A stretch of 34,041 bases of DNA from a virus. Taxonomy: Duplodnaviria; Caudoviricetes. Each line of letters starts with the position of its first letter. Position 1 is the stretch's first letter. The notes below the pieces were generated by a model. That model worked only from the letters and a program-made list of their open reading frames with translations. It had not been told where the DNA came from and did not search any database. Position numbers and translations under genes: made by a program. The DNA is taken from IMG/VR virus record IMGVR_UViG_3300006188_000292, positions 1 to 34,041 of that record, one strand, 5' to 3'. Of this stretch, positions 1-34,041 are shown in pieces.

Positions 1-249
1 TTAGTTTAACAAGATAGCTGGGTTATATTCACCATTTGGGTCAATATTTTTACCGTGTATTCTTGATAAAAAATCGTTGTACTGGTTACCTGCTAACTGC
101 CATTCCTTTTTTGCTTTGTAATAGGCGCTCAATTCATCCATATCACCAAAGCCTTTAACGCTAGTTATCTCCTTTTCTAATGGGATATAAACGTTGCCTT
201 TCTCAATAAATGCTTTCTGTAATTCTGTAAATTTTTCTTGCCAAGTCAT
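1..249 (-). CDS. Hypothetical protein, 82 aa
   Basis: Clean ORF with Bacteroidota -7 box TACCTTTG upstream. Confidence 0.7.
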   Translation of the reverse strand: MTWQEKFTELQKAFIEKGNVYIPLEKEITSVKGFGDMDELSAYYKAKKEWQLAGNQYNDFLSRIHGKNIDPNGEYNPAILLN

Positions 250-272
250 AACTAAAATATTTTTGTGGGCAT

Positions 273-302
273 CAAAGGTAGAACCGTTTTATAGATAAAC
301 AA
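273..302 (-). promoter_or_regulatory. Bacteroidota housekeeping promoter (-7 TACCTTTG at 280-273, TTG ~19 nt upstream)
   Basis: Matches TAnnTTTG consensus just upstream of ORF 1..249. Confidence 0.55.
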
Positions 303-342
303 TCCAGTAATTCAAGATTTAACATTTATAGGTTAATAGATA
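296..342 (+). promoter_or_regulatory. Phage promoter-like motif TAAACAATCCAGT-N27-ATAGATA
   Basis: TAAACAATCCAGT also at 28908 and 29312 with similarly spaced ATATATA. Confidence 0.5.
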
Positions 343-346
343 TTGT

Positions 347-937
347 ATGCAGCAGTATTTTATTAACCAATCAAAGGATGAACGTGTTTTATTAGATAAT
401 ATAATTAATGGCATTTTTAATAAAGCCAAATACAATATTGAATATTATTTCACAGCAGCCGAAAGCCAAGATGTTTATGATGCCTATGTAATGCTATTTG
501 ACAAAGAAACCCATTCAATGCGAAAGAGCTATGTAATAGAAATGAAAATCAGAAACACACACTATGATGATTTGATGCTAGAGAAAATTAAGTATAAAGA
601 CTTAAAAGCAGTTTCCGTAGGAACTGGGGCATCAATACTATACATCAACACTACACCACAGGGAACTTATATTTTCAACCTATCAGAACTAGACTATTTA
701 GAGAATGTAGATTGGAATGAAAGGAAATACAATAAAAAGACCCTTGATAAAAGCTATGGTAAAGTAAACAAGTTAGAAACCAAGTTAGATATTAAGCTGG
801 CAAAAACTTACCCACTTAAACAAAGTGATTTAGAATTATTGAAAGCGAATAAAGAAGTTAAATCACTATTAAAGAAAACAATTGAGAAACAAAAAAGGTG
901 CTTTTGTTTGTATAGAGATGTGTTTGGAGTAGCATAG
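347..937 (+). CDS. Putative PD-(D/E)XK-family nuclease
   Basis: YDAY...VIEMKIR motif resembles the D...(E/D)xK catalytic arrangement. Confidence 0.55.
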   Translation: MQQYFINQSKDERVLLDNIINGIFNKAKYNIEYYFTAAESQDVYDAYVMLFDKETHSMRKSYVIEMKIRNTHYDDLMLEKIKYKDLKAVSVGTGASILYINTTPQGTYIFNLSELDYLENVDWNERKYNKKTLDKSYGKVNKLETKLDIKLAKTYPLKQSDLELLKANKEVKSLLKKTIEKQKRCFCLYRDVFGVA

Positions 938-1065
938 TTGTCCACATTATAGGTCTAAACTAGGGATATACTCTATATCCTGTTTTCCCATAAATAATAA
1001 CCATCACGGAAATTCCGCCGTGCGGTATATCCTCCTGACATTAGCCTTATCAAAAACAAAATGAT

Positions 1066-1347
1066 ATGGCAACAGCAACAAACAACAAAAAGACAGCAGC
1101 AAAGAAAGCAGCACCAGTAGCAAAAACAGAACCAATTGCAGTAGCTAAGACAACTTACCACTTTTGGCGCAATTGGGTTAAAGACATTGCATCATCAGTA
1201 AAGGGTGCAAGATTTGCAAAAGAAAAGGTAGGTTATAACGGTGTTATTACTGTACCTGATGATGCTTCAAAGACTAAGCTTTTAAAAGCATTAGAAACAT
1301 GGAAGAAAAAGAATACTGATACAGTTGATTTATGGACTGTGATTTAG
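1066..1347 (+). CDS. Small basic protein with Ala/Lys/Pro-rich N-terminus
   Basis: KKTAAKKAAPVAK tract; A-rich leader; followed by terminator. Confidence 0.75.
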   Translation: MATATNNKKTAAKKAAPVAKTEPIAVAKTTYHFWRNWVKDIASSVKGARFAKEKVGYNGVITVPDDASKTKLLKALETWKKKNTDTVDLWTVI

Positions 1348-1368
1348 TCAGTAGCTACTTAAAGCAGC

Positions 1369-1394
1369 AAAGCCCCCAAATTGGGGGCTTTTTT
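1369..1394. terminator. Bidirectional intrinsic terminator
   Basis: AAAGCCCCCAA-A-TTGGGGGCTTT plus T run, between convergent genes. Confidence 0.85.
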
Positions 1395-1422
1395 CATAAA
1401 AATTAATCATTCACATCACATA

Positions 1423-1443
1423 CTATATATTAGTTCCCAAAAG
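1423..1443 (-). promoter_or_regulatory. CTTTTG-N7-ATATATA motif
   Basis: Same bipartite spacing as near 4537-4556 and 19795-19814. Confidence 0.4.
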
Positions 1444-1458
1444 TCATTTTTTAGCTAT

Positions 1459-1929
1459 TTAGGACTTATTTGGGACGTCCGTTTCTGTTTCTGATGTATT
1501 CGTATCATCTGACCCAGCAATCTCTTTAATAACGTCCTTATTCTTAAATAGCCCTTTTATAATGTTACCGATGGGAACACCCGTTAAACTGGTAATATTT
1601 TCTCCTATACTCTTTAACTCTACTACTGCCAAGAACGTAGCTACACATCTTGTAATCGGTATTAAGTCACCAATGAAAATAGGTAGCTGTATAATTGCCG
1701 ATGCAATAATTGCTATCAGATACCCACCCAGCTTTATAGGTGTACGTCTTAATCCTTTAGATGTAATCTTTTCACCCCTTTTGTAGGCAGCCCATATACC
1801 TGTCATTAAATCAATTAGTATTAGGGCCATCATCCAGCCTAATAGTGGTTTGATAGGTAGTATTAATGCCACTACGGCAATTGATACTTCGCTAAGATGG
1901 TTTAGTATCCAGTTGAACGCTTGTTTCAC
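1459..1929 (-). CDS. Holin (phage holin 4-like)
   Basis: Hydrophobic segments; IDLMTGIWAAYKRGEKITSKGLRRT and ELKSIGENI motifs; last gene of late operon. Confidence 0.8.
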   Translation of the reverse strand: MKQAFNWILNHLSEVSIAVVALILPIKPLLGWMMALILIDLMTGIWAAYKRGEKITSKGLRRTPIKLGGYLIAIIASAIIQLPIFIGDLIPITRCVATFLAVVELKSIGENITSLTGVPIGNIIKGLFKNKDVIKEIAGSDDTNTSETETDVPNKS

Positions 1930-2023
1930 TTTGTTTATTTATTTTTTGTTCTTGACTTACTAAAGCCAAAATCTTTGCCTCATTAGCTTTATTAATGCCT
2001 CTCGTTTTCTTCTTATCTGACAT
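1892..2023 (-). CDS. Small 43-aa ORF (MSDKKKTRGINKANEAKILALV...) not in ORF track
   Basis: ATG overlaps the end of the adaptor gene and fills the gap before the holin. Confidence 0.35.
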   Translation of the reverse strand: MSDKKKTRGINKANEAKILALVSQEQKINKQSETSVQLDTKPS

Positions 2024-2579
2024 ATCTTAAATCGTTATTGTCCCAATATCTTTTACCACCGATATACATACCACCGATAAAGTGATTATTAATTGGCGGT
2101 ACAGTTACTAAGTGTGAGTAATCATAGTGTTCAGGAAAAAGGGTAATGTTATCGTGTATATATTTAGTTATCCTACTAGTATATGTTTCGGCAAAATGCC
2201 TATCCTCGGCTTTAAGAGAATCTATTTCTTCCATGTCACTAGCTTGTGAATATTCAGAACTCTTTTTAGCTACGTTCTTATTAGTAGGTCTGTAATTCAA
2301 TTTGGTTTTTGAATAAACTTCCACCCACGATGCCATGGCTTTCATTATATAATCCTCTAAAAGCGTCTTATACTGATTAGCAAGCGTATCAGTAGCCACA
2401 TCATCCATTAACTTTTGAAATAGAGTAGTGCCTAATACAGGTTCAATGAAAACATCTTGCACTTTGATTATAATTGGTTCTAAAATCTTAGGGTCAATGT
2501 TCTTATCAAAGCCACATTCATCAAATAAATATTCAGTGTCTATAAAGGTTATGTAATTAGCCATTCTGTGTAGGATCAT
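2013..2579 (-). CDS. Head-tail adaptor/connector (start probably at MANYITF)
   Basis: Follows portal; IEPVLGTTLFQKL...YKTLLEDYI pattern typical of Bacteroidota phage adaptors. Confidence 0.6.
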   Translation of the reverse strand: MILHRMANYITFIDTEYLFDECGFDKNIDPKILEPIIIKVQDVFIEPVLGTTLFQKLMDDVATDTLANQYKTLLEDYIMKAMASWVEVYSKTKLNYRPTNKNVAKKSSEYSQASDMEEIDSLKAEDRHFAETYTSRITKYIHDNITLFPEHYDYSHLVTVPPINNHFIGGMYIGGKRYWDNNDLRYVR

Positions 2580-3843
2580 TTTGTGGCGGTTTTTGTCCGC
2601 TTTTTACAAGTTTTGTAGCTTCTTTCTCTGAATAACCGATAGCTACCATTATTTGTATCTTTTGCTCATCAGGACAAGCCGATGTTAATATTGAAAGCAA
2701 GTCACCAACTGATATGTCAACCTTTACATCAATTGTAAACCTTTGTAGCTTTAATTTATCATTGATGCCTTTAGCACTTAGTATCTTTGTATAGGCATCT
2801 TCAATTATTTTCTGCCTTGGTGAAATTTGCTGTTCTTGAAATCTTGCCAAATCTTTAGTAAGGTCATTTGTATTACCTAATTCGCCAGGAACTCTAACAC
2901 CCATAAGAGCTGGGTTATTTACTTGGTGACCGACAAATATGTTGTCTTGTATATTCTTACTTAAATCTTTGTATGCACCATCACTATCGCCGGAAGGAAT
3001 AGGTGTTACTACTGCATTATTATCTTTATCGCTAAACATATGCAGTATCTTGTTTCCCGTAGCACCTGTATAATCTCTATTCATTTGCCTTATATACATC
3101 TCAAATTGTTCAGGTGTTGGTTGACCAGTTCTATGATTGATTACTATGTTAGGTGAAAAGCTGTTTTGAATATTATTTAGATGGTAGGCTGATATTTCAT
3201 ATTCTGCTAGAATAGAATTGATTGCCGAATAGTAATCAGGTAAGGTATATTTATTTAAGCCCTGTGGTTTGCTACCTCTTACATAAAGTATTTGCGCCCC
3301 TGATTTTAGGAATGTATCAGGATTAAAACCTTGATACCATATTTTATTTACTCTGTATTTTGACCAGTCATCACCAATAAAGTAGTTTTCTACATCAGGA
3401 AAATCAGGGTTAGTTTCTTCAATGCGCAATTTATACGGGTCAACGTATTCAATGCCACCAATTGTAGTTCTATCCCGGCTAGGAATTACTTTTAATGCAA
3501 AGGCATTATAGGTTTCCAAATCCTCGGCATTCATCTTTACAATTTCATCAGCCGATTTACCTTTACCACCCCCCTTATTTTGCAAGAATATTTTAGCTGG
3601 GTCAGTTAATGATGAAGTGTCCCATCCACCGCCACCAATCATAGCAGCTTTATTCTTTACTATTGCCGAGTGGCTGGTACTTTTATTTAAAAGGTCTAAT
3701 AGGTATTGCGGGTAATTATTGTCTTTACCAAATTTAACCACGCCAAGATGTGTACTTTCTTTGTAGTCTAAAGGTGTGGCGTTTAGATTGATTACTTTGT
3801 AAAATTGCCCATCAACATTGTGTAGGTTGTTATTATCTAACAT
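2557..3843 (-). CDS. Portal protein
   Basis: 428 aa; FGKDNNYPQYLLDL..S.SH.AI, Y.LPDY and GHQV.NP.LMG motifs of Bacteroidota phage portals. Confidence 0.85.
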   Translation of the reverse strand: MLDNNNLHNVDGQFYKVINLNATPLDYKESTHLGVVKFGKDNNYPQYLLDLLNKSTSHSAIVKNKAAMIGGGGWDTSSLTDPAKIFLQNKGGGKGKSADEIVKMNAEDLETYNAFALKVIPSRDRTTIGGIEYVDPYKLRIEETNPDFPDVENYFIGDDWSKYRVNKIWYQGFNPDTFLKSGAQILYVRGSKPQGLNKYTLPDYYSAINSILAEYEISAYHLNNIQNSFSPNIVINHRTGQPTPEQFEMYIRQMNRDYTGATGNKILHMFSDKDNNAVVTPIPSGDSDGAYKDLSKNIQDNIFVGHQVNNPALMGVRVPGELGNTNDLTKDLARFQEQQISPRQKIIEDAYTKILSAKGINDKLKLQRFTIDVKVDISVGDLLSILTSACPDEQKIQIMVAIGYSEKEATKLVKSGQKPPQNDPTQNG

Positions 3844-3850
3844 TCATAGT

Positions 3851-4243
3851 CTATCGTTTTTTATAAGCCTTAATTTTATTGTCAGCTTTGACATAGGCTT
3901 TAGTTTCTGAATGAGTGCCCACGATATTTAAAATACCAGTTTCAACCATTCCAATTGCATTGGACAAATTCAAATCATACTGATTTTCCATCTCATACAC
4001 TTCATAGGTATATTGTCCAGTTTCTACATTAATTATTCCCGCTGTTAATCCTGAATAGGTTGCAACTGAAATAGTAAATGAATTGTAGTAGTAAGGAACT
4101 GGTGAAATATCATCAGCCGTAAATACTACTTCATTTTCTGCATTAAAGAGTTTCCATGTAAAAAATGGATTATCTACATTTTGTGCTGCCTCATATAGTG
4201 TCACTGTTACTTTACTGGCACTAGCTACATTCAGGTATAACAT
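3851..4243 (-). CDS. Virion structural protein, beta-rich (possible head-associated)
   Basis: GQYTYEVYE...VETG motif; position directly before portal. Confidence 0.55.
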   Translation of the reverse strand: MLYLNVASASKVTVTLYEAAQNVDNPFFTWKLFNAENEVVFTADDISPVPYYYNSFTISVATYSGLTAGIINVETGQYTYEVYEMENQYDLNLSNAIGMVETGILNIVGTHSETKAYVKADNKIKAYKKR

Positions 4244-4257
4244 TGATTGTTTAATTT

Positions 4258-4530
4258 TTATTCATCGCTACCACCTATGCTACCTCTATCGCTTTGTGTA
4301 AAGCCTAATGAAGTTGCTAAAGCAGTTTGTATATCATCTGTATCAGGTGTTATATCTTCCGTTTCAATATCAAAAAGGTTTGAGTAGCCTGATATGTATA
4401 GATGTTTGTATAGCCCTGTTTCTACGTATCTAAGGGCTTGTATCTGTCCGTTTGGTAATACTATCTCCGTATCTAAAGCATCTTCTTTAGGCGTTAAATC
4501 GGATATTCTGTATGTAATATTTCTTGCCAT
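4258..4530 (-). CDS. Hypothetical protein, 90 aa
   Basis: ORF in late operon with its own ATATATAAG motif. Confidence 0.7.
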   Translation of the reverse strand: MARNITYRISDLTPKEDALDTEIVLPNGQIQALRYVETGLYKHLYISGYSNLFDIETEDITPDTDDIQTALATSLGFTQSDRGSIGGSDE

Positions 4531-4534
4531 ATAC

Positions 4535-4556
4535 CTTATATATCTATTTTCAAAAG
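4535..4556 (-). promoter_or_regulatory. Putative phage late promoter CTTTTG-N7-ATATATAAG
   Basis: Lies just after a terminator and just before a start codon. Confidence 0.55.
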
Positions 4557-4568
4557 TTTATTAATGAC

Positions 4569-4596
4569 AAAACACACCTAGCAATAGGTGTGTTTT
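4569..4596 (-). terminator. Intrinsic terminator after tail tube gene
   Basis: 12-bp stem AAAACACACCTA/TAGGTGTGTTTT, 4-nt loop. Confidence 0.8.
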
Positions 4597-4615
4597 AATG
4601 CGGTTGTACCTAAGA

Positions 4616-5128
4616 TTAAGGGACAATTAATTGAGCTGCCGCAGTCTGACTTAACTCGTATGCTAAGTATGGTTCTTGTGCCGTAAATGTTACTGTTAAA
4701 CCATTTAAATCGGCACCCACTTTACCAGTTCCACCCTCACCAGTTGTAGCGTCAATTCCATCTTGAGCGCCCATAAAGTGATATGTTCCGTTTTTGTCAA
4801 GAACTATTGCTCTAAAGCGACCTTGCATCAAGGTTTGAATTTTGTTATTATTAACTGCATTTAATTTAGGGAATGTAAGAACCAATGTTTGGTCAACAAA
4901 GTAACCCCAGTTTTCAGGGCTTGAAGTTGGTTTCTCTTGTAATTCTGAAACATTTTTTGGTTGCTCTACTAAATAGAAACTAGATGTACCAGCACTGAAT
5001 GTGCCAATTAAACCAGCAGTTATTGTATAAGTAAGGTTATTGGTATAGTCGCCTATCCATACCTTAGATAAACCACCACGGTTATCTTTACATCCAAGGT
5101 TTGTGGGACTCATATTTGAACACGCCAT
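4616..5128 (-). CDS. Major tail (tube) protein
   Basis: 170 aa; MAC...CKDNRGGL..V.I start and G...D.NG.TVTFTAQEP end typical of Bacteroidota siphovirus tubes. Confidence 0.7.
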   Translation of the reverse strand: MACSNMSPTNLGCKDNRGGLSKVWIGDYTNNLTYTITAGLIGTFSAGTSSFYLVEQPKNVSELQEKPTSSPENWGYFVDQTLVLTFPKLNAVNNNKIQTLMQGRFRAIVLDKNGTYHFMGAQDGIDATTGEGGTGKVGADLNGLTVTFTAQEPYLAYELSQTAAAQLIVP

Positions 5129-5156
5129 TTTATTATTAGTATTTTTTTATTCAGTT

Positions 5157-5195
5157 GGAATTGTGGCGGCGTCTTATAGACACTCACCACATTCC
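5157..5195 (-). promoter_or_regulatory. Intergenic stem-loop between capsid and tail tube genes (mRNA stabiliser/partial terminator)
   Basis: GGAATGTGG-TGA-GTGTCT-ATA-AGACGC-CG-CCACAATTCC on minus strand. Confidence 0.5.
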
Positions 5196-5211
5196 TAATG
5201 ATTTTGTTTTT

Positions 5212-6156
5212 TTATAGTGTATTTCTACTAGTTGCAACTGCCGCATATGTAGGGTTAGCTAAAGCAACCGCAATTTTTGCCCTGTATCTCAGACAGTATT
5301 TGTCAAGCGATTTGTCAAACCAAGCCATTATTGATTCTTCATCGGGCATTATATCAGTTCCAAAAAATGTCCATTCCATTTTATGCATAAATGCAAGATT
5401 TGAACCATTTAATCCTGATGTACCAACTAACTTAACATTCGGTTTACCCGCTACTCTAGTTTCATAATTTTTTACATCTGCTGGGTCTAAATGATAGTTG
5501 TTTACGTTTCTTATAGAAAGCACATAGTTGTCAAATATTTCTGTCCCAACAAATATTACTTCATCTTCTTCTGACCTTACATCAGCATCTAATGATGCAC
5601 ACATATTATCTATTGTCTTCAATATGCCATCTGTCCATCCTGTTGATACACCAAATCCTTGTGCTGTTAATCCAATGCAACCTGATGCTGTCGCTGTTGC
5701 AATCATACCAGTAATTAATGGATTGCCTAACCAAAATATTTTGTCAATTGATTTCGCCACCGCTTTTTCTTTTTCAGCGATAAAAGCACCTTCTAATGGT
5801 AGGTCTTGTAAATCTGAACCTCTCTTGCACCATTCTGGAAAGTATTTTTCAATATCTTGTAAACAGAATGTTTCTTCTGTTTTCAATCTCTTTGAAGTTA
5901 ACGTAACTCCTACAAGTGATGATGTTGCGCTATTTGCAATTGTTGAACAAGCATCGCCATCAACGAAGTCAAATGTATGTTTTGATACGGGCATTACTTT
6001 GGATGTTTTAACATCCAATACTGGTGTTACATAATCCAGTGTTTTTATTTTACCTATAACAGATGGAATAAAACCACTTGCATTTTGGTCAACATAGGTG
6101 TTGATAGAGGTATAGGTTACGCTAAATTCTTGGTTTTTGTATTTAAAATTTGCCAT
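5212..6156 (-). CDS. Major capsid protein
   Basis: 314 aa after protease and scaffold; EETFCLQD, IDKIFWLGN, FFGTD motifs. Confidence 0.8.
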   Translation of the reverse strand: MANFKYKNQEFSVTYTSINTYVDQNASGFIPSVIGKIKTLDYVTPVLDVKTSKVMPVSKHTFDFVDGDACSTIANSATSSLVGVTLTSKRLKTEETFCLQDIEKYFPEWCKRGSDLQDLPLEGAFIAEKEKAVAKSIDKIFWLGNPLITGMIATATASGCIGLTAQGFGVSTGWTDGILKTIDNMCASLDADVRSEEDEVIFVGTEIFDNYVLSIRNVNNYHLDPADVKNYETRVAGKPNVKLVGTSGLNGSNLAFMHKMEWTFFGTDIMPDEESIMAWFDKSLDKYCLRYRAKIAVALANPTYAAVATSRNTL

Positions 6157-6180
6157 TTCATAGGGTATATTTTTTGTTCC

Positions 6181-6783
6181 TTATTTATAGGAATTTGCCA
6201 ATGCTTTAAATCTTTCAATTCTCGCTTGTTCGGCAGTTTGTTTTATTTCTTGTCTTATAACTGGTGTTTCTACTGGTTGAGCCATAAACTCCGCTAGTTT
6301 TGTTTGTGTTGACATTGCCACATCGGTCGCATTGTTAGCCATATCAATTAGCTTATTAACTGCATCAGTTATTTGGCTTACTTGCTCTTCCAATGCTGTT
6401 AATCTTGCATCAACATCATCTTCTTCCTTAGCGTCATCGGCTGGCGTTTCAGATGCTTCTTCGGCTGGAGCTTCCATAGCTGTATTGTCAGCTTCGGCTG
6501 GGGCATCAGTAGCAGCATCTTTTAAATCTGTTACCTTACCACCAACTACTGTAAATGTTTTATCATTTTCCAGTGTATAGGTCCCATCAGCTAAAGGTGT
6601 TTGGTTGCCGTCTGCATCAACTGTATAAACTTGTGCATCATTAGCGATTTCAGAACCTGAAACGATTATTTCGGTTCCGTCTTTTAGTTTTAATGATGTG
6701 CCATTGTCAGCCGCCAATTGTATTTCCTTTGAATTAGAAAATATGTTTTTAAGCTTTTCAATTATTATTCTTTCTTCATTCAT
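6181..6783 (-). CDS. Capsid scaffolding protein
   Basis: Acidic, PLADGTYTLE motif, C-terminal coiled coil; between protease and capsid. Confidence 0.7.
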   Translation of the reverse strand: MNEERIIIEKLKNIFSNSKEIQLAADNGTSLKLKDGTEIIVSGSEIANDAQVYTVDADGNQTPLADGTYTLENDKTFTVVGGKVTDLKDAATDAPAEADNTAMEAPAEEASETPADDAKEEDDVDARLTALEEQVSQITDAVNKLIDMANNATDVAMSTQTKLAEFMAQPVETPVIRQEIKQTAEQARIERFKALANSYK

Positions 6784-6809
6784 CTAATTGAATTATTTTT
6801 CTATACCCA

Positions 6810-6818
6810 CTTATATAT
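6810..6818 (-). promoter_or_regulatory. Putative phage late promoter ATATATAAG
   Basis: Recurrent motif, here upstream of scaffold-capsid. Confidence 0.5.
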
Positions 6819-6843
6819 GGGTTATTTTGACTTTTTTAATTTG

Positions 6844-7830
6844 CTAGTCAAATTCTTCATCATCTTCATAATATTCTTCATCATCTACCTCACCGATACA
6901 CAGACTAAAACACTCGTTAAACAACATTTCAGACGTTTTGGGAGCTTCTATTTCCTTTTCCGTACAAATACTAAGGGCAAGATTTAATAAGTCTAAATCT
7001 GACAGCTTTTGTATCTCTTTTTTATAATCGGTTAAATAGTGTTTAGGACATTCACATTGCAATTCCATTTGGCGGGCCATCTCAACTAATCTATGTCCTA
7101 ATCTGCCTTGTACTGAAAAGCCATCTTTACCCATTTCCCTTACTTCATTCTTCCAAAATTCCTTGTCTAAAATCTTCACCTCAGTGAACATGGAGCCGAC
7201 TGGAAGATTAAACCCATAGTATTTAGACTTATCGTGATAAGTATCTTCAACAATCCAGTGACCTATAATGAAACCGTTTACTATTCGGCTAGTATGGTCA
7301 ACATTGATAGCACAGTTATTATTATTTTTAAAAAACTTATCGGAAATCATTCTTATGGTTTCAGCACTGAACTTCACCATATACTCACCGTCTTTATCCT
7401 TTCTGTATATAAGTTGGTCTGGTATAAGACATGGACCAGCCAATATCATTTTATCCTTATCAATAGAAAAACCTGATGAACGTGGTGCATCGTGTGCTGA
7501 TTTGTCCTTTTTCTCTCGGTTCTCCGATCTCCTTTTACCAGCATTGTGTCTAGCCCTTTTGTCCCAGCACAACTGACAGGCGTTCGGTTCAATTTTCCAG
7601 TAACCATCATCAATTAGTTTGCACCGACAGTTTGGATGTACAGGTGGTAGGTTATTTCCCTCGGTTTTCCACTTATGTTTTTTAAATGCTACCGCCTTAA
7701 TTCCTATTGCGGGATCTCCGACAATAGATATATAGTTTAAACCAGTAAAATCTTCCTCGTTTAAATCTTCTTCCTTAATGTAGATTTCATAAACAGGTAA
7801 TTCATTTTGATACTTTATTTTCTTTGGCAT
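6844..7830 (-). CDS. Prohead maturation protease (XkdF-like) with inserted PPVHPNCRC segment
   Basis: ISIVGDPAI, GPCLIPDQLIYR, NVDH, GFSVQG motifs. Confidence 0.7.
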   Translation of the reverse strand: MPKKIKYQNELPVYEIYIKEEDLNEEDFTGLNYISIVGDPAIGIKAVAFKKHKWKTEGNNLPPVHPNCRCKLIDDGYWKIEPNACQLCWDKRARHNAGKRRSENREKKDKSAHDAPRSSGFSIDKDKMILAGPCLIPDQLIYRKDKDGEYMVKFSAETIRMISDKFFKNNNNCAINVDHTSRIVNGFIIGHWIVEDTYHDKSKYYGFNLPVGSMFTEVKILDKEFWKNEVREMGKDGFSVQGRLGHRLVEMARQMELQCECPKHYLTDYKKEIQKLSDLDLLNLALSICTEKEIEAPKTSEMLFNECFSLCIGEVDDEEYYEDDEEFD

Positions 7831-7845
7831 TTTATAGGTTATTTT

Positions 7846-10626
7846 TTATCCAATCTTAGCTCTATTTTGAATATTAGCCACTTTGTTTTGTGTTGATGTA
7901 ATATCACTTTCAACCACATATACACGGTTACTATTAGCCGATTGTGGTGTATTAGCTTGGTTGTTATTCAACCCAACATTATTTAATGATGGTGCATTGA
8001 ATGATGTTGAGCTACCACCGGACGGAATGGCTGGGGCTGATGAACCACTATCACCACCACCGCTATCGGGGTTGAATTTCTTAGATGCTATGGCAGCTAT
8101 TTGGAGCGCACCAGCAGCACCAGTTATTGCAGCCAGGATTATATTATATGGTGGTGGTGCTGAACCTAAGGCAGCAGTTATACCTTGTGCCGTATTAATG
8201 GCAGCGTTTACTATACCTAAAGCCTTTTGTCTTTTGAATTGCCTTTTTTGCACTTCAACCGATGCTTTTTCACCTTTCTTTAGGTTCTGATTTTCACCTT
8301 GTGTTATCAGGTCATTCAATGCACCTAATGCACCAGCAGCCGATTGAGCAATTTGTAAGCCTTGGTTAGCACTTGCCAACTTGGCATCTAATACAGCTTT
8401 CTGACTATCTATTTCCTTTTGCTTGATTTCATCACTAGTTCTTTCCTCTACATCTTTTCTTTGCCCAGCATATTTAGCCACAATGGCAGCCTTATCACTT
8501 TCTGACAAATCTTTAGAAGAAAGCTCCTTTTGTTCTTGTTCAGTAATAAGCTGAATTTGTTGGTCGGCTTGTGTCTTTAACGCCTGTATTTCTAAATCCT
8601 TTAGTTTGTTAAGTAAAGCAACACGCCCACTAACACGTAGGTTACCTATCTTTTCATCATTGGCTAATTCAATAGCAGCTATATCCGCTTTATTTTGCAC
8701 TGCCTGTAATTCGGCTGCATTGGTCTTGTCTCTAAAACCATCTCTTAAAGCCTGAATATCATTTAACGCTTTAGCCTCAATAGCTTTCTTTTCTTCCTCG
8801 GTCTTGGTTTTGTCCTGTATATCAATTGCAGTCTTAACCTTAATTTGGTTTATTTGTGCATCTAATAACTCTCTATCACTCTTAGACTGTAATACATTCA
8901 AATCAGCAATAGCCTGATTTCTCTTATTAGTTTGAGCAATTACAAAATCGGTGTAGTCCTTTTCCTGTTTCTCTCTTTCAGTATTTAAAGCTGTCAGGTC
9001 TTTTTGTTCCTGTAACCTTAAATTATCTCTCTGTTGCTTAGTGTAGCCAGCTCTAGCAATTTCCTTATCATAATAAGCTTTAGTAAGTGCTTCCTGTTGG
9101 TCAAGATTAGCAGCTTGTTTATTCAACCTATCGGCACTAATTGTAGTGTCCAGTGTTGCTATATCCTGATAGTTCTGCTTTAACAGGCTCAATTGAGCAT
9201 CATAAGCTTCTTTAGCTTTTGCCTTGGCTTTCTCAAATGCTTCTTTCGCAGCCTCGGTTCTAATCTTAGCTATTTCAGCCTGTGTAGCCTTTTCATCGGA
9301 AATTTTAAAGGCATCACTGGCTGCCTTAGATGCAGCTTCATCAGCTTCCTGTTTCTTTATTAAGTCGTTATATTCCTTTGAACCAACCTTAGCAGCGTTT
9401 AATTGAGCATCATATTTAGATTGCGTATTTTTTGCCGTTTCTATTCTTTGGTTAGTAAATTCTTCCTGTCTGTTTTTGGCATCAAATTCAGCTTGGGCAA
9501 TAGCTCTTTTATTCTTATCCTTGATAAGATTAATATTGTTTTGCTCTGTCTTTTTTGCCCAGTCTTTTTGTTGGTCTAATATTGCCTTATTGGCTTTAGC
9601 TTCAATAGTCAGTTCATCGTCCTTTAGTTTCTGATAGGAAACTTTTAATTCATCAAGGTTTTTCTTTTCATCATCAGTTAATTCACCATTAGCTCTTTTT
9701 AATTCTTCTAACTTTTGAATTTGCTGATTGACATTATTAGTAAGTGCCTGTGTCTTTTGTGTTTCTAATATTGCAGTAGATTGACCTGTAGCAGTAGCCA
9801 AAGCAATTTCGGCATCGTATCTAGCGGTAATTGCATCAGCCTCTTTTTTCTTATTCTCTAGAAACTTCTTTGTCTGCTTCTCGCCCTCAATATTGGTTAG
9901 TCCAATAGCATCGGTAAAGGCAGTAACGGCATCAGTAACAAATTTTATTACTTGACCGATTGCCTGAAATGTTGCGCCAATTAAACCGCCCGCAGTTTTT
10001 AACTCATCAAACTTGGCTACTATTAATGCTATAACAGTTGCTAGTAAGAATATTGGATTTACTTTAAGTGCATCACCAAGCTCTGTAAAACTCGTTTTAA
10101 CTGCTTTAAGGGCACCTGTAAAATCACCGCCTAATGCTTGCTTGATAGAACTACCAAAAGAAGAAAAGCCACTTTGTAATGATGACAGTCTGTTTTTCAG
10201 ATTATCACCAATAGATGTAAGTATAGTTTTGCCTAACTCACTAATTGATTTAGTAAGTTCTTTTAGGTCATTGCCTACATTCTTTCCTGAAAGGTCTTTG
10301 AATGATTGTGTAAATAGCTTTACAGAGCTGGCAGCTTTGCCAAAATCCAAAGTGGAAATATTATCCTTTACTAATGCAAATGACCCAGCTAATCTTTCAA
10401 CTGGTTCACCTGTTACTGACTTGGTTGCCTCGGCAATATCTTTAATCTTATCCTTGGCAGCACCAGCCTCAATTGTAAGTCTCTTTACAGCTTCGGGGTT
10501 CTTATCCCCAAATTCAATCATTAAGCTATTAATGTCTTTAATAGCTTTCTTTAATTCACCTACGGTCTTAGCGGAATCTTTGGCGTCAATTGCCGTTTGT
10601 ATTTTTATTTCTAACGAATTGTCCAA
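7846..10626 (-). CDS. Tail tape measure protein
   Basis: 926 aa Ala/Lys/Gln-rich helical; NPIFLLATVIAL segment; C-terminal VYVVESDIT motif. Confidence 0.85.
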   Translation of the reverse strand: MDNSLEIKIQTAIDAKDSAKTVGELKKAIKDINSLMIEFGDKNPEAVKRLTIEAGAAKDKIKDIAEATKSVTGEPVERLAGSFALVKDNISTLDFGKAASSVKLFTQSFKDLSGKNVGNDLKELTKSISELGKTILTSIGDNLKNRLSSLQSGFSSFGSSIKQALGGDFTGALKAVKTSFTELGDALKVNPIFLLATVIALIVAKFDELKTAGGLIGATFQAIGQVIKFVTDAVTAFTDAIGLTNIEGEKQTKKFLENKKKEADAITARYDAEIALATATGQSTAILETQKTQALTNNVNQQIQKLEELKRANGELTDDEKKNLDELKVSYQKLKDDELTIEAKANKAILDQQKDWAKKTEQNNINLIKDKNKRAIAQAEFDAKNRQEEFTNQRIETAKNTQSKYDAQLNAAKVGSKEYNDLIKKQEADEAASKAASDAFKISDEKATQAEIAKIRTEAAKEAFEKAKAKAKEAYDAQLSLLKQNYQDIATLDTTISADRLNKQAANLDQQEALTKAYYDKEIARAGYTKQQRDNLRLQEQKDLTALNTEREKQEKDYTDFVIAQTNKRNQAIADLNVLQSKSDRELLDAQINQIKVKTAIDIQDKTKTEEEKKAIEAKALNDIQALRDGFRDKTNAAELQAVQNKADIAAIELANDEKIGNLRVSGRVALLNKLKDLEIQALKTQADQQIQLITEQEQKELSSKDLSESDKAAIVAKYAGQRKDVEERTSDEIKQKEIDSQKAVLDAKLASANQGLQIAQSAAGALGALNDLITQGENQNLKKGEKASVEVQKRQFKRQKALGIVNAAINTAQGITAALGSAPPPYNIILAAITGAAGALQIAAIASKKFNPDSGGGDSGSSAPAIPSGGSSTSFNAPSLNNVGLNNNQANTPQSANSNRVYVVESDITSTQNKVANIQNRAKIG

Positions 10627-10642
10627 TCATAGTGATTAATTT

Positions 10643-11299
10643 TTATCCTCCGTAGGTTATAGTTCCATCGGTTGAGGTGAATTTGCCTGTATCAGCATTA
10701 AATGAGTTGTAACTATTCACATCATTAAATAGAGTGTTCATAGTTGTTTTGATTTGCCAGTTGCCAGCTTTATTATCGGTTACAATAGATACTGTAAAGA
10801 CAGAACCAGTTGCTGATACATTCATTGATAAGTTGTTGCCTGATACTGGAAATTTTCTATCCACTTGTCCAGTTGGTGTAATGATACCTGCAAATGAATG
10901 TGTAGCCATACCGCTTGAATAGGTAGAAGCCAATATTACATAAGGGTTAAGAACACTATTCAAATGGTAGTTATCGGTTGTGCAAGCAATCGCATTTATG
11001 GCAAATGAAATTGAATTGATGCCTAAAGCATCTAAATCAAATGACATTATAGAGTAAGTACCGCTACCAGTACCAACACTAATTTTGCTTGTAATGGTTG
11101 TTTGTACCTCCCTAATATCGTTATCACCTATTCTTGCATAAATGGCTTTTTCACCCTCATTAAATCCAAACTCGTTTACTACTAAATCGGTTACCTCTAA
11201 ATCTTTGATTATATCGGTTGATGGTATCGTAAAGGTTGAAGCACCGTTATAAATACTATGCTGTGAGTATCTACTACATTGTGTAATATTTTCTGCCAT
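10643..11299 (-). CDS. Minor tail/fibre protein
   Basis: Ser/Thr beta-rich; N-terminal P...DL...EFGFN...IY resembles tail-fibre anchoring segments. Confidence 0.5.
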   Translation of the reverse strand: MAENITQCSRYSQHSIYNGASTFTIPSTDIIKDLEVTDLVVNEFGFNEGEKAIYARIGDNDIREVQTTITSKISVGTGSGTYSIMSFDLDALGINSISFAINAIACTTDNYHLNSVLNPYVILASTYSSGMATHSFAGIITPTGQVDRKFPVSGNNLSMNVSATGSVFTVSIVTDNKAGNWQIKTTMNTLFNDVNSYNSFNADTGKFTSTDGTITYGG

Positions 11300-11325
11300 T
11301 AATTGTTATCTATTTTATCTCCCTA

Positions 11326-11335
11326 CTTATATATC
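11326..11335 (-). promoter_or_regulatory. Putative phage late promoter GATATATAAG
   Basis: Followed by TAGGG, like the copy at 6810 (TGGG). Confidence 0.5.
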
Positions 11336-11353
11336 CAATTTTCAGGTAATTTT

Positions 11354-14300
11354 TTATTCATTTCTACCGCCACTAATAATAGTTACTGGTGATACACTGC
11401 CTAAGCCTCTTACTTTATTTCTACCACCACTTACAAAATTGACTGTTGATATATCAGGAAACTCATTTAAGACTTCATTTCTACCGGCACTAATCAAATC
11501 TGATTGCTGAATAATTTTTGAATTGGTTGTAATACTATTACTGTTTCTTACAGTAAGGTTATTACCGATAGCAACTGCATTTTCAATATTGGCGGTAATG
11601 ACATTGTTATTACCGAGTATTAAAGCGTTCAAAATGTTATTACCAAGGAAATTAAAGTCACCTGATACTATTGCATTTTGAATAGTCTGATTAATTAGGT
11701 TGAAATTGCCGTTTACTAATGCTGGGGACTGAATATTGTTGTAATTACCATTAGCAATTACTGCATTAGCTTGAATATTGTTATTAAAGTAAGTGGCAAT
11801 CACATTTAAAGGTGCTGGGGCAACAAATAAAGGTGCTAATTGCGCTTGTGCAGCGATTAATGATGCATCTAACACAGTATTATTTACATTTCCTACTCCA
11901 ATTGCTGGCAATCTTGTTTCTACTGCTAGTGTTTTAAGTAATTCAACCTTACATGTAACCTTTTTACTTGGTTCATAGCCTGAAATCTTATTAACCTTGT
12001 AGTATTGCCCGCCACCGACACCAGTTTGCAAGAAAATTAGGTCACTGAATGAGAAATTATAAATGTCCTTAGGACTTAAATACATATTAACAACCAAAAG
12101 ACGCGAATTGACGTCCGCTACCTCGTCTAGTGTCCTTGCGTGATACACACCAACTAAATTATTAGCTGTATAGGCTGGGGTATTGTAGAATAATTGAAGC
12201 GGTTGTCCAAAATTTAAATCAAATGCAGGTGTAGATAATGGTGATGGGTCATCAATATGACCTAGATAAGGGTAATAGTTGTAAGTAGCTCCCTCAAACT
12301 TCCATGTATTAGCCGTTAACGGTTGTTTCCCGCTCTTAGGTCTAATCAGTATTCTAATGTTATCTTCAACCGCACCAGTAGGAATAGGATTAGCAGTATT
12401 AAACTCTTTCGCAATGACAGGAATAATAAACTCTGAATAATCAGAAACACGATTAGAACCATATAGTTCTACTAATGGTGTTGCCGAGAATATTACAGGG
12501 TCTAATTTCTTTTCACCTTTCAAGAACTCATTATTGATGTAGTAAGTATAGTTACCATAACCATCACCAATTGAGTTTTTATAAAGAGTATTGTAATAAT
12601 CCTTATCATCTTTCCAAGCTAACACATTTGATTTGTTCTGTTTTTCAGCCAGTATATCAATCTCAATATCTTGGCTCATATCAACTTTCTTTGTCCAATC
12701 TTTCTTTTGACCTAAAGTGTAATAAACATCTCTCGGCTCTATTAATAGTTGCTTTTCATTATTCTTAAATGGCTCTACATACAAATTGAACATCTTAATT
12801 ATAGTCAGAATAAAATCTTTCTTCTTAATGTTCTTTGGCAGTATTTGCGAATAGTCAATAATCATTCCCTTGATTACATCTAATGATACTTCATTGTAAA
12901 GGCTTGTGCCTTTACCATAGCCGAATGTTTGAGTAGTAGTAATATTACTCGCTTGTGTGGCATTCCATGTGCCAGCAGGAAATATATGGTCTTCTGGGTC
13001 ATCATAAATTACATAGGCCCTTTGTGGCGGGAACCATACTTGACCTAATACGCCCTCGGTACAAATGTTATTATACCAATCATTACAAGTTGCTGTAAAT
13101 ACCCTTGCTCTTACCTTTTCACCACTCATTAGCGGTGCATATGAGATTAAAGGGTTGTTACTATATCTGCCGTCTAAAAAGGCAGTAGTACATCTACCAG
13201 TATAGAAATCACCAGCTAATTCAGGTGCGTATGTATAAGCAAGTGGATTAGCCGCTAATGATGGGGCTGGAATATGACTTGGTGAAGAATGAAATAGATT
13301 TGGAGCGCACCAAGAACCTTCATTTACATCAACATTTCTTTCTGCATTGGTTAAGTCTACTCCGTATGGGCCATATCCATTGATAAAGCCAATCCAATCC
13401 ATATCGCCACTTAAATACAGCGGGTCATTGTTTATGATATGGCGAATTTCACCATTCTCATTAGGAATTGGCTCACCTAAACCCGAAGCCCAGGCGGGAT
13501 GCTCTAAACCAGTATTAGGGTCATTCTGCCTATAAAAGACCACCCAAATCTTAATACCAAACTTATCAATAGTTAAAGTAGATGGTGCAACTGCATAGCC
13601 CGTATGATGCCCCGGATGACTTGGAAAGTCGGTAGTGCTATCTTGGTCTTGTTGTAGAATTGCGTCCTTACTGGTTAGCTGTGTACCTATTTTAAAGTCA
13701 AAGTGAAACCTTTGTTTAAACGTTGATGTGGTTGCACCCGTGTTTGGCTCTGTTTCCATGTATAGGTTCTTATAACAGTTATCAACGGGCCAATTAAAAT
13801 ATGGGTCACCGTTAATGCTATAAGTATATCCATAGTCATAGTATGGAGCTTGGAACTGTGTATTGTTCGGTTGATTAAATAAGGTGTCCATAACCGCATA
13901 CTGATTAAAGAACTGGGTAGATAAGTAATAACTGGTGTAGCTTGAAAATGTGCCGCCTACTTTAAATGTTGGTCGTTTATCAATCCCATCAAATCCTACA
14001 CCTGATGCCCTTCTTTGCATTTTACCGCCTGATGCTGGAATGTATAACCTCTTTACCAATTCACTTTCCAAGAATTGGGAAACGTATTGATACATCAGTC
14101 CATCACTTGTAAAATCGGCTGTTGATTGAAATATCTTATCCCATAATACTTTAACAGGAATAGCAGGATATAAATCTTCTGTCCCTAAACCATTACTGAC
14201 AGTCCCATTATTGACAAAGTTATAATCCCAGCCATTGCCGTAATCAATCATAGGATAATATGGCTTCAATCCGCTATCAACATCATCCCAACTAGCGGTA

Positions 14301-14845
14301 ATGCTTTGAGCATTGTAGATGTGATTTAAATCGTTAAAATCATAGTTGCTACTTTGAGTAGCAAAAACAAATTCAGGGCTTGTTACATCTGTAATTAAGC
14401 CATCACCAAATGTTGAAAACACGTTATCAGTTTCACCATAAATAACAGCTTCATACGATGTGATGTGGCTTTCCTTGTTAATATTAACCTTAGTGAGTTG
14501 CAAGTAACCGTTGAATTGTACGTTACTTTCATTAATCATCCAACATTTGGTTTTCCTCTTTGGATTGAAATAGTAATCACTGGCTACATTCTTATCAATT
14601 TCAATCTGAAAAATGAATGAAAAGATTTTATTGTTTTTAGGCGTAGCTGGCAATGTTATAGTCTTTGTGTATGAACTATTAACCGAGGTAATATCGGATA
14701 TGTCGGATATTTGGTAGGTTGTGTCTATCGGTATATCATCAAACAAATCCAGTTCCCTTTTTAATTTATCAGGGTAAACTATATCCGATGGTAAATAAAT
14801 ATTGTTATCAAACTTTTGTAGCTCTACTAGTATTCTAAATGTCAT
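11354..14845 (-). CDS. Tail tip/baseplate hub protein, 1163 aa
   Basis: LDLF...I.DI...SSYTKTITLPAT.KNNKIF N-terminus, IIKMFNLYV; Asn-rich C-terminal repeats. Confidence 0.7.
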   Translation of the reverse strand: MTFRILVELQKFDNNIYLPSDIVYPDKLKRELDLFDDIPIDTTYQISDISDITSVNSSYTKTITLPATPKNNKIFSFIFQIEIDKNVASDYYFNPKRKTKCWMINESNVQFNGYLQLTKVNINKESHITSYEAVIYGETDNVFSTFGDGLITDVTSPEFVFATQSSNYDFNDLNHIYNAQSITASWDDVDSGLKPYYPMIDYGNGWDYNFVNNGTVSNGLGTEDLYPAIPVKVLWDKIFQSTADFTSDGLMYQYVSQFLESELVKRLYIPASGGKMQRRASGVGFDGIDKRPTFKVGGTFSSYTSYYLSTQFFNQYAVMDTLFNQPNNTQFQAPYYDYGYTYSINGDPYFNWPVDNCYKNLYMETEPNTGATTSTFKQRFHFDFKIGTQLTSKDAILQQDQDSTTDFPSHPGHHTGYAVAPSTLTIDKFGIKIWVVFYRQNDPNTGLEHPAWASGLGEPIPNENGEIRHIINNDPLYLSGDMDWIGFINGYGPYGVDLTNAERNVDVNEGSWCAPNLFHSSPSHIPAPSLAANPLAYTYAPELAGDFYTGRCTTAFLDGRYSNNPLISYAPLMSGEKVRARVFTATCNDWYNNICTEGVLGQVWFPPQRAYVIYDDPEDHIFPAGTWNATQASNITTTQTFGYGKGTSLYNEVSLDVIKGMIIDYSQILPKNIKKKDFILTIIKMFNLYVEPFKNNEKQLLIEPRDVYYTLGQKKDWTKKVDMSQDIEIDILAEKQNKSNVLAWKDDKDYYNTLYKNSIGDGYGNYTYYINNEFLKGEKKLDPVIFSATPLVELYGSNRVSDYSEFIIPVIAKEFNTANPIPTGAVEDNIRILIRPKSGKQPLTANTWKFEGATYNYYPYLGHIDDPSPLSTPAFDLNFGQPLQLFYNTPAYTANNLVGVYHARTLDEVADVNSRLLVVNMYLSPKDIYNFSFSDLIFLQTGVGGGQYYKVNKISGYEPSKKVTCKVELLKTLAVETRLPAIGVGNVNNTVLDASLIAAQAQLAPLFVAPAPLNVIATYFNNNIQANAVIANGNYNNIQSPALVNGNFNLINQTIQNAIVSGDFNFLGNNILNALILGNNNVITANIENAVAIGNNLTVRNSNSITTNSKIIQQSDLISAGRNEVLNEFPDISTVNFVSGGRNKVRGLGSVSPVTIISGGRNE

Positions 14846-14849
14846 TGTG

Positions 14850-16466
14850 TTAACTATTTTGTATGGCTATATCATAGCTGTATTTTAAATCCACGGAAGC
14901 AAAAAATAGTTTGCCGTCCCTTGTTCTTTTCCACTGCCATTTTGGAGTGGTTACTATCACTGGAATATCCTTTAAACCAATTTCCACGTCTAAATAAGCC
15001 TGTAAATAGCTTTGAGTGACTATATACACCTCAGGTGACCTTAATAGCTCATCTAAGTAAGCGTAATCACTTTCTTTAATCCAATTTGTAGTAACTGTAA
15101 TTGTCTGATTAGCCTTTACTGATAATACAGTGTCGCCACGATCATATGAACGTGGTACAGTCGTATAAGCTTGTTTGAATAGGTTTTTTGTTATCTCGGT
15201 TTCTTTAGTATTTTTACCACTGAAATTCCAGTAATCCCATCCACCGTGGGGGTTAAGAAACTTCAATCTAATACAGTCATCAGGTATTGGATTTGCCGTA
15301 CGTCTTGCCGAAGTATCAGCAGGATTTACATAAGCAGTACCACAGTCACTATTAATGATTTGTCGTCTTACAACCGCTCTATGTGTTACACCACTAAATG
15401 ATACGTGTGATACACTAATTGCATAGTGTGTTACATTACTGGTTGAAAGCGGTATGCCATACCATAGCTCCACTTCTAGAGAACCAGTTCCCATTTTGTA
15501 CATAACTTCATCGGGATCAGTTATCCACTGACCCATTGAGACAAAGTAGATATTGGTTAAAGTAGTTGGTGATGGAGTGCCATTAAATGTGTAGATATAT
15601 ACCTGTGTTACTGGATAATCTGACCACTTCATTATGAAATTACTATCCTCAAACTGATACAAGTAAATTGGCTTGTAGTCCTGATAATTAGTTAGGAAAC
15701 AAGTATCACCTGAATAAACATAATTCGGGCCTGTATAATTATAAATGCTATTAACTGATTGCACCAAAAATTGAGTGCCAAAGTTCTTATCATATTGATT
15801 GAATTGTCTTGTACCAGTATAAGTATGAAACCTATCGGATTGTCCCACTAAATGGGTTTTCATTATAATCTTGCCAGTCTCTACAATAGGTACTGTATTA
15901 AATAAAACATCAGTAACTATCTCGGTTGGTGATGTTACTTGCTGAACCGTATGAACGCCATTATAGAATGAGTTATAAGATAGAATGTCCTTAGATATTG
16001 TGATTAAATCACCTACGGCTAAATCAGATGCCGTAGCTAATATTAGGGTTGCAAATGTATCAGGGCCAATTGTGGTAGGGGTAATAGACGTAAATGTGAT
16101 GTAGGGATTATATTCGTAGCCATAGGTAATAGCATATGCAGTAATTGGCAAAGAAGTTGCTGTTGGGTCACCTAAAGTCACTACATAATCATTTAGTGTT
16201 TGAGATTGTAGTATTTGGTTAGCGGCAAAAACACATCTGCCATCAGGGCCTGCAGGAAGTTTATATCTTCCAAGATTGTTAGCTACTGAATATGTAACTG
16301 ACCATTGTAAAATCATCTCATACAAATCAATCACATACTGGAAACTATCATTTTGCTGAATGTTACCAGTGCCATTTAAGACAAAAATACATTCGCCTCT
16401 ATTACTATCATTAATAGGTTCTATTGGGTTTGGTTGTCTAACTAAATTTACTGTTGGTGCTGCCAT
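14850..16466 (-). CDS. Tail structural protein (distal tail-like)
   Basis: C-terminal FLNPHGGWDYWNF...TNWI.E...L.ELL.SPEVY motif; precedes hub gene. Confidence 0.6.
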   Translation of the reverse strand: MAAPTVNLVRQPNPIEPINDSNRGECIFVLNGTGNIQQNDSFQYVIDLYEMILQWSVTYSVANNLGRYKLPAGPDGRCVFAANQILQSQTLNDYVVTLGDPTATSLPITAYAITYGYEYNPYITFTSITPTTIGPDTFATLILATASDLAVGDLITISKDILSYNSFYNGVHTVQQVTSPTEIVTDVLFNTVPIVETGKIIMKTHLVGQSDRFHTYTGTRQFNQYDKNFGTQFLVQSVNSIYNYTGPNYVYSGDTCFLTNYQDYKPIYLYQFEDSNFIMKWSDYPVTQVYIYTFNGTPSPTTLTNIYFVSMGQWITDPDEVMYKMGTGSLEVELWYGIPLSTSNVTHYAISVSHVSFSGVTHRAVVRRQIINSDCGTAYVNPADTSARRTANPIPDDCIRLKFLNPHGGWDYWNFSGKNTKETEITKNLFKQAYTTVPRSYDRGDTVLSVKANQTITVTTNWIKESDYAYLDELLRSPEVYIVTQSYLQAYLDVEIGLKDIPVIVTTPKWQWKRTRDGKLFFASVDLKYSYDIAIQNS

Positions 16467-16469
16467 TGA

Positions 16470-16994
16470 TTATTTTCTTTGAAATTCTTTTAGTGTTTGA
16501 TATATAAATTCATTCAGGTCTAGCGCAACCGCCCGCCCTAAATCCATCTTCATTTTCTCAATCCTTAATAATGTGTTTTGTATTACATAACTCGGTTTTA
16601 TACCGTGCTTCTTTATTCCTTTTGCAATAGCCCAAGCCGCTTGGTTATTCAAGTCTTTAATGGACTTACCATGTTTAGACATGGCTTTACTGTGTTTAGT
16701 AATTGCCCTTGCTATTGATGGCTTAGTAGTTACCCACTGCTTTATCTTATCAACTGGTGGCATCTTGCCTGGCTTTCGCCCTTGGTCAACGTATTTTAAG
16801 TAGTCATTAGCCCTAATGTTCAGGAAATAACCATCTACTGCCTGTTGTATATCAAAACTCAATGACTTAATTAATTGCCCTGTTGCTTTCTTATCCTTAC
16901 TCAAAAGTTCTTTTATTAGCTGTCTAATAAATTCTTCTCCGTATTTCTGAAAAGCTTTTTTAAGATTACCTGTTTTAAAGTCTTTATTGAACAT
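16470..16994 (-). CDS. Tail completion/neck protein
   Basis: Basic; ATGQLIKS, YVDQGRKPGKMPP, AWAIAKGI motifs. Confidence 0.65.
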   Translation of the reverse strand: MFNKDFKTGNLKKAFQKYGEEFIRQLIKELLSKDKKATGQLIKSLSFDIQQAVDGYFLNIRANDYLKYVDQGRKPGKMPPVDKIKQWVTTKPSIARAITKHSKAMSKHGKSIKDLNNQAAWAIAKGIKKHGIKPSYVIQNTLLRIEKMKMDLGRAVALDLNEFIYQTLKEFQRK

Positions 16995-16997
16995 CGG

Positions 16998-18800
16998 TTA
17001 GTTTAACTTGATTGCTTTTAATGTCCCATACGGGTAAATAGTTATTACGTTTCCTAAACCAAATGCAGCCGTCTTTAATGACACTAAGCCGCTAGAGCCA
17101 CCACCTCTAATTGTACCCCATATTCTATCAGGTGCCAATGCGGCACTAGCATTATGAACAAAAGTTGAACATAAAGCATTTGATGCAGTCCAGTATTGAT
17201 ATACGGGTGTGTTTATTGTAGAGCCAGTATTTAGAAACCAACCAGTAGCAGTAGCGCCAGCGGGATATGAAACGGCAAATTTGCAACCACTGTTATTAGA
17301 GCTGATGCCCATAAAGTCAGCTTCAAAATACCACGTTTCAGCTACGCCAATTGAGAATGTTAAACCGAAATCAGTTGCTGATGATGTAGAAGTTGAAAAG
17401 GTAGTAGAGATGTAAGCAATTTGCATTGTTAAGCCACCACCGCCTGCGGCACCTTGACTACCTTGGACACCCTGTGTGCCTTGAAATCCTTGCACGCCCG
17501 TAGCACCAATAGAACCCGTTATCCCGTTCAAACCGTTTGCCCCTGCATTGCCTTGTGTTCCTTGGAAACCTTGGTAGCCCGTAGCACCAATTAGCCCGTT
17601 TGCTCCTCCAATTCCCTGCGTTCCTTGGAAGCCCTGATAACCCGTTGCCCCGATAGAGCCAGTGATACCATTAATTCCGCTATTACCTTGGCTGCCTTGT
17701 GCGCCCTGATAACCTTGGTAACCAGTCGCTCCAATAGAACCTGTAATACCATTAATTCCTGCAGGACCTTGAAAGCCTTGGTTACCTTGGTAGCCCTGAA
17801 ATCCTGTGGCTCCGTTCAAACCGTTTACACCTGAATTGCCTTGGAATCCCTGATAACCTTGGCTACCAGTAATACCATTTGCACCGTTAATGCCGCTAGT
17901 TCCTTGTGTTCCTTGAAAACCCTGAAATCCAGTCGCTCCATTCAATCCATTTTGACCCGCTACACCTTGCACACCCTGAAATCCCTGTGAACCAGTAACA
18001 CCAGTCAATCCAGTATTACCTTGTGTTCCTTGGTTACCCTGAAACCCTTGACTGCCTTGTGGTCCCTGTGAACCATTTGCACCATCGTTTCCTTGCGGTC
18101 CCTGAAATCCTTGGAAGCCTATCATACCATCAGTACCGTTACTACCTTGGAAACCCTGATAACCCATTGAGCCATCAGCTCCCTGATAACCTTGGGCACC
18201 AGTAGCACCGACATTAGCAGCAGTGCCATCTAATCCTCTATCACCTTGGAAGCCTTGTGGGCCAATCGGGCCTTGCGCTCCAACTAATCGGTGTGTAGTA
18301 ATGTCTGTATTTAATACGGTTGTGTAGTCACCTAATAGAGTAATAGGAATATTGCAATTAGAATAGCGGAAAGGAACTTTAAAATATACGGTTGATACAC
18401 AACCAGCAGCATCATCATCAGTTTCGTGTAGAACTATATCAGACGATGTATTTTGGTCAATTGAAATTTCGTATTCTTCATACTTAGGGTGTAGTGTAAT
18501 GTGCGCTAGTATCGTATTAATGATAAAATCACAATCAGAAATCACATCAAAAAAGTTACCATCACCTTTATCAATCTTATCATATACATAAAGGTTCAAA
18601 CCATAGTATATATCCGACATTTGCGAAGTGTCATCACTCCACAATGCAGTTGAGTTATAAGGCTGAATCCATAAATAAGGGAATTTTACCCCCGTCATAT
18701 CAGGCTTATCACCAAAACCGCAGTAGTTCACCATATCGTGACCGACTGCGATTTCATTTATCATTAATGCCAGCTTTTTAAGCGTGATAGTTTCGTTCAT
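16998..18800 (-). CDS. Tail terminator-like N-terminal domain fused to collagen-like triple helix and C-terminal beta domain
   Basis: N-terminal ~165 aa FPYLWIQP...LYVYD...SDC pattern; long G-X-Y run; Ser/Thr-rich tip. Confidence 0.7.
   Translation of the reverse strand: MNETITLKKLALMINEIAVGHDMVNYCGFGDKPDMTGVKFPYLWIQPYNSTALWSDDTSQMSDIYYGLNLYVYDKIDKGDGNFFDVISDCDFIINTILAHITLHPKYEEYEISIDQNTSSDIVLHETDDDAAGCVSTVYFKVPFRYSNCNIPITLLGDYTTVLNTDITTHRLVGAQGPIGPQGFQGDRGLDGTAANVGATGAQGYQGADGSMGYQGFQGSNGTDGMIGFQGFQGPQGNDGANGSQGPQGSQGFQGNQGTQGNTGLTGVTGSQGFQGVQGVAGQNGLNGATGFQGFQGTQGTSGINGANGITGSQGYQGFQGNSGVNGLNGATGFQGYQGNQGFQGPAGINGITGSIGATGYQGYQGAQGSQGNSGINGITGSIGATGYQGFQGTQGIGGANGLIGATGYQGFQGTQGNAGANGLNGITGSIGATGVQGFQGTQGVQGSQGAAGGGGLTMQIAYISTTFSTSTSSATDFGLTFSIGVAETWYFEADFMGISSNNSGCKFAVSYPAGATATGWFLNTGSTINTPVYQYWTASNALCSTFVHNASAALAPDRIWGTIRGGGSSGLVSLKTAAFGLGNVITIYPYGTLKAIKLN
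17450..18282 (-). repeat. Collagen G-X-Y repeat region (GFQ/GYQ/GTQ/GIN triplets)
   Basis: Direct reading of translation; recurring unit GINGITGSIGATGYQGFQG. Confidence 0.9.
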
Positions 18801-18818
18801 TGATAGTTTATAAGTTTT

Positions 18819-19115
18819 TTATTCAGGATTCTTACCCCTTTTTTTGCTCTCCAAATCAGCTTTCTCCTTTCGGTAGGAATAGAGATTTAAACAGAACAAA
18901 TAATTTAATTCACCGAGTGCATCCCATTTTAAGGGGTCACCTTTGGATAGCAATTCATAGATTTCAAACCATTGCCACCTCTCGTTAAATTCATCTTCTT
19001 CATTTAATGCTTCTTCATCTTCTAATTCATCTATATCCTTTATTTCACTTTCGTCTTTCTTTTTGAATAACGGGGCGTAGGCTTTTTCAATTTGGTCAAT
19101 CCATTGAAAAAAAAA
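18819..19115 (-). CDS. Tail assembly chaperone frameshift extension (T part of G-T), not in ORF track
   Basis: -1 frame open from the T9 run: FQWIDQIEKAYAPLF...FNERWQWFEIYELLSKGDPLKWDALGELNYLFCLNLYSYRKEK...NPE-stop; no ATG of its own. Confidence 0.8.
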   Translation of the reverse strand, partial: FFFQWIDQIEKAYAPLFKKKDESEIKDIDELEDEEALNEEDEFNERWQWFEIYELLSKGDPLKWDALGELNYLFCLNLYSYRKEKADLESKKRGKNPE

Positions 19116-19747
19116 CGGACATTATTCACAACCTGAACTGGTGATAGCCTGTGTAAAAGCAATAATCTCCTAAACTCCAAATTCGTAGTATCAAGGGTTT
19201 CTAATTCCCAACATGTTTTACCAGTTTCAGCATCTAACTTTTCTATGGCAGGTCTCAATATGATTGGTAACAACCTAGTAATACCCTCTTTGCCTGATGA
19301 GTCAACTTTATTAGCTATCGTTAATGCTTGTTTAATAGTAGATACCTCATTTAATGTGCATTTCTCGTAACCGTTAATCCAAGCATAGTCTTTACCGTCA
19401 ATAGTGAAATGGTCAAAATCCTGTCCTTCTGCTTTTACTAAAAAGACATTTAAAGTAGTTTCCATTAACTCATTAAAAACGGCTATTGGAATTTGTGAAA
19501 CTAAATGCGATATTTCTTCCTTTGCCGTTTCAAATACGTCCATAAACGTACCCTCTGTAATATCTTTGTCAGCTTTGAAGTAATTGGTTGAAGTGCATAG
19601 AATACTTAACATATCAATGTTCAGTTCTTCTTCATTTAAATACTTGTTGTCAAGTAGTTTAGTTAGTTCAATCCATTGTAGGATAGATGTTTCTTCCCAG
19701 CTTTCTGGAATAGACAAGTCTTGACCTTTAACTTTGATTATTTTCAT
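19040..19747 (-). CDS. Tail assembly chaperone (G)
   Basis: IPESWEE start; ends RFFF followed by short basic tail, typical of frameshifting chaperones. Confidence 0.75.
   Translation of the reverse strand: MKIIKVKGQDLSIPESWEETSILQWIELTKLLDNKYLNEEELNIDMLSILCTSTNYFKADKDITEGTFMDVFETAKEEISHLVSQIPIAVFNELMETTLNVFLVKAEGQDFDHFTIDGKDYAWINGYEKCTLNEVSTIKQALTIANKVDSSGKEGITRLLPIILRPAIEKLDAETGKTCWELETLDTTNLEFRRLLLLHRLSPVQVVNNVRFFFNGLTKLKKPTPRYSKRKTKVK
19107..19115 (-). other. -1 ribosomal slippery site CGT TTT TTT TTC
   Basis: Nine consecutive T on the coding strand give X XXY YYZ heptamers. Confidence 0.8.
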
Positions 19748-19753
19748 ATAGAG

Positions 19754-19814
19754 TTATATATCGGTTGTAGTATTTTTTTTGGCTTCCGATACAGTATATA
19801 TTTAGTTTCAAAAG
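19754..19814 (-). promoter_or_regulatory. Two ATATATA promoter-like motifs upstream of chaperone gene
   Basis: GATATATAAC at 19762-19753 and CTTTTG-N7-ATATATAC at 19814-19794. Confidence 0.5.
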
Positions 19815-19825
19815 GTCGTTTTGGT

Positions 19826-19833
19826 TATATTTG
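19826..19833 (+). promoter_or_regulatory. Bacteroidota -7 box TATATTTG
   Basis: Matches TAnnTTTG, directly before small + strand ORF. Confidence 0.45.
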
Positions 19834-19836
19834 TTT

Positions 19837-20001
19837 ATGCCAAACACAGAAGAATTAACCGAAGAAGAAATCCGCCAGCATATCAATTACATCCTTGTAA
19901 ATGCTAAATCACAGGCGGAAGAATATTTAGTGTCCTATGTCAAAGCAGTGGCTAATGACTGGGGTAAGGAATACTATGAGGCTTTTAGAGAGGACTTTTA
20001 A
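19837..20001 (+). CDS. 54-aa acidic protein (MPNTEELTEEEIRQHINYILVNAKSQ...), antisense moron
   Basis: ORF exactly fills the gap between terL stop and chaperone leader; own host-type promoter. Confidence 0.6.
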   Translation: MPNTEELTEEEIRQHINYILVNAKSQAEEYLVSYVKAVANDWGKEYYEAFREDF

Positions 20002-21245
20002 TTGAAGTCATCACCATAAATGCGTAGATAGCGAGGATTGAACTTGTGTTGTAAAAAGCATTCAATGGCAATAGCCAAACTCATTACTATATCATCGTGA
20101 CCCGTACCGGCACGGAATTGCATATAACCACCATCCTTTTGAATAAATATAAAGCTCTCTAGTTCATCTCTCAATAGGTTATCATTGACACACTTGATTG
20201 CACCAGTCTTGAATTGACTAATCAGGTTATTGATAATAGTTAGCTTTGAGTTGGAATTGGTGTTGAACTCAACCACGTTACTCATCGTATTGCGTAGCAA
20301 ATCAATCACAGGCCCACCTTGGTTATTACTCTCAACCATCACTTTCTTAAACTTCCATTTCTCATTTAACCGATTGATTTCAGCAATAAGAAAGTTAGTA
20401 TCAAGGTCATCCACCCATCTATAATACTTAACCAAATTGCCACTTTCATCTATGATACAACATACTGTGGCATCCCGTATAAGCCCAATATCAACACCCA
20501 TATAGTAAGTACCTGGTACTGGCTCATTCATTGGTTCTAATACCAATGCATCATCTATATTGTCAAAGACAGATGAACTATCTACAAACTCGGCTAAATA
20601 TTCTTGGCGAAAGATGGCATCAGGTGTATCTCTCTTTCTTTCTTCTAATAGAGTAGGAGATATAGTCGGTGTATCATAACACGTCCACCTATGGCTAATG
20701 TAGTTAGGGTATTCATCACTGTTACCTCTTAACCACCATTCATATAGTATATTAGATTTGCCGGCTGGGGTAGAAGTGATGATAACCTTTAGAGCCTTGC
20801 CCGCAGTATTCAACATGGGCAATAGCACGCTATCCACTACATCCCGTGGAATATCTCTCATTTCATCAATGACTAATATCCCTCTTACCGTAGGGCCTCT
20901 TAAACTATCGCCTGATGCAGCCGAACGAAACAGTATTTTAGACCCATTGCTAAATACTATTTCCATTTCACCCTTACCGCACTTGTGAGATTTGACTATT
21001 AAGGGATGGTAAAACTTATCTAATATCTCATTATATACCTCTTTACACTGACTGTATTTAGGACTAACCCATAATACTTTTCTGCCTGCATCATCGTTAC
21101 AATACTTGACACAATAGTTGAGAACTATGGCACTCTTTCCAGACTGCCTACCAGCGCAAATAACAACGTTCTGATACTTGGGATTGTCTAATGATTTGAT
21201 TACTTCTTTTTGCTTCTGATGGGGCTTAATGAACACTAATTCCAC
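19998..21245 (-). CDS. terL: Terminase large subunit
   Basis: Walker A GRQSGKS, Walker B VIDE, coupling TST motif, RNase H-like GVDIG and HDDIVMSLA. Confidence 0.95.
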   Translation of the reverse strand: MELVFIKPHQKQKEVIKSLDNPKYQNVVICAGRQSGKSAIVLNYCVKYCNDDAGRKVLWVSPKYSQCKEVYNEILDKFYHPLIVKSHKCGKGEMEIVFSNGSKILFRSAASGDSLRGPTVRGILVIDEMRDIPRDVVDSVLLPMLNTAGKALKVIITSTPAGKSNILYEWWLRGNSDEYPNYISHRWTCYDTPTISPTLLEERKRDTPDAIFRQEYLAEFVDSSSVFDNIDDALVLEPMNEPVPGTYYMGVDIGLIRDATVCCIIDESGNLVKYYRWVDDLDTNFLIAEINRLNEKWKFKKVMVESNNQGGPVIDLLRNTMSNVVEFNTNSNSKLTIINNLISQFKTGAIKCVNDNLLRDELESFIFIQKDGGYMQFRAGTGHDDIVMSLAIAIECFLQHKFNPRYLRIYGDDFN

Positions 21246-21530
21246 TCTGTCATACTGTCAATTTTTATACTGATAATATCAGTTGATGGGTATCTAAATA
21301 CCCTTGCCTTATAATATCCGTTATGATAAATAAATCGGACCTATCACTACCTAGTTTAGACCTATTGATTGCTTGAAACCCTTGCCCTGTCTATCTGTCA
21401 GTAGTGCATATTCAACCGATTTGGTGACATAGGCAATTAGTTAGCAATTGTTAGGATCTATACCTCTTACCCTGTATCCCCCCACACACTGACACAATGA
21501 TTTTAGCCCTGACATTTAGCCCCTCCCCTA

Positions 21531-21546
21531 CTCCCTCGCGAGGGAG
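21531..21546. repeat. Perfect 16-bp GC-rich palindrome CTCCCTCGCGAGGGAG in terS-terL spacer
   Basis: Direct reading. Confidence 0.9.
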
Positions 21547-21651
21547 GTAAACGCTGATTTTCCTGATGTTTCCAGCGATTTATGACTAGTGGAAAGTCCT
21601 ATGTTTTGTGCTGGGCTAGTTGATGCCCGGAATGTGGAAAAGCTTATAGGT

Positions 21652-22053
21652 CTAGTCTATATTGAAAAAGTCATCTTTTGCATCTTCTTCACCGCCCCAT
21701 TTGGTTTTAATCACGATATTGCCCGTATGCTCAACACGCTCTTTATACAACCCACCTATCTTATTCATTTCTTGCAATATCTTCAATGCTAAATGCTCGT
21801 CTCCTTTCTTATCAGCTTTTACTAGTCTATGTTCCAGTCTTATCATCTGAAAGGAATACAAGTCAATCAAATTGTCTTTCAGCATTTCACGGATAGCATC
21901 ATAGGCATCTTTCCTTAATTCATAGGCATACGATTGTTTATAGCCCTTATCAGTCATTAGGTAATCTAATACAGCTTGTGGCGAATAGGCATCTTTGGTT
22001 ATCTTTTCAATCAAATCATTTTGTAGGCTTATTATCTCATAAGTTTTAGGCAT
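21652..22053 (-). CDS. terS: Terminase small subunit (putative)
   Basis: 133 aa helical, upstream of terL; ALKILQEMNKIGGLY-KERVEHTG C-terminus typical of TerS. Confidence 0.65.
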   Translation of the reverse strand: MPKTYEIISLQNDLIEKITKDAYSPQAVLDYLMTDKGYKQSYAYELRKDAYDAIREMLKDNLIDLYSFQMIRLEHRLVKADKKGDEHLALKILQEMNKIGGLYKERVEHTGNIVIKTKWGGEEDAKDDFFNID

Positions 22054-22239
22054 TTGGTTATGGTTATTTTTTGTAGGTGTGGTTTATTTTGGTGCGCCAC
22101 CCCCAGTTTAATCAATCGGCATTACGGAAATCCGCCAGACTATTGTAACTCTCTGATTACATTAAGCTGATAGTCTTCACTGGCTTGCATTTCCAGCGAT
22201 TAGATTTTGATAGGTTAATAGGTAATTCAATCAACGTAA

Positions 22240-22596
22240 TTATTCTCCTTTTTCTACCAACTTTATCGTGTACTTATCTTTATTCACATAAATATCAATA
22301 TGGTTAGATTGGGATATTGCAAACAAGTCCCTAATTGAATGCTGCAATATTTTGACAACATCAGTCATCAATCTCTCTTTCATTCTCTTAATTGTTTCAG
22401 CACTGAATTTTATTAGGTAATTTTCATCCAGCAACTTATCATACATAGCGTATGTCTCATTAGCTTCCAATTCATTAATGTTACGTCCTATTTCGCTTAA
22501 CCAGCTATTTATATTCTCTGATGTAACAGTATCAAGCAAAATCATTTCATAAGTTTGAATTGCGTTATTCTTTATGTGATTCATATTCTTTTCCAT
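22240..22596 (-). CDS. Hypothetical protein
   Basis: ORF in co-directional run; ACACTATG start context. Confidence 0.7.
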   Translation of the reverse strand: MEKNMNHIKNNAIQTYEMILLDTVTSENINSWLSEIGRNINELEANETYAMYDKLLDENYLIKFSAETIKRMKERLMTDVVKILQHSIRDLFAISQSNHIDIYVNKDKYTIKLVEKGE

Positions 22597-22612
22597 AGTG
22601 TGTTTTATATTT

Positions 22613-22885
22613 TTAGTTCCCTGTTAATTGTTCAAACTGTCTAATCAGTTCATCTATTTCTTTTTCATTTAGTTCCTCTGATAATCTATTCCACTCAAAA
22701 TCATTAATCCAAAATATCAACTGAAAATCTGACCCGCCATTTATTATTTCAATAGCATCAGCTACTAAATCACCAATGAAGAATGGGCCGACTAAATTGT
22801 TATTTGGTGCAGCCAATTGTTTTATTAATGCTAATAGCTTTATTCTATTCTTCATCCTGTTTAAATGTATTTTGGTTGGCTTCAA
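22613..22885 (-). CDS. Hypothetical protein (start probably at internal MKNRIK)
   Basis: ORF overlapping upstream stop. Confidence 0.6.
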   Translation of the reverse strand: MKPTKIHLNRMKNRIKLLALIKQLAAPNNNLVGPFFIGDLVADAIEIINGGSDFQLIFWINDFEWNRLSEELNEKEIDELIRQFEQLTGN

Positions 22886-23093
22886 ACCACGTTCTTAGTT
22901 TTCCAAACACGGTTGATATTGAATTACTACAAGTGCAATTGGTTACAATCGGACCTCTGAAATAGGGGTCTATGTACTGCTTAAAGTAGTGTTCAACTTT
23001 ATCAATAGTATCTTGGTCGGCTATGGTTGATTTCATCAACTGCATTAAAGCCATGTAATCGCTGTAAGGTTTTAAATTAGTTTCCTCTCCCAT
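22845..23093 (-). CDS. Hypothetical protein with CxC motif
   Basis: ORF in co-directional run. Confidence 0.65.
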   Translation of the reverse strand: MGEETNLKPYSDYMALMQLMKSTIADQDTIDKVEHYFKQYIDPYFRGPIVTNCTCSNSISTVFGKLRTWFEANQNTFKQDEE

Positions 23094-23329
23094 TGGCTAA
23101 AGTATTTTTCATAGATGGTTGCTATTATGCTTGCAATCATTCCTTCGTATGGATGACCCGATATTACACCTATCCAAAGGCTCAAACATTTGAAACAGGT
23201 TAGTAGTAATGATGCTACTGGTACAATTAGCAAATCATACTTTACGTGTAATGCATCAAAGAACCATTTGATTGGTTCTATTCTTGATACGCTGTAAGCA
23301 ATTAATAGTATTTTTAATAGGGTTATCAT
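23072..23329 (-). CDS. Small membrane protein with CxxC-W motif
   Basis: Hydrophobic; TCFKCLSLW. Confidence 0.65.
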   Translation of the reverse strand: MITLLKILLIAYSVSRIEPIKWFFDALHVKYDLLIVPVASLLLTCFKCLSLWIGVISGHPYEGMIASIIATIYEKYFSQWERKLI

Positions 23330-23334
23330 ATCTC

Positions 23335-23994
23335 TTATATATTAGTTTTCAGTTCTTTTTTTAGGTGCTTTAATGTTTTCTGTACATATAGCCTTACTGT
23401 CTGATAATTGACACCGGATATTTCTTCTATCTTTTGGTAGGTTAAATCTTTGAAGTAGTATAGTTCAAACATTATTTTACAGTGCAATCCTAATTCAGGT
23501 GGTAGGTGTAGTAGTAGGTTCTTTATCTTGGTTATGTTATCATCTTTCCACTTCTGATGTTGGGCATATAATACTTCTTCGGGTGTATCAGCCAGCTTTC
23601 TTAATGTTTGGTGTATTAGTTCATCTTGTTGTTCTGACAATTCATCCACGGTAAAATCCTTTAGGTGTTCTCTGTAATTATCAATGTTCCATAATTGGCA
23701 GGTTACTACTTTCGGGTTGCGGAATTGTTTATAAAAGGATGATGTACTACTGGCAAATTGGTTATTGATTATTCCAGCGCAATAGTGTTCTATACCTTTT
23801 ATGCCTTTTTCATTGAATACTCTTAATAATGTCGCTTCTTTAATTGAGGAAACACAGACTAAGAAATGTGACTTAGCATCATCATAATAAAAGGAATATT
23901 TATGCTCACCGACTGATTTCTTTAGTATGGTTTTTAGTGTAGCATTGATATAATCACTCTGATAGATGTAGGTTAGGATTTCTTGTCGGTTCAA
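23335..23994 (-). CDS. Phage RNA polymerase sigma-factor-like protein (sigma70 region 4 HTH)
   Basis: C-terminal MFELYYFKDLTYQKIEEISGVNYQTVRLYVQKTLKHLK; 219 aa ECF-like size. Confidence 0.7.
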   Translation of the reverse strand: MNRQEILTYIYQSDYINATLKTILKKSVGEHKYSFYYDDAKSHFLVCVSSIKEATLLRVFNEKGIKGIEHYCAGIINNQFASSTSSFYKQFRNPKVVTCQLWNIDNYREHLKDFTVDELSEQQDELIHQTLRKLADTPEEVLYAQHQKWKDDNITKIKNLLLHLPPELGLHCKIMFELYYFKDLTYQKIEEISGVNYQTVRLYVQKTLKHLKKELKTNI

Positions 23995-24359
23995 TTTAGC
24001 AGGGTGGTAAATTTTTGGTAGTTGGCTACTACTCTATATAGTTCTAAATCCATGGCTTGCTTTTGATACTTAGCAATAGCCTTATCTAGTTCTATACAAG
24101 CCAGTAATGATAGCTTACAATTGGTTGTAGCTATCTCTAAGTAGCATTTAGTGGCGGCATCAGCCAGTTTCTTTAGTTCTAAATGGGGTAAGATGCGGTC
24201 ACGCATTAACCAGCCCAGGATTATATAGACGTGTTGCATTTCTGCCCATATTCTACGTTGTTCGTAGGTACGTAGTTTGATATAGCTAGGTGGTTTCAGG
24301 CTATTTTTTTGCAGTGTGCATCTAATTGTAAATAGTGGGTCTATGGTTGTATCATTCAT
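23991..24359 (-). CDS. Hypothetical protein
   Basis: Start/stop overlap with neighbours. Confidence 0.65.
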   Translation of the reverse strand: MNDTTIDPLFTIRCTLQKNSLKPPSYIKLRTYEQRRIWAEMQHVYIILGWLMRDRILPHLELKKLADAATKCYLEIATTNCKLSLLACIELDKAIAKYQKQAMDLELYRVVANYQKFTTLLN

Positions 24360-24625
24360 TTGCTGTAATTCTTTCTTGCGGTTGCTCTCATTCTCCTTGT
24401 GTTATGTTCATCAAAATATCCATCGCAGTACAATTGATACAGAAATAATGTAGTATCTATTGCCTCATAAGGAATATCATATAGAATGGCATCAATTTTT
24501 CTTTGGCGATCTATAGCTATAAGCAAACCATCAAAATCAAAATCAAAGCCAGTAGTGAAACCTTCACTCTTAATAGGAGCTTGGGTTTCTATACAGTATA
24601 ATGTGTCAATAATTATTGTCCTCAT
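24356..24625 (-). CDS. Hypothetical protein
   Basis: Translationally coupled to downstream gene. Confidence 0.65.
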   Translation of the reverse strand: MRTIIIDTLYCIETQAPIKSEGFTTGFDFDFDGLLIAIDRQRKIDAILYDIPYEAIDTTLFLYQLYCDGYFDEHNTRRMRATARKNYSK

Positions 24626-24630
24626 TAATC

Positions 24631-24885
24631 TTACTTATTTTTCTTGCTGCCACAAACTGGGTCATAGCCCGGCCCTAATATGCACCCACTAACTTTGCTA
24701 TCAACTACTACGCCATAGTAATCTTTACTTGTCTCACTCGGCTTAATATTGGCAGCTCTTATAATTAGTTGGTTTAGTTTCTCGTTCAGCTTTTCAGCTT
24801 TACCAATGTTGCCTTTGGCAATTGCTTTGGTAATTTTGAGAGAGGTTTTTAGTATTTCGTCTTTGATAGTGTTATAGGTTTTCAT
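24631..24885 (-). CDS. Hypothetical basic protein (start revised to 24885)
   Basis: ATG lies in the same 23-bp leader as the upstream gene. Confidence 0.65.
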   Translation of the reverse strand: MKTYNTIKDEILKTSLKITKAIAKGNIGKAEKLNEKLNQLIIRAANIKPSETSKDYYGVVVDSKVSGCILGPGYDPVCGSKKNK

Positions 24886-25124
24886 AGTGTTGTTCTTAAT
24901 TTTTTGTTGCACACCTGACTGCAACACCTTTGTAATAGTGTGTAATGTCGTACACTAATGGGTGGTTTGTTACTTGGTCAGAATAGTTTAGTGCTTTAAA
25001 TACTACTCTCATACTTTGCTTGTCTAGCAATAATACAAGGTCAGTAGGTTCTACTACATCATAATTGATTGTTGCTAAATATTTATCAATGTCCTGTATT
25101 GTCATAGTGTTGTTCTTAATTTTT
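24882..25124 (-). repeat. 23-bp direct repeat AAAAATTAAGAACAACACTATGA at 24882-24904 and 25102-25124
   Basis: Exact match by reading; each copy contains a start codon. Confidence 0.9.
24896..25105 (-). CDS. Hypothetical protein, 69 aa
   Basis: First gene after motif promoter; flanked by direct repeats. Confidence 0.7.
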   Translation of the reverse strand: MTIQDIDKYLATINYDVVEPTDLVLLLDKQSMRVVFKALNYSDQVTNHPLVYDITHYYKGVAVRCATKN

Positions 25125-25128
25125 ATAC

Positions 25129-25170
25129 TGTATATATTCTTGCACTAACTATTGTTTTAAAAAGAGTGGA
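25129..25170 (-). promoter_or_regulatory. Phage promoter-like motif TCCACTCTTTTTAAAAC...GAATATATAC
   Basis: Near-identical to motif at 29319-29358; heads the leftward operon containing the sigma factor. Confidence 0.6.
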
Positions 25171-25237
25171 CTTTTTATTCATTTTGTCTATTAATAAAAA
25201 AGGTGGGCAATTGTGCGCCTTTTCTTAACTTACAGTT

Positions 25238-25798
25238 ATGGAATTTAGAAAAGAGCTATTAGCTGACATCAATGTTGAAAATAGAATACCTATCCTTCGG
25301 ATGGCTTTATTAATGGAAGCTCAAATAAGTGATTTGATTGCTAACCTGCTGGGGATGGAAGATTATAAGACGGCAAAATCACTTAATAAAAGCTCAAGCC
25401 TTTCTTTTAATCAAAAGATTATGCTGCTAATTGATATAGGCGCATTAGATAAGGAGGCGCAAACAATCTTCACTAAGTTTATGGAAATACGAAATGTCTT
25501 TATGCACGACATTTGGGCTGATACTTATGAAAAATGCGTTGCCAAAATAGACGGGTTAGAAAAATGGCTACTTAAAACCTATGAACAAGACAAAAACTTG
25601 CCTAAAGAATTACAGCTAAGATCCGCAATTGAATCTCTATGTTCCGCAGTTATAGGAAATACTTTGAGAATAGTGGAATTGGTTATAGAAAGGTCAGTAG
25701 GCAATGACCCTATGAAAGCCATTAATGCGTATATGAAAGGTGATGCTTTAAAAGATGTAGCTAACCATCTTGATTGTGTAAGCAAAACAATAAAATAG
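25238..25798 (+). CDS. HEPN-motif protein (MtlR-like), paralogue 1
   Basis: SFNQKIMLLIDIGAL...FMEIRNVFMH (Rx4H). Confidence 0.6.
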   Translation: MEFRKELLADINVENRIPILRMALLMEAQISDLIANLLGMEDYKTAKSLNKSSSLSFNQKIMLLIDIGALDKEAQTIFTKFMEIRNVFMHDIWADTYEKCVAKIDGLEKWLLKTYEQDKNLPKELQLRSAIESLCSAVIGNTLRIVELVIERSVGNDPMKAINAYMKGDALKDVANHLDCVSKTIK

Positions 25799-25826
25799 CT
25801 ATGACAGTGAAACAAAAAGTTTGGTT

Positions 25827-26537
25827 ATGGAAAGATTAAGTCTACCTGATGTAGATGACCGTATATTAGTTCTACAAGTTGCCCTATTAGTTGAAAACTA
25901 TATCACATCATTTTTAGGTAAGCTCCTAGATATTGATGATACTGATAACTCAAAATCACTTGGTAAAAATGGCATTTCATTTCACTATAAAGTGATGTTG
26001 CTAATTGACATTGGCGCTTTAAATGATGGTGATAGGACAAAATTTCAAAAATTTATGGAAGTGCGTAATACTTTTATGCACGATATGCGGGCCACTAACT
26101 ATACCGAATGTGTGGCCCGTATAGATGGATTGGGAAAGTGGTTAGAAAAAACCTATAAAGCCCCAGTATATAACAAGAAAGAGAAAATAACAGATGAGGA
26201 ATTAATAGAAGACCGTGTAAGGCAACTGGCTAATGAGGTAATAGCACTCACATTTACCATTTTACAAAAGCTACGTGACAAGTTTGATAAGACTGTTGAA
26301 GCTGACCAGCGAAGAAGAGAAGTGGATGCTTTTAAAGAAACAATTACAGAGATAAAGGAGTTCTTGAATAATTATGTACAGAAGTATATTGATGATAAGG
26401 AAATGATTAAGCCTGAGAATTTGGGTAAACTTGGTGACACTATTAGCCGAATGTTTTACAGTGGTGCAGCAAGGCGAATTTTTAAAAAAGGTGAGAAGGT
26501 ATTAGTTGTTCCTGAAAGAAAACCATCTAAAGAATGA
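25827..26537 (+). CDS. HEPN-motif protein (MtlR-like), paralogue 2 with longer helical C-terminus
   Basis: SFHYKVMLLIDIGAL...FMEVRNTFMH; ATG at 25827 preferred to TTG 25821. Confidence 0.6.
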   Translation: MERLSLPDVDDRILVLQVALLVENYITSFLGKLLDIDDTDNSKSLGKNGISFHYKVMLLIDIGALNDGDRTKFQKFMEVRNTFMHDMRATNYTECVARIDGLGKWLEKTYKAPVYNKKEKITDEELIEDRVRQLANEVIALTFTILQKLRDKFDKTVEADQRRREVDAFKETITEIKEFLNNYVQKYIDDKEMIKPENLGKLGDTISRMFYSGAARRIFKKGEKVLVVPERKPSKE

Positions 26538-27106
26538 CGGCACCCGTTATAGTCTCTATAATAGCTTTGTTAGTGTCTAGCTTTAGTATTGGCTGGCAAA
26601 TCTTCACCTACTTTGACAATAAGAAGGTCAAGCTGGAAATAGTTACACACTATGAGTTAACGACATTCTATGATAAACGCAAAACCACCAGTGCCGTTTT
26701 CAACATTATCAATCATAGCACTAAGAAAACACTGATTAGAACTATGTGGTTTGATTTGATTATGGATGATGTTGAACCTGACCGAAAAGACTTTATTAAA
26801 ACAAAAATGGATTTTGTAAGTCGCAAATTTCCAATACTATTAGAACCAAATGATTTTCTGACTGAAAACTACCAGTTTACTGCTGGCGTAAACAGTGTGC
26901 TAAAGGTAAATCCAAAGGCTACCAATATATCACAGGTAGCAATAAAGGCTAAAACTGAATACCGAGAATGTAGGTTAGTAGTGATTGATATTAAAGGCAA
27001 AGAATTTAAATCAAAGTGGGTTAATATTAACCTGACAAGAAAGGAACTTGAAAAGTTTAACCCTATACATTCTTACATAGAAGAACCAACAGAAGAAAAT
27101 TCTTAA
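26534..27106 (+). CDS. Protein with single N-terminal transmembrane helix
   Basis: VIVSIIALLVSSFSIGWQIF; ATGA overlap with upstream gene. Confidence 0.75.
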   Translation: MTAPVIVSIIALLVSSFSIGWQIFTYFDNKKVKLEIVTHYELTTFYDKRKTTSAVFNIINHSTKKTLIRTMWFDLIMDDVEPDRKDFIKTKMDFVSRKFPILLEPNDFLTENYQFTAGVNSVLKVNPKATNISQVAIKAKTEYRECRLVVIDIKGKEFKSKWVNINLTRKELEKFNPIHSYIEEPTEENS

Positions 27107-27121
27107 TCAAATTGACTTACA

Positions 27122-27376
27122 ATGACAGCTAGCCAAAAGAAGAAAATATTAGCAGCACTTGCCGACAAAACAAACAAGGTATATTATTTTGATAATGGCA
27201 CTTATGATATTTATGATAGTACGGGCAATTACATTATCCATTTAGACCCGCTAGATGTAGATGCTTTACTATTTCATAAGGTCATTATAATGACTGGTGA
27301 TGAAACAGAGAAACAAATTAAGGAGCTGGAAGAATTGAAAGCTAAGAACAAAAAGAAGGCACCCAGTATTTACTAA
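27122..27376 (+). CDS. Hypothetical protein, 84 aa
   Basis: ORF ending before terminator. Confidence 0.65.
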   Translation: MTASQKKKILAALADKTNKVYYFDNGTYDIYDSTGNYIIHLDPLDVDALLFHKVIIMTGDETEKQIKELEELKAKNKKKAPSIY

Positions 27377-27386
27377 TGTTTTTTAA

Positions 27387-27420
27387 ATAAAAAGAGCCGA
27401 TAATTATCGGCTCTTTTTAT
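27387..27420. terminator. Bidirectional terminator, perfect 34-bp palindrome
   Basis: ATAAAAAGAGCCGATAATTATCGGCTCTTTTTAT between convergent genes. Confidence 0.9.
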
Positions 27421-27423
27421 AAT

Positions 27424-27783
27424 CTATTGGAGTTCCCAATGTCCTTCTTTCTTCCGTTTACTCCCTTTATAATTTTTAACATTGTCTAATGCTAATATTT
27501 GAGTAAATAACTTTTCCAGTTTAACATCATCAAAATGCATTTCTATTTGTGTACCACTATCAGTTGCAACTTCCATTACTTTCAAATACCAATCTACAAT
27601 AGATGGTGCTAATGTTTCACTAGGTGTAATTGACCAGTTCATTACTTTTCTATTCTTGCCTTTACCAGTTTCATAAATAACACCAAATACTGTATCATCT
27701 TGTATGTTTTTTACATCAACCGTTTTTGTATAAGCATATGGTAGCGGGCCAGTGTGTTTCTTTTCTTCTTTTAATTTAGCCAT
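27424..27783 (-). CDS. Hypothetical protein
   Basis: Clean ORF. Confidence 0.7.
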   Translation of the reverse strand: MAKLKEEKKHTGPLPYAYTKTVDVKNIQDDTVFGVIYETGKGKNRKVMNWSITPSETLAPSIVDWYLKVMEVATDSGTQIEMHFDDVKLEKLFTQILALDNVKNYKGSKRKKEGHWELQ

Positions 27784-27817
27784 ATTAGATAATTAAGTCA
27801 CCAAGATAATAAATAAT

Positions 27818-28120
27818 CTAATGTTTCTTAACTCCACTACTTAGCCCGTACTGATATACTGGTTCATTAGCCTTGTTTTCTTCTACCAACATATTTTCAG
27901 CACGCAAATAATTCTCGGTGCCCTTTCTGAAATAGTATTTAAACTTAGTCTCTTTCGGATTGATACCGTATTGCTTACCCACCTTAGCCGTTATCTCTTT
28001 AAGAATGTCCTTATTAAGTTTAATAAATTCATTTACTGCCATCTTATGTGGGAATTGCAGCACCTTGTTATGATTGTGTAGGTGTGCTTGGAATATGTCG
28101 GGTATTAAATGCGGGTTCAT
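27818..28120 (-). CDS. Hypothetical protein
   Basis: Clean ORF. Confidence 0.65.
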   Translation of the reverse strand: MNPHLIPDIFQAHLHNHNKVLQFPHKMAVNEFIKLNKDILKEITAKVGKQYGINPKETKFKYYFRKGTENYLRAENMLVEENKANEPVYQYGLSSGVKKH

Positions 28121-28211
28121 AACCTAAAATTAGTAGGCGGTTGAATGTGGTGATGCTTTGTCATACAAAATGTGAATATCTTTTTATCTTGTATCGGTAA
28201 ATCAGTCATCT

Positions 28212-28676
28212 ATGCTTAATAAAGACCTGTTACAAATTTGTGTAGCCGTATTTGCCGCAGTATTGGCAGCCAGTATTACCACATACTTATCAATAAGGAC
28301 TAGAAAGAATGAATGGATTACCATATTAAGGAATGAAGTGGCTGGATTTATGGCTGCTACAAGTAATCCAAAAGATACTTACACCTACTTAAAACATAGA
28401 GCTGCCGTAGAACTATTACTTAATCCCAAGAAAAAAGAGCAACAAGACCTAATTGAATCTGTCTCCGCCATGTCCATTGCTTTAGAGGCAATGCAAATGG
28501 AAGTGGGAAATTTGAACCGTGAAAGATATAATAACGCACATAAATTGTTTAATGAGTCTAGTGCTTTGGCGATAACACAATTCAGAATAGTAGTAAAAAG
28601 AAAAATGAGTACGTGGTTTTACAGAAGTGTTTACACTCGTATTGTAAAGCCTAAAACGGTAAAGGATATGATGTAA
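28212..28676 (+). CDS. Protein with N-terminal transmembrane helix and helical body
   Basis: ICVAVFAAVLAASITTYL followed by R..WI..LR. Confidence 0.7.
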   Translation: MLNKDLLQICVAVFAAVLAASITTYLSIRTRKNEWITILRNEVAGFMAATSNPKDTYTYLKHRAAVELLLNPKKKEQQDLIESVSAMSIALEAMQMEVGNLNRERYNNAHKLFNESSALAITQFRIVVKRKMSTWFYRSVYTRIVKPKTVKDMM

Positions 28677-29310
28677 TGCGGTTCAATACTCTTACTGCTT
28701 TGTTGCTACGCTGGGGGCTACGCAAGTCGCTATTAAGATTGGTTGAAAGGTCTATGGGAGTATAAGAATGTATATATAGTGTATAGTATATATCATAGGT
28801 CTTGCAGATCCTGCTGAACCAAACGTAAACACTGCATCTCCGAGCAATCAAAAAATCTTACCTACTTCACGAAGAACCGCATAAATACAGGAAATGGTTT
28901 TTCAACATAAACAATCCAGTCTTTCTAAAAACTATTTAGCAACCCGATATATAAGATGTAGGGTCTTAATCGGGTTCACCCCTACATCATACTTAGATGA
29001 TGTGAATGAAATGACCGGTATCGTAGCTTAGAGCCTTGGGATTGATTAATAACTTGCCCAAGGAAATAGATGGATGAGTAACCAGTGGGCGCAATGTTCT
29101 AAACCTAACAACGCCCGACCAGCAAGTTTAATAAACTACTCATTGCCCGCAGGAATAGGGGATACATAGCTTTTGATGCACAGTATAATTAATAAGCCAG
29201 TAAAGATTATACGCTCTAGTAGGTAAGAATGTCAAATCAAGTAACAGAGCAATCTGTTTTTAATGTCTGAAATTCTTACTTGCTGGGGAATAAAGGTTCT
29301 ATACCTACCC
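28676..29310 (+). ncRNA. Candidate large structured non-coding RNA (family unknown)
   Basis: More than ten helices of 5-17 bp, nested multibranch layout, G-U pairs and a GCAA tetraloop consistent with + strand; no credible ORF. Confidence 0.6.
28908..28955 (+). promoter_or_regulatory. Phage promoter-like motif TAAACAATCCAGT-N26-ATATATAAG inside the non-coding region
   Basis: Same motif and spacing as 29312-29358. Confidence 0.55.
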
Positions 29311-29311
29311 T

Positions 29312-29358
29312 TAAACAATCCAGTCTTTTTAAACTTCTTTTTATGCGGGAATATATAC
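29312..29358 (+). promoter_or_regulatory. Phage promoter-like motif TAAACAATCCAGT-N26-ATATATAC
   Basis: Repeated motif directly before ATG 29362. Confidence 0.6.
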
Positions 29359-29361
29359 ACT

Positions 29362-29649
29362 ATGAAACAGTTTAACAAAGAAACCATTGATGACATAAGA
29401 ATATATCTGATTACTAAATGGGGTATAACATTAGAACCTCTAATAGAAGATAACCAAATAATAGATAACTACTATTTACTAAGCTGGCAAAATGATGATG
29501 AACATTTCCAGTTCTTACTTTATCCCGACCTACTTTATATAGACAGCTCTAAGTGTGATTTTATGATTGCTGAATACCGCCCATACCAATTTGATAGCAC
29601 TGATGATATAATAGCCCTGCTAGATGATGAAATGAATTATTACGTGTAG
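29362..29649 (+). CDS. Acidic hypothetical protein (start revised to 29362)
   Basis: ACACTATG context after promoter motif; upstream extension overlaps RNA helices. Confidence 0.65.
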   Translation: MKQFNKETIDDIRIYLITKWGITLEPLIEDNQIIDNYYLLSWQNDDEHFQFLLYPDLLYIDSSKCDFMIAEYRPYQFDSTDDIIALLDDEMNYYV

Positions 29650-29650
29650 A

Positions 29651-29887
29651 ATGAAAAAGAAAATGATAGCCGACATAGAACTAATTAAGAGTTGCCAAAA
29701 TAGAAGTCAACTATGTGAGTATGCCGATATGAATAAGTGGCGAAAGATGGCACCGCTATTTTTCCTGTTTAAAAAGTACCTGAAAGAATTAGGTATAGAC
29801 TATTGGAGTTATCCACTAAATGAGAATGAACAACGCCAAAGGTTGATACAGGTTAGAGCTGAAAGAATTAATCAAATACTATCATAG
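29651..29887 (+). CDS. Hypothetical protein, 78 aa
   Basis: Abuts upstream gene. Confidence 0.6.
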   Translation: MKKKMIADIELIKSCQNRSQLCEYADMNKWRKMAPLFFLFKKYLKELGIDYWSYPLNENEQRQRLIQVRAERINQILS

Positions 29888-29895
29888 TATAGTGG

Positions 29896-29903
29896 TAAAT
29901 TTG
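29896..29903 (+). promoter_or_regulatory. Bacteroidota -7 box TAAATTTG
   Basis: TAnnTTTG 17 nt before ATG 29921. Confidence 0.55.
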
Positions 29904-29920
29904 CAGTCTAAAATATTCAT

Positions 29921-30568
29921 ATGGAAGATTTGAAAAAACACTTAGAGAGCACAAAGCTAATAGTCTTTACAGCTCAAGAATGTATGAAGATTGTAGATAG
30001 CTTAATGAAGACTGAAACTGATAGGGATAGGAGATTTATAAAACGAAATGGTTACTTTTCATTTGATGCTAAGATACATTGGCGTACCGTTGTAATGGAG
30101 CTTTGCAAACTATATAACCACACTGAAACATTTAATCTTAAAACATTGCTGTGGAAATTAGAAAGTGAACATCCTGAATTAGGCTTTACTACCGACCAGT
30201 TAAGAGGCTGGCAATTGAAAATCAAAGCACTTAATAAGGCGATAGATAATTTGCTTGAACAAAGAAATGGTGTCTATGCCCACTTAGATGAAAATTTTGA
30301 TACAGTAGCTTATACCGCTACAAGACCACAAGCCAATGCATTAATCTTAGTAGCACAAGAAATAGTAGATACTCTACACAATAGAATAATAGGAAGTCAC
30401 TTAGATATAGCTGATGTAACTGGTTCTCCAGTACTAGAACTTGAAAAGGTAATCAATGGCTTGCAAAAGAAATGGGAATATGATAGAGAGTTTTACCGCT
30501 CACATTGTAAAGATTTAGGGATAGACCCTGATACCATAGAAGATTTACGCTTAGAAAAAACCTCTTAA
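29921..30568 (+). CDS. HEPN AbiU2-like protein
   Basis: VVMELCKLY...FNL..LL and RNGVYAHLD motif. Confidence 0.65.
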   Translation: MEDLKKHLESTKLIVFTAQECMKIVDSLMKTETDRDRRFIKRNGYFSFDAKIHWRTVVMELCKLYNHTETFNLKTLLWKLESEHPELGFTTDQLRGWQLKIKALNKAIDNLLEQRNGVYAHLDENFDTVAYTATRPQANALILVAQEIVDTLHNRIIGSHLDIADVTGSPVLELEKVINGLQKKWEYDREFYRSHCKDLGIDPDTIEDLRLEKTS

Positions 30569-30641
30569 AAATCTTATGGTCATTTTTGGTAATATGAAGG
30601 TAAAGGGCTACTTTACACCCTGACAAAACAAATAATGAATT

Positions 30642-30878
30642 ATGAAAAGAACACTAACACTATTAACGCTTGCAACATGTCTGATTGCTTGCAACAAAGA
30701 ATATCAATGCACTTGTTCACTGAACAAGCAAACGACTAACATAACAGTTAAGGCACGTAACAATACAAAAGCATCGGTTGCTTGTGATAATATGGGCAAG
30801 TACGATAATCAGACTAGTCAGATTGTGCGCCCTGATGCTCAATACGATGCTTGCACTAACTGGGGTCAAATAAAGTGA
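30642..30878 (+). CDS. Small Cys-rich lipoprotein
   Basis: Signal peptide II MKRTLTLLTLATCLIA-C; additional CxC...C...C. Confidence 0.8.
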   Translation: MKRTLTLLTLATCLIACNKEYQCTCSLNKQTTNITVKARNNTKASVACDNMGKYDNQTSQIVRPDAQYDACTNWGQIK

Positions 30879-30901
30879 TTTACTAACCCATCATAATAAG
30901 A

Positions 30902-30935
30902 GAAAGGACACTGATTAGTGTCCTTTCCGCTTTTT
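30902..30935 (+). terminator. Intrinsic terminator
   Basis: GAAAGGACACT-GATT-AGTGTCCTTTC then T-rich tail. Confidence 0.75.
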
Positions 30936-30938
30936 ACT

Positions 30939-31049
30939 ATGAAACGTCTTGACAAATACGATATAGCTATTATAGTCATCCTTGCGATTTTGGTCGCTGT
31001 CCTGACTGTTGACTTAATACTGCTAGCAAAATATATCAGCAAGCACTAA
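30939..31049 (+). CDS. 36-aa transmembrane micropeptide MKRLDKYDIAIIVILAILVAVLTVDLILLAKYISKH
   Basis: Translated by hand; one hydrophobic helix with charged ends. Confidence 0.55.
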   Translation: MKRLDKYDIAIIVILAILVAVLTVDLILLAKYISKH

Positions 31050-31077
31050 AAGTGTCCCAAAACGTCCCAAAATGCGT

Positions 31078-31128
31078 TTTACAGGGTCTTAAACTCATTT
31101 CCTTCTAATGTGTTTAAGACCCTGTAAA
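31078..31128. repeat. Long inverted repeat TTTACAGGGTCTTAAAC/GTTTAAGACCCTGTAAA
   Basis: 17-bp perfect stem, extendable by CATT/AATG; second hairpin at about 31141-31173. Confidence 0.85.
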
Positions 31129-31180
31129 TTATTAGACTAATGCAGGGTCTGACTTTTTCAGTCAGTCGCTGCATACCTTA

Positions 31181-31555
31181 CTACTTCTTAGCAGCTCTCA
31201 TATCATTCAGTATTTGATTAAACTGCCTATCGGCATATTCATAAAAGTCTTTCCTAAGCGGTTCATACTTCTTATACTTCTGAATATCTATGCCGATGAT
31301 GTCCATTACTTCCTCAAACGGTAACTCATAGGTGTCTAGTTTGTGTTTTTTCAATAGATGAATAAACAGTTTTTCCTTTGTTGTTTTGCGCCTGTGTACA
31401 CCATTCGCCATGTTCTGTACCTCTTCATTTATTTGCTCCATAGACCAATCAGGATTTTCATTATGAAGCTTGTCCATTTTTATAAAACGGTCTAATACTG
31501 GCCCGGTAATAATAATCTGATGTGTTGTTGTTTGATTGTTATGCATTATAGTCAA
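31181..31555 (-). CDS. Hypothetical protein
   Basis: Clean ORF. Confidence 0.65.
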   Translation of the reverse strand: MTIMHNNQTTTHQIIITGPVLDRFIKMDKLHNENPDWSMEQINEEVQNMANGVHRRKTTKEKLFIHLLKKHKLDTYELPFEEVMDIIGIDIQKYKKYEPLRKDFYEYADRQFNQILNDMRAAKK

Positions 31556-31608
31556 ATTTGGTTAGCGAGGTAGTAACCAATTAAAGTCACTACCCCGAAT
31601 GTTCAGGA

Positions 31609-31992
31609 TTATACCGAACGATTTAGGGGTGCTAATAGCTTATTCATTTCTTGTAAAGTCTTTGTGTCCAGCCTTGCCAGCTTACTACCGATTGATTTGA
31701 TCATACGCTTGTTGGCTGCGGGTACTTGCTTTTTAAGCTTCGCTAATGTTGCCGCCCTGGCAATTGGTTTCAATTCTTCGGTTAGGTAAACAGTATTTAG
31801 CATACCGTCAGAACGCCAAATTATGTTAGCTGGACGTAGTCGGTCAGACATAGAGCCTATTAGGCTTTCTACCGCTTGGCGGTCAACTTGACTGTTAGAT
31901 AGTTGTGATTTTAGCTCCTTTAAGGCAGCTTTGTCGGTAGGCGTTAAAGCCTGATGGAATTTGTATCTCATAGCGGGAAAGCAAACAATCAA
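31609..31992 (-). CDS. Hypothetical basic protein (start probably MRYKF)
   Basis: Clean ORF. Confidence 0.6.
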   Translation of the reverse strand: MIVCFPAMRYKFHQALTPTDKAALKELKSQLSNSQVDRQAVESLIGSMSDRLRPANIIWRSDGMLNTVYLTEELKPIARAATLAKLKKQVPAANKRMIKSIGSKLARLDTKTLQEMNKLLAPLNRSV

Positions 31993-32143
31993 GCCACTTT
32001 ACCCGACACCGTTTTGAAACATATACAAACTATATACGGTGTTAATGCGAATATACATTATCAAAAAAACGTGACCAAAAAAATGTTGATATTTTTTTAC
32101 AATAACCAAAAGTTAGTGAGCCTGAAATTCTTTACTTTGCCCT

Positions 32144-32317
32144 ATGACCATTGAAGAAATAACGCTGATAGAAAACCAAATCTATACACAAATACTACTA
32201 GACGAGTTTAAGAAGCAAAGAAAAGAGGGCGCCAAAGAGCCCTCTGATTTCCTTATTGATAAATACGCTGTTGACAAACTAACTGCTGAACGCTTGAAAA
32301 AAGAGTTAGCAAGCTAA
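32144..32317 (+). CDS. 57-aa helical protein (MTIEEITLIENQIYTQILLDEFKK...), not in ORF track
   Basis: Fills gap; stop overlaps integrase stop; near-consensus TTACTTTG just upstream. Confidence 0.55.
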   Translation: MTIEEITLIENQIYTQILLDEFKKQRKEGAKEPSDFLIDKYAVDKLTAERLKKELAS

Positions 32318-34041
32318 AAGCCTGTTACATGTAGAGCCTCACCAAAGCTTTCAGCCCTATTCTTAACGTCCTGATGTATCATTACAGTGAGTGCTTTGCT
32401 TTCTGACCTTAAACGGTGCCAGTTCCTTTTATACATCACATCTACCTCACCTTTTAAATAGAACTGTGTAAACTGGTCCATCTTATAGTATATAGCTACA
32501 TTTTGATAATAGTCCCCTTCTGCTGGGCTACCTGACTGAATAACAATCTTATCAACAAATGCCCTGACATAGCTTTGCATACCTTCAAACGTTGTTGTTT
32601 GCTTCATTCCCTTTGTAAACTCTTTTACTACATCCAGTATCTGCTTCTTATTCACCAAAAGAAAGTTATCGTTCTCCACATCTGATTTAGCAGCATTAGC
32701 TTTTTCTATCGCTGCTTCATATCTACTTTTGAATTTATTATAGTCTTTATCTCCTATCTTATTAGCTATATACTTTTCAGTAAGACTATCCATCATTTCA
32801 AGATTATCTTTAATTATAGCATCACTCTTTTTAATAGTAGCCTCATATACTTTCACCGCTTTATCTGTCTCCATCCACTTATAAGTATCTATTACTTTCT
32901 TCTCAAAGTTTAATAACTCGCTCCATACCAAATCCTCTATGTAATCAATACCTATCCCTCTGTTACCACACCATTCAGCTTTGTATCTATTAGATAGACA
33001 TTTATAGGCTTTATCTCTCAAATCTGCCCTTTTATGTCCGTAGAATGATTTACCACATTCACCACATCTTATTAAGCCTTTCAAAAGAAACTGATTTTTA
33101 ATAGGCTTCTTAAATCTTGTTCTTTCTTTAAGTAGTGATTGTACCAAATCAAATGTATCAGCATCTACAATTTGTGGTACAGGTATAATTAACTCGTTCC
33201 ATTGTTTCTCACCTTTGTATAGTGTATTAGTCAACATACTATATACAACACTATCACGCCAAACGAAATCTTTACCATGTTTAACTATCTTAATTGTTTC
33301 TTTCTCGCCTGATTTGTTTGTAATTGTCTTTTTCACCAGCATATTGCCCGCAGCAATAGTATTTCGCTTAGTCGGTATTCCCTTGTCATTTAATATACCC
33401 GCTATTCTTTGTGTGCCAAAACCCTTTTTATACAACTCAAATATCTGTTTAACTACTTTAGCTTCTTTAGCATTTATCACCATCTTCTTATCTTTTCTAT
33501 CAAACCCATAAGCCATAATAGCCCCACCATTAGCCGAATTGCCCGATTTTATTGACTTTCTAATACCTGAACTGGTGCGCTCTCTAATCAGGTATCTTTC
33601 ATAACTGGATATTACACTCTCAATTCTGACCGCCATTTCTGCTGCTGGGTTCTGTAATTCCCTCTCCATATCATTAGCGAACACTTTTATCCCAGCTTTC
33701 TTTAACATCGTTATCATCACCTGACCATCTATATAGTCACCATCTCTACTTAATCTATCCAGTTTTATAACGAACAATCCACCAATCTTATCATCAGCTA
33801 TATCTTCTAATAAAGACTTCACCATTGGTCTATTAATAGGCTCAATGTCGCCTGATATGCTCCCATCATTATACTCTTTATAAGTCCAGCCTAATTCTTT
33901 AGCCTTTTGCTGGCCCAGTTCCCTTTGAATACCTAAAGAATATCCCTTACTTTCTTGATTGGGAGTTGATACCCTAATGTATGTGCCTAGTACATTTGGT
34001 AGGATTTTGTTTGCTTTGACACTGCGGTTTTTTCTTGACAT
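32314..34041 (-). CDS. Large serine recombinase (integrase)
   Basis: YIRVST catalytic motif, KLDRLSR, recombinase domain YGF/Y.G, zinc ribbon CGEC...YKC...C, coiled coil. Confidence 0.95.
   Translation of the reverse strand: MSRKNRSVKANKILPNVLGTYIRVSTPNQESKGYSLGIQRELGQQKAKELGWTYKEYNDGSISGDIEPINRPMVKSLLEDIADDKIGGLFVIKLDRLSRDGDYIDGQVMITMLKKAGIKVFANDMERELQNPAAEMAVRIESVISSYERYLIRERTSSGIRKSIKSGNSANGGAIMAYGFDRKDKKMVINAKEAKVVKQIFELYKKGFGTQRIAGILNDKGIPTKRNTIAAGNMLVKKTITNKSGEKETIKIVKHGKDFVWRDSVVYSMLTNTLYKGEKQWNELIIPVPQIVDADTFDLVQSLLKERTRFKKPIKNQFLLKGLIRCGECGKSFYGHKRADLRDKAYKCLSNRYKAEWCGNRGIGIDYIEDLVWSELLNFEKKVIDTYKWMETDKAVKVYEATIKKSDAIIKDNLEMMDSLTEKYIANKIGDKDYNKFKSRYEAAIEKANAAKSDVENDNFLLVNKKQILDVVKEFTKGMKQTTTFEGMQSYVRAFVDKIVIQSGSPAEGDYYQNVAIYYKMDQFTQFYLKGEVDVMYKRNWHRLRSESKALTVMIHQDVKNRAESFGEALHVTGF

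What the first reader, a model, noticed from the sequence alone, without database searches (positions are those of the whole stretch)
28676..29310. Candidate ~630-nt highly structured phage ncRNA of unrecognised family
Seen: the largest non-coding gap in the element is dense in helices. These are ATGCGGTTC 28676-84/GAACCGCAT 28874-82 (enclosing ATACTCTTA 28686-94/TGGGAGTAT 28755-63 and TGCAG/CTGCA); AACCCGAT 28941-48/ATCGGGTT 28969-76; CCTTGGG 29034-40/CCCAAGG 29057-63; ATGAGTA 29074-80/TACTCAT 29137-43 enclosing GGGCG/CGCCC and AGTTT/AAACT; GTATAAT 29183-89/ATTATAC 29206-12; and a 17-bp helix 29214-30/29272-88 with four G-U pairs enclosing AACAGA-GCAA-TCTGTT (GNRA loop). The non-Watson-Crick pairs read as G-U on the + strand, which argues for RNA rather than DNA palindromes. 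Known: prophages can carry large ornate RNAs (ROOL, GOLLD), but I see no motif of those, of group I/II introns, tmRNA or RNase P. Inference: a new large phage RNA.
Basis: partly seen in the sequence, partly recalled or inferred. Interest (0 to 1): 0.85.

Follow-up and report, generated by a model that had tools for sequence, protein, structure and literature searches.

The report
Prophage control gap with candidate switch-RNA
The non-coding gap in this prophage holds repeated promoter-like DNA sites around a roughly 350-base stretch that is predicted to fold into competing shapes and likely regulates the genes behind it, so it is probably not one giant ornate RNA.

Summary
The seven listed stems are present at the stated coordinates, but a single 630-nt ornate RNA is poorly supported. 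The first ~220 nt fold no better than shuffles (z -1.0) and carry the window's only full host-type promoter match, on the minus strand. A prophage-specific two-part motif sits at 28908 and 29312; two further copies lie in front of operon starts elsewhere. Between the two copies, 28935-29300 folds better than shuffles on + (z -3.1; -2.1 on -), about the top 5% of prophage windows. All three tests were chosen after seeing the sequence. No Rfam match, homologue or RNA run was found, so covariation and expression are untested. Best reading (0.45): a divergent control region with a ~350-nt switch-like leader RNA gating the downstream operon, working like P4 CI or IsrK. A DNA-only operator or origin region (0.3) remains open.

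The parts
28212..28676 (+). 154-aa ORF upstream of the gap, N-terminal hydrophobic stretch; a real gene
   Evidence: full-length relative at 55% identity, two weaker ones
28676..28765 (+). 29-aa ORF whose ATG overlaps the upstream stop (TAATG); untested
   Evidence: sequence; no Pfam match
28670..28890 (.). 5' third of the gap; not structured beyond shuffles, probably not part of the candidate RNA
   Evidence: z -1.0 (+), -0.9 (-), 100 shuffles
28820..28852 (-). Bacteroidota-type promoter match TTTG-N21-TAnnTTTG facing left; the only full match in the window
   Evidence: host use of the element; atypical inner and following bases
28856..28866 (+). box X: 11-nt perfect complement of 29218-29228
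   Evidence: 16 of 5000 shuffles; 0 of 106 real chunks
28908..28953 (+). prophage-specific two-part motif, copy with no clear gene behind it; inferred promoter or operator
28941..29003 (+). crossing stems 28941-48/28969-76 and 28955-63/28980-88, plus competing hairpin 28984-90/28997-29003: pseudoknot or two-state switch
29034..29143 (+). middle hairpins 29034-63 and 29074-143; predicted in the fold but not significant alone
   Evidence: pair probabilities 0.97 and 0.62; z -1.0
29183..29288 (+). 3' domain: 29183-212 hairpin and the 17-bp helix 29214-30/29272-88 enclosing a GCAA-loop hairpin followed by a short T run
   Evidence: z -4.5 to -5.0; longest helix in 150 shuffles was 15 bp
29206..29235 (-). 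perfect TTGACA-N18-TATAAT; meaning unresolved in this host
29312..29357 (+). second motif copy, ending 4 nt before ATG 29362
29362..30878 (+). downstream rightward genes: 95 aa, 78 aa, HEPN_AbiU2 (29921-30568), 78 aa; inferred target operon
296..342 (+). third motif copy, ending 4 nt before ATG 347
25131..25177 (-). fourth motif copy, in front of the long leftward operon that starts at 25105

Best explanation
The gap carries two copies of a prophage-specific DNA motif and an outward-facing host-type promoter match, and is likely the prophage's divergent control region, with a predicted ~350-nt switch-like RNA (about 28940-29290, + strand) that likely gates expression of the genes from 29362 on. 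Shown in the sequence: the motif, its four positions, the promoter match, the stems and their rarity against shuffles. Inferred: the 28908 copy starts a transcript near 28940-28960; its 5' end toggles between crossing stems; the arm at 29214-30 pairs either with 29272-88 or, in read-through or in trans, with box X at 28856-66; that choice sets termination or read-through, as the P4 CI RNA and IsrK systems do. Which state is 'on' cannot be told from these data.
For: Motif: four copies score 36-42 bits against 13.5 for the next site in the window; left-out copies rank directly behind the training copies, and 1, 0, 0, 0 host sites reach those scores in 8.6 Mb. Three of four copies lie just before operon starts. 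The repeat is discrete, not a segment duplication. 28935-29300: z -3.08 on +, 0 of 60 shuffles. 17-bp helix: 0 of 150, plus-strand preference. Crossing stems: 0 of 400 shuffles, unique in the window, 28 cases in the 4.36-Mb genome. Box X: 16 of 5000, 0 of 106 real chunks. No CI-like repressor family among 43 + 9 ORFs scanned. Upstream and downstream partners for one arm match the P4 seqA/CI/seqC layout described in PMC4825925 (passage).
Against: No homologue, so no covariation. The three rarity tests were designed after seeing the features; with looser settings the crossing-stem baseline rises to 0.026-0.08 per 685 nt. 10 of 180 other window-strand values reach z -3.0 or lower, and coding windows reach -4.9 and -4.6. 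Forcing box X costs 11 kcal/mol against the free fold, and X lies upstream of the inferred start. The crossing stems and box X are pure Watson-Crick, so equally readable as DNA. The first stem overlaps the motif's second part, so it may not be transcribed. No strong intrinsic terminator was found in 28000-30000. A 45-aa ORF (28894-29031) crosses the motif and the crossing stems.
Confidence: 0.45

Rival explanations
1. The gap is DNA-level control sequence only (promoters, operators, possibly the replication origin). The inverted repeats are protein-binding or incidental, and only local hairpins form in passing transcripts.
For: Most stems are strand-neutral. GTAGG/CCTAC recurs five times in both orientations. 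A distant relative has a ~1.1-kb gap with four 21-nt repeats and a repeated 60-nt motif in front of an HTH_36 gene. Another intergenic stretch, 30979-31180, folds far better on both strands (z -7.7/-6.6).
Against: The 3' helix is 10 kcal/mol stronger on + through four G-U pairs. No tandem iteron array and no initiator-family gene were found here. A motif copy with no clear ORF behind it needs a product.
Confidence: 0.3
2. One ~630-nt stand-alone ornate RNA covers 28676-29310.
For: Excess of perfect inverted repeats; whole-region z -2.6; length like ROOL, 581 nt on average (PMC5737381). Folding z-scores can be modest for real large RNAs (own knowledge).
Against: 5' third unstructured and low pair probabilities; promoter-type DNA elements inside it; no ROOL or GOLLD model match; no tRNA nearby.
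Confidence: 0.1
3. The folded transcript is an RNA primer or R-loop for a protein-poor replication origin, in the manner of ColE1 RNA II or T4/T7 promoter-coupled origins (recalled).
For: No replication gene found by Pfam, PHROGs or NCBIfam, while two relatives carry HTH_36-type genes with no tblastn match here. Tandem motif copies precede an AT-rich stretch (GC 0.27-0.28).
Against: Most small ORFs are unannotated, so an initiator may be missed. The motif also precedes ordinary operons. The prophage may be replication-defective.
Confidence: 0.07
4. The gap encodes small peptides with an antisense partner (type I toxin-antitoxin-like) or is a decayed gene.
For: Nine ORFs of 13-45 aa on the two strands, one stop-coupled and one hydrophobic 20-aa ORF behind the minus-strand TTGACA/TATAAT match.
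Against: Six frames read with X at stops gave no PHROGs match at E up to 1 and one Pfam match at E 0.14. The small ORFs scanned match nothing. Bacteroidota primary sigma is reported not to use TTGACA/TATAAT (PMC6847099).
Confidence: 0.08

Closest known systems
Phage P4 immunity region (seqA, CI RNA, seqC)
   Same: Prophage leader in which one RNA segment has complementary partners both upstream and downstream (PMC4825925 passage); no CI-type protein detected here.
   Different: No Rfam match; different host phylum; a ~350-nt unit rather than a small processed RNA; the downstream partner is the other arm of a local hairpin; termination not shown.
Gifsy-1 IsrK
   Same: Prophage RNA with alternative structures acting as both small RNA and leader of a read-through mRNA (abstract and passages).
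   Different: No sequence or model match; no antiterminator gene recognised downstream.
P1/P7 c4 antisense RNA (recalled)
   Same: A repeated target on both sides with a partial complement between: 29039-48 matches the repeat's complement at 9 of 10.
   Different: That match is weak: 45 of 2000 shuffles for the fixed core, 41 of 300 for any 10-mer of the repeat. No Rfam match.
ROOL and GOLLD large ornate RNAs
   Same: Prophage location and gap length (PMC12286853; PMC5737381).
   Different: No model match, no tRNA island, internal promoter-type elements, no covariation data.

Membership tests
ROOL / GOLLD / OLE | match to the Rfam covariance model | tested here: not met
   0 hits at gathering score in the window; none inside the gap at E up to 10
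ROOL / GOLLD / OLE | often beside tRNA genes | tested here: not met
   0 tRNA or tmRNA genes in the window
ROOL / GOLLD / OLE | multi-junction, pseudoknotted structure supported by covariation | not testable with these tools
   no homologue recovered
P4 CI / c4 / IsrK-type antisense immunity RNA | match to family model | tested here: not met
P4 CI / c4 / IsrK-type antisense immunity RNA | complementary targets upstream and downstream of the RNA | tested here: inconclusive
   11-nt upstream partner, 16 of 5000 shuffles; the c4-style complement of the repeat is weak
P4 CI / c4 / IsrK-type antisense immunity RNA | RNA-dependent termination or translation control | not testable with these tools
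   needs transcript mapping and reporters
Group I/II intron, tmRNA, RNase P, ribozymes, riboswitches in Rfam | match to family model | tested here: not met
Retron / DGR / DRT ncRNA | reverse transcriptase gene in the element | tested here: not met
   none among the ORFs scanned
Bacteroidota primary-sigma promoter (28852-28820) | TTTG, 19-21 nt, TAnnTTTG | tested here: met
   consensus from PMC6847099; inner CG is the rarest dinucleotide at host sites, 3 of 521
Bacteroidota SOS boxes (for the repeated motif) | CTAA-N5-TTAG or GGA-N5-TCC | tested here: not met
   no CTAA-N5-TTAG at 0-1 mismatch near the four sites; no GGA-N5-TCC printed for the window; motifs from PMC8565304
Iteron origin with HTH initiator | tandem repeats beside an initiator gene | tested here: not met
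   present in relative G322; not found here

The most novel reading that the evidence does not exclude
A Bacteroidota temperate phage with no recognisable repressor uses a previously undescribed ~350-nt RNA, with a pseudoknot switch at its 5' end and a three-way pairing arm at its 3' end, as its lysis-lysogeny or immunity regulator: a new RNA class unrelated in sequence to P4 CI or c4.
Probability: 0.15. Interest if true: 0.75.

Novelty: new variant of a known kind. Interest (0 to 1): 0.38.

Why it matters
Little is recorded, in the searches run here, on how small Bacteroidota prophages switch between lysogeny and lysis. This one shows no recognisable repressor or initiator gene, a private four-copy promoter-type motif and a candidate RNA switch, all testable with 5' end mapping and reporters. 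If the gap is DNA-only control sequence, the finding is ordinary.

Tried and rejected
Homologue searches, none giving a homologue: blastn in 60 relatives (three hits of 21-35 nt) and 400 phylum genomes (one 36-nt hit), all isolated and beside or inside unrelated long reading frames; phage and plasmid records; exact patterns in viral contigs (for only 120 of about 630 stretches were returned), checked by blastn; one pattern each in metagenome and genome contigs (an identical copy, probably the same strain; a chance hairpin). Single-sequence covariance models found nothing in 16 related-phage loci, 149 family genomes and 6 genus genomes (3' model) or 5 prophage-bearing genomes (5' model, one hit at E 0.09). 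Such models are weak. Protein-anchored searches of viral contigs gave one distant terminase or nothing; the sigma alignment hit 0 of 400 order genomes. No RNA holder listed; this says nothing on expression. Laid DNA contigs showed no variants and no excision joint. Rejected: segment duplication; SOS box; antisense targets elsewhere, best 12 nt in the prophage and none of 16 nt or more in the host; host CRISPR-like array, none printed; my recalled likeness of ORF 31181-31546 to Rep_3 initiators, unsupported (model pLDDT 58). The H8 value 0.0 comes from mistyped coordinates and is void. Six motif strings were absent from the supplements of PMC10690425 that could be read; two zip files and three large files could not be searched and may hold the alignments. 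Four look-ups of earlier findings returned nothing.

Full report
Setting. The window is nearly a whole ~35.7-kb prophage that splits a comM-like gene (the gene name is my reading of the translated flanks). It has a serine recombinase, terminase, portal, tail and holin genes and a sigma-70 region 4 protein. The phage is rare: 7 of 400 family genomes carry a related portal, at 27-33% identity, and the only named matches are Nonlabens phages at 26%.

Observation. All seven stems pair as listed. The whole region folds modestly better than shuffles on both strands, z -2.64 and -2.10. The signal is uneven. 28670-28890 gives z -1.0; 28935-29175 gives -1.4 (+) and -1.7 (-); 29176-29300 gives -4.5 (+) and -1.7 (-); 28935-29300 gives -3.1 (+) and -2.1 (-). 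In a scan of 512 windows of 120 nt (positions 20-30800 only, 14 shuffles) the 3' domain ranked second; rerun on the top 12 with 300 shuffles it gave -4.99, beside a terminator at -5.63 and coding windows at -4.91 and -4.64. Among 90 other 366-nt windows on two strands, 10 of 180 values reach -3.0 and 7 reach -3.5, against -3.3 for the candidate (12 shuffles each). The candidate is well folded for this phage, not exceptional.

The gap is composite. A 22-nt direct repeat at 28908 and 29312 belongs to a two-part motif with further copies at 296 (+) and 25177 (-). Each has an AT(A/G)ATA-type block about 40 nt on. At 296 and 29312 that block ends 4 nt before an ATG, and the 25177 copy precedes the long leftward operon. 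Leave-one-out scoring ranks each held-out copy directly behind the training copies and finds at most one host site as good; two copies are near-identical, which makes their test easy. Flanks of the two gap copies are unrelated. I infer a phage-specific promoter or operator; the reader protein is unknown. The window's only full TTTG-N19-21-TAnnTTTG lies at 28852-28820 on the minus strand, facing ORFs 28120 and 27783, though its inner bases are atypical for this host. A perfect TTGACA-N18-TATAAT lies at 29235-29206 on minus; the genome has 7 such sites at spacers 16-18 against 0-2 per other spacer, too few to interpret.

What exceeds chance. First, the 17-bp helix: longest in 150 shuffles of the gap was 15, and it is 10 kcal/mol stronger on +. 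A third hairpin competes for the second stem's 3' arm; nested energies are -21.4 for the first plus third and -13.3 for the second alone. The second stem reaches probability 0.69 if the RNA starts at 28955. Third, the helix's 5' arm has an 11-nt perfect partner at 28856-66: 16 of 5000 shuffles, 0 of 106 real chunks, but forcing it costs 11 kcal/mol. These tests were built after seeing the features, so the figures overstate.

What it is not. No Rfam family in the gap, no tRNA or tmRNA, no decayed gene detectable, no SOS box. No homologue was found in any collection searched (see Tried and rejected), so covariation is untested. No RNA run was listed.

Relatives. Distant prophages with the same virion genes also have 550-1400-nt gaps. 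In G322 the gap holds four 21-nt repeats and a repeated 60-nt motif before an HTH_36 gene, which reads as an origin and control region. This lowers the weight of gap size as evidence for a large RNA. This prophage shows no initiator or CI-like family among 43 ORFs and 9 more, and no tblastn match to the relatives' HTH proteins among 169 queried. Most of its small ORFs are unannotated, so absence is not shown.

Mechanism. Shown: motif positions, promoter match, stems, rarity. Inferred: the 28908 copy starts an RNA of about 350 nt whose alternative pairings decide whether transcription or translation proceeds into 29362-30878, which include a HEPN_AbiU2 gene. This works like P4 CI and IsrK as described in PMC4825925 (abstract and passages) but is not a member by model match. 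I give it 0.45, a DNA-only region 0.3, the 630-nt ornate RNA 0.1, small peptides or decay 0.08, and an RNA-primed origin 0.07.

Literature seen. Passages of PMC12286853, PMC8565304, PMC6847099, PMC4825925, PMC5737381; part of the supplements of PMC10690425. Six paper searches were seen as listings; none showed a description of this element. Statements on c4, ColE1, T4 and T7 are recalled.

Verdict. Real sequence features, a narrower and less exotic RNA candidate than proposed, no comparative or expression support. Interest 0.38.

Noticed in passing
window 296-342 (+), 25177-25131 (-), 28908-28953 (+), 29312-29357 (+): Four-copy prophage-specific two-part motif in front of operon starts; candidate promoter for the phage sigma-like protein (23335-23994) or operator of an unknown regulator.
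   Followed up: partly
whole prophage, about 1.55 kb left of the window to about 34140: No CI-like repressor and no replication initiator, primase or helicase family detected; either atypical or defective.
   Followed up: partly
window 30979-31180: Strong inverted repeats on both strands (z -7.7/-6.6), including a ~21-bp arm pair, between convergent genes.
   Followed up: no
window 27387-27420: Perfect 34-nt palindrome between convergent genes, a likely bidirectional terminator.
   Followed up: no
window 7940-8059 and 26060-26179: Coding windows with hairpins at z -4.9 and -4.6 on + (tape-measure antisense; accessory gene sense).
   Followed up: no
window 29921-30568: HEPN_AbiU2 gene (E 1.8e-12), a possible defence nuclease, 630 nt downstream of the candidate RNA.
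   Followed up: no
L171:13384-13470 (G322): Four 21-nt iteron-like repeats upstream of an HTH_36 gene in a related comM-type prophage, plus a repeated 60-nt motif with an inverted partial copy.
   Followed up: partly
window 31181-31546 (-): C-terminal half reminded me of Rep_3 winged-helix domains (recalled); atlas, fold and PDB searches gave no support.
   Followed up: yes
host genome G000: Seven perfect TTGACA-N16-18-TATAAT sites, four at spacer 18, against 0-2 at other spacers; unexplained in a Bacteroidota-type host.
   Followed up: partly
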